From: Nitrososphaeraceae archaeon
GTDB taxonomy: Archaea; Thermoproteota; Nitrososphaeria; Nitrososphaerales; Nitrososphaeraceae
Assembly (NCBI GenBank): GCA_035297365.1
Contig: DATGZA010000067.1
Location: 1-64,000 of the forward strand
Length of the DNA: 64,000 nt
Direction: 5' to 3'
The translations under genes were made by a program, and so were the position numbers. Below, one piece after another: positions 1 through 64,000 of this stretch. Each line of letters opens with the position of its first letter. Position 1 is the first letter of the stretch. The notes beneath the pieces were generated by a model, which saw only the letters and a list, made by a program, of their open reading frames with translations, did no database searches and had not been told where the DNA came from.

Positions 1-380
1 TGACAGGGAACAAGAAAGTAAATAAATACAGAGAAGAATACATCATTATCATCAATCGTATGTTCTGTTTCTATTCTAATGATCAAGGATTGTTAGAAAG
101 AAATAGCACCTTATAGATGAATAAATATCGTTAAACTAACAGTACCATTCAAAACTATAGATTTTTTAAATATATTTAATAGTATAATAAAGCAAAGTAG
201 TTTAGATATGTTTATGTCTATATCCTTAGCATAATCATCTATTCGTATTTTATGTGTATAAAAAATATTTTATTAATAATAGTTGATAGAAATAAGTTAT
301 ATTTATACATTCATCAGATATTTAATTAAATTATTTAAAACTGAGAAAATAAAATAAAAGGATTTCTTATTTATATCACT

Positions 381-1088
381 TCATTCATAATGACCATGGT
401 CTGCTTTTGGATCATATGGTATAAAGTAATTGTTCAAGAATCTATAATCAATTCCTGCAGAAACTATGTGTTTATCTTCTTGCATAGGACCTTTATCTAG
501 TATAAATGATGCAGGTATTGCTACATGTTTAAACCAAGCCACTAATTCAGGATGTTTTTCTCCACTGTCCGTTTTTACTAATTCATGATAGTGAACATAT
601 CCTTGTTTAGCGAATTCATAAGCAGTTGTATTTGTCCAAGGTGCGATTATAACATCTACTAAATATAGTAATTCATTACCTTTAGTATCAGAAGACCACC
701 AGTTTTGCTCTCCAAACGGACCGATATTATAATGAAGTCCATATAGATGATGTGGTGTATCCTGCCACCAATAATGACCAGGCGCATCTTTTGTACCATT
801 TGCACCGTCTGAAGGACCATCAAAATAATACCCTACATTATCAATTTTAACCACTAATCCATGTGTAAAAGTTTGTGATTCTTGATAATTATTTAGCGAA
901 GAATAATTGTTTGATGATATATATGTTTCATTATTAACGGAATGAGTCATTCCAGATGAAGAATTTGTATTTAAATTTAGAGCAAATATTTCGCTACTAT
1001 TAACATTTAGTATTCCTGCTAGAATTGGAATTACCGTTACTATGATTATTAAATTTAGATATTTCATATACTCTATAAACATCATCAT
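381..1088 (-). CDS. Exported His-rich hypothetical protein, possibly metal-binding
   Basis: Hydrophobic N-terminal signal/anchor (LNLIIIVTVIPILAGIL) and an N/S-rich linker. These precede a ~160 aa globular domain with 12 His (GHYW, PHHL, LHYN, VHYHE, KHVA, C-terminal DHGHYE). Confidence 0.8.
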   Translation of the reverse strand: MMMFIEYMKYLNLIIIVTVIPILAGILNVNSSEIFALNLNTNSSSGMTHSVNNETYISSNNYSSLNNYQESQTFTHGLVVKIDNVGYYFDGPSDGANGTKDAPGHYWWQDTPHHLYGLHYNIGPFGEQNWWSSDTKGNELLYLVDVIIAPWTNTTAYEFAKQGYVHYHELVKTDSGEKHPELVAWFKHVAIPASFILDKGPMQEDKHIVSAGIDYRFLNNYFIPYDPKADHGHYE

Positions 1089-1216
1089 TCTTATAAATAA
1101 TAAGATTTCGTTAATAAAATAAAAAGTAATAACTATGAAATATTACTACAAATAGATTAAATTAATAAGCTAAAGTTGAATCGTGCTAAATAAAATTTTA
1201 AAAATCGATCATAACG

Positions 1217-1720
1217 TTATGACTCAAATGGACAATTGACTACTATACTAGCAATTCGTGTTATTATATCACCTTGTTTTGCATGTTCCATTATTCTTCA
1301 AGTGTTGTGAGAAATTGCGTTTACATGAGATCTTTTGATGTTGCATTTAATATTCTCCAGATAGGAAAATGCATTAACAGCTGCTTTAGTAGATCGAATA
1401 TTTGCCTGAAATGCAATTGAACCAGTTCGATTTATTACATTTGTAAATATAGAGATCTTACGATGAGCCAGTTTTACTTTACAAATAATTCTCCTAACTT
1501 GTCTGCAATCTTTTTGACTGAAACATTAGCAAGCTATATAATAACGATCAGTCATCAGGAGCAAATCCTCTAGTGGCAACAAAAATAGCTTGCATTTTCT
1601 TGTTATCAATATCACAGTACTTGACCTCCACCGTATAGAGTTTCATCAGTTAATGTTTTATAGTCTGGACCTATTGAAAATGAGAATACGTTGCAATGGA
1701 GACTTTCTTACTTCTATTAT
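1217..1720 (-). pseudogene. Fragmented gene of a thaumarchaeal exported repeat-domain protein family (recalled as DUF7482-like; unverified)
   Basis: Manual minus-strand translation across frameshifts and stops gives collinear pieces: FSIGPDYKTLTDETLYGGGQVL / MQAIFVATRGFAPD / ANVSVKKIADKLG / IFTNVINRTGSIAFQANI / PIWRILNATSKD / QFLTTLEE / IVVNCPFES*. These resemble the FTNG..G.G..GFQ..YSPLWR..VVNCP motif series. Confidence 0.6.
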
Positions 1721-1724
1721 TACA

Positions 1725-2160
1725 TGTATAGTAGAGGATCATATAATACAAGGTCTTAAAGAGAAGCGTATTAGAAGATGGAGACCGGAAAACAAGACAA
1801 GGAGTGTAATGGAATTATTGACTACACAAATATTGCATTAGCAGAACTATACTGAAACTACAATCTGAATCCAAATGTATTATACAGTTGGAAGCAGAAA
1901 TTCATATAAAGTGGCAGGATGATACTTTCAGGTTAGAGTAAAGACGATACGATAAGCAGGAATAAGGAAATAGAGATTGAGCCACTAAAGAAGATCATTG
2001 ATGAACGAACAATAGCAAAAGATGCATTTAAAAAAAGGATAGAAACATGGAAGAGGGAATGATAGGGCCCTTGGTAAGGACGATGTTAAACAACAGAAGA
2101 ATGAGCATTAGAAAGACAAGGACATATTCTTGTTGTAATAAACATATGTACTACAACAAC
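1725..2160 (+). mobile_element. Degenerate IS3-family insertion sequence remnant (orfA plus start of orfB)
   Basis: Broken translation KRIRRWRPENKTRSVMELLTT / ALAELY*NYNLNPNVLYSWKQKFI*SG...EIEPLKKIIDERTIAKDAFKK matches the IS3 OrfA HTH plus leucine-zipper pattern. An A7-GG run (A-AAA-AAG -1 frameshift motif) lies at 2030-2038, followed by an orfB-like start that breaks off near 2160. TG at 1725 is a possible left end. Confidence 0.75.
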
Positions 2161-2747
2161 AGACAAATTCATTATAGAAATTACATTGCATTATCTCACC
2201 AACAACAATAGAGGTTTTTATTACTATTATCAAAACTCATAATTATTTAGAAACTTGGAACAATTATATTACTATTAGACACTTCTCATTTTAAATATCT
2301 TCCATATTATTGCGCAATATTAATAAAGGAACCATTAGATACCAAAAATTATGAATATTTTTAAATTCTATAAATAGAATATATATACAGCTCTAAATAT
2401 TGATAATGCTTATTAAAAATCTTTTAATATAATTACATAATAATAAATAATTACTATTAGAACAGATATTATTATTGTTATATTATTTGCCAACTATAAA
2501 TTCCAGATTCCAGATAATTTACATAATCATACATAAAAAACATAATTAACAAATATTCACCTCTAATAAGTTAACATTGGAAAAATATTAGATAATTTAA
2601 ATATGGAGGCATTTAAAAACGAACGTATATATAAAAGGATTATGTAAGGAATATTCCAAAATCTTTATATTTTCTTTCTTTGATAGTAAGAATTGCTATA
2701 AATGAGTTCTATTCAAAGCACTAGGAGTAATAAAAAAAGATCATAAA

Positions 2748-3119
2748 ATGTTCGAAGATATCGATAAAAATTTGAAGAACGTAATAACACCACAGAAGCA
2801 AGCAAACAAAATTCATATCCCTAATTTGGACGATGGAGAATTTGCTTTTGTGGAATGGTTAAATTCAGAAGATAAAAACTCTTCTGCTAACCATATGATA
2901 CTTAAAAGATATGAAAAAGATAAAGAATCTATTATAAATGATAATACTCTACAATCTGACGTGATAATAACCATCAATGATGGTGTTCCATTCTGTACAT
3001 ATTGTAAAGACGATAGTTGTGCACATGTAGGATTTACGATATGTGTAATGCAATTATTTGAAAGAAAAGGAATTCTGATTGGTGAAGATGAAAGTATTTT
3101 AAATTTATTAAAGGACTAA
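2748..3119 (+). CDS. Hypothetical protein with C-terminal SWIM-like zinc-binding motif
   Basis: 123 aa ORF with FCTYCKDDSCAHVGF (CxxC-x4-CxH). Confidence 0.7.
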   Translation: MFEDIDKNLKNVITPQKQANKIHIPNLDDGEFAFVEWLNSEDKNSSANHMILKRYEKDKESIINDNTLQSDVIITINDGVPFCTYCKDDSCAHVGFTICVMQLFERKGILIGEDESILNLLKD

Positions 3120-3183
3120 GATAATTAATACTGGCATCTGATTTATTATTAATTTTTTTATCTATCTATCTTTTTCTTTTTCT

Positions 3184-4392
3184 TCATTTTTTAGATGATA
3201 GTATCTTATCTGGTAGTTTCCAACCCAGTTTAATCATATAAGGCGAGATAAATGTTGTAATTATGGTCATTGCTCCTATCATGGGAAGAAGAAATGCACT
3301 TGTAAGACCTGTATCTGCTCCACCTTTTGCAACAACAAGTGCTAGTTCTCCTCCTGATGAAGATAAACCAAAAGCTGCCTTCATAGAAGTTGCTGAACTA
3401 AATCGTTGCGATTTTGATGAGAGAAATACCGTAAGAAATTTAGCAGAAATTGAAACTATTACCAAGATTGAAGCTGGAATAATAAATACCACTAATAACG
3501 ACATGTCCATTAGTGCACCAACAGATACAAAAAATATTGCTCCGAACATATCTCTAATTGGAGTTGCTAAAATTCTTGTAACTGCATGAACTTTTGATTC
3601 TGCTATCAGTACACCAGCAAAGAATGCACCTGTTGCTACCGAGATTCCTATTTGATAAGATATAAAGGATAACCCAAATGCCACTCCTAGAACCACTAGT
3701 ATCAGAACCTCATGTTGATTGAATTTGCCAATATAATTGATAAATTTTGGTATAGTTTTTGATCCTAAAAACAAGACTCCAAAAATAAATGCAATTGTTA
3801 TACTAATAGATATTAAAATATCAACAATTGATAGGTCCCCTGATGACGAACTAACAGATTGTAATACTGCCAACATTGAGATAATTAGGATGTCTTCCAT
3901 TACTGCTACTCCCAAGACTATATAGGATGCCTCTTCCTTGATTATATCTAGCTCTTCTAATACCTTCATAATAATGATGGTACTAGTAACTGAAATTGCA
4001 AGTGCAACAAATGCGGAATCGAAAAGTGAAAAATTTAGGAGAAAGAAACTTACAGAAAAACCTACCGCAAATGTTCCAAACGCTTCTGATGTTGCTATTG
4101 TTAATGCTTTCTTTCCAATCTTGCGTAGTTTGTCTATAGGAAATTCCATACCAACAACAAATAACAAAAGAATTATACCCATTTCTGCAAACAAATTCAA
4201 AATATCTGGATTTAATATTAAACTAAATGGTGGAGTATGTGGGCCGATGATTATTCCCGCAAGGATATAACCAATAACTAGCGGTTGTTTAAATTTAAAT
4301 GAGATGAACGCCATGACAGACGCAATAATCATAATAACTGAAAAATCTTGGATGAACTGTCCGACCTCAATACCAACAACCATTATAAACAA
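3184..4392 (-). CDS. Cation:proton antiporter, CPA2 (Kef/NapA-like) family
   Basis: About 12 TM segments; motifs GYILAGIIIGP, AEMGIILLLFVVGME, ISVTSTII, VMEDI, GAFFAG, IFFVSVG. Confidence 0.92.
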   Translation of the reverse strand: MFIMVVGIEVGQFIQDFSVIMIIASVMAFISFKFKQPLVIGYILAGIIIGPHTPPFSLILNPDILNLFAEMGIILLLFVVGMEFPIDKLRKIGKKALTIATSEAFGTFAVGFSVSFFLLNFSLFDSAFVALAISVTSTIIIMKVLEELDIIKEEASYIVLGVAVMEDILIISMLAVLQSVSSSSGDLSIVDILISISITIAFIFGVLFLGSKTIPKFINYIGKFNQHEVLILVVLGVAFGLSFISYQIGISVATGAFFAGVLIAESKVHAVTRILATPIRDMFGAIFFVSVGALMDMSLLVVFIIPASILVIVSISAKFLTVFLSSKSQRFSSATSMKAAFGLSSSGGELALVVAKGGADTGLTSAFLLPMIGAMTIITTFISPYMIKLGWKLPDKILSSKK

Positions 4393-4432
4393 ACTATAAA
4401 AAAAAGGGTATAAGAACTAAAGGAATTCAAAA

Positions 4433-4636
4433 TTAAATATATTTATAGATAAATACTACAAGAATACCCAAAAACCAATATGTTATCTTGTTTACTACAA
4501 CGGATGTTGATAATACTCTTTCCAGTTTATGTTCTTTTAGCAGTCTGCAATAAAATCCAAAAATATCTGTAATCCAGAGTACATTTATCCAAGAAAGCAT
4601 CAAATAATAGATACTTTCTTGCCAGTTTTGTACCAA
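4433..4636 (-). CDS. Doubtful small hydrophobic ORF or gene remnant
   Basis: 67 aa TTG-start ORF just upstream of the antiporter on the same strand; no recognisable motif. Confidence 0.2.
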   Translation of the reverse strand: MVQNWQESIYYLMLSWINVLWITDIFGFYCRLLKEHKLERVLSTSVVVNKITYWFLGILVVFIYKYI

Positions 4637-5174
4637 TCAACGTAAAAAAATCTATTTTGTCATACAATAAAGTGTTGTATCAATTTAGTTACAGATTTAT
4701 ATAAAAATCATTATAGAACTTTGAAACATTATATTTTTATCAAGTCAACTGAATTATTTATGCTTTTATTCTTTGTTTATCTATAGAACTTACAGATTAT
4801 TTTTTATATTTCTTCTATCGGTATAATTTCGTAGTATATTATCCATTTTTTCATTAAAGAAATCTCTTGATATTATAAATAAGAACTTTATAATATCTTA
4901 ATTTGAACATAATTAAAAAGATAAAAAATAATATCAGAATTTATATAAATTCGATTTGGAATAAATATTACTTTACATCCTTTTTAATATAATTGCAAAA
5001 AATATATGTATACATTCCATGTATTATTATGATTTAACGGTCACGTATAAACAATATCCTTCAACAAAATTTTAATTCGGTGTGGATAATATTTTTGTAT
5101 ATTACTCCACTTTCTCAGTTGCCAATACATTTTTAAATTACTGCATATCTAAATTAATTAAGGAATGATCAGAT

Positions 5175-5486
5175 TTAGGTAAAAGAAAAGTTTTGAATGA
5201 GGCTGAGCTTAAGGAGCTTGTAATGCCGCATGAAGGAGAAATGTTCGGAAGGGTTATCAAACTAGTAGGAGGAGATAACGTTATTGTAAAGTGTACTGAT
5301 GGAAAAATTCGTACATGTCGTATTCGTGGAAAAATTAAAAGACGAATGTGGATCAGAGAAAATGATCTAGTTCTTCTTGCTCCATGGGATTTTCAATCTG
5401 ACAAAGCTGATATTGTCTGGAGGTATATTGCCGCCCACGCTGACAAATTAGAACAAGAGGGTCATCTACAAGGGTTGAATAAATAG
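5175..5486 (+). CDS. eif1a: Translation initiation factor aIF-1A
   Basis: GRVIKLVGGDNVIVKCTDGK..CRIRGKIKRRMWIRENDLV..PWDFQSDKADIVWRY is the eIF1A OB fold. The frame stays open upstream of the track start (5193 TTG) through GKRKV to a TTA at 5175, so the true start is uncertain. Confidence 0.95.
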   Translation, partial: LGKRKVLNEAELKELVMPHEGEMFGRVIKLVGGDNVIVKCTDGKIRTCRIRGKIKRRMWIRENDLVLLAPWDFQSDKADIVWRYIAAHADKLEQEGHLQGLNK

Positions 5487-5564
5487 ATATTTATTGTAAC
5501 TATTTTATCGATTGCTTCTCCCAATTTATTGCAATTTGATCTTTAACCAATAACGCTTTATCTT

Positions 5565-6389
5565 TTAAATTCTCACATGAATGTTATTTCTTTTTAAGAA
5601 TCTTTTTACTTTATTTATGGTTGATTTTTCATAATGAAATATCGAGGCAGCTAATGCTGCATCTACATTGGTCTTTTTAAAGACTTCTAGCATATGCATA
5701 GCTTTACCACAGCCACCAGAAGCTATTACAGGAATGCTTACTGTCTTACAAATAACATCATTCAATTTCAAATCATATCCTTCTTCTGTTCCATCTGCAT
5801 CAATACTTGTCAAAAGGATTTCACCGGCACCTAATTTTTCTACTTGTCGCGCCCATTCTATAGCATCTATACCAGTACCCTCTTTTCCACCGTAAATTCT
5901 TACCTCAAACCAGTATTTTTTAATCAGATTGTTCTTATCATATTCTTTTATTATATTCTTTTTTTTGGTATCTAAATCATTATATTTTTTTTTAACGTCG
6001 ATCGCAACAACTATGCATTGTCTTCCAAAAATAGACATCAGCTCTGTGATTAGTTCAGGATTCTTCACCGCAGAAGTATTGATAGAGACTTTATCTGCTC
6101 CGCTTAATAATATATCTCTCGCATCCTCAAGTCTCCTGATTCCGCCACCTACTGTAAATGGAATATCTATTACCCTCGCTACATTTCGTACTACTTTCTT
6201 TATTATCTCGCGTTTCTGTTGTGACGCTGTGATATCCAAGAAGACCAGTTCATCTGCTCCTTGTTGTGTGTATCTATTAGCAAATTCTACCGGATCGCCA
6301 GCATCCTTTACTTCTTTAAACTTTATTCCCTTAACTACTCTTCCATTATCTACATCCAAACAAGGTATGATTCTCTTTGCTAATGTCAT
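5565..6389 (-). CDS. hisF: Imidazole glycerol phosphate synthase cyclase subunit
   Basis: [47 protein letters not shown]. Confidence 0.97.
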
Positions 6390-6392
6390 AAT

Positions 6393-7115
6393 TCAGACAA
6401 CCGTTCTTGCTTTTTTTACATCTATTTTTCCATCATAAATGGACTTTCCAAGGATAACAGCGGAACAACCAATATTTTTTACCCTTATAATATCTTCAAT
6501 ACTTGAAATTCCCCCACTAGCAATTATTTTTGAACCGAAAATATTTGATGCATAAGATAGCATGTTTATATCAGGTCCATTTAAAGTACCATCCCTTTCT
6601 ACTGTAGTTAACAGAAATTCTTTGATTCCTTTTGCCATAAAGAGCTTTACTGCTTCAATTACTTTAAATCCAGAGGACTGTCTCCATCCATCAATCATTA
6701 CTATTCCCTTATTTTGATCTATTGAAACAATTATCTTCTCCAATTTTTCTTTTGGAACTTGTTGAAAGACATTTGGCTGTTTATATGCGAATGTACCGAT
6801 CACAATTTTTTCTGCATTTCCATACAACATCTCATTAATAGCTTCAATTGATCTTATTCCGCCTGCCACTTGAACAGGAATTTTTACTGATTCTATAATT
6901 TTCAATACTATATCTTTGTTGTTTTTGTTGTCATTCCATCCTGTTCTTAATGTAGCATCCAGATCTACAACATGTATTCTGTCAACTTCATAACTTTCAA
7001 AATTTTTTGCAATTTCAATAGGATTATCACTATAAACAATTTTGTTTTGCGGATCTCCCTTAATCAATCTTACAACTTTTCCCTCAAGAATATCAATAGC
7101 AGGTATTATTTTCAT
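6393..7115 (-). CDS. hisA: ProFAR isomerase
   Basis: IIPAIDILEGKVVRL, HVVDLD, QVAGGIRS, RDGTLNGPD, IASGG. Confidence 0.96.
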   Translation of the reverse strand: MKIIPAIDILEGKVVRLIKGDPQNKIVYSDNPIEIAKNFESYEVDRIHVVDLDATLRTGWNDNKNNKDIVLKIIESVKIPVQVAGGIRSIEAINEMLYGNAEKIVIGTFAYKQPNVFQQVPKEKLEKIIVSIDQNKGIVMIDGWRQSSGFKVIEAVKLFMAKGIKEFLLTTVERDGTLNGPDINMLSYASNIFGSKIIASGGISSIEDIIRVKNIGCSAVILGKSIYDGKIDVKKARTVV

Positions 7116-7732
7116 TTTTTATTATCACACACATTCAAAAAATTTTTAATTATTTTTTCCCCGTTACTACCAGATTTTTCAGGATGAAATTGTGTTCCAA
7201 ATATATTGTCTTTTTCGATAACAACGGGAATATCTTCTCCATAAATAGATTTGGCAACTATTATATCTTTATTCACAGGAACAATATAATATGAATGAAC
7301 AAAATATACCCATGCCTCATTTTCTATTCCATGTAAAATTTTGCTATCTTTATTAGTTATATCAAGATTGTTCCAACCCATATGTGGAATTTTAACTTTC
7401 TTTTTAGGTAGCATAATCACATTACCATCAAAAATTCTCAATCCTTCTAATTCTCCTTCTTCACTATTTAAAAATAACATTTCCATTCCTAGGCAAATTC
7501 CAAGTACGGGAATTTTCCTGTCTACGAGATCACAAAAATTTTCTCTGTATGGTTCAATTGATCTTATTGCAGGATCAAAATTTCCAACTCCTGGAAGAAT
7601 CAATCCATTATATCTATTAACATTTTTTAAGGTTTTAATAATTGAAACCTGTTTAGCTCCATTTCTTTCTAACGCACATTTCAGACTATATAGATTGCCA
7701 GCACCATAATCAAAAATTGCTATTTTACTCAC
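7112..7732 (-). CDS. hisH: Imidazole glycerol phosphate synthase glutaminase subunit
   Basis: DYGAGNL, LPGVG, GICLGM, PHMGWN, YFVHSY, QFHPEKS. Confidence 0.97.
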   Translation of the reverse strand: MSKIAIFDYGAGNLYSLKCALERNGAKQVSIIKTLKNVNRYNGLILPGVGNFDPAIRSIEPYRENFCDLVDRKIPVLGICLGMEMLFLNSEEGELEGLRIFDGNVIMLPKKKVKIPHMGWNNLDITNKDSKILHGIENEAWVYFVHSYYIVPVNKDIIVAKSIYGEDIPVVIEKDNIFGTQFHPEKSGSNGEKIIKNFLNVCDNKK

Positions 7733-7735
7733 TAT

Positions 7736-8353
7736 CTACATTACACCTTTTGTACTTGGGATGTCAGTTTGTTTGGAATCTATCTTAGCAGCCATTCGAA
7801 ATGCTACTGCAAAAGCCTTCATCGCCGCTTCAATCTTGTGGTGATCGTTCTCTCCATATTGAACATACACGTGAATACATCCATTTATATTTTGTAATAA
7901 ACTCTCAATGAAATGTTCTAAATCTTCCTTGGATACTCCTTCCACTTCTTTTCTTGCAAGTCCTAAATTCAATTTAGAATATTGCCTTTTAACAAGATCA
8001 ATCGATGAAACAGCCAATGATTCATCCATAGGAATAGTAGCATATCCAAATCTACTAATTTTTGTCCTATCTGATAGAGCATTATTTATTGCTTGACCAA
8101 TAGTTATTGCTACATCTTCTATTAAGTGATGAGATATTTTGTCGTTTGATTTTGCTTCCAAGTTGATATCTGTCATACTATGTTTACCAAATGTTGATAC
8201 GAGGTGATCAATAAACGGATATCCTGTTCTAATGTTAACTGATCCTGTTCCATCGATATTAACTTCTACTTTAATATTCGTCTCTTTGGTATTCCTTTCT
8301 TTCTTCATATGCCTCATGTAAGATACACTGGTATCAGGAGAATCAGAATTCAA
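7736..8353 (-). CDS. hisB: Imidazoleglycerol-phosphate dehydratase (monofunctional)
   Basis: RNTKET, HHLIEDVAI, PMDES, NDHHKIEA, PSTKG. Confidence 0.96.
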   Translation of the reverse strand: MNSDSPDTSVSYMRHMKKERNTKETNIKVEVNIDGTGSVNIRTGYPFIDHLVSTFGKHSMTDINLEAKSNDKISHHLIEDVAITIGQAINNALSDRTKISRFGYATIPMDESLAVSSIDLVKRQYSKLNLGLARKEVEGVSKEDLEHFIESLLQNINGCIHVYVQYGENDHHKIEAAMKAFAVAFRMAAKIDSKQTDIPSTKGVM

Positions 8354-8368
8354 CTAAGTATATTTTTA

Positions 8369-9418
8369 TCATACTTTATTTAATACATTTGGTAAATTGT
8401 TAATGCTTTTAATAATAAAATCTGCATTTTTATCTTTAAATTTTTTAATTAATTCTTGTTGATTAGTGCTACAGCCATATACTCCACAAAAAAATACTTT
8501 TGTTCTTTCACCTTTTTTCCTCTTTGTTAAATTTATCTCTCTTTCGGCTCTTTTAGCCATTATTGAATCCTCAATCGAATCTCCACAATATATTATATGG
8601 TCATTAAAACCCATACATTTCATTACTCTTATCAAACCATGTGGATTTGGTTTGGCATATCTTCTTTTTTCATCTTCAAGAAATATGCTCTTATTACCAT
8701 TTAACAATATGAATTTTCTATCTAATGAAAACTTAGCAGCTATCTTACTCCTTCCAGAAACCATTGCAATCTTGCCATTGAATTTATTCGACAAAGCTTT
8801 AATAGTTTTGTTAGTAATTATTATCTTGTCATTTTCTATTAATGGTTTACCAAAATAATAATTTGTATCAAATCCATACTTCATTCTAAATAATTTTTGT
8901 CCATAAAAAAATTCATCAAATACCGTAGAAACTATGCTCTTTCCAACTGGTCCAGGATAATTCAAATCTTTTCTAATTTTATCAAAATCAAAATCATCTT
9001 TCTCTGACAATTTTTTACTAGAGTAATTTAATGATTTTTTCAAAAATTTTTCGACGGAGATTATTCCACTTTCATCCGAATTCTCTGCTGTTCTAAAAAG
9101 AAATCTTTTCAAATCATCATTTTGGAAATTAGAATTTAATAACAAAGTAAGAGTAATAGCATAACTTGTATCTGTATCGTTGTTAAATCCTCCTGACTGT
9201 CTAAATCTCGAAATTATATTGTCTGAAACAATATTTTTAGAACGATATTTTTTCAAATAATTTGTTATAAATTGTGTTGTTTTTTTTATCGCTTCGTTAT
9301 AAGATTTTCTGACATCTATCAATACTCCATCAATATCAACAATAATAGAAGTTACTCGAATGTTGTTATATTTTATATTTGAGGAAATGAAATCTGTTTC
9401 TGTTATTTTTTTATACAT
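8369..9418 (-). CDS. HAD-superfamily hydrolase, probable histidinol-phosphate phosphatase
   Basis: Motifs DIDGVLID, GGFNNDTD, VSGR, KPNP, GDSIED; located between hisC and hisB. Confidence 0.8.
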   Translation of the reverse strand: MYKKITETDFISSNIKYNNIRVTSIIVDIDGVLIDVRKSYNEAIKKTTQFITNYLKKYRSKNIVSDNIISRFRQSGGFNNDTDTSYAITLTLLLNSNFQNDDLKRFLFRTAENSDESGIISVEKFLKKSLNYSSKKLSEKDDFDFDKIRKDLNYPGPVGKSIVSTVFDEFFYGQKLFRMKYGFDTNYYFGKPLIENDKIIITNKTIKALSNKFNGKIAMVSGRSKIAAKFSLDRKFILLNGNKSIFLEDEKRRYAKPNPHGLIRVMKCMGFNDHIIYCGDSIEDSIMAKRAEREINLTKRKKGERTKVFFCGVYGCSTNQQELIKKFKDKNADFIIKSINNLPNVLNKV

Positions 9419-10493
9419 TATATACTTTCTGTAATACTTTCAGAAACCTATCATTCATTTCTTTCGTTCCAATTGTTACTCTAATATATCTTCCTTCTCT
9501 GCCTTCAATTTTTCCTAATGCTTTTACCCTGATTTTTTCCTTTTCTAATGTTTCTAGAATTGTGATATATTTATGAATATCTATGATCTGGATGAAAATA
9601 AAATTAGCATCGCTTTTAAAAACTCGGATTCGATTGTTTGTAGATTTCAAATAGTCATATATACGTTCTCTTTCCTTTTTAATTACTTTTACAACATCTT
9701 TAATATAGTCAGAATTTTTCAAAATTTCAGTGCCTATACCCAGCGATAAGGTATTAATAGGATAGGGGGATTGTATAACTGATTTGAAAATATTTGTAAA
9801 TTTCTCATTGGAAATACAATAACCCAATCTTGCCCCTGCCAAACCAACTGCTTTTGATAATGTCCTCAAAACTATGACATTGTCTTTTTTTATTATATTC
9901 GTAGCAATCGAATAATCAGCAAATTCTACATATGCCTCATCTATTATTATTAGCTTATCATCTAACTGATTAATAATTTCCAATAATTGTGCTTTTTCTA
10001 TCTGATTTCCTGTAGGATTATTTGGTGAACAAATATATATTATTTGAGATTTTTTTGCACTCTTGATGAATTCTGGTTTATCCAGAGAGTTATCTTCCTT
10101 TCGAAGGGGTACTTTATCTACTGCAACAGAATAAAGCTTACATCTATCTACAAAGTATGTAAATGTAGGAGTAAAAGTAGTTACTCGATTCTTTTTTCCA
10201 AAAATTGATAATACCAGATCTATTATCTGATCAGAACCATTGCCTATCGATAAATACTTTTTACTTATTTTTGTGTATTGTGATAATTGCATGTAGAAGT
10301 CTTCAACCTGCTGTAATGGGTATTCTCTTAGATCAACTTCTTTTGATACTTTTAATGAAATATCTCTAATGAAGTCACTTTTTAAAACAAGATTTTCATT
10401 AGAGTCTAGTTTTATTCCATCATTTTTTTTAGGTTTGATATATGCTTCAATTTTGACTAATTCATCAAATTTTTTTTCAAGCCAATTTTCCAT
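9411..10493 (-). CDS. hisC: Histidinol-phosphate aminotransferase
   Basis: LDSNEN, GNGSDQ, CSPNNPTG, DEAYVEF, RTLSKAVGLAGARLGY (PLP Lys), RVTIGT. Confidence 0.95.
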   Translation of the reverse strand: MENWLEKKFDELVKIEAYIKPKKNDGIKLDSNENLVLKSDFIRDISLKVSKEVDLREYPLQQVEDFYMQLSQYTKISKKYLSIGNGSDQIIDLVLSIFGKKNRVTTFTPTFTYFVDRCKLYSVAVDKVPLRKEDNSLDKPEFIKSAKKSQIIYICSPNNPTGNQIEKAQLLEIINQLDDKLIIIDEAYVEFADYSIATNIIKKDNVIVLRTLSKAVGLAGARLGYCISNEKFTNIFKSVIQSPYPINTLSLGIGTEILKNSDYIKDVVKVIKKERERIYDYLKSTNNRIRVFKSDANFIFIQIIDIHKYITILETLEKEKIRVKALGKIEGREGRYIRVTIGTKEMNDRFLKVLQKVYNV

Positions 10494-10507
10494 AACTAAT
10501 TTTCATC

Positions 10508-11827
10508 TCATTTTTTCTTTATTGTTTGTGAAATATCTGTGAGTCTTTCCTTAAATGCTTCATAATGATTGACAAGTCCTTCTTCTTGTGTTATTGTTTT
10601 GATAAAAGGTTCTATTTTTTTTAGGTCATTTTTGGTAGATTTTATAATAGTTGAAAACCTAATAAAGTCTAATACGGAAAGTGATGCACGCGATTTCCCA
10701 AAACCCATGGTAGGAAGAACGTGATTGGAGCCTAAACAATAATCGCTTGCAGATGAAGGTGTATTTTCGCCAATTAGTATTAGACCCGCAGAGTTAATTT
10801 TTCTTGATATATCTAACTCTTTTATAGACATAATTTGTAAATGTTCTGGAGCTATCTCATTAACAAAATCTATCGCTAAATCATCATTTTCAGCTATGGC
10901 AATAAATCCATTTTTATTTAAACTTTCTGAAACAAATTCTTTACGTGATATATTTTTTTTCAGAATTTTATTGACCTCATTTTGTACTTTATCAGCAAAT
11001 TCCAATGAATTTGTAACTACTCCACATAGTGTGTCTTTGCTGTGTTCTGCCTGAGAAACTAAATCTAACGCAACATACCTAGGATTCGTTTCTGAACTCG
11101 CATAAATAACCAATTCTGTTGGACCAGCCATCATATCTATTGATACTTTGTTTGAAACCAATAACTTTGCCATTGTAACGAAAATTCCTCCTGGTCCAAC
11201 TATTTTGTCAACACTCTTGATACTATGTGTACCAAAAGCTAATGCTGCTATACCTTGCGCTCCTCCTACCTTGTAAAATTCATTTATGCCACAAATATCT
11301 GCTGCAACCAATGTTAAAGGGTCTACATTTCCGTTCTTTTGTGGAGGAGAAATAGCCACAAGTCTTTTTACACCAGCCAGTTTTGCTGGTGTTGCACACA
11401 TAACCAATGTACTAGGATATCTTGCAAGTCCTCCTGGAATATAACAACCAACACTTGAAATTGGTTGAACAAATCGTTTAATCCTTCTATTGTTTGAATA
11501 TAAAGAGGATATTTTTTTAATATGTTCTAGAAAAATAATATCATTTTCAATTAACGTCTCTCTTATTTTGTATATAGTTTTAACTTGTTCATCTGTGACT
11601 TGTTCGTAAGCGTCTTTTATTTCATCTTTATTTACTCTTATTGAATCAATCATAACTCTGTCATATTCTTCTGTGTATTTTTTAAGAGCATGATCTCCAT
11701 CCTTCCTTACATTACCTATTATTTCTCCTATCTTTTTGGTAATCTCTTCAGAAAAATTATCGATTGTATTATATCTTATATTCTCTACATCATCTTTAGG
11801 ATTTTTGATAATTATTTTTTTAATCAA
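10508..11827 (-). CDS. hisD: Histidinol dehydrogenase
   Basis: GCYIPGG, GGAQGIAALAFG, KIVGPG, IDMMAGPTE, SQAEH, APEHL, GSNHVLPT. Confidence 0.97.
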   Translation of the reverse strand: MIKKIIIKNPKDDVENIRYNTIDNFSEEITKKIGEIIGNVRKDGDHALKKYTEEYDRVMIDSIRVNKDEIKDAYEQVTDEQVKTIYKIRETLIENDIIFLEHIKKISSLYSNNRRIKRFVQPISSVGCYIPGGLARYPSTLVMCATPAKLAGVKRLVAISPPQKNGNVDPLTLVAADICGINEFYKVGGAQGIAALAFGTHSIKSVDKIVGPGGIFVTMAKLLVSNKVSIDMMAGPTELVIYASSETNPRYVALDLVSQAEHSKDTLCGVVTNSLEFADKVQNEVNKILKKNISRKEFVSESLNKNGFIAIAENDDLAIDFVNEIAPEHLQIMSIKELDISRKINSAGLILIGENTPSSASDYCLGSNHVLPTMGFGKSRASLSVLDFIRFSTIIKSTKNDLKKIEPFIKTITQEEGLVNHYEAFKERLTDISQTIKKK

Positions 11828-12811
11828 CTAACTATCTTCTTTATCTATCTTTATTTCTTCAAAAGGCAATATCTGTGTTGGTTGTAGTACTACCAATCCT
11901 TGAGCAATTTTTCTCATAACTGGAACAATTTTTATGAATTCATTCTTATCGATTATTGTATTAACTCCGTACCACCCTTCCTCACTCAAAGCACTGATTG
12001 TTGGACGTTTCAATGCGGGCAGTCTACCAAGTAGCTCATCTAAATTCTCCTTCTTGACATTTACAAAAATATGAAGTTTTTTTCTTGCTTCGACAACTCC
12101 TCTCAACAAGGCGATCATATCTATAATTTTTTCTCTTTTTTTATCGTCTTGTATAGACTGTTTGTTCGCTATAACAACAGAACTTGATTCCATTATATTA
12201 TCTATTATTTTTAGATTATTTTGGATCAAAGTTGTTCCAGTTTCTGTAATATCGCATATTGCATCAACATCCTCAGGCGGTTTAGCCTCCGTTGCGCCAA
12301 AAGAAAGGAAAATTTCTACATTCTTATTTTCTCCAATTCTTATCCATGGTGTAATTATCATTGGATCACTATCTCCATAATATTTTTTATATGCTGAATT
12401 GGATTTTATATGATCTGCTATTGTTGTAAGGTATTCAGAAGATATTCTTAAGGGTTTTTTGTTTTTTGCATATTCAGCGATCATATCATCCAAATTGTTA
12501 AACTGAAAATTTTCAGGAATTGCAATCACCTGTTTAACTTTGCCATACTCTAAATCTAGCAATATTTTTACATCCGCTCTTGCTTCCTTTATCCAGTCCT
12601 TTCCAGTGATACCTATATCGTATAGTCCTTCTTGTACATAAGTGGGAATTTCCTGTGGTCTTAGAAGTTTAACCTCTATTTCAGGATCACTCAGTTTTAT
12701 TCTATATGTTCTTGATTTGCCACTGACTTTTTGCCAAGCCTCTTCTAATATCTTAAAAGTTGCCTCTTCAATAGTTCCCTTTGGTACAGCGAATTTAACT
12801 ACAGCAGGCAT
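11828..12811 (-). CDS. hisG: ATP phosphoribosyltransferase (long form)
   Basis: AVPKG, RPQEIP, DIGITGKD, GATE, DITETGTTL, C-terminal regulatory domain PALKRPTIS. Confidence 0.96.
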   Translation of the reverse strand: MPAVVKFAVPKGTIEEATFKILEEAWQKVSGKSRTYRIKLSDPEIEVKLLRPQEIPTYVQEGLYDIGITGKDWIKEARADVKILLDLEYGKVKQVIAIPENFQFNNLDDMIAEYAKNKKPLRISSEYLTTIADHIKSNSAYKKYYGDSDPMIITPWIRIGENKNVEIFLSFGATEAKPPEDVDAICDITETGTTLIQNNLKIIDNIMESSSVVIANKQSIQDDKKREKIIDMIALLRGVVEARKKLHIFVNVKKENLDELLGRLPALKRPTISALSEEGWYGVNTIIDKNEFIKIVPVMRKIAQGLVVLQPTQILPFEEIKIDKEDS

Positions 12812-12868
12812 AAATGTACAAGGAAAAATTGTTTATCCGATATATATCTAATTATCTAATTGTTGAGA

Positions 12869-14194
12869 CTAAATTCTGTTTGAATTCAATAATTCAATTA
12901 TCTCTTTAGCCTTGCTTACACTAACATTTTTTTCTTTTATTAGTCTTTCAGCTATAAGACACACTTGATTTTCTTCTGCTCCAGCTGTAAGAGCTATATT
13001 TCTCGCATGTAATTTCATATGACCCTCCTGAATTCCTTCATTAGCCAATGCCCTGATAGCGGCAAAATTTTGAGCCAAACCTATTGCAACAAAAATCAAT
13101 GCAAGTTCCTTGACATTTTTTATATCCAGAATCTTTAATACAACTTTTACTATTGGATGTACCGATACTATTCCTCCAATAATTCCAATAGCCATAGGTA
13201 TCTCTATTTCTCCAACCAAGTCTCCATCTTTAGATTTATACCATTTTGTTAATGATCTATACTTTCCATCTCTTGCAGCATATGCATGTATAGACGCTTC
13301 AAGAGCTCGAAAATCTTGTCCAGTTGCTATTGCTAAAGCATCAATACCATTCATTATCCCCTTATTATGAGTAACTGCTCGAAATGTATCAGAATATGCG
13401 AAAGCATAAGCTAAGAGAATTCTATTTACGCCTTCAGATCCACCTATCATCTCTTTGGGAAAAGTTGCTTTACATCTTGCCAATCTATTTACAGAATAAT
13501 TTGATAATATTTTGAGAACTACTTCTCCATTGGATAATTTTTCAATCTTCGGAGCAATCGATTCACACATAGTATTGATAACATTAGCCCCCATCGCATC
13601 TTTTGTATCAACTATTAATTCTATTATTATCATATAACCCATATTGTTAATACTCTCATCTAATATCTCGCGAACCTGAATATCTTTAGCTACTACAGTT
13701 CTACTGCTCAAATTTGCGATCTTTAAAAGTTCCTCTTTATTATCTGTAATTATTTTTTTTACACGTTCTCTCTCCTTCTTACTTGCAAATAGATCTTTGT
13801 GATTCCTCTTTCTTGCTACTAGCTGAATTTGTCCTATCATTATTGATTCATCAGCTTCAGCTATGAAACCTCCTCGCATATTGGCGATCTTAGCCGCATT
13901 ACTTGCCGCGGCAATAACTGAAGGTTCTTCTATCGAAACTGGTATCAAATATTTTTTTCCATTAATTACAAAATTCGTAGCAATTCCTAATGGAATCGGT
14001 ATTATTCCTATTGCATTCTCTACCATATTGTTAATTTTGTTAAAAGAAAAATTTTTGGGCAAATCTTTTAATAATTGTAAATCCTTTTTTTTTATTTTAG
14101 TTTCATTTTGAATATAATCTAGTCTCTCATCCAGATCTAATTCATAAAATTTTTTTAATGAATTATTGTTTCGCTGCATTTTATCTTTTTTCAC
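12869..14194 (-). CDS. hmgA: HMG-CoA reductase, class II (bacterial type)
   Basis: ENAIG, EEPSVIAA, DAMGAN, THNKGIMNGI, GQDFRALEA, GIQEGHMKLH. Confidence 0.93.
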   Translation of the reverse strand: MKKDKMQRNNNSLKKFYELDLDERLDYIQNETKIKKKDLQLLKDLPKNFSFNKINNMVENAIGIIPIPLGIATNFVINGKKYLIPVSIEEPSVIAAASNAAKIANMRGGFIAEADESIMIGQIQLVARKRNHKDLFASKKERERVKKIITDNKEELLKIANLSSRTVVAKDIQVREILDESINNMGYMIIIELIVDTKDAMGANVINTMCESIAPKIEKLSNGEVVLKILSNYSVNRLARCKATFPKEMIGGSEGVNRILLAYAFAYSDTFRAVTHNKGIMNGIDALAIATGQDFRALEASIHAYAARDGKYRSLTKWYKSKDGDLVGEIEIPMAIGIIGGIVSVHPIVKVVLKILDIKNVKELALIFVAIGLAQNFAAIRALANEGIQEGHMKLHARNIALTAGAEENQVCLIAERLIKEKNVSVSKAKEIIELLNSNRI

Positions 14195-14201
14195 AAATTA
14201 A

Positions 14202-15311
14202 CTAAGGTTTGAGTATTTTTAAAATCTTATCGTCGTTGTCTTGAGGAATACCTCTTCCATCCGTGTTACTTGTCAAAATGTATAAAGAACCATCATTTCC
14301 CTCAACTACGTCTCTTAGCCTTCCATAACCTACCAATACGTTATTCTGTTCATGTGAATCGATGTCTATTTGCCTTAAATGAGATCCCTTTAAGGTAGTG
14401 ATGATAAGATCATTTTTATATCCTAATTTATTGGATGATGCAAAAGTTATTCCACTAGGTGCTATGGCGGGATTAAAGCAGAAAATAGCCTTTTCAAAAT
14501 CCTTTGTTCCTTCACATTTTACGTTAGGCCATCCGTAATTTTTTCCTGGTATTATTAAATTTATTTCATCAAAACCAGATGGACCATGTTCGGATACATA
14601 CATACTTTTGTTTTCTGGATCCCATGAAATTCCTTGAATGTTTCTATGTCCCAGTGAATATACAGGTGAATTCTTGAAAGGATTATCTTCTGGAATTGTT
14701 CCGTCTAAATTAACACGTAATATCTTGCCGGCAAGTGAAGAAAGATTTTGTGCAAGCTGTGGGTTCGAAGCATCTCCTGTTGGGATATATAATTTATTGT
14801 CTGGTCCAATCTTTATTCTTCCTCCGTTATTATATAAAGATCCTGGTATAGAATCAATTATTATTTTTGAATCTATAATTTTGTTATCTTTTTCTTTTAA
14901 AAGAAGCACTTTGTTAAAGAGCTCGTTTCCATTGGTATAAGTATGATAAATATACATTAGATGATTCTCAGTAAAATTAGGATGTAATACAATTCCTAAT
15001 AGCCCCGAACCTCCCTTTTGTTCTACTCTTATGAATGCAACTGGTTCGTCAAGAATATTTCCATTAGTATCTATCGTCCGTATTTTTCCATCTCTTTCGG
15101 TAAAAAAAATCCTATTATCTTTAGATATATCAATGGCCCAGGGAGAGTTTAGATTTTCTGCAATGATCTCTATTCCCTTATTGGAGCCAGTTTTATTTAG
15201 TAATGATTCTGGTTCTGGTAGAGGAATAGTAGTGTCAGATGGTGTCATAAGAATTGTTACAATACCAACCATTGCCACAAATATCGCTATAATAAATAAT
15301 CTTTTATCCAT
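14202..15311 (-). CDS. Membrane-anchored PQQ-dependent sugar dehydrogenase (GSDH/Asd family)
   Basis: N-terminal TM; PWAI, FFTERDGKI, GLLGIVLHPNF, NGGRIKIGPD, GHRNIQG, EHGP..DEIN, NYGWP, GRLRDV. Confidence 0.9.
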   Translation of the reverse strand: MDKRLFIIAIFVAMVGIVTILMTPSDTTIPLPEPESLLNKTGSNKGIEIIAENLNSPWAIDISKDNRIFFTERDGKIRTIDTNGNILDEPVAFIRVEQKGGSGLLGIVLHPNFTENHLMYIYHTYTNGNELFNKVLLLKEKDNKIIDSKIIIDSIPGSLYNNGGRIKIGPDNKLYIPTGDASNPQLAQNLSSLAGKILRVNLDGTIPEDNPFKNSPVYSLGHRNIQGISWDPENKSMYVSEHGPSGFDEINLIIPGKNYGWPNVKCEGTKDFEKAIFCFNPAIAPSGITFASSNKLGYKNDLIITTLKGSHLRQIDIDSHEQNNVLVGYGRLRDVVEGNDGSLYILTSNTDGRGIPQDNDDKILKILKP

Positions 15312-15409
15312 TTTTTAAACTGATTAATATAGACGTTATCTGAAGCATAATAAATTTCATTTTCAAAAATCATAATTCATCTATCCAGAAAATCATTTTT
15401 AAAAAAAAG

Positions 15410-15533
15410 CGCAGATGAGGAGATTTGAACTCCTGCTCGCCCGAAGGCGAATCGGCTTGCTCTTAACCTTGAAGATTACTCAAGGCCGACGCATTATTGT
15501 GTTCCTAATGGAAGACCACTCTGCCACATCTGC
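15410..15533 (-). tRNA. tRNA-Ser(TGA) with two introns (D-loop ~15497-15513; canonical 37/38 at 15458-15478)
   Basis: Reverse complement: GCAGATG acceptor, GGCAGAGTGGTC[17 nt]TAATGCG, TCGGC-CT-TGA-G[21 nt]A-GCCGA, long variable arm TCGCCTTCGGGCGA, TTCAAAT T-loop, G73 discriminator. No CCA is encoded. Confidence 0.9.
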
Positions 15534-15909
15534 ACAACAAATAAGCTAAATTACTTATTATTATATTTTAATGATATACTTTATCAAAGCCGATTGATAT
15601 TTATTTTATTTCAAATATATTCAAAAACTGTGAATATTAAAAAAGTAGAATAGTACTATTGATAACTACTGTCCCATTTTCAATTTAAATGTTGAAAATC
15701 AAAATAAATGTATATTGTTGTCTAAATTAAAAAATATAAGATAGTGATTCATAGGATTATCAAATTTTGGTCTATCATTGATAATTTTAATTTATAAACA
15801 TGGACTAACATCTACTAATGTGTATATCAGCTCGAAACAAAGTAAATAAACATATATTGATGTTCATTACAAAAACTTAATTACTTTAAATAATCAGCTA
15901 AAATATAAA

Positions 15910-17043
15910 ATGATTCCAATTAATAGACCATGGATTGATGATGAAGAGAAACAAGAAGTTATGCGGGTTCTTGATGAAAATATTCTTACAAGTGCATCTA
16001 GAGAAGGTGGCAAGAGAGTACAAGAATTTGAATTATCTCTGAGAGGTTTTTTGAACGTCAAGCATGTGATTTCTGTAAATTCTGGTACAGCTGCTTTACA
16101 TGCTTCTTTACTTGCTATAGGTATTAACCCTGGAGATGAAGTGTTACTTCCATCATTTACATTTGTAGCTACCGCAAATTCTGTTATTGCAGCAGGTGCA
16201 AAACCAGTTTTTGTGGATATTAATAAAAAAGATTATACAATTGATATTCCAGACTTAAAGAAAAAAATTACTAAGAATACAAAGGCCGTGATTCCTGTTC
16301 ATTTATATGGTCATCCAGCTGATTTAGATGAACTGACAGAAATTTCAAAACAAAATTCTTTCGACATTATAGAAGATGCTTGTCAATCTTTAGGTTCTAC
16401 TTATAAAAATAAACAAACTGGAACCTTTGGTAAATTAGGATGTTTCAGTTTTTATGCTAGTAAGGTTTTAACAGCCGGAGAAGGAGGAGCAATTGTAACA
16501 AACGATGATGAAATTGCAGACACATTAAAAATGATAAGAAATCATGGAATGGTCGAAGGGTATGATACACGTATTCCTGGATTTAATTATCGACTTCCCG
16601 AACTAAGCGCTGCTCTTGCAAAGATGCAAATGAGGAAAATAAACCAAATATTAGAAATTCGAAGAAGAAATTCTCAATTATTGTCCAATTTCATTGAAAA
16701 ATCAATTTCAAATTTTCAAGTATTAAATACTCCTAAAGAAAATAATACCAAAAAATTTAATTGGTATCTTTATACATTGGGTTTCATCGGAAAAAACAGT
16801 TCTGAATTAAGGGAACATATAAAGAAAAAGATGATTGAACGTGGAATAGGCGTTTCAGTATACTACGATCCTTCAGTTCATCTTACTCCATATTATAAAC
16901 AATTTAGTATTCAAGGAAGTCTGCCCAATACTGAATCAGCTAGTAAAACAGTATTATCATTTCCTGTACATCCATATGTTACAGAAACTGATGTTGAAAA
17001 TATGGTAAATATATTAAAGGGAGAATTATCAAATTTTATTTGA
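15910..17043 (+). CDS. DegT/DnrJ/EryC1/StrS family sugar aminotransferase
   Basis: NSGTAALH, FTFVAT, PVHLYG, IEDACQS, FSFYASKVLTAGEGG, GFNYRL. Confidence 0.93.
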   Translation: MIPINRPWIDDEEKQEVMRVLDENILTSASREGGKRVQEFELSLRGFLNVKHVISVNSGTAALHASLLAIGINPGDEVLLPSFTFVATANSVIAAGAKPVFVDINKKDYTIDIPDLKKKITKNTKAVIPVHLYGHPADLDELTEISKQNSFDIIEDACQSLGSTYKNKQTGTFGKLGCFSFYASKVLTAGEGGAIVTNDDEIADTLKMIRNHGMVEGYDTRIPGFNYRLPELSAALAKMQMRKINQILEIRRRNSQLLSNFIEKSISNFQVLNTPKENNTKKFNWYLYTLGFIGKNSSELREHIKKKMIERGIGVSVYYDPSVHLTPYYKQFSIQGSLPNTESASKTVLSFPVHPYVTETDVENMVNILKGELSNFI

Positions 17044-17130
17044 TTTTTTTTAATAATTTATAATTATTAATTGGTATAGAACCAAAAATTATTTTTTATT
17101 TTGAAAGAACAAACTTTTTTATAATACTAT

Positions 17131-18378
17131 GTGGATTATGCAACAGGAATGGCATTAGATACTGGTGATACTGCATGGATGATTGTTGCAACAGGTCTTG
17201 TAATGTTGATGACACCCGGGCTGGGATTCTTTGAAGCTGGTTTAATAAGATTCAAAAATGGTCTTTCGGCAATTATGCACACATTTTCTGGATTAGCAAT
17301 CGTTTCAACTCTCTGGTTTATCGTTGGATTCACGCTAACCTTTGGACCCGATCAAGGAGGCTTAATAGGAGGTCTAGATCATGTCTTCTATCATGGCGTC
17401 GGGACTCACGAAGCATTTAGTGATCTTGTTCCAACAATTCCAGGAGTAACCTTCGCTACATATCAGATGATGTTCGCGGTAATTACTCCGCTTTTAATAT
17501 CCGGTGCATATGCAGAGAGACTAAGATATAGCGCATTTTTCATCTTTACAGTGGCTTGGAGCTTGTTTGTCTACTTCCCACTGGCGCATTGGATCTGGGG
17601 AGGAGGATGGCTTGCACAACTAGGAGTATGGGACTTTGCAGGGGGTATAGTTATACATACTAGTGCTGGTATGGCTTCTCTTGCGGCCGGACTTGTACTT
17701 GGAAGAAGGAAGAACTTTGGTCCACAAATAATGATACCACATAATCTGCCTTTAGCTGTAATAGGAGCAACAATGCTGTGGCTTGGTTGGTTTGGATTCA
17801 ATGCGGGTAGTGCATTAGCGGCAAATGGTGTTGCAGGACAAGCTTTACTAAACTCTCAAATTGCTGCTTCTCTGTGTACGTTAGTTTGGCTGTTCTTGTC
17901 ATGGAAGCGGTCCGGAAAACCATCTGTAGCTGCTGTTATCAACGGTGCAATCTCGGGACTTGCAGGAATTACTCCAGCTGCAGGATACATAACGGGAGAA
18001 GCATCATTTGTACTAGGAATAGTTCTTGGTTTCGGATCTTACTATGGTATAGTGTTCTTCAAGGAGAGACTAAAAATAGATGATGCATTGGATGTAAGTT
18101 CAGTTCACGGTGTAACAGGTATACTCGGAGCACTAGCAATCGGTATAGCCGCTACTCCAGCTATATATCCTAATGGACCTGTAGGCTGGCTATATGGAAA
18201 TCCAGCTCAATTGGGTATACAAGCATTCGGTATCCTCGTGGCGGCAGCATTTGGATTCGCAGTAACATATGCAATATTCAAGATATTAGATAAGATAACC
18301 AGACTAAGAGTATCAGATGATGAAGAAGAAGCAGGCCTAGATATAACACAACATGCAGAGAAGTCGTTCAACGACTAA
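17131..18378 (+). CDS. amt: Ammonium transporter (Amt)
   Basis: DTAW, MTPGL, YQMMFAVIT, HWIWGGGWL, DFAGGIVIH, WLGWFGFNAGS, DDALDVSSVHG (twin His), EEEAGLD. The start may be the ATG at 17149. Confidence 0.97.
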   Translation: MDYATGMALDTGDTAWMIVATGLVMLMTPGLGFFEAGLIRFKNGLSAIMHTFSGLAIVSTLWFIVGFTLTFGPDQGGLIGGLDHVFYHGVGTHEAFSDLVPTIPGVTFATYQMMFAVITPLLISGAYAERLRYSAFFIFTVAWSLFVYFPLAHWIWGGGWLAQLGVWDFAGGIVIHTSAGMASLAAGLVLGRRKNFGPQIMIPHNLPLAVIGATMLWLGWFGFNAGSALAANGVAGQALLNSQIAASLCTLVWLFLSWKRSGKPSVAAVINGAISGLAGITPAAGYITGEASFVLGIVLGFGSYYGIVFFKERLKIDDALDVSSVHGVTGILGALAIGIAATPAIYPNGPVGWLYGNPAQLGIQAFGILVAAAFGFAVTYAIFKILDKITRLRVSDDEEEAGLDITQHAEKSFND

Positions 18379-18383
18379 TCCTC

Positions 18384-18390
18384 TTTTTTT
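18384..18390 (+). terminator. Oligo-T archaeal terminator candidate after amt
   Basis: T7 tract 6 nt after the stop codon. Confidence 0.45.
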
Positions 18391-18555
18391 ATTTCATTAT
18401 AAAAATAATATTGCAATAATTTTTTAATCTAAAATTATTAAAACGTTTCTCGATTCATTTTGAACTATTTATATTTCTAGGTTCTTTAACTCCTGTCAAA
18501 TTTTATTTCACATATGATTTATATAATATACTATCATGGATAAATTCAGATATAA

Positions 18556-19092
18556 ATGCCAATAGATCCAGAATTTCCAAACAATTATCAAGTAATTGGT
18601 AAGATCAAATTAGGTGAAGGTGAACAATTCCACTTCAGATGGGGACCAGGTAAACAGGCAGAAGCAGCAGAAAATGAAGAAGTAAAGGCAGCGTATACTG
18701 CACGTGGAGAGGAACAAGTTCCATTGGGTGTAAGTGGTACAATGGTAGCCGTTGATTGGGATTCATGTGTTGCAGATGGTGCATGCATCGAGGCCTGTCC
18801 GGTTCAAGTATTTCAATGGTATAGAACTGAACATGATGTTCCTGCGAAAGATGCTCATGAACAACCCTGGGAAGGAACAGGTTCTTCTGTTAAAGAAGAG
18901 AGAAAGGATTACACCGATAAAGCAGATCCAATTAGAGAACATGATTGTATATGGTGTATGGCATGTGTTTCAGTATGTCCTCCTCAAGCAATTAAAGTAG
19001 ATCAATCCTCTCTAGAATTCCATGAAAAGGCATCTGGAACCTTCAACGAATCACTTTCAAAAGGAAGCGCTCCACCACCGCACGCTCACTAA
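18556..19092 (+). CDS. Dicluster ferredoxin, Zfx (zinc-ferredoxin)-like
   Basis: CVADGACIEACP and CIWCMACVSVCP cluster motifs; MPIDP..WGP..LGVSGTMVAVD N-terminal extension typical of Zfx. Confidence 0.9.
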   Translation: MPIDPEFPNNYQVIGKIKLGEGEQFHFRWGPGKQAEAAENEEVKAAYTARGEEQVPLGVSGTMVAVDWDSCVADGACIEACPVQVFQWYRTEHDVPAKDAHEQPWEGTGSSVKEERKDYTDKADPIREHDCIWCMACVSVCPPQAIKVDQSSLEFHEKASGTFNESLSKGSAPPPHAH

Positions 19093-19096
19093 ATTC

Positions 19097-19104
19097 TTTT
19101 TTTT
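19097..19104 (+). terminator. Oligo-T terminator candidate after ferredoxin
   Basis: T8 tract 5 nt after the stop codon. Confidence 0.45.
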
Positions 19105-19293
19105 ATTTCGACATAAATAATAAATTAGAAATAGATTAAGGCTATCGTTATATAAACAGAATAATTTATTTTTAACAAATGTCATCGATTGCTTGTTTCT
19201 TATTACCTCATAAAAATTAAATAGGCATATGTTCTTCTTTTAGGAGTATATCCCTTTTAGGTGTTAGTGTTGGTTGTAGTTACTGATTCATAT

Positions 19294-19863
19294 ATGGGAA
19301 TTTTTTTGCCTAGTGATTTAAGTACAAGACTCTCTGATTTTATAAATAAAAAGCGGGAATTTCCATTTATAGAAAAAGACGAAATAATAGGTACATACTA
19401 TTTGTTTGGCAAAAATCATAAAATTACGGAATCATTGGACATATTATCAGTTCATAGTATTGCAAAAAAAACAATGGAACGAACATTAAGCAATATTAAA
19501 ATTTTTAAAAGTTTCCAGCATACAAAAATTAATTCTGATTTTATTAGGGAAGGATACATAAAGAGAATATTGCAGATATCTATCGAAAATAAAGAATTTA
19601 ATTATCAAAAAATGGATATGCGTATTTTAAGAGATCCTACTATCCTGTCAAGCTGTTTTGAACAACATATTGTTTATTATAAACAAGACTACTTTTTTCA
19701 TTTAATCAAACAACCATTAGAAAAGTCAATAATACCATCTAATTTGGTGGATAAACTTGAAGGAAGAATGTTGATGGTTGGATACAATGTCTCAGATGAT
19801 CAAAAGCTACAATATGCAAACATACTTGAACCTTTTTTTGAATGGCTACAAAAGATCGATTAA
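19294..19863 (+). CDS. Hypothetical protein
   Basis: Long ORF filling the gap; ATG at 19294 preferred over GTG at 19261; no recognised motif. Confidence 0.7.
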   Translation: MGIFLPSDLSTRLSDFINKKREFPFIEKDEIIGTYYLFGKNHKITESLDILSVHSIAKKTMERTLSNIKIFKSFQHTKINSDFIREGYIKRILQISIENKEFNYQKMDMRILRDPTILSSCFEQHIVYYKQDYFFHLIKQPLEKSIIPSNLVDKLEGRMLMVGYNVSDDQKLQYANILEPFFEWLQKID

Positions 19864-19961
19864 TAAAAATTATAGACAGAATTTAAATTTTAATTTATTT
19901 AATTGATATATCATTTAATGATCCGTATTAAATTTAAAAGTTAAAATTTATGATTCTCTCT

Positions 19962-20018
19962 CGTCGGATGACATTTTATTTTGTCAGTGTATTAAAACTT
20001 GATAGATGTTGTCTGATG
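19962..20018 (+). ncRNA. Candidate structured small RNA (G-U-rich hairpin with C/D-like boxes)
   Basis: 15 consecutive pairs (5 G-U) between 19962-19976 and 20004-20018; GGATGA and CTGA motifs; TTTAAAA box about 25-30 nt upstream. Confidence 0.35.
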
Positions 20019-20136
20019 TTTGTAGAAGAGTTATTTTGAAAGGACCATTTTATCCAAATTATTTTTGACCATGATTTAATTTTGCATCGTTATAATATCA
20101 TAACGTACATTAAACAGAAGAAATCTCTAATAATAT

Positions 20137-20568
20137 GTGGGGATCCAAACTAAAGCAAATTACGAATTATTACTAGATAGACTTTACAATAAACTAGGTA
20201 CAACTTCAAAAAAAGAAATCTCTAGATTAGAATTACCGCAACCACAGATAATTTGGGTTGGCCAAAGAACAATTTTTAGAAATTTTATGGAATTTCCAAA
20301 AGCATTACGACGGGAGCCAGAAAAAATATTACTTTATTTAAATAAAGAGCTTGCCTCTGCTGGATATATTATTGGCGATAGGGTTATCTTTCTTGGCCGT
20401 AAAGAACGCTCTTCATTTGGTGCTTTACTAGATAGATATGTAAAGGATTATGTTATCTGTCCAGTTTGTAGTAGTCATGACACCAGAACGGAAAAAAACA
20501 AGAAATTGGGGTTTTTGTTGTGCGAAGCGTGTGGGGCCAAATCTTCAATAAAGGGTAATTATGCATAG
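20137..20568 (+). CDS. eif2b: Translation initiation factor aIF-2 beta subunit
   Basis: YELLLDRLY, RTIFRNF, KELASAG, YVICPVCSSHDT...CEACGA zinc ribbon; GTG start. Confidence 0.95.
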   Translation: MGIQTKANYELLLDRLYNKLGTTSKKEISRLELPQPQIIWVGQRTIFRNFMEFPKALRREPEKILLYLNKELASAGYIIGDRVIFLGRKERSSFGALLDRYVKDYVICPVCSSHDTRTEKNKKLGFLLCEACGAKSSIKGNYA

Positions 20569-20716
20569 TTATTTTCAAATCCGTTTATAGTCTCAAGATA
20601 AAATACAGAATGTTAATTTATTAAATTTATTTGCAAATTTAAAAATGAAATTATATTTGAGAGGATTTTGAAAAAAATTATATAATTATAATAAAAATTA
20701 CAATAATAGCTTTTAT

Positions 20717-21139
20717 CTATCCTTCTAAATATATCTTCAATTTGTTCTCAATTTGTACTTTAGATAACGCACCAATAATTCTATCGACAACTTCTCCGTA
20801 CTTGAAGATTATCATAGTAGGAATACTTTGAATACCAAATCTATTAGATATTTGGGGATTTTCATCTACATTGATTTTTGCAAAGACAATTTTACCTGAG
20901 TACTCTTTTGCTAATTGTTCGATTATGGGTGAGATTATCCTGCACGGTCCACACCAAGTTGCCCAAAAATCTACTAACATCAACGGAAATTTATTTTTTT
21001 CCTGATCAAAATTTGAATCATTTAAGGGTATTGGTCCAGTAATTTTTTTTAATTTTGCAGTAATTTCTACCCTCTTTTGCAACTCATTCATTTTTTTCTT
21101 CATAATAGCCGCAATTTCGTCATCTGAAGAAGAAACCAT
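20717..21139 (-). CDS. trxA: Thioredoxin with N-terminal helical extension
   Basis: VDFWATWCGPCR, INVDEN, SIPT. Confidence 0.93.
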   Translation of the reverse strand: MVSSSDDEIAAIMKKKMNELQKRVEITAKLKKITGPIPLNDSNFDQEKNKFPLMLVDFWATWCGPCRIISPIIEQLAKEYSGKIVFAKINVDENPQISNRFGIQSIPTMIIFKYGEVVDRIIGALSKVQIENKLKIYLEG

Positions 21140-21255
21140 ATCATTTTTATTTGCTAATTTAGACTTAATTTGTCTTATGTTTTATCTTACGCGTAAGTTG
21201 TATCTACATTTATAGCGATATCTAATTATTTTGCTTGCTTTCTTAATATCAGATT

Positions 21256-21855
21256 ATGGTCAATAATAATCAAAGTATAATAGAACCCCAAGAACCCCAA
21301 GAACCCCAAGAACCCCAAATGAAAGTCGATAATTATGAATCCTTAAACAAAGAACTAAACAAAACTAAAATTGAGTTAGAGAAAACAAAAGAAGAGTCAG
21401 AAATTACTCTTAATAAATTAAAATATTTGATGGCAGATTTCGATAATTACAGAAAACAAATCGAAAAACAGATGAATTCGACTATAGAGACAAACAAAGC
21501 AAATATTTTGGCCAAATTTTTGAATATTCTAGATGATTATGAAAGGGCATTAGACGTAATAAAGAAAAATCAGGATATTGATCCAGTTTTGATAGATGGC
21601 TTGGATGGAATTATTAAGAATTTTTATAGCGCCTTGTTATCAGAAGGCGTAATAAAAATTGAAACCATTGGGACATTATTCGATCCTAATAAACATCATA
21701 TAGTGAGTTTTTCATATACTGATAATAAAGATGAAAATATAATAACTGAGGAAATACGTACTGGTTATATGATGAATGACAAAGTCTTAAGACCAAGCCT
21801 AGTAATAATATCGAAAAAAAAATATAATCAACAAGAAGTAGGTAACTCAAATTAA
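21256..21855 (+). CDS. grpE: Nucleotide exchange factor GrpE
   Basis: ADFDNYRK, LDDYERAL, FDPNKH, GYMMNDKVLRPS; directly upstream of dnaK. Confidence 0.95.
   Translation: MVNNNQSIIEPQEPQEPQEPQMKVDNYESLNKELNKTKIELEKTKEESEITLNKLKYLMADFDNYRKQIEKQMNSTIETNKANILAKFLNILDDYERALDVIKKNQDIDPVLIDGLDGIIKNFYSALLSEGVIKIETIGTLFDPNKHHIVSFSYTDNKDENIITEEIRTGYMMNDKVLRPSLVIISKKKYNQQEVGNSN
21283..21318 (+). repeat. Perfect 9-bp tandem repeat x4 (GAACCCCAA) encoding EPQ in the GrpE N-terminus
   Basis: Read directly from the sequence. Confidence 0.95.
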
Positions 21856-21866
21856 TAAGGTGAATA

Positions 21867-23768
21867 TTGATCATGGGAAAAGTTATTGGTATAGATTTAG
21901 GAACTAGTAATTCTGCAGCAGCTGCTATGATTGGTGGAAAACCAACAATAATTCAGGCCGCCGAAGGAGCTTCAATAGGAGGAAAAGCATTTCCATCTGT
22001 GGTAGCTTTCACTAATACAGGTGATCTATTAGTTGGAGAGCCTGCTAGAAGACAGATGGTATCGAATCCAGAGGGAACTGTCATGGCTGCAAAAAGGAAG
22101 ATGGGTACAGATTTTAGATTTAACGTAGGTGGGAAAAATTATTCTCCACAACAAATATCGTCTTTCATTTTACAGAAAATTAAAAAAGATTCCGAGGCAT
22201 TTTTGGGTGACGTTGTAGACAAAGCTGTCATCACCGTTCCAGCATATTTCAATGATAATCAAAGACAAGCCACAAAAGATGCTGGTGAAATAGCTGGTTT
22301 GCAAGTTGTCAGAATTATTAACGAACCTACCGCTGCTTCACTTGCATATGGTTTGGATAAGATTCAAAAAGATCTAAAGATCATGGTCTTTGATTTTGGA
22401 GGAGGGACATTAGATGTAACAATAATGGAAATGGGGGGAGGAGTTTTTCAGGTCAAAAGTACTTCTGGTGATACACAACTTGGAGGAACTGATATGGACA
22501 ACGCCATTATAGAATATATTTTGCAAGAGTTTAAACAGCAATCTGGTTTAGATGTTAGAAATGATAAAGCAGCTATGATGAGAATAAGAGAAGCTGCAGA
22601 AAAATCAAAGATCGAGTTATCAAATCTTGTTTCTACAGAAATTAACTTACCATTTCTCTCTTATGATCAATCTACTGGTCCAAAAAATCTTATTATGAAT
22701 TTAACTAGATCTAAACTTGAGGAACTTTTAAGACCAATAGTAGAAAAGTGTAAAGGTCCTATGATGCAAGCAATCCAGGACGCAAAACATGTTCCAAGTG
22801 ACATAGACAAAATTATTATGATAGGAGGACCAACAAGGATGCCAATAGTAAGACAATTCGTTGAAACAGTAATGGGCAAAGAACCAGAAAGAGGGGTAGA
22901 TCCTATGGAGGCAGTAGCTATGGGTGCTGCAATACAAGGCGCTATAATTTCCGGAGATGTTTCAACAGATATTCTTCTAGTGGATGTTACCCCGTTGACA
23001 TTGGGTCTTGAAGTACTTGGAGGTATAAAAGAAACATTAATTGAAAGAAATACTACTATACCAACGAAGAAAAGCAAAGTTTTCACAACTGCAGCTGATT
23101 ATCAATCTGCCGTTACTATTCACGTGGTTCAAGGAGAAAGGCCTATGGCTGCAGATTGTGTCTCTTTAGGCACATTCAATTTGGCAGGAATACCTCCCGC
23201 ACCTAGAGGAGTTCCTCAAATTGAGGTAACTTTTGATATTGATGCAAATGGTATATTAAATGTCACTGCAAAAGATTTGGGAACATCCAAAGAAGCAAAA
23301 ATCACAATTACCGCAAGTACAAAATTATCTAAAGATGAAATAGATAGATTAAAGAAAGAATCAGAACAATATACGGAAGCTGACAAGAAAAAGAAAGAAG
23401 AGGCAGAACTTAAAAACGAAGCAGAAAATATTGTTTATTCAGCTGAAAAACTAATTAATCAAGATTTCAAAGATAAAATTAAACCAGAACAGACTGAAAA
23501 AATTAACAAATCGATACACGATTTAAAAGATGCTTTATCTAGTAACAATCTTGAAGATATAAAGAACAAAATTCAAAATACAAAAACTCTATTAGCAGAA
23601 GTAAGTACAGAAATTTATAAAAATATTGGAGCATCAACAGGCGGAGGACCTACAGGCGGAGGACCTACAGGCGGAGGAACAACAAGTGACACAACTCAAG
23701 AAAATAGTACAGGTCAGGGAACCAATCAAGAATCAAATACTGACAATTCAAATGAAAAAACATCATAA
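21867..23768 (+). CDS. dnaK: Chaperone DnaK (Hsp70)
   Basis: [47 protein letters not shown]. Probable start is the ATG at 21873, with an AAGGTGA SD upstream. Confidence 0.99.
23637..23678 (+). repeat. 15-bp tandem repeat x2.8 (ACAGGCGGAGGACCT) encoding TGGGP in the DnaK tail
   Basis: Read directly from the sequence. Confidence 0.92.
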
Positions 23769-23841
23769 GCAGGGTCATAAATTTAATCAAAACAAACTAG
23801 ATATCATATGTTTCGTCCAACTATAATTTTATTATTTTTCA

Positions 23842-24981
23842 GTGAGTAGGTTAATGACAAGTAAAAAAGATTATTATGAGGTTTTAGGAGTACAAAAAAC
23901 TGCTACTAAAGATGAAATTAAAAATAGTTATCGTAAACTAGCTTTAAAATTTCATCCTGACAGAAATAAGTCTTCCGAGGCTGAAGAGAAATTTAAAGAA
24001 ATTTCAGAAGCATATGCCGTTCTTTCTGATGATGACAAAAGAAAACGATATGATACATATGGTCACGTTGGCACTGATGAAGCGTTTAGAGGCTCTGAAG
24101 CCAATTTCGAGGAAATATTCAAAGATATGGGTTTTGGGGGCTTTGCAAAAACGATATTCGAGCAAATGTTTGGTGGCAGAGGAGGATTTACATCGGGAGA
24201 TCCATTTGCTGGCTTTAGCTTTAATATAGGAGGAAGTGAAAGAAGGCAAGGCCGCGATATCTTGTATGATGTTGAACTCTCTTTAGAAGATGTTTTGAAG
24301 GGAAGAAAAGATGAAATCGAGGTGCCAAAGTTTGACAAATGTAGTGATTGTAATGGAACAGGAGCATCAAAAGGAAGCAAACCTAAAGTTTGTAGTGTAT
24401 GTAATGGACGGGGACAAACACGTAGAGTATATAATCAAAATCGGTTTTCAACATTTATTTCGTTGGAAACATGCCAAAGTTGTAATGGAAAAGGCGAAGT
24501 TATTGAGAATCCATGTAATACGTGTAGAGGATCTGGTAAAATTAAGGTAAAAAAGAAACTTAAAATTAGTATTCCTTCTGGTGTCGAAGATGGGATGACA
24601 TTACAATTAAGTGGGGAAGGAGAATACTCTGATGTTGGTTCTCCAGGAGATCTATTGATCCGAGTACATGTACTTCCACATCAATTATTTGAAAGGTTAG
24701 ATGATGGACACATATTACATGATTTGACTCTTGATTATACAAGTCTAGTTTTGGGAACAGAAGTAAAAGTTCCGACTCTACAAGGAAATGAAAAATTAAA
24801 AATTGCACCTGGAACATCTGTTGATACCATCTTGAGACTTAAAGGAAAGGGATTACCAAGATATGGAAGTTATGGAAAAGGCGATCAACTGGTCAGAGTT
24901 CATGTTCGTATTCCAAATATACTGACAGATAAACAGAAATGGCTTTTGAAGGAATTGGATAAAGAATTTCAACAGGAATAA
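23842..24981 (+). CDS. dnaJ: Chaperone DnaJ (class A)
   Basis: DYYEVLG, HPD motif, G/F-rich region, four CxxCxGxG repeats. Confidence 0.98.
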
Positions 24982-25013
24982 CTTTTTAATATCTGATAAG
25001 ATTTCTTATTTTT

Positions 25014-25604
25014 ATGACATATCCATTTGACGAATGGTTCAGAAAAAGAAGACTTGGAAGTTGGTTTCCAGATATTGATACTATGATGCGAGAAATGGAA
25101 AAAATGATGGGAGAAGCATTTCAACATTTTGAACAACCAGTGCCAAAAAAATTCATAAAAGAACGTAAATTAGATGACGGTTCAACTATAAAAGAATATG
25201 GACCTATAGTATACGGCTATTCAGTAAAAATTGGCGAAGATGGAAAACCAATAATAAGAAAATTTGGTAACATAGATGCTTTTTCTCATACTCTTGCAAG
25301 TGACTCAACAGAAATACAAGATGAAAGGGAACCTCTAATTGATGTGATAATGGGCAAAGAAGAAATAAAAGTTGTTGCGGAAATGCCTGGAGTTGAAAAA
25401 GAAGATTTACGATTAAATGCTAATGAAAACACCCTAACAATTTCATCTTCAACTTCATCTAAGCAACGTTACCATAAAAAAATTGATTTTCCAGAGCCAG
25501 TAGAACCGACAACAGGACGATCGCAGTATAGGAATGGAGTATTAGAAATAACATTTAAAAAGAAAAATATTATTAGTAGTGGAGTCCAGATCAATATCGA
25601 ATAA
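25014..25604 (+). CDS. hsp20: Archaeal small heat shock protein Hsp20
   Basis: GPIVYGYSVKIGEDGKP, EPLIDV, AEMPGVEKED, YRNGVLEI, C-terminal IxI motif. Confidence 0.93.
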   Translation: MTYPFDEWFRKRRLGSWFPDIDTMMREMEKMMGEAFQHFEQPVPKKFIKERKLDDGSTIKEYGPIVYGYSVKIGEDGKPIIRKFGNIDAFSHTLASDSTEIQDEREPLIDVIMGKEEIKVVAEMPGVEKEDLRLNANENTLTISSSTSSKQRYHKKIDFPEPVEPTTGRSQYRNGVLEITFKKKNIISSGVQINIE

Positions 25605-25833
25605 ATCTAATCTTACTAAAAGTTATTTTATTTTTAAACAATTTTTTATCATATTCAATTTAGTTTTTTATGTCTTTCAAATTATGTGTTGAATTGAAGG
25701 GAGCATTTTCTTAAAATCATAATCCTACATGATATTAGTTCAAAATTCTAATTTATTCTAAATTATAATTGAAAAATAATAAAAATAGAAACTGTGAAAA
25801 ATATATAGTATAAAAGCGTCTTTTTTTATCTTT

Positions 25834-26133
25834 ATGATTGAATTTACTATTTCATCTCAATCGACTCTTTTAGCTTTTCTTATAGGACTATCAGCTACTA
25901 TACTCACTAGATACAGTAGTATTCCACAAATAATTAAGGGTTTAAAGACAAGAAAGATGGATGATGTCTCATTTTGGCTAGTTTTTTATTTAACAGTTGG
26001 CTTATTTTTATATGTTATTTATGGAGTTATCATAGATGATCTGATAATTATTTGGGGAAATGCCGTAGGTGTTATTACAAATTTGGTGTTAATTGGCTTG
26101 AAAATAAGATATTCTGCTAAACCGTTTGGATAA
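25834..26133 (+). CDS. SemiSWEET/PQ-loop family transporter
   Basis: 99 aa with three TM helices; IPQIIK...DDVS, YG, terminal N motifs. Confidence 0.85.
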   Translation: MIEFTISSQSTLLAFLIGLSATILTRYSSIPQIIKGLKTRKMDDVSFWLVFYLTVGLFLYVIYGVIIDDLIIIWGNAVGVITNLVLIGLKIRYSAKPFG

Positions 26134-26276
26134 TATTTCTGCAACTAACAACTCTAATTGATTTGAAATACTTGTAAAATACTGATGTGGTTAAAAAAAG
26201 CTGAGCTATGATTATATTTTTTTTTAGTATTGATGTTAAAAACCGCTAATTCTAATGTTATTAAAGATCTTTCATT

Positions 26277-26789
26277 TTGAGCTCGAAAAAACGGATAAAG
26301 ATAGAATTAGAAGATAGCGAAGGAGATAAATATAACCTTTCGTTAGAGGGAAATTTTTCAAAAGAGAAGATTGTACATATAATGGAATTAATGGATATAG
26401 TTCAATCTGGTAGAAAACCATCTAATAATATTACGAGCTTTATTACAGATAATGATAAAGAAATATTATCTGTGGATTCAAAGATATGGAATGTAATAGA
26501 GCAATCATTTAGTAGAATATCTTTTACTTCTTCAGATATTGCTCAATTGTACGAAGAAAGATATAAAGAGCCAATTAAGTTGAGTGTAATTTCCACATAT
26601 TTATCGAGATATTGTACAAAAGGAAAATTACTCAGAACAAAAAGGCTTAGAGAATATGTATATTCTCTTCCAATATCATCTTCAAAAGATTTATCTTGTA
26701 ATAACAGTCAAAATTGTTTTTCCTCTACAACCCATTATAACAATTTGTATAATATTGACAATAAGACCATTCACGATCTTAAAAATTAA
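26277..26789 (+). CDS. Conserved archaeal protein with winged-helix domain
   Basis: KRIKIELEDSEGDKYNLSLEG N-domain; FTSSDIAQLYEE..PIKLSVISTYLSR..KGKLLR wHTH pattern. Confidence 0.75.
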   Translation: MSSKKRIKIELEDSEGDKYNLSLEGNFSKEKIVHIMELMDIVQSGRKPSNNITSFITDNDKEILSVDSKIWNVIEQSFSRISFTSSDIAQLYEERYKEPIKLSVISTYLSRYCTKGKLLRTKRLREYVYSLPISSSKDLSCNNSQNCFSSTTHYNNLYNIDNKTIHDLKN

Positions 26790-26929
26790 TTTTCCTGATT
26801 ATTGTATATAGTATAATTTGTTGTAAATTATATCATTTTTTATGTCTATGGAATCAATTTTTATAATCCTTGTTCAATAGATGGATAGAGTTTATTATTT
26901 TATTTTATAATATTTTGCTAGCAATTTTT

Positions 26930-27493
26930 TTAAAAGTCTCCGAATCCACCACCATCGAAACCACCAAAATCTCCGGTATCTCCACTATCCATCTCAGAGC
27001 TTGTTTCTCCTCCAGCAGCTTCTGTTCCAGAGTCGCCAGCCATAGAATGTTCCATAGGAGTCAATGCCATACCTACAAATGACATCATTGTCATAAAAAA
27101 TAGAATATCTGTTATACCCATAAACAACATTAATGGCATCCACGATCTATTAGCTTCCATAAACGTTTCTAATTGTGCTTTATTGCCTTGACCATTGTTG
27201 TAAATCTGTTGAGCTTTACGCCATTTTTGTTCCAACTCTTCTTTCTTAGCATTTAAAAGTCTAATGCCAGTTTCTGTTATTGAAATTTCTATTTTTTTGT
27301 TACTGAAAAAACTCCTTTTCTCTTTTTTTATTACCAGTCTTTGGGATATTAAATCATTTGATATCAATTCAACTTCCTCTCTAGCAAGTTTTGTTATTTT
27401 TGAAATCTTATTGAGATCCTTAATTCCTCTAGCTAATGCATCCAAAACGATGAAATGGCGAGGACTTTCATTAGTTTTAATACCAGAAGACAC
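26930..27493 (-). CDS. Winged-helix protein with C-terminal hydrophobic segment and Gly/Asp-rich tail
   Basis: VLDAL..KISKITKL..ISITETG wHTH; Met-rich hydrophobic stretch WMPLMLFMGITDILFFMTMMSFVGM; tail GDFGGFDGGGFGDF. Confidence 0.8.
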   Translation of the reverse strand: MSSGIKTNESPRHFIVLDALARGIKDLNKISKITKLAREEVELISNDLISQRLVIKKEKRSFFSNKKIEISITETGIRLLNAKKEELEQKWRKAQQIYNNGQGNKAQLETFMEANRSWMPLMLFMGITDILFFMTMMSFVGMALTPMEHSMAGDSGTEAAGGETSSEMDSGDTGDFGGFDGGGFGDF

Positions 27494-27578
27494 TCTACTT
27501 AATATTAAATAACTAGTAATTTAAATCCTTTTTTTACTCGTAATTGAATAACGTTTAAATCTCTATTTGAGTATTGAT

Positions 27579-28844
27579 CTATATCGTTTTTACTTCATCA
27601 TCTCCTTTATATTCTGTTTTTGTGGATTTTATGTTATGTGCAAATCTGATTATATATGGAGATGCAAAAGCCGTTATGATTGTTACTACGCTTAATATTG
27701 GAAGAACTGAGGAGGTAATAGCACCAACATCCTGTCCTCCTTTCGCAATGACAAGAGACATCTCTCCTTTTGCACTTGCTAATCCTAATCCTGCCTTGAG
27801 TCGATCTATGTTGTCAAATTTAGATTTAGCTAATACTGCTAAAACCAGCAGCAGTTTTGATGCAAACGCTGTTAATATCAATATCATTGCTGGAATTATG
27901 AACATCGGTATAACAGAAATATTGACCAAAGCTCCTATGGATATAAAGAATAAAGCAGAAAATATATCTCTTAAAGGTATAGTAATAACTTTTGCAACTG
28001 TAGCACTTTTTGATTCGGCAACTAGAACTCCGGCTAAGAATGCCCCAATTACTACTGATAAACCTAAAATATTGGCAATAAAAGATAATCCAAATGCAAG
28101 TCCCATGATTACAATTAGAAGCAAAGCATAATCATTGGTTTTTCCAATTTTATCTATCAAATTTGGTAAAAATCTTGAACCGAGAATAAGAATAGTACCG
28201 ATGAATACTATTGCAATAGCGATCGAAATCGAGATCGATATAATAGAAATATTGTCTGTACCTGAGGCTGCTGCTATGGATTGAAGTATGGCCAAAGTTG
28301 TAACCGCTATAATGTCTTCAACGATTAAAACACCAAGAATCAATATCGATGATCGCTCCTTTATTTTTCCCATTTCTTCCAGTATCTTTATTGTGACAAC
28401 TGTACTTGTTATTGACATTGCTAAGGCCAAAAACATTGAATCAAAAACTGTAAAACCTAAATTTTGAGCAACAAAAAAAGTAATCAACATTGTTCCTATC
28501 GATTCAGTCAATCCCACTATCATAGAAATTCTTCCTATTTGTCTCAGTTTAGCTATTGGGAATTCAATTCCTATAACAAATAAAAGAACAATTATTCCAA
28601 GTTCTGCGAATACATTTATCGTTTCTACATTTTTGATAAGTGAAAAAGGAGGTGTATATGGACCAATAATCATTCCAGCTAATAAATATCCGACAACCAT
28701 TGATTGTTTTAATTTATGTGTTATGAAAAGCATAACAGCTGCCATTACCATAATAACTGCAAAATCTTGTACGATGAATTCAGATGATCCTAAATTAGTA
28801 AATGATAATGCATTAAAAACAACACTTGGCAAAAAAATATCCAT
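27579..28844 (-). CDS. Cation:proton antiporter, CPA2 family (paralogue of 3184-4392)
   Basis: QDFAVIM, GYLLAGMIIGPYTPPFSL, AELGIIVLLFVIGIEFP, IVEDI, GAFLAG, KGEMS. Confidence 0.92.
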   Translation of the reverse strand: MDIFLPSVVFNALSFTNLGSSEFIVQDFAVIMVMAAVMLFITHKLKQSMVVGYLLAGMIIGPYTPPFSLIKNVETINVFAELGIIVLLFVIGIEFPIAKLRQIGRISMIVGLTESIGTMLITFFVAQNLGFTVFDSMFLALAMSITSTVVTIKILEEMGKIKERSSILILGVLIVEDIIAVTTLAILQSIAAASGTDNISIISISISIAIAIVFIGTILILGSRFLPNLIDKIGKTNDYALLLIVIMGLAFGLSFIANILGLSVVIGAFLAGVLVAESKSATVAKVITIPLRDIFSALFFISIGALVNISVIPMFIIPAMILILTAFASKLLLVLAVLAKSKFDNIDRLKAGLGLASAKGEMSLVIAKGGQDVGAITSSVLPILSVVTIITAFASPYIIRFAHNIKSTKTEYKGDDEVKTI

Positions 28845-28941
28845 GATCCAAATTAAATATAAACATCTAAAATAAAAATTAAGAGGCTAAATTCCTAGCT
28901 AAAAATTTTAGTATTAATAATTTCTAATTGTTACCTTTAGT

Positions 28942-30510
28942 TTACTTTTTAACGAAATTTAATAAAAATACTATACCAGAGCCAACTAATCCGATATAGG
29001 AAAATATTTGGTTGTATGAAAATAAAATAGCGGATCCTATAAACAAAGCAGAAGAAAAGATGCTTACCGCTATAATCCTGTTATGTTTGTTAACGGTTTT
29101 AGTTCGAGAATCTTGATTCTCTAAATATGTTTTTAGCATTTCTGACAAATTAGATGAGATTTCTATATTTTTTAAGAATTTTTGAAACGAAAATTTTAAT
29201 TCTTCAATATACGCCTCTTTTAAAAGACCTTCTTGTTCTAATAAATTTGATAAAACTTTGGCAAATTGAAATTTAATTCTATGTTGATTATAAATTCCTT
29301 CCAAAATTGAAGTCATTCTCATGTATAATGCTAGGTTTTTGGGTAATCTAAATGGAAATTTACTTAATGTCTTGTTAGATAGATCCATCAATGATTTAAC
29401 TTCCATCCTGTCAACTTTTTTTCCATGCAAAGATCTAATGCTCAATTCTAATGCTTTTTCTACTACACTACGATTAACCGTGTGTTCTAGAGTTCCCAAT
29501 TGTATAAGTACATCCACAGTTCTGATAGGGTCCTTATCTATTAGCCCAAGATATAGTCTAATTAACAGAAGTCTTGTTTCATTATCCAGTCTTCCAACCA
29601 TTCCAAAATCATACAGAATAATAGATCCATCATCTTTGACTGCTATATTTCCTGGATGAGGATCGGAATGAAAAATGCTATTTCTTAATAACATTTTAAA
29701 AAAAATATGATGTAGAAGTATAACTAATTTTTGTCTATCTATACCCATTTTATCTAATGATTTTATATCTGTAATTTTTATACCCGGTACATATTCTGTA
29801 GTGATGATATGTTTTGAAGTCATTTCAGGCAATAAATTAGGAATCACAATATTTTCTTCATTTTTTAAATTTTTTTTAATAGCTAACAAATTTTTTGCTT
29901 CCTTTAAGTAATCCATTTCTTCATAGATTGTCTCAATAAATTGTGAAAACATACCTTCTACCGAGAAGCGCAAGTTAGGATCAATAAATCTAGTTCCAAT
30001 AGGAATAAGTCTTTTCATAATTGAAATGTCATTTTCAATAATTTGTTCTATATTCGGTCTTGCAACTTTTACAACAACATCTTTTCCTCTGTATTTTGCA
30101 TGATATACTTGTCCAAGACTTGCTCCAGAAAAAGCTTCGATATTAAATGATTCAAAAATTAAGTCTATTTGTCCCAATTCTTCTTCAATAGTTTTTTTGA
30201 CTTTCTCAAAAGGTTCAACTGGTACGTCGTCTTGTAATGTCGAAAGAACTTCTAGATATGGTTGTGGTAATATATCTGAACGGGATGATAACCATTGACC
30301 CAATTTTATATATGAAGGTCCCAATTCAATGAATACTTTTAATGCCATTTTTGCATGGCTTTTATATTTACTTTCATCAATATCTTTTCCTTCTTTTTTT
30401 ACCCATTCTCTTCTGTCTCTTCTAAAATTGATCATTATAGGTAATAATTTAATAATGATTCTTATGATCTGTGTTTTAGAACTTTTTTTACCCATTCTCT
30501 TAGTCTTCAA
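28942..30510 (-). CDS. AarF/UbiB (ABC1) family atypical kinase
   Basis: LGPSYIKLGQ, ASLGQVY, VVVKV, EEMDY, HSDPHPGN, DFGM, two C-terminal TMs. Confidence 0.95.
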   Translation of the reverse strand: MKTKRMGKKSSKTQIIRIIIKLLPIMINFRRDRREWVKKEGKDIDESKYKSHAKMALKVFIELGPSYIKLGQWLSSRSDILPQPYLEVLSTLQDDVPVEPFEKVKKTIEEELGQIDLIFESFNIEAFSGASLGQVYHAKYRGKDVVVKVARPNIEQIIENDISIMKRLIPIGTRFIDPNLRFSVEGMFSQFIETIYEEMDYLKEAKNLLAIKKNLKNEENIVIPNLLPEMTSKHIITTEYVPGIKITDIKSLDKMGIDRQKLVILLHHIFFKMLLRNSIFHSDPHPGNIAVKDDGSIILYDFGMVGRLDNETRLLLIRLYLGLIDKDPIRTVDVLIQLGTLEHTVNRSVVEKALELSIRSLHGKKVDRMEVKSLMDLSNKTLSKFPFRLPKNLALYMRMTSILEGIYNQHRIKFQFAKVLSNLLEQEGLLKEAYIEELKFSFQKFLKNIEISSNLSEMLKTYLENQDSRTKTVNKHNRIIAVSIFSSALFIGSAILFSYNQIFSYIGLVGSGIVFLLNFVKK

Positions 30511-30931
30511 TATTTATTCGGGAACTTTTTTTGGTGATGCTAAAAATATGTTTAGATACAAAATACGTTGTGATTCCTGTCAAAGTACCCATTATCGCTG
30601 CCTTTGAGATAGCAGATGAGGTTTTGTCATTTTCACTTTTTTTCTTATTATAATATGATCTTCCTATTTTGCTACCAAAAGATGATGCTAAAATTAAGCA
30701 TATTATTTCTTCTGGAGAATCTTTTATTAAATGTCCGATAGGATCCTCTCTAGGATCTACACTGTCCATGTGTAGACTATAATAGTCATTATATTCTCTG
30801 ATATGTAAATTTCCATATCTATATTGTTTTTTTGCATTTTTTCTACTACCTAAAACTGTTTTATCATAATCCATTATTGGTCTGACAGATTTAGGAACTA
30901 AAATATTCCTATCACAGTCAATGAAATTCAT
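30500..30931 (-). CDS. Conserved archaeal hypothetical membrane-associated protein
   Basis: QYRYGNLHIREY..HMDSVDP..DPIGHL domain followed by hydrophobic helices; overlaps the kinase start. Confidence 0.75.
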   Translation of the reverse strand: MNFIDCDRNILVPKSVRPIMDYDKTVLGSRKNAKKQYRYGNLHIREYNDYYSLHMDSVDPREDPIGHLIKDSPEEIICLILASSFGSKIGRSYYNKKKSENDKTSSAISKAAIMGTLTGITTYFVSKHIFSITKKSSRINIED

Positions 30932-31057
30932 CCATATACTTTTTCATAAATGTCATATAAAATTAACTTATTTTTAGCTATAATGAATATTCCCTTCAGT
31001 ATTGAGAATTAATATTATTCTAGGAAAGAATATTTTACGTGTAGAGATGAAAAATAT

Positions 31058-31627
31058 ATGAAAGACATCAAATTATTAAGCAGTAAGAAAGTTTATTCAG
31101 GAAAAATATCTGTTCGAATGGATGAATTTGTGCTGGAAGGAAAAAGAATTCAAAAAGAAGTTGTTGAACATTCTCCTTCTGTTGGTATTATTCCAATTCT
31201 CCCAAATAATGAGATATTCTTGATCACTCAATATAGACGTGCTGCAGGAAAGGTTCTATTAGAAATTCCAGCAGGAAAAATTGAAAATGGAGAAAACAAA
31301 GAACAAGCTGCAAAACGAGAATTATTAGAAGAAATAGGATACTCAGGAAAATTTACTTTTTTGACTCAATGGTATTTAGCACCGGGATATGACACGGAAT
31401 TGATGTATATTTTCTTGGTAACTAATTTAAAAAAGAGATATCATAAACAATGTTTGGACGATGATGAAAATATTAAATTGAAAAAATATTCATTTCAAAC
31501 TGCCATTAAAAAATGTGTAACAGGTGAAATAGTTGATTGCAAGACAGTTGCTGCATTATTTCTTTATAAAGAATATATTGAATTATTTAATAAAAGAATA
31601 CGAAAATTAAATAACAATCAAAGATGA
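31058..31627 (+). CDS. NUDIX hydrolase (ADP-ribose pyrophosphatase-like)
   Basis: Nudix box GKIENGENKEQAAKRELLEEIGY; QYR, LEIPAG, DDDENI. Confidence 0.92.
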   Translation: MKDIKLLSSKKVYSGKISVRMDEFVLEGKRIQKEVVEHSPSVGIIPILPNNEIFLITQYRRAAGKVLLEIPAGKIENGENKEQAAKRELLEEIGYSGKFTFLTQWYLAPGYDTELMYIFLVTNLKKRYHKQCLDDDENIKLKKYSFQTAIKKCVTGEIVDCKTVAALFLYKEYIELFNKRIRKLNNNQR

Positions 31628-32033
31628 TTCTTTGTAAACTTAGATAATATTCGATGAACAAATTTAGTATTCAGCATTTCCATTCTTTTAGGCGTTCTAA
31701 TAGGATTTATTATGATAATATTCAAGAATTTCGAAAGTATATCAAATAAGATAAAAACGTTTACTTCAGTTATAGTTTCTCATGTTCAAGTAGAATCTTT
31801 TTGTTCTAAAATACTAGAATATTTTTATGTGATGTGTACTACTTATAGCAAGAGAATTTAGTCTAACGTACCAAATTATAACAACTATGAAGTATTTTTA
31901 GAATTGAACTTTTTTGATAGGCTATTGTTTTCAAAACTTCAATCTAGAGTAGGCTTCAACAGGATCTCTATTAAGAACAAAATAACTTATAATATTCCAT
32001 AACTAATCTTGTTCTTGAATTAATCTTATCGTT

Positions 32034-32372
32034 TTATGTAGTTAAGGTTAAGATAGCTTGTGCTAGATCTCCTTTTGAATCGGTTAGTGCTTGAATTGCC
32101 TTCTCTTTTGATACATTTGCCTGCTGCATTACTAAGACTATATCTTCATCTTTAAATGATGGTATCTCTCTCTGTTTTTCTTCGATATCCGTTGCTATTA
32201 TTTGGAAAATTGTACTATCTTTTCCTTTCATTTCAATTACCTGTGGTTTTATTAAAAATAATTCCTTTGTTTCAGTTTTAATTATTACTTCTTCTATTCC
32301 GTCCATTTCATTCATTTCTAGACCCATTTTTCCGAGCATTCTACGCATCTCCCTATTTCCACCACGCATCAT
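32034..32372 (-). CDS. nac: Nascent polypeptide-associated complex protein
   Basis: RRMLGKMGL, EEVIIKT, C-terminal UBA-like EDIVLVMQQANVSKEKAIQAL..GDLAQAI. Confidence 0.95.
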   Translation of the reverse strand: MMRGGNREMRRMLGKMGLEMNEMDGIEEVIIKTETKELFLIKPQVIEMKGKDSTIFQIIATDIEEKQREIPSFKDEDIVLVMQQANVSKEKAIQALTDSKGDLAQAILTLTT

Positions 32373-32383
32373 TTCTTATTACC

Positions 32384-32869
32384 TCATTTATCTGGGGAAT
32401 TTCTGCTTTTTATTCCTTCTCTAATCTTTATCGCTACACCGTGCTGAAGTTTGTTCATAAATAAATGTGAGCATATTGACTTTCCAACTGCTAATACTTT
32501 TTTATCTCTATCAATCACTACTACCTCAGAACCAATATTGATATTGTTTCCACACCACTCTACATGTTTACAAAATAACGATTTTCCTTTAATGATGAAT
32601 GGTATTGCTTCTTCTTTGGGTATCACACAATTTTGTTTAAATTCTTTATATTCCATCATCTTCTCAGCGCCAAATATTGTTAAGGCTAAATGACCATCCT
32701 TGCGCAATGTGGCAAATAATTTAGAACCAATACTAAAATTCTTTATTCTACCTGTTTTTTTAGAGAATTCACACTGGATTTCTGGAAGCTCATCCCTTAC
32801 CTCTGTATCAAAAATGAGCTTTATATGACCAGTTAATTTTCTTTTGGGATCTAATAATAATGGTTTCAA
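32384..32869 (-). CDS. PUA-domain RNA-binding protein (ArcTGT C-terminal-like)
   Basis: SKKTGRIKN..LFATLRKDG; GKSLFCKHV..GSEVVVID..LAVGK..GVAIKIREG. Confidence 0.88.
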   Translation of the reverse strand: MKPLLLDPKRKLTGHIKLIFDTEVRDELPEIQCEFSKKTGRIKNFSIGSKLFATLRKDGHLALTIFGAEKMMEYKEFKQNCVIPKEEAIPFIIKGKSLFCKHVEWCGNNINIGSEVVVIDRDKKVLAVGKSICSHLFMNKLQHGVAIKIREGIKSRNSPDK

Positions 32870-33100
32870 TGATTTTGAATATACTTATTAACAAAATATT
32901 TATCTTTCTTATTTTCTTTTTTTTATAAAGCATTAAAAATGACTTTTCCCATCACGATAAATTTTAGTATATACAAAAATTGGAAAAGTACACGAAATAA
33001 ATAATTTAATATTCTAAAGTTATATAGAATATTTCATATATGATATCTGATTTTGGTAAGTCAATTTATACAAATTTTTTGTTATTATATTACTGTCTTT

Positions 33101-33183
33101 GATATTTACCTTGACTAAGATGTGGTAAGATGAGTTGTGTCAACTGCCCGAATTAGTGATTAGTGTAAGTTAAGTATCTCATA
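33101..33183 (+). ncRNA. Candidate K-turn hairpin RNA (H/ACA-guide-like architecture)
   Basis: Basal stem GATATTTA/TAAGTATC; upper stem ACTAA/TTAGT closed by GA (33119-20) and GTGA (33156-59); inner AGTTG/CAACT hairpin; ATA at 33181-83. Confidence 0.35.
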
Positions 33184-33304
33184 TTTCATCATTAGCTTCT
33201 TTTACGCATAGAAAACTAATAAGATCGCAGGAAAATAATACCAAACTATATTTACATCTCAAAAAGAAAAAGACTTTATTTCTTGCTCTATGTATTGTTG
33301 ATAT

Positions 33305-33751
33305 ATGTCATCTTTTTGTGAATTATGTGGTAATCCAATACAAGGTCTAAAAACTGTTATTATCGATGGTAGTCTTTTTAATGTATGTTTATCTTGTTCT
33401 AAACGAGGGAAGGCATATCAACCGTCTACTGCAAAAAAACAAGTTGTAAAACAAACACAAGGTACGCCTTCACCTAAAAAACCTTCCATGATTAGGTATA
33501 ATAAAATTGATATTTTTGATGAGAGTGTATTGAAACCGGAGTTTGCCAAAATTATACATCAAGCTAGGATGAAAAAAGGTTACACTCAAGAATATGTTGC
33601 TAACAAGATTAACGAAAAAGTCATCTTGTTTAAAAAAATAGAAAGCGGAGGAATTAAACCAGATGAATTATTATGTAAGAAAATAGAACGTTTTCTGGGT
33701 ATTCAGTTGTATCAAAGACTAGTTGAAGAAGATGATGAAGATGAAACTTGA
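33305..33751 (+). CDS. Archaeal multiprotein bridging factor aMBF1
   Basis: N-terminal CELCG..VCLSC zinc ribbon and C-terminal Cro-type HTH (ARMKKGYTQE..KIESG..KPD). Confidence 0.93.
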   Translation: MSSFCELCGNPIQGLKTVIIDGSLFNVCLSCSKRGKAYQPSTAKKQVVKQTQGTPSPKKPSMIRYNKIDIFDESVLKPEFAKIIHQARMKKGYTQEYVANKINEKVILFKKIESGGIKPDELLCKKIERFLGIQLYQRLVEEDDEDET

Positions 33752-34861
33752 ATGAATGTTACTAATGCAATTTTAATAACGTATCCTACGGAAGAATCGA
33801 TCAACGAAGCTTTATCATTATCTGAAGCAGCTGGTTATAAGATTGAAAAAATAGTCAAACAGAAACATATAACAAAATCAAAATATGGGATAGGAAAAGG
33901 TAAGGCTCAAGAAGTTAATGACATGCTGAAAGAACTAAAAATAAACGTTATTATCTTTGATGAAGTTTTAAAGCCTAGTCAACAATATAATTTAGCAAGT
34001 TTATGTAAGAAAGATGTTATAGATAGGGAGCGTATCATTTTAGAGATCTTCGAACGCAGGGCAAGTAATTCGGAATCTCGTATTCAGATCAAATTAGCCC
34101 AATTAAGATACGAAACGATAAGAATCCGTGAAAAAGTTCGACTAGCTAAAATGGGAGAACAACCCGGTTTTTTTGGTCTAGGCAAATACGATGCAGATGT
34201 TTATATGTTAGATGTCAAATCGCGTATGTCTGTTTTAAAGAAGAAATTAGAGAAAGAAGAGAAAAGGAGAAATTTATATCGCATTCAAAGAAACAAAATA
34301 GGTATTCCTATAATTTCATTGGTTGGTTATACTTCAGCTGGGAAGACTACTTTATTTAATACTTTGACCGGAGAATCCAAGATTACTGGACAGGGAATGT
34401 TCACTACATTATCTACATTTACACGTGCTATGAATCTTAATGAAAACAAAGTATTGGTAACAGATACAGTTGGTTTCATTAATAAGTTACCTGCTTATAT
34501 GATAGATGCTTTTAAATCAACTTTACATGAACTATTATTTTCAAAACTTATATTATTAGTGATAGATATTAGTCAAAAAATAAAAGATATCAGAATTAAA
34601 TTGAATAGTTCTCTTCATATAATGAATGAATTACAAGTTCCCACCGGTAAAATAATTTATTTACTGAATAAAATTGATTTAACTGATCTCAATGATGCTT
34701 ATGATAAATCGATTGATTTAGGATTATCTAATTCTGAACATATAGTTTTGCCAATTTCATCTACTAATGGACATAATATCAATAAATTAAAAGATTTAAT
34801 TGAGACCATCATATGTGGAAATAAAATTGCTGCGAAAAACAATAGGAAATTTTTCAAATGA
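33752..34861 (+). CDS. hflX: GTPase HflX
   Basis: IGKGK, IDRERIILEIF, VGYTSAGKTT, FTTL, DTVGF, NKID. Confidence 0.95.
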   Translation: MNVTNAILITYPTEESINEALSLSEAAGYKIEKIVKQKHITKSKYGIGKGKAQEVNDMLKELKINVIIFDEVLKPSQQYNLASLCKKDVIDRERIILEIFERRASNSESRIQIKLAQLRYETIRIREKVRLAKMGEQPGFFGLGKYDADVYMLDVKSRMSVLKKKLEKEEKRRNLYRIQRNKIGIPIISLVGYTSAGKTTLFNTLTGESKITGQGMFTTLSTFTRAMNLNENKVLVTDTVGFINKLPAYMIDAFKSTLHELLFSKLILLVIDISQKIKDIRIKLNSSLHIMNELQVPTGKIIYLLNKIDLTDLNDAYDKSIDLGLSNSEHIVLPISSTNGHNINKLKDLIETIICGNKIAAKNNRKFFK

Positions 34862-35391
34862 ATATTGCTATACTTCGTTTAGGACATAGATTAGTTAGAG
34901 ATTATCGTACTACAACTCATGTGGCCTTGGTAGCAAGAGCTTTTGGTTGCAGCAAGCTTTACATGACTGATATTGACGATTCAATAAAATCAACTTTAGC
35001 TGACGTAAATAATAGATGGGGAGACAATAAGTTCAATTTCGAAATTGAACTAGTTACTAATTGGAAGAATATTCTAAAGAGATGGAAGGAAAAGGGCGGA
35101 ACAGTTCTTCATCTTACCATGTATGGAATAAATATTGACGATGTTATTCCAGCAATAAAGAAGAATATCGATCAAATTCTTATAGTTATAGGAGCAGAAA
35201 AGGTTCCAAGTGAAGTTTATAGAATATCCGATTATAATATTGCCGTAGGCAATCAACCACATTCCGAAATAGCTGCTCTTGCGATAACGTTAGATAGAAT
35301 ATTTGAAGGAAAACAACTAAAATTCGATTTTGAATCTGCAAAAATGAAGATAATACCTTCATCAAATGGAAAATCTATAGAGAAAATTTAG
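34858..35391 (+). CDS. tRNA (cytidine56-2'-O)-methyltransferase aTrm56
   Basis: LRLGHR..RD.RTTTHVALVARAFG, HLTMYG, GAEKVP, VGNQPHSEIAALA. Confidence 0.95.
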   Translation: MNIAILRLGHRLVRDYRTTTHVALVARAFGCSKLYMTDIDDSIKSTLADVNNRWGDNKFNFEIELVTNWKNILKRWKEKGGTVLHLTMYGINIDDVIPAIKKNIDQILIVIGAEKVPSEVYRISDYNIAVGNQPHSEIAALAITLDRIFEGKQLKFDFESAKMKIIPSSNGKSIEKI

Positions 35392-35650
35392 TATACATAA
35401 CACCATATTTATTGATTTTAAATTGTACTAAGTAAAAATTGTTTTTAAAAATAATAGTATCATGTACTAACTATTAATTCTATTTCTAAAAAAATTTGGA
35501 TTTCAAATCTTTTCATTATTATTTAACCAAAAAATTATCCATTTAATAAACTATAATATTTATACAATAACTTGCCATAGTATTGAAAGTCTATTGTTTT
35601 AAAATACCATTCCACAAAAAATATAAGGTTTCAAACAACTCAATAATATA

Positions 35651-37492
35651 TTGAAGACAAAAGATTTCATGAAAATTAAGCAAAAACCAAAGTCTTTTAC
35701 TAGACCTGATGAAAAATGGGGTTTAGAAAAGGAAACTGACACTTTTGCTAATCAAGTTAAATTATATCGTCAAGAAAAATTATCTGATGATGATTTTAGA
35801 AGATATAGACTTCAACATGGTGCATATGGTTCCAGGTTGCGTCCAGATTACAGTATGATACGTATCAAAGTTCCTGGTGGTGAAATTACTCCAAACCAGC
35901 TTGAGAAGATCGCACAATTATCAGAATCTTTTTCTATAGGATCTGCTCATGTTTCAACTAGACAAAATATTCAGCTACATTGGGTACAATTAGAAGATGT
36001 AAGTGAGGTTATGAGGGGATTAGTTGAAGTTGGTTTGACCACTAGAGAAGCCTGTGGTAATACTGTAAGAAATATCATGTGTAGCCATTTTGCTGGTGTC
36101 TGTTCTGGAGAAATGTTTGATGCTACTCCTTATTCCAAAGCACTAGCAAAGTTCTTTTTACGTAATCCTATATCTCAAAATTTACCACGTAAATTCAAAA
36201 TTAATTTTGGTTGCTGTGATAATCACGGTCTTGTTAGGATAGCAGACATAGGTTTGATTCCTGATATAAAAGATGGAAAAAAAGGATTTAGAATATATCT
36301 TGGTGGCGGTCTAGGAGCCGCTTCATTTATAGGTCATCTGTTGGAAGATTTTACTCCAGAAGACCATCTTCTATCAACTTGTATGGCTACTATCAGGATA
36401 TTTGACAGACATGGAAATAGAGAAAACATGGCTAGAAATAGAATGCGATATTTGGTAAATGAAATGGGATGGGAGAAATTTCAAAAATTAATCTTGAAGG
36501 AAAGAAAAATAATGCAGATGACAATTTCTGAATCTACACGCGATCTTTTTGCAATACAACAATTCAACTATGATTCTTTCCAGATGTCACTTTCCAAAGC
36601 CCCCAAGTTAAATAGTAAATTGCCACTTGTCAGCGAATCCATTTCCTTAGATAGCTCTGGATATGATCGCTGGTTACACACAAATACTGTAACACAGAAG
36701 CAGAAAGGATACTTTACAATATTTGTAACCTTAGGAGCAGGTGATATAACTGCAAATCAACTAAGATCTTTGGCCGTACTTATTCGCGACTTTTCTATTG
36801 AAGGTGTTGCAAGAAATACACCACAACAAAATTTCGCAATACGATATGTTCATTACAATGATTTGTCCAAGGTTTATAAAAGATTAAATGGTAGTGGATT
36901 GGCAAATCCTGGTGCGTTGACAATAACGTCAGCAGTAGGTTGTTCGGGTACTACATCTTGCAATCTAGCAATCACCAATTCTCACAGATTAGCAAAGGAA
37001 GTGCAACGTAATCTTTTAGAGCTAGGTTTTGATATTGATGACAGTCTTCGTACCTCGACAATCAAAATAAGTGGATGTCCTAATTCCTGTGGACAACACG
37101 AAATTGCAACCATCGGATTTTTTGGTGGTGCGGCAAGAATAGGTGATACAATGGCACCAGTATATACCATGCTGTTTGGAGGAAGCTCAGGGGAAGAATC
37201 TAAATTGGGGAAAGCCATTATGCGTGTACCTGCCAAAAGAGTCATAGAAGTTATTCAGAAAATAGTGGAATTATATAAACAAGAAAAATCTAATGAACCA
37301 TTGAGCTTGTGGATAGATCATATTTTGGCTGGTAATGCAAATGGTACTATAAAAAGTATAGAAGATATTAAAACTGCTCTGATTCCAATAGTGCAACTTA
37401 CTCCATCTGAAGATTCTCCTGATTTATATCAGGATTACGGAAACGATATTAAATTTAGTGCAAAAACTGCCAGGGGCGAATGCGCCGCTTGA
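35651..37492 (+). CDS. Ferredoxin-dependent sulfite/nitrite reductase (siroheme)
   Basis: MIRIKVPGG, STRQNIQLH, LPRKFK, CSGTTSC...ISGCPNSCGQH siroheme-[4Fe-4S] ligands. The adjacent rhodanese suggests sulfite assimilation. Confidence 0.92.
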   Translation: MKTKDFMKIKQKPKSFTRPDEKWGLEKETDTFANQVKLYRQEKLSDDDFRRYRLQHGAYGSRLRPDYSMIRIKVPGGEITPNQLEKIAQLSESFSIGSAHVSTRQNIQLHWVQLEDVSEVMRGLVEVGLTTREACGNTVRNIMCSHFAGVCSGEMFDATPYSKALAKFFLRNPISQNLPRKFKINFGCCDNHGLVRIADIGLIPDIKDGKKGFRIYLGGGLGAASFIGHLLEDFTPEDHLLSTCMATIRIFDRHGNRENMARNRMRYLVNEMGWEKFQKLILKERKIMQMTISESTRDLFAIQQFNYDSFQMSLSKAPKLNSKLPLVSESISLDSSGYDRWLHTNTVTQKQKGYFTIFVTLGAGDITANQLRSLAVLIRDFSIEGVARNTPQQNFAIRYVHYNDLSKVYKRLNGSGLANPGALTITSAVGCSGTTSCNLAITNSHRLAKEVQRNLLELGFDIDDSLRTSTIKISGCPNSCGQHEIATIGFFGGAARIGDTMAPVYTMLFGGSSGEESKLGKAIMRVPAKRVIEVIQKIVELYKQEKSNEPLSLWIDHILAGNANGTIKSIEDIKTALIPIVQLTPSEDSPDLYQDYGNDIKFSAKTARGECAA

Positions 37493-38400
37493 AAAAAAGT
37501 GTTACAATAAAAGAAAATATTAAAAAAAATACACAAAACCGATATAAGAGGCATGTAATACCACCAAAAGATTCTGTTACGAAAAGACAGGAATTAAAAA
37601 AGTCATATTCACCACTTCCAATAATCTGTGATGTAGATACATTAAGAACATTAATCAGAAAAAAATCTGTTAGGGTTGTAGATGTTCGTAGATCCGAAGA
37701 CTATAAGAAAGCACATATTCCCACTGCAGTCTCATTACCTCTTGCAAAAATAATTTCTAATGATACTCCTGAGCAGATCATAAAAATATTGGAAGATATT
37801 GGAGTATCAAATGAAACTCCACTAGTTGTTTATGATGATACTTTTGGAGCTTTAGCTGCAAGAGTAGCATGGACCTTTCAATATGTCGGACATGATAATA
37901 CCTCGTTACTTGAAATGACTTTTACGAATTGGAAAAATCTTGGTTTAGAAATAGAAAAAAAGATTAATACTTTTCCTAGAAAAGTCCATTCTCTAAAATT
38001 AAATCAATCTATTCATGCAGATGCGAACTATGTGGAATCTACACATAATAATCCTAACAAGATCTTGATAGATTCTAGAGAACGACTAAACTTTTTAACA
38101 GAACATATTCCAAACGCAAAAAATATTCCATATACAATGTTGGGAACCGTTGACAACATTTTGCGACCAGTGCAAGATCTGAAACGTTTTATTGAAAATA
38201 GGGGAATTGAACCAGATTCTGAAGTGATTACTTACTGTGGAAGTGTAGGTACGTTATCTGGGCTAGCATACTATGCATTAAAATTGGCTGGAGTCAAAAA
38301 TGTAAAATTATATTCTAAATCATTTAAAGATTGGAAAGCATTAGGTAAGCCAAAAATAGAATTTAAGGATGCAAATTATTGGGATTTATCAGCTGAATGA
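37480..38400 (+). CDS. Tandem-domain rhodanese/sulfurtransferase
   Basis: VDVR, HIPTA, VVYDD, HIPNA, active-site YCGSVG, SFKDW. Confidence 0.92.
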   Translation: MRRLKKSVTIKENIKKNTQNRYKRHVIPPKDSVTKRQELKKSYSPLPIICDVDTLRTLIRKKSVRVVDVRRSEDYKKAHIPTAVSLPLAKIISNDTPEQIIKILEDIGVSNETPLVVYDDTFGALAARVAWTFQYVGHDNTSLLEMTFTNWKNLGLEIEKKINTFPRKVHSLKLNQSIHADANYVESTHNNPNKILIDSRERLNFLTEHIPNAKNIPYTMLGTVDNILRPVQDLKRFIENRGIEPDSEVITYCGSVGTLSGLAYYALKLAGVKNVKLYSKSFKDWKALGKPKIEFKDANYWDLSAE

Positions 38401-38568
38401 TATCTAAGGATTTAATTGGTCGAGGATGGATTTTATCCTATAATTATGTTATAGAGATCCATTATTTTCCCTGACTCCTGAAAACTTCAACATGTAAAAA
38501 GCTTGGTCTATCGACGAAAAAGTTAACCAAATCTTAATTAAAAGTAATTTTTAATCACTTCTCGTAAA

Positions 38569-38961
38569 TTAAGAAATTGGTATCTCACTACCACTCTTTT
38601 TAAGAGGAATACGCAAAGTAACTATCCCATCTAAATAATTGGCAGTTCCAGTTATTTCTTCGTCTTCAACTGAGAAAGGTAAAATTATTTTCTTATTTAT
38701 CTTGGTAGGTCTATGTTTAAAGTAAACTGTACTTGTGCTATCCTCGTTATTGTCTTTTCTATTTGCTTTTATTGAAAGTATATTCTTTGTTATTCTAAGG
38801 TCAATATCCTTTTTATCGAATCCAGGTAAATCAATAATAATCAATAAATCTTTTCCATTATCTAGCATATCTACAGGAGGAAGGACAAATTCATAAAATT
38901 CCTTCGATTTGTTATTAATTTCTTTCATTACTTCTTTTGCCATGTACATCACCAATCCCAT
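38569..38961 (-). CDS. Small heat shock protein (Hsp14/Hsp20 family)
   Basis: PPVDM, IDLPGFDKKDI, ANYLDGIVTLRIP, terminal IPI. Confidence 0.9.
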   Translation of the reverse strand: MGLVMYMAKEVMKEINNKSKEFYEFVLPPVDMLDNGKDLLIIIDLPGFDKKDIDLRITKNILSIKANRKDNNEDSTSTVYFKHRPTKINKKIILPFSVEDEEITGTANYLDGIVTLRIPLKKSGSEIPIS

Positions 38962-39063
38962 ATCTAATTAATTTATACTTTGTTTGAATATAAATCCTTA
39001 TTTTTACCCTTTGATATCGCATGTCATTGAATTGTTTATATCTATCTTTAATGACCTGATTTT

Positions 39064-40326
39064 GTGGCAAATATCGTTCCAGATATCGATCGTCAAGCCG
39101 GTATAGACTGTTATTGTACAGAATTCCCAGGCATAAATGGGAAAATAAAAGAAAAAAATAATGATTTCTATGTTTCCGAATTGATAAATGAATCTTTTTT
39201 AAAATCTCCTTATTTCTCTTCTCAACAGAATAAAACTAATAAATTCCCTCTTTTTTTGTTACAAAAAAATGGCTTGGATTCAAATCATGCTTTAATAGAG
39301 ATCAAAAAGAAAACAGGATTAAATCTAAAAATATTAGGTATCAAGGATGCAAAGGCCATAACAGTTCAATATGCAAGTGCGGAAAATACAAAGAACTTTC
39401 CAAGAGATATTCAAACTTCAAAAATTCGACTATCTTTATTAGGATTTTTGAGCAAACCCTTGTCCAAATCTATACTCATTGGAAACAATTTTGAGATAAG
39501 AATTCATAACGTATTAGAAGATGATCTGAGTTTATTTTCATCAGAAATAAACAAAATAGCTAATTTTTATGGATTGCAACGATTTGGAAGCGAACGTATG
39601 GTGACACATTTAGTTGGAAAAGCTATTTTAAAAAGACAATTTGATAAAGCAATAGAATATTTACTTTGTTATACTTCTATATATGATTCCAAATTCTCAA
39701 AAGAGATCAGAGAAAAGAGTCGAGATCCAAAAAATTATCCTATTCTGATCAAAAATATCCCAAAAGGCATGGATTTAGAAAGAAAAATAATGTCTGTTCT
39801 TGCTGATGGAAAAGGGCCGATTTTTGCATTAAGGTCTCTCCCAATATCCATCAGAAGACTATTTGTTCATGCCTATCAATCCTATGTTTATAATAAGTGC
39901 CTTAGTACAGCAATCCTTAAAGGTGAAGATATTCATATATGCAATAATGGAGATCTATGTTTCGAAATAGAAAAACCATTGATTTTTGGAAAAATAAAAA
40001 AATTTAGCAAAGTTGATTCATATGAAAATATCATTCCAGCAATACGCCTTGTTGGATATAACTTTCAAGCAGGAAAGGATAGTAGATTTGATAATATAAT
40101 TAGAAGAATTTTACATGATGATGAAATATTGCCAAGTAATTTCTACATAAAAGAATTGCAGGAACTAAGTCTACAGACTGGATTTAGACAGACATCTTTA
40201 TGTTGTACTGATTTCATGTATTCAGAATCAACTATTCTTTCCTTCAAATTGCCAAAGGGATCATATGCAACGACTTTGTTAAGAGAATTAATAAAACCTA
40301 AAGATCCAATTAAGTGCGGATTTTAA
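39064..40326 (+). CDS. truD: tRNA pseudouridine(13) synthase TruD
   Basis: DFYVSE, GIKDAKAITVQ, GNNFEI, NFYGLQRFG, AYQSYVYN, FKLPKGSYATTLLRE. Confidence 0.95.
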   Translation: MANIVPDIDRQAGIDCYCTEFPGINGKIKEKNNDFYVSELINESFLKSPYFSSQQNKTNKFPLFLLQKNGLDSNHALIEIKKKTGLNLKILGIKDAKAITVQYASAENTKNFPRDIQTSKIRLSLLGFLSKPLSKSILIGNNFEIRIHNVLEDDLSLFSSEINKIANFYGLQRFGSERMVTHLVGKAILKRQFDKAIEYLLCYTSIYDSKFSKEIREKSRDPKNYPILIKNIPKGMDLERKIMSVLADGKGPIFALRSLPISIRRLFVHAYQSYVYNKCLSTAILKGEDIHICNNGDLCFEIEKPLIFGKIKKFSKVDSYENIIPAIRLVGYNFQAGKDSRFDNIIRRILHDDEILPSNFYIKELQELSLQTGFRQTSLCCTDFMYSESTILSFKLPKGSYATTLLRELIKPKDPIKCGF

Positions 40327-40645
40327 AAATATAGAATTTGATATTTATTAAAGGAAACTAGATGATATAACTTCAATTGTACTTTTGATAAAACGGATTT
40401 CAGGCATTTCAAAGATGAAAGAAAATAATGAATTATGTTTATGTGTTAAAGAAATTCAAATCAAAAACAATTCCAACAACAAATCACTAGTGTTTCCTAG
40501 AATCAAATAATTACTCAATCCAATAAAAACGCAAAAAGTTATTGCTACCAACACAAAGATAAAGTATATCATTAAAATAAAATTGATTGTATCCTTAAAT
40601 TGAGGTATGAAATAAGATATAAAGAAAAGTAACTATTAACTGGGT

Positions 40646-41887
40646 TTATGTAATTATTTTGAAATCTATTTCTTTTCTCTTTAGAAACTCTATCAAAAGT
40701 TCTGAATGTTTCTCATTTTCCAATTCTAAGCTTAAATAAACTCCTGCTGTTCCTGCAGCGATATTTGAACTGAGTCTATCATGTATTACCTCAACAATAT
40801 TTACGCTTAGATCAGAAATACCGTCTACAACAGTTTTCAAAGCTCCAGGTTTGTCTGGTAATTGTATAAAAATTTTTAACATTCTGTTCATTTGCATAAG
40901 TCCTTTTGCCACTACCTGTCCAAGTAGATACATATCAACATTGCCTCCTGAAAGAATTGATACAACTTTTTTATTTTTATTTTTGTGACCATTGGCCATT
41001 AAATAAGCTAAACTTACTGCACCCGCAGGTTCGATGACTAACTTCGATCTTTCCATTAATAGAAACATAGTTTTTACTATGGAACTATCATCAACTAATA
41101 CTACATCGTCAAGATATTTTTTTGCTATTTCAAAAGTTAAATTTCCTGGCGATTTTACTGCAATTCCATCAGCTATACTAAATTCACCTTTTTTTGTCTG
41201 AATCGATCCTTTCTCTAAAGATTCTTTCATTGCAGGAAATGCCTTCGATTCAACACCAATAATTCTAACATTTCTTTTTTTCTCTTTTATTGCTATAGCA
41301 ACCCCGCCAGCAAGACCCCCTCCACCTACAGGAAGATAAACCTCATCCAAGTCAGGTAGATCTTCCATTAACTCTAAACCTATAGAACCTTGTCCAGCTA
41401 TTACCTTGGGATCATCAAAGGCATGTATTATAGTCTTGTTCTCCTTTCTTGCCATTTCCTTTGCAATTATCCAAGCCTCATCATAGTCAGAACCTCTCAG
41501 AATAACTTGTGCATTATAAGATCTTGTTGCAGCAATTTTTGCAGGAGATGCATTAATTGGCATTACAATTGTACATGGAACATTTCTTATACCCGCCGCA
41601 TAAGCTACACCTTGAGCATGATTACCTGCTGATGCAGCTATGATTCCATATTTTATTTCTTCCTCAGATAAAGATTGGATCTTGTAAAGTGCTCCTCTTA
41701 CTTTAAAGGATCCTGTTTTTTGCAAAGCCTCATTTTTCAAGAAAACATTCGTACCTATAATTTTAGAAAAAGTATTAGATTTATAGAGAGGAGTTTTTCC
41801 AACAAAGCTTTTTAATACTTCTCTACTTCTTAGAATATCCTCATAGACCGGAAATTTTTTTGTTTCTAAATTTAAATCACTGCTCAT
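40646..41887 (-). CDS. ilvA: Threonine ammonia-lyase with C-terminal ACT domain
   Basis: QKTGSFKVRGA, SAGNHAQG, PVGGGGL, ADGIAV, SGGNVD, DKPGAL. Confidence 0.95.
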   Translation of the reverse strand: MSSDLNLETKKFPVYEDILRSREVLKSFVGKTPLYKSNTFSKIIGTNVFLKNEALQKTGSFKVRGALYKIQSLSEEEIKYGIIAASAGNHAQGVAYAAGIRNVPCTIVMPINASPAKIAATRSYNAQVILRGSDYDEAWIIAKEMARKENKTIIHAFDDPKVIAGQGSIGLELMEDLPDLDEVYLPVGGGGLAGGVAIAIKEKKRNVRIIGVESKAFPAMKESLEKGSIQTKKGEFSIADGIAVKSPGNLTFEIAKKYLDDVVLVDDSSIVKTMFLLMERSKLVIEPAGAVSLAYLMANGHKNKNKKVVSILSGGNVDMYLLGQVVAKGLMQMNRMLKIFIQLPDKPGALKTVVDGISDLSVNIVEVIHDRLSSNIAAGTAGVYLSLELENEKHSELLIEFLKRKEIDFKIIT

Positions 41888-41948
41888 TATATTAAAGAAT
41901 AGATTTTCATTTCTAATTATAATTTGCTATTTTATTAAAAAAAGAAGA

Positions 41949-42812
41949 TTAACTGGATACTAGTTTTAATATACGAACTATTTCATTTAATTTTTCAAGA
42001 ATACTTTCTGTCGTTGCTTTTTTAATTATTTTTGTATTTATGTAGGGATCTCTTATACCACTTTTTTTATTACTGATACCTTCTATTTCGAAATAAGATA
42101 TAATTCCTTCCTCTCCTTGCATCAATCTGTTGTAATCTATTCCAATTGTAGATATTCTGTACAGCTCTCTAACCATATCGTTTAACTCTGATACTAAACA
42201 CTCTCTCTTTCTGTTCAAAATCGTTATTTCTGGAAACTCTTTTTCATGTCGTAAGGCAATCTTTTCCAATCTTGACGTTAGTTGAGGATCCTCAAATAAT
42301 ATTGTGAATAATTCTTCAAAATTTAGCATATCTTTCCCACTTTTTTTCAATTCTTCTTTTATTGTTTCATTTCCTTTTTCTGTTAATAAAGAAAAACTTT
42401 CAAATTGTTGTTGATTGAGTTTTATTAATTCTTTTTGTATTTCAATAACTCTTTTATCAACATTGTAGAATGATAATGCATGAAATTGTATCCCAAAATA
42501 TCCATAAATATAAAATTTATCTATGGTAGTTGAAATCTGAAAAAATAAACGATGCAAATCATCAGTCTTAGATTCAGAAATATCAGATATAATCCACCCA
42601 TCTAGTACTTTCAAAAAGCTTTGAAACAAATTCCCAATTTCTCTTGGATCGAATGTTTCTGAAGAGGTAATAGTTCCATCTCCTAACATGACATTAACCT
42701 TTTGCATGATCAATTTAGGTTTCAGAAATGTTATAAATTCATAGTTAATCCTATCTACTTCTTTATTAATATTTGAAACGAATTCATCGTCTCCTTTTAA
42801 AGGTAGTCGCAT
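41949..42812 (-). CDS. Hypothetical protein with coiled-coil region
   Basis: 287 aa uninterrupted ORF; no recognised motif. Confidence 0.75.
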   Translation of the reverse strand: MRLPLKGDDEFVSNINKEVDRINYEFITFLKPKLIMQKVNVMLGDGTITSSETFDPREIGNLFQSFLKVLDGWIISDISESKTDDLHRLFFQISTTIDKFYIYGYFGIQFHALSFYNVDKRVIEIQKELIKLNQQQFESFSLLTEKGNETIKEELKKSGKDMLNFEELFTILFEDPQLTSRLEKIALRHEKEFPEITILNRKRECLVSELNDMVRELYRISTIGIDYNRLMQGEEGIISYFEIEGISNKKSGIRDPYINTKIIKKATTESILEKLNEIVRILKLVSS

Positions 42813-42965
42813 TTTAGATAATTATAATTATTTAACTTTAAAATAGATTTTGAAAAACTTTTAGTCTATATATTCTCAATAGCTTTGGTAAATATCTTAT
42901 CTATTAGGCAATAATTTGGTTAAAAAAAAATAAAACTAAAATATTAATTAAAACAAGATAAATTA

Positions 42966-43220
42966 ATGCCCACAGCATATATTTTGGTTAATTGTACTTT
43001 AGGCTCGGAAGAAAAAATAATTAGCGAATTGACAACGTTGTCAGATGTGAAGGAAGTAAGAGGAACCTATGGCGTTCATGATGTGTTTGTTAAAGTTCGA
43101 TCCAGTGATACTGAATCAATGAATAACACGATCACAAACAAGATAAGGAAAATCCCTGGTATCACCTCAACAGTTACTTTAGTAGTAATAGAGGAACAAG
43201 GTGGTAAAGAAAGTCTTTAA
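42966..43220 (+). CDS. Stand-alone Lrp/AsnC ligand-binding (RAM) domain protein
   Basis: AYILVNC..G.EE, GTYGVHDVFVKV, IRKIPGITSTVTL. Confidence 0.92.
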   Translation: MPTAYILVNCTLGSEEKIISELTTLSDVKEVRGTYGVHDVFVKVRSSDTESMNNTITNKIRKIPGITSTVTLVVIEEQGGKESL

Positions 43221-43258
43221 TCGAATTTTATTTATTTTAGCAATTCTAAATCGTTATT

Positions 43259-43471
43259 CTATGACTTAGTTTTTCTATCCTCTTCCTTTATTTTCTTTAT
43301 TTCATAAATTATTAGTATAGTACTTCCAACAATAATTGACCATCCAATAAATGCAACAATAATATGATAGTTATATACCGGGATCAAAAACGAAGCTAAT
43401 GCTATCGAAGCTCCTATCCACCAACTTACTATTAGCAATTGAAGACTAATTTTAGTAACTAATTTTATCAA
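43259..43471 (-). CDS. Small two-TM membrane protein
   Basis: Two hydrophobic helices and a basic tail; the TTG start overlaps the upstream stop (TTGA). Confidence 0.7.
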   Translation of the reverse strand: MIKLVTKISLQLLIVSWWIGASIALASFLIPVYNYHIIVAFIGWSIIVGSTILIIYEIKKIKEEDRKTKS

Positions 43472-43632
43472 CCTCTCAGATCCTCGTCAAATCCGCTAAA
43501 ATAACCTAAGATTTTGCCGCATTTTGCACACTTATAATATTCACTGAAATCAAAATTATTGTATAATCTGAATGAGAATGAATCACTATGTGAGCAAAAT
43601 AATCTTCTAAGTAGTTGTATTATAACATTCAA
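43468..43632 (-). CDS. 54-aa zinc-finger microprotein (not in ORF track)
   Basis: Manual translation MNVIIQLLRRLFCSHSDSFSFRLYNNFDFSEYYKCAKCGKILGYFSGFDEDLRG*; CxH...CxxC ligand set; 4-nt overlap with the next gene. Confidence 0.7.
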   Translation of the reverse strand: MNVIIQLLRRLFCSHSDSFSFRLYNNFDFSEYYKCAKCGKILGYFSGFDEDLRG

Positions 43633-43675
43633 TAATACGATCCTAATGTGAGTAGTATAATATATTATTAATTAA

Positions 43676-43776
43676 TGCCGTCGGTGAGATTTGAGCTCAC
43701 GACAGCTCGGTCTTCAGCTTCACCCTCGTGATTACCATAACGAGTCGAGTGCTCTCCCAGGCTGAGCTACGACGGC
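43676..43776 (-). tRNA. tRNA-Phe(GAA) with 27-nt non-canonical intron at position 30/31 (43719-43745)
   Basis: GCCGTCGTAGCTCAGCCTGGGAGAGCACTCG[intron]GCT-GAA-GACCGAG...CGACGGCA; clean BHB: CACT/GGTG helix, bulges CG|A and AA|G, outer helix CTCGT/ACGAG. Confidence 0.95.
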
Positions 43777-43973
43777 ATTTAAATAACTAAATTAATTTCA
43801 TCAATATATAATTCTATTTTGATTCACGAATTTTCTGTTTTATATAAAATTTATATTGTTGAATATTCATATAAAATCAAATTTATAATATTTCTATAAA
43901 AATAAAAGTAATTTTATTAATAACTTTTTTAACATAACTATATATCTAAAACTAAATAAAGATTAAAAATAAT

Positions 43974-44162
43974 TTGCTAGGAGATAAGCAAATGAATAAT
44001 TCAGTTAATCCTGAATCCAATCAAGTTATAGAAACTGCAGAGGAAAGGAAAAAAAGATTTCTTCTGGAATTTGATATGCCTTTCAAATGTGATAAATGCA
44101 ATGAAAGGTTCAAGAAAAAAAAATACCTTCGAGAACACAAGGCAGAGGTACATTCATACTAA
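43974..44162 (+). CDS. C2H2 zinc-finger microprotein
   Basis: PFKCDKCNERFKKKKYLREHKAEVHSY (F-x-C-x2-C-x3-F-x5-L-x2-H-x4-H). The start may be the ATG at 43992. Confidence 0.85.
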   Translation: MLGDKQMNNSVNPESNQVIETAEERKKRFLLEFDMPFKCDKCNERFKKKKYLREHKAEVHSY

Positions 44163-44216
44163 GTCTCTATAATCAACATTATAATATACTTGTATTCCAT
44201 AATTGAGTATCGATAA

Positions 44217-44252
44217 TATTTATTGCTATAACAGTATTTATTGCTATAACAG
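44217..44252 (+). repeat. Perfect 18-bp tandem duplication (TATTTATTGCTATAACAG x2) in the pduO promoter region
   Basis: Read directly; ends 17 nt before the ATG. Confidence 0.9.
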
Positions 44253-44269
44253 GATTTTATTAATGATAT

Positions 44270-44839
44270 ATGAAGATTTATACAAAGACAGGTGATAATG
44301 GATATACTGGTCTTATAGGTGGCCAAAGAATACCAAAGAATGATGCAAGAATAATATGTTATGGAAGCGTTGATGAGCTTAATTCTTATGTCGGATTATG
44401 TATTTCGATTTTGCTACAAAGACAAAATTCCGCATTTTTTTTCCAAGATCTGATAGAATTACTTACCTCATTACAGAATGATCTCTTTGTTATGGGATCA
44501 GATCTTGCTGATCCCGACTTGAAAAAACCATCTTCTATTAGGGTAAAAAAAGAGATGATAGATAATCTAGAAAATAAAATCGACATGTATGAAAGTGAAC
44601 TTGATCCGATAACGTTTTTTATATTGCCAGGCGGTTCTGTAGAATCAGCACATCTTCAAATTGCTAGAAGTATTACTAGGAGAGCAGAAACGAAAGTTTC
44701 AAAATTACTTTTTACTTCAGCTGAAACAGTGAATAATTTGATACTTGTCTATTTAAACAGATTCTCTGATTTGTTGTTTGTCATAGCTAGATTGATAAAT
44801 AAAAGATTAGGTGTATCCGATGTTGCATGGAAATCTTAA
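44270..44839 (+). CDS. PduO-type cob(I)alamin adenosyltransferase
   Basis: KIYTKTGDNG.T, YGSVDELNS, QNDLF, FILPGG, RRAE, YLNRFSDLLF. Confidence 0.95.
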   Translation: MKIYTKTGDNGYTGLIGGQRIPKNDARIICYGSVDELNSYVGLCISILLQRQNSAFFFQDLIELLTSLQNDLFVMGSDLADPDLKKPSSIRVKKEMIDNLENKIDMYESELDPITFFILPGGSVESAHLQIARSITRRAETKVSKLLFTSAETVNNLILVYLNRFSDLLFVIARLINKRLGVSDVAWKS

Positions 44840-44879
44840 TATAATTAAGGAATCTACAATCAGAAAGTAGTGTCTTTAA

Positions 44880-45071
44880 ATGGGACAAATACGAAATGTT
44901 GCTATAATCATAGTGATTACTGTTATAATGGGAATTATTACAATATTATTAGCCCATCTTTTTGACATCTTTCTAAAACCGTTGATGATGTCTATCTTTT
45001 CATCAGATTTAATCATGATATCTTATATCATTCAGCCAAGTGATTTGTCTTGGTATATTACACTTAAATGA
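44880..45071 (+). CDS. Small hydrophobic hypothetical protein
   Basis: 63 aa ATG ORF with a strong N-terminal TM helix, on the same strand as its neighbours. Confidence 0.5.
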   Translation: MGQIRNVAIIIVITVIMGIITILLAHLFDIFLKPLMMSIFSSDLIMISYIIQPSDLSWYITLK

Positions 45072-45108
45072 ATAAAAAGATAAAACCCATGTTTTTTTCT
45101 TATATTGT

Positions 45109-45762
45109 ATGTATACACCAAATGATGTTAAAGATGGTAATAGACTTATTGATGTTAGTAATAGTGTAAGTAACAACGGATCCCATGATGTAGACATTGA
45201 TACTTTTATTCAATCCATATTTAGATTAAAGAAAATAAAAAGAACAGGATGGCTTGCGAAAGGAAAAATACTTAATGGAGAATCTATTGCTGATCACAGC
45301 TATTCCTTATCTGCACTCTGTATGGTTTTTTCTGATATTTTAGGTCTGGATACTGCAAAAGTAATGAAGATGTGTATAATACACGATCTGGCCGAATCAA
45401 TAATGGGTGATATTATGCCAGATGAAATTCCTGAGAAGGAAAAAAAGATAAAGGAAAATAAAGTTATGAAATCCATATTGTTTTCCCTTCCTGTTTCCGT
45501 CAGGATAGATTACATTGGAATATGGAGAGAATTCTTGTTAAATAGATCAGAAGAGGCCCGATTAGTTCATAAAATGGATAAGTTAGAAATGTTGTTACAA
45601 GCAAGAGAGTATTTCCTTCAGGGTTATCCAATCAGATATTTAGAACAATTCTTCAAATCTATAGAAAAATATTGTAATCAGGAAGATAATCCATCAATAT
45701 ATGGGATTTTAGGTATTTCAAATATCTTGAAAAATTTAAAATACTCTTTGGATAAAAAATAA
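45109..45762 (+). CDS. HD-domain hydrolase (YfbR/HDDC2-like 5'-deoxynucleotidase)
   Basis: LKKIKRTGW, ESIADHS, IHDLAES..GDI, DKLEM. Confidence 0.9.
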   Translation: MYTPNDVKDGNRLIDVSNSVSNNGSHDVDIDTFIQSIFRLKKIKRTGWLAKGKILNGESIADHSYSLSALCMVFSDILGLDTAKVMKMCIIHDLAESIMGDIMPDEIPEKEKKIKENKVMKSILFSLPVSVRIDYIGIWREFLLNRSEEARLVHKMDKLEMLLQAREYFLQGYPIRYLEQFFKSIEKYCNQEDNPSIYGILGISNILKNLKYSLDKK

Positions 45763-45772
45763 TGTATATAAA

Positions 45773-46096
45773 ATGCATTATTTTATGGCGTTAAAACTTG
45801 GAGAGAAAAGAGTTAAACAGGCACGAGATCTTCTACAACTCTATACGGGAAATGCAATGCCAGCTCTTGCCCTAAAAGATACTAAATTAAATGACTGGTC
45901 TCCGGTAGGAGAAGAGAATCTTGTTGCAGTGGTTCAAGAATCCAATGGATATATGATAGTGTTATGTGATAGTAATGGGATAGCAAAAACTATAGCACAA
46001 TGGTTTTCAGAAGAAGATAAGAATAATATTATTTTAAAAATAAAAGAAGAGCAGAATTTACAGGAATATTTTGGAAAATTATCTTTACCTATATAA
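45773..46096 (+). CDS. Hypothetical protein
   Basis: 107 aa ORF in an operon-like position; no recognised motif. Confidence 0.75.
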   Translation: MHYFMALKLGEKRVKQARDLLQLYTGNAMPALALKDTKLNDWSPVGEENLVAVVQESNGYMIVLCDSNGIAKTIAQWFSEEDKNNIILKIKEEQNLQEYFGKLSLPI

Positions 46097-46136
46097 TTAA
46101 CCCTTAAGTACCCATTACTGTATCTAACAATGTAAT

Positions 46137-47372
46137 TTGGCGAAAAAAATAGAACAGGAAATAGAAGTTAAAGGTCATTTGATTGATTCAATGATCCTGA
46201 CTAATATTTTCGATAAGATCATGGATCTAAAAGGTGATTTCAAAGTTATTGAATTTAACGTCGGTCGAAAGAAAACATCTCCTAGTTATGCCAGACTAGT
46301 AATAAGCGGCAAGGACCAAAAACACCTAGATGAGATATTAGAAGCTGTTTATAGAGAAGGTGCTCAACCAATCACTACAAAAGATGTCTTGTTGGAACCA
46401 TCTCCAACAAATATGGTTATGCCAGATTTGTTTTATAGTACTACTAATAAACCAACACAGATTTATTATGGTGGAAAATGGATCGATGTCAAAAATATTA
46501 TGATGGATAAGTGTATAGTGATTGATGCACAAAAAAATATTGCCGAATGTAAAATGATAAGAGATATAAAAAAAGGAGATCTTGTAGTAGTAAAAGAAAG
46601 AGGCATAAGAATTATCCCAGAAGAAAGACCGCGTCAGGGAGTCGATATATTTCAGTTTATGAGTAGTAGCTCATCTAGTGAGAGACCAACCCAACATATT
46701 ATCAAAAAAGTAGCAAACGATATTTATGAAGTAAAACAAAAAAAAGGTAAAATAGTTGCCGTAGGAGGACCAGTAATAGTACACTCTGGAGGTTCACAAT
46801 CCTTAGCCAAATTAATAAGTATGGGCTATATTGACGGATTACTTGCTGGAAATGCATTAGCGGTTCATGATATTGAAAATGCATTATTGGGTACTTCTCT
46901 TGGAATGAATATCGATGATGGAACTTTAGCAGTACGAGGACACAGAAATCATATGCAGTCGATCAATGAAGTTTTTAAATACGGTTCAATAAAGAAGATG
47001 GTTGAAAAGGGATCTCTAACGAAAGGAATTATGTATGAATGTATTAAAAATAATATTCCATATGTATTGTCTGGATCTATAAGAGACGATGGTCCTATTC
47101 CAGATGTAGTTACTGATATTGTTGAGGCTCAAAGGAAATATAAAGAAATTTTGAAGGATGTAAAAATGGTAATAATGCTTTCATCAATGTTGCATTCAAT
47201 TGCCGTAGGAAATATGTTACCCTCATATGTAAAAGTAATTGCAGTTGATATAAATCAATCTGTTGTCACAAAGCTATTGGATAGAGGTACAACTCAAGCT
47301 ATTGGAATAGTAACTGATGTGGGTGTATTTCTTCCAATGATATTGCAACATTTAAAAGATTTTTCAAACTAG
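46137..47372 (+). CDS. TIGR00300-type (LOR/SDH-like) protein, probable ornithine cyclodeaminase
   Basis: GHLIDS, FYSTTN, MDKCIV, FQFMSSSSSSERP, AGNALAVHDIE, GSIRDDGP, LHSIAVGNMLP, KLLDRGT. Confidence 0.85.
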   Translation: MAKKIEQEIEVKGHLIDSMILTNIFDKIMDLKGDFKVIEFNVGRKKTSPSYARLVISGKDQKHLDEILEAVYREGAQPITTKDVLLEPSPTNMVMPDLFYSTTNKPTQIYYGGKWIDVKNIMMDKCIVIDAQKNIAECKMIRDIKKGDLVVVKERGIRIIPEERPRQGVDIFQFMSSSSSSERPTQHIIKKVANDIYEVKQKKGKIVAVGGPVIVHSGGSQSLAKLISMGYIDGLLAGNALAVHDIENALLGTSLGMNIDDGTLAVRGHRNHMQSINEVFKYGSIKKMVEKGSLTKGIMYECIKNNIPYVLSGSIRDDGPIPDVVTDIVEAQRKYKEILKDVKMVIMLSSMLHSIAVGNMLPSYVKVIAVDINQSVVTKLLDRGTTQAIGIVTDVGVFLPMILQHLKDFSN

Positions 47373-47456
47373 TATATTAGTCTAGGAAATATTGTTCTTG
47401 AATCTACAACATATTTTTGATAACGATAATTTATTTTTTTATTTGATATTTTAATT

Positions 47457-48881
47457 CTAAATTTGTTCTAATTTTTTTCTTATTAACTTCAGAGTAATCT
47501 TAGGATCTGCTCTTCCGCGAGTAGCCATCATCACTTTTCCCAATAGAAAATTAATGGCATTGATATTTTTTTTTGTATCAATTACTGCGTTTTTTCCCTC
47601 CTCAAATATTTTGTTAATCGTTTCATTGAGGATTTGTTCATCTGTAATCATAGTAACCTCTTTTCTATTTATTAACTTTGAAGGCAATTCTCCAGTTTTA
47701 ATAATTTTGCCAATAATATTTTTAGCAGTTGTTCTATTAATTTTGTTATTATCAACCAATTTTGCAATTTCTGCGATATGGTTAGCATTGATCTTCATGT
47801 TTTCTAGAGACTTTTTCCCAGATGAATCATAATCCGCGAAAGCCAAAATATCACTAACTATCCAATTTGATATTGATACCGGAGAATTATATATATTGAC
47901 CGCAGATTCAAAGAGGTCTCCTAATTCCTTATTATCAATAAGTATTTGAGATACATGTTCTGATAATCCGAAGTTATTAATAAATCTAGATTTTCTATCA
48001 TCCGGAAGTTCTGGAATCTGAAGAGAAGCAATGTATTTTTCTTCTACCATGATTTTTGGTATATCCGGTTCTAGAAAATATCGATAATCTTCTTCTTCTT
48101 CTTTCGATCTTGATTGCTTTGTTATCTTCCTTTTATCATCCCAATGACGAGTTTCTGCCTTTATCTTAATCTCATGTAAATTCATTGTTTGCTGTCTTGT
48201 TATCTCGTACGCAAGGGCTTTCTCTACGTCTCCGAACGATCCAACATTTTTTATTTCAACTTTTTTTCCATCTCCAATAGAGACATTAGCGTCACATCTA
48301 ACAGATCCTTCCAAGTCTGTATTACATACACCTAAATGTTCCAGTATTGATGTCATTTTATTGAGAAATAATCTTACATCTTTTGGGTCAGTAAAATCAG
48401 GTTCAGTTACTATTTCTATAAGTGCAACACCAGATCTATTGTAATCAATTAATGCTTGTTGTCTGCCCTCTTCAAAAATAAGCCGACCTGGGTCCTCCTC
48501 TAATTGAATTCTTCTAATTCTTGTCTTTTTGTTATTTCCATAGAATACAATACCATTTTTTCCAATACTCGTATCGGTTTCATTGGAATCATATTGTGTA
48601 ATCTGAAAATTTTTTGGCAGATCGGGATAAAAATAATTTTTCCTTGAAAACATAGTTATTTCTGGTACTTTACAATTTAGGGCTTTCGAGATCATGATGG
48701 CATGTTCTAGTGCCTTTTTATTCAAAATAGGCAGACTTCCTGGTAAACCTATACAGACTGGACATATATTTTCGTTGATGTCTTTTCCTCGATAGTTTGA
48801 ATAGCACGAACAAAATAATTTACTATTCAATTCTGTTAGCTGGCAGTGTATCTCAAGACCAATTTTAACTGGAAGGACCAT
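47457..48881 (-). CDS. gatB: Asp/Glu-tRNA amidotransferase subunit B
   Basis: IGLEIHCQL, SRKNYFYPDLPK, EIVTEPD, RCDANVS, DYRYFLEPD. Confidence 0.97.
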   Translation of the reverse strand: MVLPVKIGLEIHCQLTELNSKLFCSCYSNYRGKDINENICPVCIGLPGSLPILNKKALEHAIMISKALNCKVPEITMFSRKNYFYPDLPKNFQITQYDSNETDTSIGKNGIVFYGNNKKTRIRRIQLEEDPGRLIFEEGRQQALIDYNRSGVALIEIVTEPDFTDPKDVRLFLNKMTSILEHLGVCNTDLEGSVRCDANVSIGDGKKVEIKNVGSFGDVEKALAYEITRQQTMNLHEIKIKAETRHWDDKRKITKQSRSKEEEEDYRYFLEPDIPKIMVEEKYIASLQIPELPDDRKSRFINNFGLSEHVSQILIDNKELGDLFESAVNIYNSPVSISNWIVSDILAFADYDSSGKKSLENMKINANHIAEIAKLVDNNKINRTTAKNIIGKIIKTGELPSKLINRKEVTMITDEQILNETINKIFEEGKNAVIDTKKNINAINFLLGKVMMATRGRADPKITLKLIRKKLEQI

Positions 48882-50338
48882 TATAGATCTGGATATGAAT
48901 TAATATTAATAGATTTTTCAAATAATTCACTTGAATTAAATAGTTTATCTTCTTGCAATTCATCTGCCATTATTTGAATTCCTATTGGAAGACCATCTTT
49001 GAATCCAGCAGGAATAGATATAGCTGGAATCCCAGATAAATTGGCTAAAACGGTATTTACATCTATCAGATACATCATCAATGGATCATCTATCTTTTCT
49101 CCAATTTTAAACGGAAGAACAGGAACAGTTGGAGATAGTAATAAATCATATTTCTTGAACAATTGCTTTAATTCCGTCTTTATCATAGATCTAGCTTTCT
49201 GGGCTTTAAGGTAATATTTTCCGTAGTATCCAGAAGACAATACATATGTACCAACTATTATTCTACGTTTAACCTCATTTCCAAAATTTCCTCTTGCTTT
49301 TGAAAAATAAACATTCCATTCATATTCCTCAGGATCTAATTCAAAACCATATCGTATGTTATCATATCTTGCAAGGTTACTGCTAGCTTCGGCTGTGGCT
49401 ATAGTATAATATGAGGCAAGTGCATATTCTGTAGATTTCAATGAGGTCTCTTCACACTCAAAGTCTAGATTCTTAAAAACGTCCAATGAAGAATAAACAC
49501 ACTTGGAAACATCTACATCAGCTCCGTCAATTAATTCTTTTATTAGTCCTATTTTTATCTTCTTATTATTGTAGAATTTATTATTTACTGTATTACGATT
49601 ATGTAGGTTGTTGTCTAAAGTAGTATTATCATTAAAGTCTTTTCCAGAAATAATAGAAAATATTTCTCTGACATCTGAAACATTTTTACCAATAGGACCA
49701 ATTTGTTCCAAGCTGTTAGAATATGAAATAAGGCCGTATCTACTAACCAAACCATATGTAGGTTTCAATCCTACGACAGAACAAAAACTGGATGGACATC
49801 GTATCGATCCCCCGGTGTCTGAACCTAGTGATACAGTACACATTTGTGCTGCAACACTTGCTGCACTTCCCCCAGAAGACCCTCCACAAACATAATCTGT
49901 CTTCCATGGATTTCGTGTCAAACCAAAATAACTCCATTCTGTAGTTGACCCCATTGCAAATTCATCCAAGTTTACCTTTCCTATAATTATTGCATCCTTG
50001 TCTAGGAGTCTTTTTACTACGGTGGCATTATATGGAGGAACATATTCTGATAACATTTTTGAGGCACAGGTAGTTTTTAGATTTATTGTACTTATATTAT
50101 CTTTAACTCCTATACCTATTCCAGCTAAAGACCCAACAGGATCTCCCCTTTTTATCTTATTATCGATCTCTTTTGCTTGGTTTAAGACATTCTTATTAAG
50201 TGTTATAAATACATTAATCTTTTTGTCTATCTTTTCTATTCTATCCAGTAACGAAGAAACATATTCTTCAGCAGTAAAATATCTATTTCTAATACCCTCT
50301 ACTACATCCTGAACATCTAATTTCGGCAAATTTGACAT
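48881..50338 (-). CDS. gatA: Asp/Glu-tRNA amidotransferase subunit A
   Basis: VKDNI, NLDEFAMGS, GGSSGGSAA, GSDTGGSIR amidase signature, EVKRRI. Confidence 0.97.
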   Translation of the reverse strand: MSNLPKLDVQDVVEGIRNRYFTAEEYVSSLLDRIEKIDKKINVFITLNKNVLNQAKEIDNKIKRGDPVGSLAGIGIGVKDNISTINLKTTCASKMLSEYVPPYNATVVKRLLDKDAIIIGKVNLDEFAMGSTTEWSYFGLTRNPWKTDYVCGGSSGGSAASVAAQMCTVSLGSDTGGSIRCPSSFCSVVGLKPTYGLVSRYGLISYSNSLEQIGPIGKNVSDVREIFSIISGKDFNDNTTLDNNLHNRNTVNNKFYNNKKIKIGLIKELIDGADVDVSKCVYSSLDVFKNLDFECEETSLKSTEYALASYYTIATAEASSNLARYDNIRYGFELDPEEYEWNVYFSKARGNFGNEVKRRIIVGTYVLSSGYYGKYYLKAQKARSMIKTELKQLFKKYDLLLSPTVPVLPFKIGEKIDDPLMMYLIDVNTVLANLSGIPAISIPAGFKDGLPIGIQIMADELQEDKLFNSSELFEKSININSYPDL

Positions 50339-50339
50339 A

Positions 50340-50612
50340 CTAATTCATCTGTGGACCTCTGACAAATTTGTCTTTTTTATTTTTTATGACCTTCTGTATG
50401 TCTCTATCAAATTCATTAACTTTATCTTCTCTTAAATCTGAAATTTTCTTTATCATTGAGTACGACTCCATTTCAATTAAAGATATTTCATCTAATTTAT
50501 CCAAATATCCAACAATCTTTTCAATCTGTTTTACATATGTTTCATACTCTTCTTCAGATAGTTCTATTTTGGAAAGTTTACTGAGATGTTTAAGTTCGTC
50601 TTTTGTGATCAT
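50340..50612 (-). CDS. gatC: Asp/Glu-tRNA amidotransferase subunit C
   Basis: ITKDELKHLSKLSKIEL..LREDKV; between aspS and gatA. Confidence 0.9.
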   Translation of the reverse strand: MITKDELKHLSKLSKIELSEEEYETYVKQIEKIVGYLDKLDEISLIEMESYSMIKKISDLREDKVNEFDRDIQKVIKNKKDKFVRGPQMN

Positions 50613-50631
50613 ATTCTAAAGATCCTTTCCA

Positions 50632-51999
50632 TTAAGGAGATAATCTATCAATATCTCTTGGATATAATATAGTATCTCTAATATTATCTACCTTAGTAAT
50701 CGTCATTAATAATCTTTCAAGACCTATACCACATCCTGCATGAGGAGGTACTCCATAATCAAAAATACGCAAATGATAATCAAAGGAATTCAAATTGAGG
50801 CCTTTTTTTTTCATCCTGTTTACAAGAATATCTTTATTACTAATTCTTGTACTTCCAGAAGATATTTCTAAAGAACCATACATTAAATCAAATGACTCGC
50901 AAATTTTAGGATCTGATATCTTTTCTTTAACATAAAATGGTTTCGTAGATGATGGCCAATCCACTATAAAGTAAAATCCATTTAACTTCTCATCTTGAAG
51001 TTTGTTAATTAGCTGTGGTGAGATATCGTCTCCCCATCTAATCCTCTCACCAGATTCTCTTAATCTTTCTATCATATCTGAATATTTGTATCTGGGAAAA
51101 GATTCAGTACCAGTATTATCAATCATTACATTGTTGATTATATTTGAATCTATTTCAAGCTCGGCAATTTCTTTCGAGTTATTTTCCTTTAATGACTTTA
51201 TTACATATTTGATAAATTTTTCCAACATTATCATGATATCATTATAATCCACAAAAGCTTTTTCGATATCTATAGAAGTAGCTTCAGATAAGTGTCTATT
51301 TGTACGAGAGGGTTCTGCCCTAAAGATAGGACCTATTTCAAAAACATTCTCAAAAGATAGTGTCAATTGTTCTTTGTATATCTGAGGACTCTGTGCCATA
51401 AATGCTTCTCTGTCATAGTAAAATATTGGAAATAATGCTGTACCTCCTTCAGATGCTGTGGCAATAATCTTTGGAGTGTTAACCTCTATAAATCTTTCAT
51501 TAGCTAAAAATTCTCTAGTAAATTTTAGTACAGAATCTCGAATAATAAAAATATTTTGTAGATGTTTTCTTCTGAGATCAATAGCTCTAAAGTCTAATCT
51601 TGTATCTATACCAGCTGGATCCTTATGTTGAATCATAAATGGAGGCGCTTTAATAGGAATAGAAAATATTTTAAGTTCAAGCGGCATTATCTCTACACCG
51701 TTTGGAGCTTTTTTCTGTGATATTACCTTTCCACGAATGGCCATAGAAGTATGTTCCCTTATTTTGGATATTTGATAATATATATCGTCTGAACATTGTC
51801 CTTTTTTAGCTATAACTTGTAAATCTCCTTCCTTGTCTCTTAACATTATAAATTGAATATTTCCATGATCTCTAACACTTGAAACCCATCCCATCAAAGT
51901 AACAATTTTTCCTTCAAAGGAAGGGTCAATGTCAGAAGAATATTGATTTTTTCTCCATTTTCCCAATTCTTCTTCCTTTAACATTTCATCCAATTTCAA
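50632..51999 (-). CDS. aspS: Aspartyl-tRNA synthetase, archaeal, probably non-discriminating
   Basis: AQSPQIYK, FRAEPS..RHLSE, EISSG, PPHAGCGIGLERL; RDHG and KAP in the anticodon domain; co-transcribed with gatCAB. Confidence 0.95.
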   Translation of the reverse strand: MKLDEMLKEEELGKWRKNQYSSDIDPSFEGKIVTLMGWVSSVRDHGNIQFIMLRDKEGDLQVIAKKGQCSDDIYYQISKIREHTSMAIRGKVISQKKAPNGVEIMPLELKIFSIPIKAPPFMIQHKDPAGIDTRLDFRAIDLRRKHLQNIFIIRDSVLKFTREFLANERFIEVNTPKIIATASEGGTALFPIFYYDREAFMAQSPQIYKEQLTLSFENVFEIGPIFRAEPSRTNRHLSEATSIDIEKAFVDYNDIMIMLEKFIKYVIKSLKENNSKEIAELEIDSNIINNVMIDNTGTESFPRYKYSDMIERLRESGERIRWGDDISPQLINKLQDEKLNGFYFIVDWPSSTKPFYVKEKISDPKICESFDLMYGSLEISSGSTRISNKDILVNRMKKKGLNLNSFDYHLRIFDYGVPPHAGCGIGLERLLMTITKVDNIRDTILYPRDIDRLSP

Positions 52000-52258
52000 A
52001 ACCTAGATATTGTATAAGATTTATACAACACTAATTTATTTTTTATATAATGTTTTACGGAGTTATTAAAAAATTTAATTATACAATTCATAAATTCACC
52101 AGAAAATTCCTTTTTCCGGCAAAAATTATTTTCAATAAAAGGTAAATTTAAAGTCTTCCAAAATTATTAGTAAAAACTATCTTTAATCACATACTATTTT
52201 TAAAATTATATTTTTTTTATTAGTATAGTTCAAATATCCTTATTCATATTTTCAGATT

Positions 52259-52600
52259 ATGGGAAACAATGAGAATCTACTTCATGTAGATAAGGATTCT
52301 TGGGAAGCAGAAGTGATAAATTCCCAATTACCTGTTTTTGTTGATTTTTGGGCAGAATGGTGTGGTCCATGTAGAATGGTCGGTCCAGCAGTAGAACAAC
52401 TTTCAAAAATTCTAGATGGAAAAGTTAAAATTGCAAAGGTCAACGTTGATGAAAATCAAGAGATTGCTGTAAAATACGGTATCCATTCCATCCCTTCGCT
52501 ATTGTTATTTAAAAATGGAAATGAGATTGCAAGAACGGTAGGTGCGGCGCCTAAAGAAGCTTATCAAAAATTTATTGAAGAATCGCTTGCAAAGAACTAG
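52259..52600 (+). CDS. trxA: Thioredoxin
   Basis: VDFWAEWCGPCR, VNVDEN, SIPS. Confidence 0.95.
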   Translation: MGNNENLLHVDKDSWEAEVINSQLPVFVDFWAEWCGPCRMVGPAVEQLSKILDGKVKIAKVNVDENQEIAVKYGIHSIPSLLLFKNGNEIARTVGAAPKEAYQKFIEESLAKN

Positions 52601-52692
52601 CTACTCTTATTTTCTTTCAATTCATTTCTTAATTTTTTTTAAAATATTTTTCAAAAAGGCATTAATATAGACTATTATATCCGTAGCATTAG

Positions 52693-55440
52693 TTGGGCAA
52701 GAAAGAAATATCTACTCTATTTTCATCCGATCCTGATAAATATTATAGGGTTTCATTATTTGATAGAGTAGGATTCAAACGTCATAAGTGTGTAAATTGT
52801 GGAAAATTCTTCTGGTCTATCTTAGATAAAGACATATGTCCAGATCATGAAAAATATGATTTTATTGGAAATTCTCCTACTACTAAAAGGTTTGATTATG
52901 TTAATGCTTGGAAGGAGGTAGAAAAATATTTCCTATCAGAAAAACACTCTATAGTCAGAAGATATCCAGTAGTTTGTAGATGGCGTGAAGATCTCTATTT
53001 CACGATCGCGTCAATCGTAGATTTTCAAAGAATAATTGGCGATAAAGTTATTTTTGAATTACCATCAAATCCTCTAGTTGTACCCCAAATGTGTTTGAGA
53101 TTCAATGACGTTGAAAATGTTGGGGTAAGTGGAAGACATTATACTAGTTTTTGTATGATAGGTCAAACATGTAATGCGAATATTCCTGGAGGTTATTGGA
53201 AAGATAGATGCATTGAATTAGATTTTAATTTACTTACAAAAGTTTTGGGAATAAATCAAAAAGAGATAACTTTTGTAGAGGATGTCTGGATGGGAGCTGG
53301 AGCTTTTGGATATTCTCTAGAATATTTTGTTCGCGGTTTAGAACTTGGAAACGCTGTATTCACTGAATTTGAAGGAGATGAAAACAATTACAGAATAATG
53401 AAGAACAAAATTATTGACATGGGTGCAGGACTAGAAAGATTTTCATGGATAACTATGGGAACGCCAACAAGCTATGATTGTTGTTTCGGATCTGTTATCC
53501 AATATATGGAGAATCTTACGGGAGCGGATAGAGATAAAGAATTACTCTCAAATTACTTCAAGTTAGTCTCAAAGAACTTTAATGATATGTCTGATTCTCA
53601 ATCCAATAAGATCAAAATTCTAAAACAAATAATTGCTAAAGAAATGAATATTTCATTCGAACAGCTCGACAAAATTGTTTCCCCATATGAGGCAATTTAT
53701 ACTATAGCTGATCACAGTAGAACACTTCTATTTGCTATTTCTGATGGTTCTCTACCATCAAATGTAGGAGGTGGCTATAATTTAAGAATTCTCTTGCGAA
53801 GAATCCTTTCAATAATTGAAAGATTTGCATGGGATATAAAAATTGAAGAATTAATGGATTTACATATAAGATACCTAAAAAATATGTATCCTGAATTAGA
53901 AGAATATCAGAAGGAAGTTCATACAATTCTCAAGTTGGAATCAGAAAGATATAGTAGTACTAGAAACCGCATGAATGATATTGCTAATGATATAAAAAGG
54001 ACACAAAAACAACTTACTGTAGAAGAACTTATAACCTTGTATGAATCTGATGGTATTACACCAGATTTTCTAAAGGAAGTTAAAGTCATAACTGAAATAC
54101 CATCCAATTTTTATGTCAAATTAGCGGAGCTCCACAGTTATACTCAAAAATCAAATACTATGGACCCTTTAAAGGGATTTGATGAACAATTACCTCCAAC
54201 AAAACTGCTATATTATGAAGATCCTCTTATGAGAGATTTTTCAGCCAAAGTCGTTAAAATTATTAACGGAAACTATGTAATATTAGATAAAACAGCATTT
54301 TATCCTAGAGGAGGAGGTCAGGAACCAGATAACGGAATTATATCTGAGTCAAAAGTATTAGAGGTTGTTAAACATAGAGATCTTGTTCTTCATAGATTAG
54401 AAAAATTATCTTCTATTAAAGAAGGTTTGATTGTGAATTGTAGGATCGATTCCAAAAGACGTGATTCTATCACCAAACATCATACTGCGACTCACATATT
54501 AAATTCATCATCAAGATCTAATCTTGGATCTTGGGTATGGCAAAATTCAGCGTTTAAGGATGTGAATTATGGGCGACTTGATATAACACATCATTCTGCT
54601 CTAACTAAAGAGCAGGTAGAAAGGATTGAAAATACTGCTAATGATATAGTCATGAAAAACCTTGATGTTAATATCAAAGAATATGAAAGAGGAGAAAGTG
54701 AACAAAAATTCTCTTTTAGGATATATCAAGGAGGTGTTGTTCCCTCTAACAATGTTAGAATAGTGAATATAAGTAATTTTGATATTGAAGCTTGTGGAGG
54801 TACACACGTTAGTAAAACTGGTGAAATAGGATTAATAAAAATCCTAAAATCAGAAAGAATTCAAGATGGTGTTGTAAGATTGGAATTTGTAGCAGGTCAA
54901 TCTGCAATAAATTTTATTAAAAACCAAGATCATAACATCTCTCTTATCACACACACATTAGGCTCTAGTAAAGAAAGATTGACAGAATCCTTTCAGCGAT
55001 ATTTCTACGAATCTGAAAAATTAAAAACAAAGCTAAAAGTCATTATGAGAAAAATTGCTCCAGTACTTGCACAAAATGTGTCTGATAAAGGGAAGCAAAT
55101 ATCAGATCAAGGTGTAAAGTTATATTCTACTTTTGATGTTGAATTAGATGAAGAATATCATATTGTTATTGGTGAAAAATCCATAGAATTGGATCCCCTT
55201 CTGTTATATATATCTCTGATATCTAAAGAAAATGGAATACGGGTAATAGTGTTCGTAGGTGAAGAAGCAAGAAGATATGGTTATCATGCGGGCAAAATTG
55301 CCAAGGATTTTTCTGTTAGGTTAGGAGGTTCTGGTGGAGGAGACTCTAAATTTGGACAAGGAGGAGGCAAATTTAAAGATAAAATTGATGAGATAATTAA
55401 TTTAGCAGAAAGATATGTTAACACTACTGAAATAGGTTGA
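52693..55440 (+). CDS. alaS: Alanyl-tRNA synthetase
   Basis: CLRFND..VG.SGRH, GLELGN, IDMGAGLER, ADHSR, HTATH and CGGTH editing domain, GGSGGG C-Ala. Confidence 0.98.
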   Translation: MGKKEISTLFSSDPDKYYRVSLFDRVGFKRHKCVNCGKFFWSILDKDICPDHEKYDFIGNSPTTKRFDYVNAWKEVEKYFLSEKHSIVRRYPVVCRWREDLYFTIASIVDFQRIIGDKVIFELPSNPLVVPQMCLRFNDVENVGVSGRHYTSFCMIGQTCNANIPGGYWKDRCIELDFNLLTKVLGINQKEITFVEDVWMGAGAFGYSLEYFVRGLELGNAVFTEFEGDENNYRIMKNKIIDMGAGLERFSWITMGTPTSYDCCFGSVIQYMENLTGADRDKELLSNYFKLVSKNFNDMSDSQSNKIKILKQIIAKEMNISFEQLDKIVSPYEAIYTIADHSRTLLFAISDGSLPSNVGGGYNLRILLRRILSIIERFAWDIKIEELMDLHIRYLKNMYPELEEYQKEVHTILKLESERYSSTRNRMNDIANDIKRTQKQLTVEELITLYESDGITPDFLKEVKVITEIPSNFYVKLAELHSYTQKSNTMDPLKGFDEQLPPTKLLYYEDPLMRDFSAKVVKIINGNYVILDKTAFYPRGGGQEPDNGIISESKVLEVVKHRDLVLHRLEKLSSIKEGLIVNCRIDSKRRDSITKHHTATHILNSSSRSNLGSWVWQNSAFKDVNYGRLDITHHSALTKEQVERIENTANDIVMKNLDVNIKEYERGESEQKFSFRIYQGGVVPSNNVRIVNISNFDIEACGGTHVSKTGEIGLIKILKSERIQDGVVRLEFVAGQSAINFIKNQDHNISLITHTLGSSKERLTESFQRYFYESEKLKTKLKVIMRKIAPVLAQNVSDKGKQISDQGVKLYSTFDVELDEEYHIVIGEKSIELDPLLLYISLISKENGIRVIVFVGEEARRYGYHAGKIAKDFSVRLGGSGGGDSKFGQGGGKFKDKIDEIINLAERYVNTTEIG

Positions 55441-55447
55441 GAAAAAT

Positions 55448-58400
55448 ATGAATTTTAATGAATCTGAATCAAAGTTAGAATGGAATCAAATAGAAACAAA
55501 ATGGAAGTCCAAATGGAATGAGCAAAAACTTTTTGAAACAGATCCCGATGACAACAAAATAAAAAAATATTTCATTACCGTTGCTTTTCCTTATCCAAAT
55601 TCTCCTCAGCATATAGGACATGGCAGAACATACACACTAGCTGATGTACATGCTCGTTATATGAGAATGAAAGGAAACAAAGTCTTGTTTCCAATGGCTT
55701 TTCATTATACTGGTACCCCCATTTTGGCCATGTCAAAAAGAGTGATATCTGGTGATAAAGATCTAATTCAAACTTTTAAAAATATTTATAATGTTCCAGA
55801 GGAAATTATCAAAACTTTTTCAGATCCTGAAAAAATAGCAAGGTATTTTCATAATGAAATTAAGCTAGGAATGCAAGATATGGGATATTCCATAGATTGG
55901 AGAAGGGAATTCACAACTATTGATAAGTTGTATTCTAAGTTTATTACCTGGCAGTTTAAAATATTACAAAAAAAAGGATTGATCGTCCAAGGATCACATC
56001 CTGTAGGGTGGTGTCCTAAAGATAATAACCCCGTCAGCCAACATGATACAGTTGGTGATGTAGAACCTGAATTTAATGAATACATTTTGATAAAGTTCAG
56101 ATTATCGAATAGCGAAATTTTTCTTCCAGTTGTAACATTAAGACCAGAAACAATTTTTGGGGTTACTAATTTATGGATAAATCCAGATATTGATTATATC
56201 GAGATAGAAATTGACCAAGAAAGATGGATTGTAACCAGAGAAGCCACAAAAAAGTTAGAATTTCTTAACCATAATATTAAAATTTTAAATGTTGTAAGTG
56301 GAAAAAATCTGATCGGTAAAAATGTCATTAGTCCTATCTGTGAAAAGAATATCCAGATCTTTCCTGCAAATTTCGTTTTACCTGATACCGGTACTGGTAT
56401 AGTTATGTCTGTACCTGCTCATGCTCCATTTGACTATCAAGCAATAAAAGACCTGAAGAAAGATCCACATATCTACAAAAAGGAGCTAAACTTGAATGAA
56501 ATACAGCCAATCAAAATTATACAACTCAAGATTACTCATACTGAAGATAATAATAAAAATCGATCAGAATACGAGAACAAAGACTTGATATCATCTCCTA
56601 CAGTTTCAGTTGAAACAGTGATCTCAAAATATGGTATAAATACTCAAATGGATCCTGCTCTAGAAAAAGCAACAAATGATTTGTATAGTATTGAATATTA
56701 TAAAGGTATAATGTTACCTAATACAGGTATATATTCAGGAATGGATGTCAAAGATGCCAAGGAAAAAATAAAAATATTACTTTTTGCTAAAAACCAAGCA
56801 GAAATATTTTATGAATTTGTAAATCAACCTATCACATGTAGATGCGGGAGTGAATGTGTTGTAAAATTATTGAATGACCAATGGTTCATTAATTATGGTG
56901 ATACAGAATGGAAGAATAAAGTTCACAATTATATTGATTCTATGAGTATAATTCCTGAAGAACTAAGACAGGAATTTCATAACGTCGTTGATTGGCTAAA
57001 AGAGCGGGCATGTGCAAGAAAATCAGGATTAGGTACTAAACTTCCTTGGGATCGCGAATGGATTATAGAAAGTCTCTCTGATTCGGTGGTCTATATGGCA
57101 TATTATACTATCTCGAAGTTTGTTAATAGTGAAAACCATTCATTAAATCAATATATTGATGAAATAGATGAATCCTTCTTTGATTTTATTTTATTTGGTG
57201 TAGGAGACATCAATGATATTGAAAGACGATGTAAAATTGATAAATCGTTACTAGAAAAACTACGAAAAGAATTTATCTATTTTTATCCTGTTGATTGTAG
57301 ACATTCAGGACGTGATTTAGTACCTAATCACCTATCTTTTTTTATTTTTAATCATGTAGCTATATTTGAGAAGAAATATTGGCCCAAGCAAATGGTCATA
57401 AATGGTTCTGTACTTATGGAAGGTAAAAAAATGTCCAAGTCACTAGGAAATATAATTGCAATTAGAACAGTTATCCAAAACTATGGAGCAGACACAATAA
57501 GATTATCTATCCTTATTTCTGCTGAACTTCTTCAAGACGCCGATTTCTCATTTGAAACAGCGAAATCCATTCGGTCTAAGCTATATGACCTATATAATCA
57601 AGCTCTTGATTCGTCCTACAAAAGCTCTGTAGATAAAACATTTATTCAGAAATTACAGGAATTTAAATCATCTATCAGGAATGATCAATTTGAAGATTTT
57701 TTATATTCTTATCTTGAAGAAAAAGAAAATTTTCTTGAATTAGAAGATAAATGGATGATAAATAAGTTACAGAGGTTCATTCATAATGTTACTGAATCCA
57801 TGGAAGCTTTAAGAGTACGAGAAGCATTGCATCATTTGTTGTATGTTTTTGATCAGGATATTCAATGGTATAAAAAATGGTCACTTTCAAAAGGAAGAGA
57901 GGAAAACCATTATGTCAATATTATTTTTTTACTTTCTATGTCTTTAAGAATAAAGATGCTTTCTCCATTCGCTCCTTTTATTTCAGAAGAAATTTGGGAA
58001 AAATTTGGTAATAAGAAATCTATTAATTTATCAAGGTGGCCAATTGTTCATAAAGAAAAAATTGATCCTCTTGTGGAAGAATCAGAAGAATTTATCAAGA
58101 ATCTGATAGATGATATTAACAAAATAATCAAGATAACCAAAAAGATCCCAAGTACAGTTTATATTTATTGTTCTTCAATTAAAAAACAAATAATATATAA
58201 TCAAATTTTAGCATCTATAACAATAGAAAACCAAACAAATTTTGGAAATATCATGAAAAATCTTATTAATAATCCTGAAACTTCTGAAGCTAAACATGAT
58301 CCTTCTTTAGTAAAGAAGATAATTGAAGATATTCTATCAGCGTCTGCAGAGTCGCGAAGTAATAGATTACAAATAAAGGTATTAGATGAATCTTTTATTA

Positions 58401-58552
58401 TTGAGGATGGTAAGGAGTTAATATCTACAGAAATAACAAAAAACAATCCTGTCAAGATTATTGTTTATTCAGAGAACGATCCACAAAGATTTGATCCAAA
58501 ACAACGATCAAAATTTTCAAGACCGTACAAACCCGCAATCTATTTGGACTGA
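55448..58552 (+). CDS. leuS: Leucyl-tRNA synthetase (archaeal type)
   Basis: FPYPN..HIGH, TLRPET, GTGIVMSVPAHAPFD CP1 domain, WIIESLSDS, KMSKS. Confidence 0.98.
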   Translation: MNFNESESKLEWNQIETKWKSKWNEQKLFETDPDDNKIKKYFITVAFPYPNSPQHIGHGRTYTLADVHARYMRMKGNKVLFPMAFHYTGTPILAMSKRVISGDKDLIQTFKNIYNVPEEIIKTFSDPEKIARYFHNEIKLGMQDMGYSIDWRREFTTIDKLYSKFITWQFKILQKKGLIVQGSHPVGWCPKDNNPVSQHDTVGDVEPEFNEYILIKFRLSNSEIFLPVVTLRPETIFGVTNLWINPDIDYIEIEIDQERWIVTREATKKLEFLNHNIKILNVVSGKNLIGKNVISPICEKNIQIFPANFVLPDTGTGIVMSVPAHAPFDYQAIKDLKKDPHIYKKELNLNEIQPIKIIQLKITHTEDNNKNRSEYENKDLISSPTVSVETVISKYGINTQMDPALEKATNDLYSIEYYKGIMLPNTGIYSGMDVKDAKEKIKILLFAKNQAEIFYEFVNQPITCRCGSECVVKLLNDQWFINYGDTEWKNKVHNYIDSMSIIPEELRQEFHNVVDWLKERACARKSGLGTKLPWDREWIIESLSDSVVYMAYYTISKFVNSENHSLNQYIDEIDESFFDFILFGVGDINDIERRCKIDKSLLEKLRKEFIYFYPVDCRHSGRDLVPNHLSFFIFNHVAIFEKKYWPKQMVINGSVLMEGKKMSKSLGNIIAIRTVIQNYGADTIRLSILISAELLQDADFSFETAKSIRSKLYDLYNQALDSSYKSSVDKTFIQKLQEFKSSIRNDQFEDFLYSYLEEKENFLELEDKWMINKLQRFIHNVTESMEALRVREALHHLLYVFDQDIQWYKKWSLSKGREENHYVNIIFLLSMSLRIKMLSPFAPFISEEIWEKFGNKKSINLSRWPIVHKEKIDPLVEESEEFIKNLIDDINKIIKITKKIPSTVYIYCSSIKKQIIYNQILASITIENQTNFGNIMKNLINNPETSEAKHDPSLVKKIIEDILSASAESRSNRLQIKVLDESFIIEDGKELISTEITKNNPVKIIVYSENDPQRFDPKQRSKFSRPYKPAIYLD

Positions 58553-58555
58553 AAT

Positions 58556-58789
58556 CTATTTAGATCCATATCTTTTATTTTTTATTGATATGTATATCGA
58601 TGATATCATATATAGACTAAATCCACTTATCGTCATTATTAATCCATACAGAGAAAGAGCTCCTCTCTCTTGATAATACCCTATCCCAAGAAGTAATGCA
58701 CCCATTATTAAGATTCCAATTCCAGCTCTTGCAGAACCAGACATCTCGATTTTATTTTTCAATAGTGCTAGAATATTGATTTCTCTCAA
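58556..58789 (-). CDS. Small two-TM membrane protein
   Basis: Two hydrophobic helices and a basic C-terminus. The start may be the ATG at 58744. Confidence 0.65.
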   Translation of the reverse strand: MREINILALLKNKIEMSGSARAGIGILIMGALLLGIGYYQERGALSLYGLIMTISGFSLYMISSIYISIKNKRYGSK

Positions 58790-58821
58790 TATATTTTTAT
58801 TTTTGATTTAATCTAGATTTT

Positions 58822-59853
58822 GTGTTAATGAAAATTGCTGTGGTTGGTATAGGAGTAGCCGGAGCCTATCTAATGAATCAATTTAATGATACACACGACA
58901 TTCAAATTACTGGATTTGAACGAATGAAAGAAGAAGAACATGATGCAGTTTGTGCATGGGCGACATGTAAGAATGTCATGGTAAATTACGCAAAAAAATG
59001 TGGTCTTAATTTCGATGATTATATTCTACATGATGGAAAAAATATGAGGGTCGACCTGAATGAAGACACTCATGTTGATATAGGTTTAAGAGGAATGATC
59101 AGTTACGATAAATTAAAACTTATACAAGATATGGTAAAAGGAAGTGAAATCCATTTCGGTAAAGCTCCAAAAAAAGAAGTATTAGAATCTGAATTTGATC
59201 TGATAATTGATTCGACTGGTTTTCACAGAAATTATCTTCCAAGGTTGGATTATGAGATGTGGATCCCCTGTGTTCAATATAAAGTCAAGTATGAAAATAA
59301 CAATCTCCCGTTTGATGATTTTTATCTTAAAGGCTTTCCTTCAATGTCAGGTTATTTCTGGTATTTTCCTTTAGGAAATGGCTATGCTCATATAGGAGCA
59401 GGCGATTTTACCAGGAAAAACCATAACCTCTTTTTGGAACAATTTCTCAAACAATACAAGTGTCATATTATTAAGAAAAATGGCAGACCAGTTAGAATAA
59501 GCCCTCCTTCAAAATCAGAACCATTCAATGATGGCATAAAGACAATTGGAGTTGGAGAATCAATAGGAACCGTATATCCATTGCTTGGAGAAGGGATAAT
59601 CCCATCTACAATATGTGCAGATCTCTTTATAGAAAACTACAACGATTTCGAATCATATCGTAAAAAAGTTTTGAAATATTTCAGTATTTATTCTCTGGTT
59701 TTCAAATTTATTATAATGAAGATAAGAGGAACTTTTAATCTCGTAAAGAATTCTTATGATCTGCTACGTATTTATAATCATATGAAAAATAACGAGGATC
59801 GTTATGGAATGAAAATCAAAGTAATAGATATGATGAAAGTCGCGAAAGTATGA
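58822..59853 (+). CDS. FAD-dependent oxidoreductase, geranylgeranyl-reductase-like
   Basis: VVGIGVAG Rossmann motif, IIDSTG, GYFWYFP, VGESIGTVYPLLGEGI. Confidence 0.85.
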   Translation: MLMKIAVVGIGVAGAYLMNQFNDTHDIQITGFERMKEEEHDAVCAWATCKNVMVNYAKKCGLNFDDYILHDGKNMRVDLNEDTHVDIGLRGMISYDKLKLIQDMVKGSEIHFGKAPKKEVLESEFDLIIDSTGFHRNYLPRLDYEMWIPCVQYKVKYENNNLPFDDFYLKGFPSMSGYFWYFPLGNGYAHIGAGDFTRKNHNLFLEQFLKQYKCHIIKKNGRPVRISPPSKSEPFNDGIKTIGVGESIGTVYPLLGEGIIPSTICADLFIENYNDFESYRKKVLKYFSIYSLVFKFIIMKIRGTFNLVKNSYDLLRIYNHMKNNEDRYGMKIKVIDMMKVAKV

Positions 59854-59920
59854 TTATTTGTTAGTATTTTCAAAATATTCTATATTATTTCTCTTTTATA
59901 AATTTTCGTCACAGTTATAA

Positions 59921-60388
59921 GTGATTCAAAATAGTTTAATAATGATGAGCGAAGACCCCAACTCCCAAAGAATAGCTATTGAACAGCGTATAAACGAACT
60001 AGCTCAACATTCTAGGACTTTGGAACTCTATCTTAATGAGATAATTGGAAGGGAAGTTACGGTTACAAAGTTAATTGAAGAAGCTCGTCTTGCATCTTAT
60101 GCTCTTCAAAATATTCCAGCCGGACAAGAAAATGAAACCTTGATGCCAATTGGAATTGGTGTCTTTATAAAAGCCAATGTTCACTCTCTAGACACCTTAC
60201 TAGTCAATGTTGGTGCAGGGATTACTTTAGAAAAAACACGAGCAGATACATTAAATTATATAGAATCTAGAATGAAAGAATTCGAGATAGCAATAAATCA
60301 ATTAACAAATCAAAAAAGACAGATAACTACACAACTTGAACAAATTCAAATTCAGGTAAACTCCATGTTGCATCAAACATCGTCCTAA
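59921..60388 (+). CDS. pfdA: Prefoldin alpha subunit
   Basis: Coiled coils flanking ETLMPIGIGVFIKA..LLVNVGAGITLEK; upstream of ftsY. Confidence 0.93.
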   Translation: MIQNSLIMMSEDPNSQRIAIEQRINELAQHSRTLELYLNEIIGREVTVTKLIEEARLASYALQNIPAGQENETLMPIGIGVFIKANVHSLDTLLVNVGAGITLEKTRADTLNYIESRMKEFEIAINQLTNQKRQITTQLEQIQIQVNSMLHQTSS

Positions 60389-60439
60389 ATAGAAGTAAAT
60401 ACCTAAAAAAATATAGTAATTTGAATAAGCTGATCCAAA

Positions 60440-62017
60440 ATGTTTGATAAATTAAAAAAAGCATTTTCCAATGCTATTTCGGATATAGGTAAAAAAGAAA
60501 TAACAAAAAAGGATCTTGAAAATACTTTATTTGACCTAGAAATTGCATTATTAGAAAGTGACGTTGCTCAGGAAGTCATCGCTGATATTTCTAATAGCCT
60601 TAAAGAGAAATTATTAGGATTGACTTTAGAAAAGGGTCAAACTGCAGAAGAAATCATTGAGTTAAATCTTAAGAGATCTATTTATGACATTCTTTCCAAA
60701 TCAGGAAGTCTCGATCTAGTAAAGATTATTAAAACAAAAAAAGAAAGACAAGAAGGTCCTTATATTGTAGTGTTTTTAGGAATTAATGGAACAGGAAAAA
60801 CAACTACAGTTGCAAAAATTGCGAATCTTCTTCGCAAAAACGATATTTCTGTTGTTTTAGCTGCTAGTGATACTCATAGAGCGGGAGCAATAGAACAATT
60901 ACATGAACATGCCAAAAGACTATCATTAAAAATGATATATCAACGCTATGGTGCAGATCCTTCGGCTGTTGCAAGGGATGCAGTTGAATATGGAAAAAAA
61001 CATAGAGTTGATGCAATATTGATAGATACAGCAGGGCGAATGCAAACTGCAAAGAATCTTATGGATGAGATTAGTAAAATTGTGCAAGTTGTCAAGCCAG
61101 ATTTAAAAATATTTATAGGAGATTCCCTAGCAGGAAATGACGCTATTTTTCAAGCAACAGAATTCTATTCTTATACAAAATTTGATGGAGCTATATTAAC
61201 AAAGACTGATGCAGATTCAAAAGGAGGTTCAATAATCTCAATTTCATATTTAACATCTAAACCTATTATGTATCTGGGTATAGGTCAGAATTATGATGAT
61301 ATAATTCCTTTTGATCTTGATCAATTTATCGAATCATTATTTAGTTCCACACTTTCTGCAGAAACCAAAAAAACTACTATAAATACAAATTCTAGTCATC
61401 ATGATATAAGAAAAGAGTTATCAGATCAAAAACCAACAAAAACTTTAGACAAGGAGATTTATTCAGAAGAAATTGTTAAAAATATTACATATAGTTCTAA
61501 TTCAAAAAATGATTTATCTGTTGATAAATCTTCATATGCATCTAAATCTGAAGGATTTGTTACCGAACAACAAACACACAACCATCAAATTCAAAACAAT
61601 GAGGAAATAACTGGTAAAAAAACAGAAAATGATAAAAAAACAGAAAAAGAAAATAACATCTATAAAATTTCTGATTCTGTTAAGAATGAATCGTGTGACA
61701 AGGAGTTAGGCAAAATATCTGAAAAAGAATTTTCCAAAACTATAAATGAATATGATAAAAAAACCGATCAGCTTGAAGAAAAGAAGAATAAAAAGAAAAG
61801 TTTTTTATCTATATTTGGAAAACGTAAGTCTGCAAGTTCTGAAATTCATCAAGTACAACGTAACAACGAAACAACTGAAGTCAAATCCATCTTAAGAAAA
61901 AATGATGATTTTGGTAAGGATGACAAAGATAAAAAAAATGATAAGAAAAACGAAAACACAGAAAATGATGTGGTATACCTTACAGACGATGATTTAGATG
62001 AAATACTTAAGGAATAA
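60440..62017 (+). CDS. ftsY: SRP receptor FtsY with long C-terminal extension
   Basis: LLESDV, GINGTGKTTT, DTHRAGA, DTAGR, TKTD, GIGQNYDD, then ~220 aa of charged low-complexity tail. Confidence 0.97.
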   Translation: MFDKLKKAFSNAISDIGKKEITKKDLENTLFDLEIALLESDVAQEVIADISNSLKEKLLGLTLEKGQTAEEIIELNLKRSIYDILSKSGSLDLVKIIKTKKERQEGPYIVVFLGINGTGKTTTVAKIANLLRKNDISVVLAASDTHRAGAIEQLHEHAKRLSLKMIYQRYGADPSAVARDAVEYGKKHRVDAILIDTAGRMQTAKNLMDEISKIVQVVKPDLKIFIGDSLAGNDAIFQATEFYSYTKFDGAILTKTDADSKGGSIISISYLTSKPIMYLGIGQNYDDIIPFDLDQFIESLFSSTLSAETKKTTINTNSSHHDIRKELSDQKPTKTLDKEIYSEEIVKNITYSSNSKNDLSVDKSSYASKSEGFVTEQQTHNHQIQNNEEITGKKTENDKKTEKENNIYKISDSVKNESCDKELGKISEKEFSKTINEYDKKTDQLEEKKNKKKSFLSIFGKRKSASSEIHQVQRNNETTEVKSILRKNDDFGKDDKDKKNDKKNENTENDVVYLTDDDLDEILKE

Positions 62018-62939
62018 AAATATACTTAGTTTACAGGACCTGGATTTAAACGAGATCAGTATACTATTAGATCTTGCAGCAGGCCTTAAAAAAGAATTCA
62101 GATCAGGAAAATCAAAACCATTACTAAAAGGAAAAATATTGGGAATGATTTTTCAAAAACCTTCTACTCGTACAAGAGTGAGTTTTGAGACAGGTATGTT
62201 ACAACTTGGTGGTCATGCAATATTCTTGGGTTCAAATGATATACAATTGGCAAAAGGAGAAAGTATAGAAGATACTGCAAAAACTTTGTCATTGTATTTG
62301 GATTGCATTATGGCACGAGTATATGATCACAGTGATATTGAAAAATTATCAATTTTTTCAATCATTCCAGTTATAAACGGTCTGTCAGATCTTTTTCACC
62401 CTTGCCAAATACTTGCAGATCTTTTAACTATAAGAGAACATAAAACTAAATTAAAAGGCTTAAGTCTTGCGTGGATAGGAGATGGTTTCAATATTTGTAA
62501 CGATTTTCTTATAGGTTGTGCCAAAACCGGTATAAATATGACGGCAGCCTGTCCAAAAGGATACGAACCATTAAATTGGATAGTAAAACTTTCAAAAGAA
62601 GAAGGAAAAAAAACTGGATCTCAAATTTCGGTCGTAAATGATCCAATTAATGCTGTGAAAGACGCTGATATTGTTGTAACAGACACTTTTGTTTCACTTG
62701 GAAAGGATGATGAAAAAATCCAAAGAGAACAAATTTTTCTTCCAAAATATCAAGTAAATTCAGAACTTTTAAGGTACGCAAAAAATGATGTTATTTTTAT
62801 GCATTGTTTACCTGCAAAAAGAGGTCAAGAAGTCACCTCGGAAATAATAGATGGAAAATCATCTGTTGTTTGGGATGAAGCTGAAAATCGGATACATGTA
62901 CAAAAAGCATTGTTGTGTATGTTAATGAAAGCTTTTTAA
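61998..62939 (+). CDS. argF: Ornithine carbamoyltransferase
   Basis: STRTR, HPCQ, HCLP, EAENR. Confidence 0.96.
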   Translation: MKYLRNKNILSLQDLDLNEISILLDLAAGLKKEFRSGKSKPLLKGKILGMIFQKPSTRTRVSFETGMLQLGGHAIFLGSNDIQLAKGESIEDTAKTLSLYLDCIMARVYDHSDIEKLSIFSIIPVINGLSDLFHPCQILADLLTIREHKTKLKGLSLAWIGDGFNICNDFLIGCAKTGINMTAACPKGYEPLNWIVKLSKEEGKKTGSQISVVNDPINAVKDADIVVTDTFVSLGKDDEKIQREQIFLPKYQVNSELLRYAKNDVIFMHCLPAKRGQEVTSEIIDGKSSVVWDEAENRIHVQKALLCMLMKAF

Positions 62940-63242
62940 ATTATATTAATTTTTTTTGCCAATTGAATATAATTAAAGATCGAATTCATTTGGAAAGCTA
63001 ATTTAACTATCTTAAATTTATAGAAAAATAAAATTTAGTTAAACGGTCTAATGTATAAATTCCCTAAAGATCAATCTTATAAGTATTACAAGCTTTAATG
63101 TGTTAGGATCTACATTTTGGATTTTTTTTAATTTTAATCTACGAAAAAAATAGATTTAATATTGCAAAAATAATTACTAAAAGTTTGTTTGTAAAAAATC
63201 ATAAACCAAAAATTATTTTCCATTTAAAAAAGAAAAGAAAGG

Positions 63243-63974
63243 TCATTTACGGTCCTTTAATCGGCCGCGCCCTGTTTTCCTTGGAGCTATGATTCCCACT
63301 TTTCTACCTGGTGGTGTATTTCTGCTGACAGAGGATTGACGACCTATATGTTGATGTCTTCCACCTCCGTGAGGATGATAAACTGCTGCTTGAGCAATTC
63401 CCCTGACTTTTGGATATAATTTACCATGTGCCTTCATGTATTTTGCTTTGTTTCCAGCTTTTAGGAAAGGCTTATCCGTTCTTCCTGCACCAGCTATAGT
63501 TCCTATCATAGCACGACACTTTTGATTAATAGTCATAAATTTTCCTGAAGGTAATTTTATTGTCACACCTTCAGTCGAATGGGAAAATACAACAGCCGAA
63601 GAACCAGCAGCCTTAATCAATTTTCCTCCATCTCCTGCATTCCTTTCTATATTGCAAATTATGGTTCCATCTGGGATAGATTCTAACGATAAAATATTTC
63701 TTGAAGTTGCAGGAGTACCATCTCCAGTTTGTATAATATTTCCTACAGCTGTACCTTCAGCTGCTGGAATAAAAGACATTATATCCTTATCAAATTTTAC
63801 CTTAGCTAAGGGAGCGTCTCTTCCTCTTTCGTGAACTATATCAACTACAGTACCAGAGTGTTTTTCATCTAATTTAAAATTTGGATATTTAGCTGCAGCA
63901 ATCTTTCCTACTTTAATTGCTCTAAATTGTTTACCTCCTCGTCCTCTTCTACGTACTAGTGGTCGTTTTCCCAA
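63243..63974 (-). CDS. rpl2: 50S ribosomal protein uL2
   Basis: MGKR..RRRGRG, HERGRDAP, VRGIA..HPHGGG, PPGRKVG. Confidence 0.98.
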   Translation of the reverse strand: MGKRPLVRRRGRGGKQFRAIKVGKIAAAKYPNFKLDEKHSGTVVDIVHERGRDAPLAKVKFDKDIMSFIPAAEGTAVGNIIQTGDGTPATSRNILSLESIPDGTIICNIERNAGDGGKLIKAAGSSAVVFSHSTEGVTIKLPSGKFMTINQKCRAMIGTIAGAGRTDKPFLKAGNKAKYMKAHGKLYPKVRGIAQAAVYHPHGGGRHQHIGRQSSVSRNTPPGRKVGIIAPRKTGRGRLKDRK

Positions 63975-64000
63975 AGTTAATCTAAAAGAATCGATCTATT

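Follow-up and report, generated by a model that had tools for sequence, protein, structure and literature searches.

It is textbook knowledge for bacteria (infC) and eukaryotes (eIF1 and eIF5) that start-codon fidelity can be autoregulated by means of a poor start on the factor's own mRNA. The bacterial infC gene, which encodes IF3, has a conserved AUU start and is under translational autocontrol, a connection reportedly described in 1987, and eIF1 is said to be autoregulated through a poor start context and eIF5 through upstream open reading frames (uORFs). Ty1 undergoes programmed +1 frameshifting at CUU-AGG-C, and termination-reinitiation coupling reportedly operates in both archaea and bacteria; in its classical form the restart still takes place at a canonical start codon. 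The eIF1 and eIF5 cases are discussed in PMC6237735, and a full-text literature search returned no archaeal equivalent of such autoregulation. Here we analyze a 64,000-nucleotide stretch of Nitrososphaeraceae DNA (the window) in which the gene for the initiation factor aIF1A presents TTA at the initiator methionine position, and compare this locus with its relatives and with the systems above.

Results

The aIF1A gene and its start region

The aIF1A coding sequence occupies 5175..5486 on the forward strand of the window, with 103 codons and a TAG stop. Residues 21-83 of its product match the Pfam eIF-1a family (PF01176) at 78.3 bits (curated cut-off 30.2; E 3.4e-22), and the closest solved chains are those of Pyrococcus abyssi aIF1A in 30S initiation complexes (5jb3 and others; alignment over residues 4-98, E 4.3e-21), with human and yeast eIF1A likewise matching. 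The most similar named records are those of Nitrososphaeraceae, Ca. Nitrosocosmicus and Nitrososphaera. The genome, which is 97.1% complete, has a single aIF1A gene, which makes this the housekeeping gene rather than an extra paralog.

A preliminary description of this start region is borne out in all of its letters. The frame reads TGA(5166) TCA GAT TTA(5175) GGT AAA AGA AAA GTT TTG(5193), or *SDLGKRKVL, on the forward strand, as do all of the features that follow. The TTA at 5175..5177 falls at the initiator-Met position and is our proposed start codon, based on family conservation and the tree constraint described below. An in-frame TGA three codons 5' of it (5166..5168) bounds the frame, in which no canonical start triplet occurs before the TTG of Leu7 (5193..5195). 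A five-codon uORF, ATG ATC AGA TTT AGG TAA (5165..5182), overlaps aIF1A codons 1-3 and is lineage-specific. The Shine-Dalgarno-like sequence that had been noted 5 nt before the TTA is also present, as AGGAATGAT at 5161-5169, within a leader segment, AAGGAATGAT (5160..5169), that is assigned by its pairing with the 16S tail. Further upstream, a TATA-like box, TTTTTAAA (5131..5138), lies within the element caatACATTTTTAAATTAC, which is conserved across the loci of the genus. The aIF2-beta gene of the same window does start at a non-ATG codon, as had been remarked; this is a GTG at 20137, two codons past an in-frame TAA, and an ordinary start.

Codon 1 is TTA or ATA across the family

Alignment of the 5' ends of aIF1A from 128 distinct Nitrososphaeraceae loci reveals TTA at the Met position in 79 and ATA in 49, with a canonical start in none. 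Thirty further genome loci divide into 23 TTA and 7 ATA, and 80 metagenome loci into 61 TTA, 18 ATA and one ATG, this last locus indicating that a canonical start can be tolerated. All paralogs examined in genomes with two or three aIF1A copies retain the odd codon. Outside of the family, the expectation that thaumarchaeal aIF1A begins with MGKRKVL holds, as ATG, GTG or TTG followed by GKRKV is found in 20/20 loci from eight families in other orders of the class, and in each locus of the sister families f13 (31/31) and f10 (16/16). GTA is absent from codon 1 of the family, though starts in f13 are most often GUG (13/31); CTA, which is synonymous with TTA, is likewise absent, and Leu7 and Leu12 use all six leucine codons.

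These data bear on the simplest objections, that the TTA is an assembly error or that translation truly begins at the TTG at 5193, with GKRKV as an untranslated leader. A sequencing or assembly error is ruled out by the same codon in 22/22 independently assembled loci of the window's genus. The TTG has in its favor that it is the first canonical triplet in the frame and that several public 97-residue models begin there, e.g., P0014, which starts at the Leu7 TTG. Against this stands the substitution pattern of codons 2-7, which contradicts this start. Across the 128 loci, G, K and V are invariant in codons 2-6, with changes at positions 4 and 5 confined to exchanges of R and K, even as four Gly, two Lys, five Arg and four Val codons are in use, and such near-exclusively synonymous variation establishes that codons 2-6 are translated. 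Codon 7 is TTG in 34 loci, TTA in 42, CTC in 23, CTT in 9, CTG in 14 and CTA in 6, i.e., CTN or TTA in 94/128, and with all six leucine codons in use the TTG at 5193 is an ordinary Leu codon. We therefore give both objections next to no chance of being correct. Extension upstream meets an in-frame stop within five codons of codon 1 in 60/128 family loci, one of which has the stop immediately 5' of an ATA, and 45/128 loci have no ATG, GTG or TTG nearby in any frame. Public models of the gene are correspondingly inconsistent, with 97-residue truncations, upstream extensions to 105-159 residues, and a start at codon 1 in only some of them.

Nucleotide-level constraint on codon 1

Substitutions were counted on a gene tree that covers 207 distinct coding sequences, 169 of them family rows, and leaves out codon 1. 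The third base of codon 1 changes once among these 169 rows, compared to 9-23 changes at each A/G third base in codons 3, 5, 9, 13 and 14, and 9-39 at the third bases of codons 2-20 generally. The first base changes eight times, and these changes are exclusively between A and T. The earlier suggestion of a poor, non-canonical aIF1A start is thus strongly supported, both by conservation (TTA or ATA in 128/128) and by constraint at the level of individual nucleotides, and these patterns strongly support the conclusion that selection keeps codon 1 non-canonical across Nitrososphaeraceae.

A different reading of the same constraint is that the third-base A is required, with UUA and AUA (collectively, WUA) read in a special way by a C34-modified initiator tRNA, by another CAU-type tRNA, or following A-to-I editing of the mRNA to AUI or UUI. 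A third-base G is found in 0/128 genome loci and 1/80 metagenome loci, as this reading predicts, and if A were positively required, selection for weakness would not be needed to account for the constraint. We nonetheless consider it very unlikely. A motif scan, which is blind to base modifications, finds one initiator-type anticodon stem-loop, with an ordinary CAT anticodon, and none in which the anticodon is TAT or TAA; this is a weak test, as Aragorn and the Rfam tRNA search list tRNAs incompletely in this genome. The TTA is unchanged, with no other letter, in RNA-library contigs from two studies, and these contigs carry no sign of editing at this codon, although they may derive from DNA and may drop minor variants. 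In addition, the sister lineages use AUG, GUG or UUG at the same site.

The uORF and the frameshift site

The preliminary description had raised the possibility that the uORF takes part in expression of aIF1A, through a +1 shift at TTT-AGG. The uORF indeed exists in the window, from the ATG at 5165 to the TAA ending at 5182, but it is confined to this lineage. An ATG at -10 together with a TTA start is restricted to five loci of the window's immediate clade, which amount to two distinct sequences, and in a sixth relative the ATG is present but shifted to another frame. Among 25 distinct leaders of the window's type, 23 have AGG in place of the uORF ATG, and the uORF is found in two. More broadly, a uORF with a canonical start that ends within -9..+8 of codon 1 is present in 67 of the 128 family loci and absent from 61, and 35 of the 49 ATA-type loci have TTG, ATG or GTG at -10; where a uORF is present, its frame and end point vary, with stops at -4, +6 or +12.

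These uORFs could in principle support termination-reinitiation, in which ribosomes terminating on the mini-ORF would begin again at the neighboring WUA or GGN, with no need for a proper start. The mini-ORF of the window, the 67 loci with a uORF ending close to codon 1 and the NTG triplets at -10 of most ATA-type loci are all consistent with such a route. It fails to account for the 61 loci that have no such uORF, which include 23 of the 25 window-type leaders, or for the 45 in which no frame offers a canonical start nearby, and the variable frame and end of the uORF, including its displacement in the sixth relative, argue further against it. The shortest leaders predicted below are 5-6 nt, such that a triplet at -10 would fall outside of the transcript. 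On balance, we judge reinitiation to be quite unlikely.

A programmed, Ty1-like +1 frameshift at N-WU-AGG-N, from the uORF frame into that of aIF1A, is less likely still, to the point of being highly improbable. In the window, a shift at TTT-AGG within the uORF does enter the aIF1A frame, and the exact Ty1 heptamer CTTAGGC is present in 19/128 loci, with the donor-frame counts that follow pooled over all 128. The AGG is invariant in the shift frame, but automatically so, since WTA is followed by a Gly codon. In 88/128 loci, 32 of them with the stop at -4, the donor frame is interrupted by a stop no more than 30 nt 5' of the AGG, and only 41/128 have an uninterrupted canonical start in this frame. 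The P-site codon at the putative shift is unconserved (AAT 45, TTT 37, CTT 23, ATT 14, GTT 5, CAT 2 and TAT 2 of 128 loci), and AAT cannot re-pair on ATA; the one ATG that is retained in a different frame adds to this. The closed donor frames and the unconserved P-site codon reject +1 frameshifting as a general mechanism.

Promoter, leader and 16S pairing

With the 5' end placed by the archaeal spacing between TATA box and transcript start, transcription of the window's gene is predicted to begin at ~5160-5165, for a leader of ~10-15 nt. Of 185 distinct family loci, 179 have a TTTA[AT] element 32-44 nt 5' of codon 1, from which a leader of 5-17 nt is predicted across the family. Leaderless archaeal mRNAs have a TATA box centered ~26-27 nt before the start codon, and the element in these 179 loci, as predicted from sequence, does not have that spacing.

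The region from -22 to -1 is predicted to form a duplex of -9.2 kcal/mol with the 16S 3' tail GGAUCACCUCCU (contig C97), a pairing strength reached by 4.1% of 1035 regions upstream of long ORFs and by 3.0% of random 22-mers. This pairing is uneven among TTA loci, from -3.0 to -11.3 kcal/mol, with some clades at just -3.0 to -3.7, and mean energies of -6.75 (TTA), -6.41 (ATA), -5.69 (ATG) and -7.58 kcal/mol (TTG) reveal no strict link between a weak start and a strong Shine-Dalgarno sequence. No conserved RNA structure was detected around the start (alifold energy 0.0, 100 sequences), and no Rfam family matches within 4300-5600.

Other genes

A census of 530 evaluable ortholog pairs, between genome G000 and 1.6 Mb of another genus, finds a conserved N-terminus that precedes any canonical start only in aIF1A and carA, the latter with an apparent near-cognate ATT start in 19/19 loci of the genus. 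Two short, highly conserved ORFs, on contigs C11 and C85, were flagged in the same census; those raised on C97 and C80 were set aside as probably spurious ORFs within rRNA genes, judging from the 16S end that was read on C97. The gene for aIF1 (SUI1) starts at ATG in 15/15 genus loci, which rules out that it shares the odd start of aIF1A.

The apparent carA start suggests that weak starts extend beyond fidelity factors, as carA encodes no initiation factor. It is thus in keeping with a simpler view of aIF1A, in which the weak WUA start is real but acts as a fixed throttle on translation per mRNA, with no fidelity feedback; all of the evidence for direct initiation at WUA fits this view equally. 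What a throttle leaves unexplained is why a core initiation factor should be one of only two cases in 530 genes, and why the odd codon is found in every paralog examined in genomes with two or three copies; moreover, a promoter or Shine-Dalgarno sequence could set the rate instead. We regard a fixed throttle as rather unlikely.

Discussion

The explanation that we favor, and consider probable though far from assured, is direct initiation at a weak UUA or AUA start that is maintained by selection and that probably gates aIF1A synthesis by start-codon stringency. The aIF1A mRNA would probably be made from its own promoter, with a short leader of ~5-17 nt that often pairs moderately with the 16S 3' end, and the initiator tRNA would presumably be placed directly on the WUA codon. 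By standard rules, UUA pairs with a CAU anticodon at the middle base only, more poorly than any start in NCBI table 11, in which UUA is not included. This poor match counts against the explanation, as do the absence of GTA at codon 1, the ATG of one family lineage and the weak 16S pairing of some clades. Selection that holds the third base at A would keep the start weak, most likely so that aIF1A synthesis depends on the current permissiveness of start-codon selection, by analogy with infC and with eIF1 and eIF5. The start-codon checkpoint itself is run by aIF1 on the 30S subunit, and since aIF1A binds the same subunit, a homeostatic loop would arise. We infer the use of Met-tRNAi at WUA, the length of the leader and the feedback function, including its sign, and infC-like stringency control is, by analogy, our best functional guess. 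According to PMC4705826, discrimination against an AUU start in Sulfolobus is the work of aIF1, and in its passages on this activity no statement on aIF1A was found. The discriminator known from archaea is thus aIF1 rather than aIF1A, and autoregulation by aIF1A and its sign are for this reason conjectural.

A more speculative extension, which we offer tentatively and hold to be doubtful as a whole, is that start-codon stringency governs a second tier of genes in Nitrososphaeraceae. The UUA or AUA start of aIF1A would be the hub and act as an initiation-fidelity homeostat, other genes and virus-like elements would exploit the same lineage-specific capacity for starts at WUA, and at AUU on carA, and the third-base A might be positively read, e.g., by a C34-modified initiator tRNA.

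If our explanation is true, a UUA or AUA start kept by selection on aIF1A is the first archaeal candidate for autoregulation of this kind, and it provides a testable handle on how near-cognate codons are treated in archaeal pre-initiation complexes. The case also suggests that UUA is usable as a cellular start codon, and if the third-base A proves to be positively read, UUA would be a genuine natural start in a cellular genome. At a practical level, the inconsistent public models of an essential gene in soil ammonia oxidizers indicate that gene callers need an exception for aIF1A.

Set against the known systems, the aIF1A locus resembles Ty1 in that C-TTA-GGC can be read as CTT-AGG-C, with AGG invariant in that frame, in a minority of loci (19/128), but differs in that most loci have no upstream frame to shift from. 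With termination-reinitiation it shares a mini-OR​F whose end falls close to codon 1 in the window and in roughly half of the family; it differs in that the uORF is missing from the others and is variable in frame and end point. As for eIF1 and eIF5, a fidelity-related factor would be adjusted by way of a suboptimal initiation signal on its own mRNA; for those two the signal is a poor-context AUG or uORFs in a scanning system, whereas aIF1A has a non-AUG start and a short, prokaryote-type leader, and aIF1, the homolog of eIF1, has a normal ATG in the window's genus. The resemblance to infC lies in a core initiation-factor gene with a conserved non-canonical start, use of which is expected to depend on selection stringency. 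The differences from infC are that aIF1A is the orthologue of IF1 and eIF1A, whereas it is another factor that is known for rejecting bad codons, that the system is archaeal, and that the codons are UUA and AUA.

A TTA codon at the initiator position of aIF1A

The letters that the preliminary description gave for 5160–5195 agree exactly with the window sequence, in which the aIF1A frame reads TGA (5166) TCA GAT TTA (5175) GGT AAA AGA AAA GTT TTG (5193) AAT GAG, that is, a stop followed by SDLGKRKVLNE; a mechanical list of ORFs puts the earliest canonical start of this frame at TTG 5193. On the same (plus) strand we read a Shine-Dalgarno-like AGGAATGAT at 5161–5169 and a uORF, ATG ATC AGA TTT AGG TAA, from ATG 5165. 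Read from 5175, the frame runs for 103 codons and has a Pfam eIF-1a match (E = 3.4e-22); aIF1A chains of Pyrococcus abyssi from 30S-bound structures match the window protein over residues 4–98 (E = 4.3e-21). The gene is single-copy in the window's own genome, which is 97.1% complete, and is flanked on both sides by opposite-strand genes: one for a membrane protein, which ends at 4392, and a pair of ORFs at 5565–7115 whose translations we read as hisF-like and hisA-like. Ahead of the aIF1A promoter, the intergenic DNA (4393–5126) is unusually long (~730 nt) and AT-rich with short ORFs only, and no Rfam family is matched in 4300–5600, which includes this stretch and the aIF1A start.

Codon 1 is TTA or ATA in nearly all of the family

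We call the codon at the initiator-Met position codon 1 (TTA 5175 in the window). A first survey of 41 related genomes found aIF1A in 38 and returned 30 loci, with TTA at codon 1 in all 22 from the window's genus and ATG (3), TTG (2), ATA (2) or TTA (1) in the eight from other families of the order. An order-wide survey (301 genomes, 293 with an aIF1A match) supplied 80 further start regions; the large sister family f13 contributed another 30 loci (one f13 locus, L249, is from a genome flagged unpublished), as did 80 named genome records theirs, whose titles include Nitrososphaeraceae archaeon, Ca. Nitrosocosmicus sp., Nitrososphaera sp., Ca. Nitrosopolaris sp., Nitrososphaerales archaeon TH1177, two Nitrosopumilus sp. 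and three Thermoproteota archaeon. Tallied as distinct loci, with identical sequences removed and L022 left out for too little upstream DNA, the window's family (f1) has 47 TTA and 21 ATA in 68 loci and the named Nitrososphaeraceae-like records 32 TTA and 28 ATA in 60, so that a canonical codon 1 occurs in 0 of these 128 family loci. Elsewhere in the order, codon 1 is GTG (13), ATG (10) or TTG (8) in the 31 loci of f13, TTG (8), ATG (6) or GTG (2) in the 16 of f10, ATG (5) or ATA (2) in the seven of f4, one TTA and one ATA in f8, ATA in the single loci of f2, f3 and f17, and canonical in all 11 loci of f5, f6, f7, f9, f11, f12, f14, f15 and f16 together. Outside the order, ATG (13), TTG (4) or GTG (3) precedes GKRKV in 20/20 loci from eight further families of the class, so the MGKRKVL N-terminus that the preliminary description gave for this protein is correct; beside the order tally, these loci indicate that the ancestral state is a canonical start at exactly codon 1.

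Searching the family as a whole (238 genomes, of which 212 had a match) yields 30 further loci, 23 TTA and 7 ATA; the genome that carries L294, among these, is unpublished. The public protein model P0056 served as seed for a metagenome scan, which gives TTA 61, ATA 18 and ATG 1 among the best 80 of 475 relatives, a sample biased towards kin of P0056. The single ATG locus, L315, is 92% identical to P0056 and sits in a starred seven-row clade where its five nearest rows are all ATA; a canonical start can therefore arise and persist in the family, but rarely. Several genera carry two to five aIF1A matches per genome (G155, the complete genome of a family member outside the window's genus, G110, G167 and others, loci L042–L050; genera g27 and g84), with TTA or ATA in every paralog whose start was read and often one of each in the same genome.

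Codon 1 is constrained like a start codon

Across the 128 family loci, codons 2–6 keep G, K, R/K, K/R and V through four Gly, two Lys, five Arg and four Val codons, and residues kept across such varied codons show that GKRKV is translated and that the start is codon 2 or earlier. Codon 7, an ordinary Leu, draws on all six Leu codons in these loci (TTG 34, TTA 42, CTC 23, CTT 9, CTG 14, CTA 6); codon 1 is TTA or ATA only, and CTA, a synonym of TTA, is absent there among the family loci. Since relatives are not independent, changes were counted on a FastTree tree of 207 distinct coding sequences (97 codons, codon 1 excluded), from which rows without full coding sequence, and so all 211-nt and 140-nt fetches, were omitted. 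Over the whole tree the first base of codon 1 changes 22 times and the third base 4 times; counted over the 169 family rows alone, there is one change at the third base, against eight at the first, the latter exclusively between A and T. The A/G third bases of codons 3, 5, 9, 13 and 14 change 15, 15, 9, 23 and 23 times on the same tree, and third bases of codons 2–20 change 9–39 times. A first-base wobble with a fixed U and a fixed third base reads as the signature of a start codon, the oddity being that the fixed third base is A.

Public aIF1A models span 89–162 aa among the best 120 database clusters. P0014 starts at Leu7 TTG, and P0043, P0085, P0097, P0081 and P0056 start at codon 1; P0030 and P0020 start at an upstream ATG, which in P0030 falls, by hand count, downstream of the TATA-like box yet ahead of the predicted start of transcription, and P0064 starts upstream at what is apparently ATT. 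NCBI 102-aa models have M at codon 1, under which the nearest compared DNA (97–98% identical) has ATA, and ATA is included in the table 11 start list. P0056 is also issued by pipelines that as a rule accept only ATG, GTG and TTG.

Leader, uORF and decoding routes

Of 185 distinct family loci, 179 have a TTTA[AT] element 32–44 nt 5' of codon 1. As an archaeal TATA centre lies ~26–27 nt before the transcript start, we predict aIF1A leaders of 5–17 nt, ~12 nt in the window; a leader so short would leave ATG 5165 only a few bases from the 5' end of the RNA. The window leader pairs with the 16S 3' end (...GGATCACCTCCT) at −9.2 kcal/mol; duplexes at least this stable form with 4.1% of 1035 gene upstreams and with 3.0% of random 22-mers. 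Mean energies are −6.75 for TTA loci (n = 49), −6.41 for ATA (27), −5.69 for ATG (18) and −7.58 for TTG (13) against a background of ~−3.6, with some aIF1A clades at only −3.0 to −3.7. No conserved secondary structure is found over −15 to +60 of aIF1A.

An in-frame stop lies within five codons upstream of codon 1 in 60/128 family loci and within 15 codons in 94/128, and in L049 it stands immediately 5' of an ATA codon 1. Only 18/128 have an in-frame ATG, GTG or TTG within 15 codons upstream (in 13, a TTG at −12), and 45/128 have no canonical triplet nearby in any frame.

The preliminary description had raised, as one candidate, that the uORF might feed ribosomes into the aIF1A frame by a Ty1-like +1 shift. 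The uORF frame always contains AGG, made of the A of codon 1 plus GG; it meets a stop within 30 nt upstream of that AGG in 88/128 loci (32 of these at −4) and has an uninterrupted canonical start in only 41/128, which argues against uORF and frameshift as the family's general mechanism. The would-be P-site codon is AAT (45), TTT (37), CTT (23), ATT (14), GTT (5), CAT (2) or TAT (2), and the Ty1 heptamer CTTAGGC occurs in 19/128. A canonical-start uORF in any frame ends between −9 and +8 of codon 1 in 67/128. Among 25 distinct window-type leaders, the −10 triplet is AGG in 23 and ATG in 2 (the latter at loci L001, L002, L006, L155 and L162), and in the metagenome relative L366 one extra base shifts the ATG to another frame, which points to a uORF limited to the window's immediate clade. 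Of the features to be compared across relatives, the non-canonical codon 1 thus holds, as TTA or ATA in 128/128 loci, and conservation of the uORF does not. Restart assisted by a uORF may serve some ATA-type lineages, where TTG, ATG or GTG at −10 is common (35/49 loci); as a family-wide mechanism it is unlikely.

When anticodon stems of the initiator type were sought (three G:C pairs, whatever the anticodon), a single plausible initiator tRNA emerged, whose anticodon is CAT; no candidate carried TAT or TAA. The TTA-type aIF1A paralog of G155 is present in twenty RNA runs from five studies; RNA-library contigs of runs X1 and X5 span its start with 0 changed letters, a weak indication that codon 1 is not edited. 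Run X21 contributes no reads; raw reads of run X22 have depth 0 at 8468–8539, covering TTA 8536–8538, and 2.5–6 just downstream. Over L130:8700–9000 (G155:C1 ~1993700–1994000, plus strand), X22 depth on the same strand climbs from ~6 over 5' aIF1A paralog a to >100 from ~8717, with fragment ends piled up at 8721 and 8752; this rise could reflect either an abundant small RNA or a transcript that starts internally or downstream.

Other genes with unusual starts

Stop-to-stop ORFs of the window's genome were paired with those from 1.6 Mb of G155, the best-scoring ORF being kept per locus to remove shadow ORFs, and the onset of conserved alignment was compared with the first ATG, GTG or TTG in both genomes. 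Censuses 1, 2 and 3 gave 311, 375 and 708 best-hit pairs (1394 in total), of which 233, 291 and 501 (1025) survived shadow removal and 115, 140 and 275 (530) were evaluable. Among protein-coding genes, aIF1A (as two paralog pairs) and one carA-like gene stand out clearly; the other flags are ORFs judged to lie inside rRNA genes, two short ORFs and an interrupted carB-like gene. Near-cognate starts are thus rare, yet aIF1A is not alone. The carA-like gene (C15:25851–25856 of the window's genome, minus strand; L455:2852–2857; loci L456–L476) has a conserved N-terminus, KIPILYxKYTG..., that no ATG, GTG or TTG precedes. Its AAA ATT CCN is invariant in 19/19 genus loci and G155, with an in-frame stop zero to three codons upstream and, in 15/19 genus loci, no canonical codon ahead of the conserved LLENG, which makes a near-cognate ATT start likely; the gene in sister family f9 has an ATG three codons 5' of this AAA ATT.

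The fidelity factor aIF1 (SUI1; C14:134830–135138, plus strand; L141), partner of aIF1A, has an ordinary ATG start, MAVICKKCGLP..., in 15/15 genus loci. A TATA-like GCTTAATAA lies ~30 nt 5' of this ATG in most genomes of the genus, a spacing that suggests a leaderless mRNA, unlike aIF1A with its predicted leader. The aIF2-beta gene (20137–20568, plus strand; Pfam eIF-5_eIF-2B, E = 8.2e-30) does begin at a non-ATG codon, as had been described: GTG 20137, an ordinary alternative start, stands two codons past an in-frame TAA and is overlapped by an out-of-frame ATG at 20135. A 57-residue ORF on the minus strand of contig C11 (reverse-complement offset 1525; G155 counterpart in L111–L129) is 91% identical between genera, and its conservation runs 11 codons 5' of the first ATG (10/11 identical); this looks nucleotide-level, perhaps that of a leader or small RNA.

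The carB-like gene, which from its translation we take to encode the carbamoyl-phosphate synthase large subunit, is interrupted by a stop-carrying insert that splits ...GEAGE from FDYSGSQ..., 23 nt long in the window's genome (C15:24550–24572, minus strand; L455:1551–1573) and 33 nt in G155 (C1 ~712423–712455; L430). It occupies the same codon boundary in 26/30 loci across the order (17–52 nt; L456–L485) and is absent from four, of f5, f9, f12 and f15. Sequence on either side is conserved (GGCGAA|AG... ...CCGCUAA|UU), compensatory changes maintain the pairing of the inner hairpin, and the computed fold for the window's genome has a 4-bp helix flanked by two bulges, with the inferred exon ends within the bulges. 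We regard it as a candidate bulge-helix-bulge intron in mRNA; a literature search found no published report of it.

A possible stringency loop and its relation to known systems

All loci are most simply explained if ribosomes initiate directly on the UUA or AUA that forms codon 1 of the aIF1A mRNA. Such initiation would proceed from a short unstructured leader, often with moderate Shine-Dalgarno pairing, under selection that keeps the third base A. The aIF1-dependent checkpoint that rejects near-cognate codons operates in the pre-initiation complex, of which aIF1A is a part. On this logic, aIF1A synthesis should rise as start-codon stringency drops and fall as stringency climbs, the existence and the direction of this feedback both being argued by analogy. 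The main rival to such a loop is a plain expression throttle.

Full-text literature searches, with subscription journals outside their scope, found no description of a non-canonical start on an archaeal initiation-factor gene. Look-ups of the terms autoregulation, AUA, UUA and infC return no mention in PMC7531240, and the consulted portion of PMC6237735 mentions, of such loops, only that of eukaryotic eIF1. PMC4705826 describes Sulfolobus aIF1 as making the 30S complex reject AUU, and its reference list has papers on infC, eIF1 and eIF5 autoregulation. The feedback logic proposed here would be like that of infC, placed on the IF1/eIF1A orthologue.
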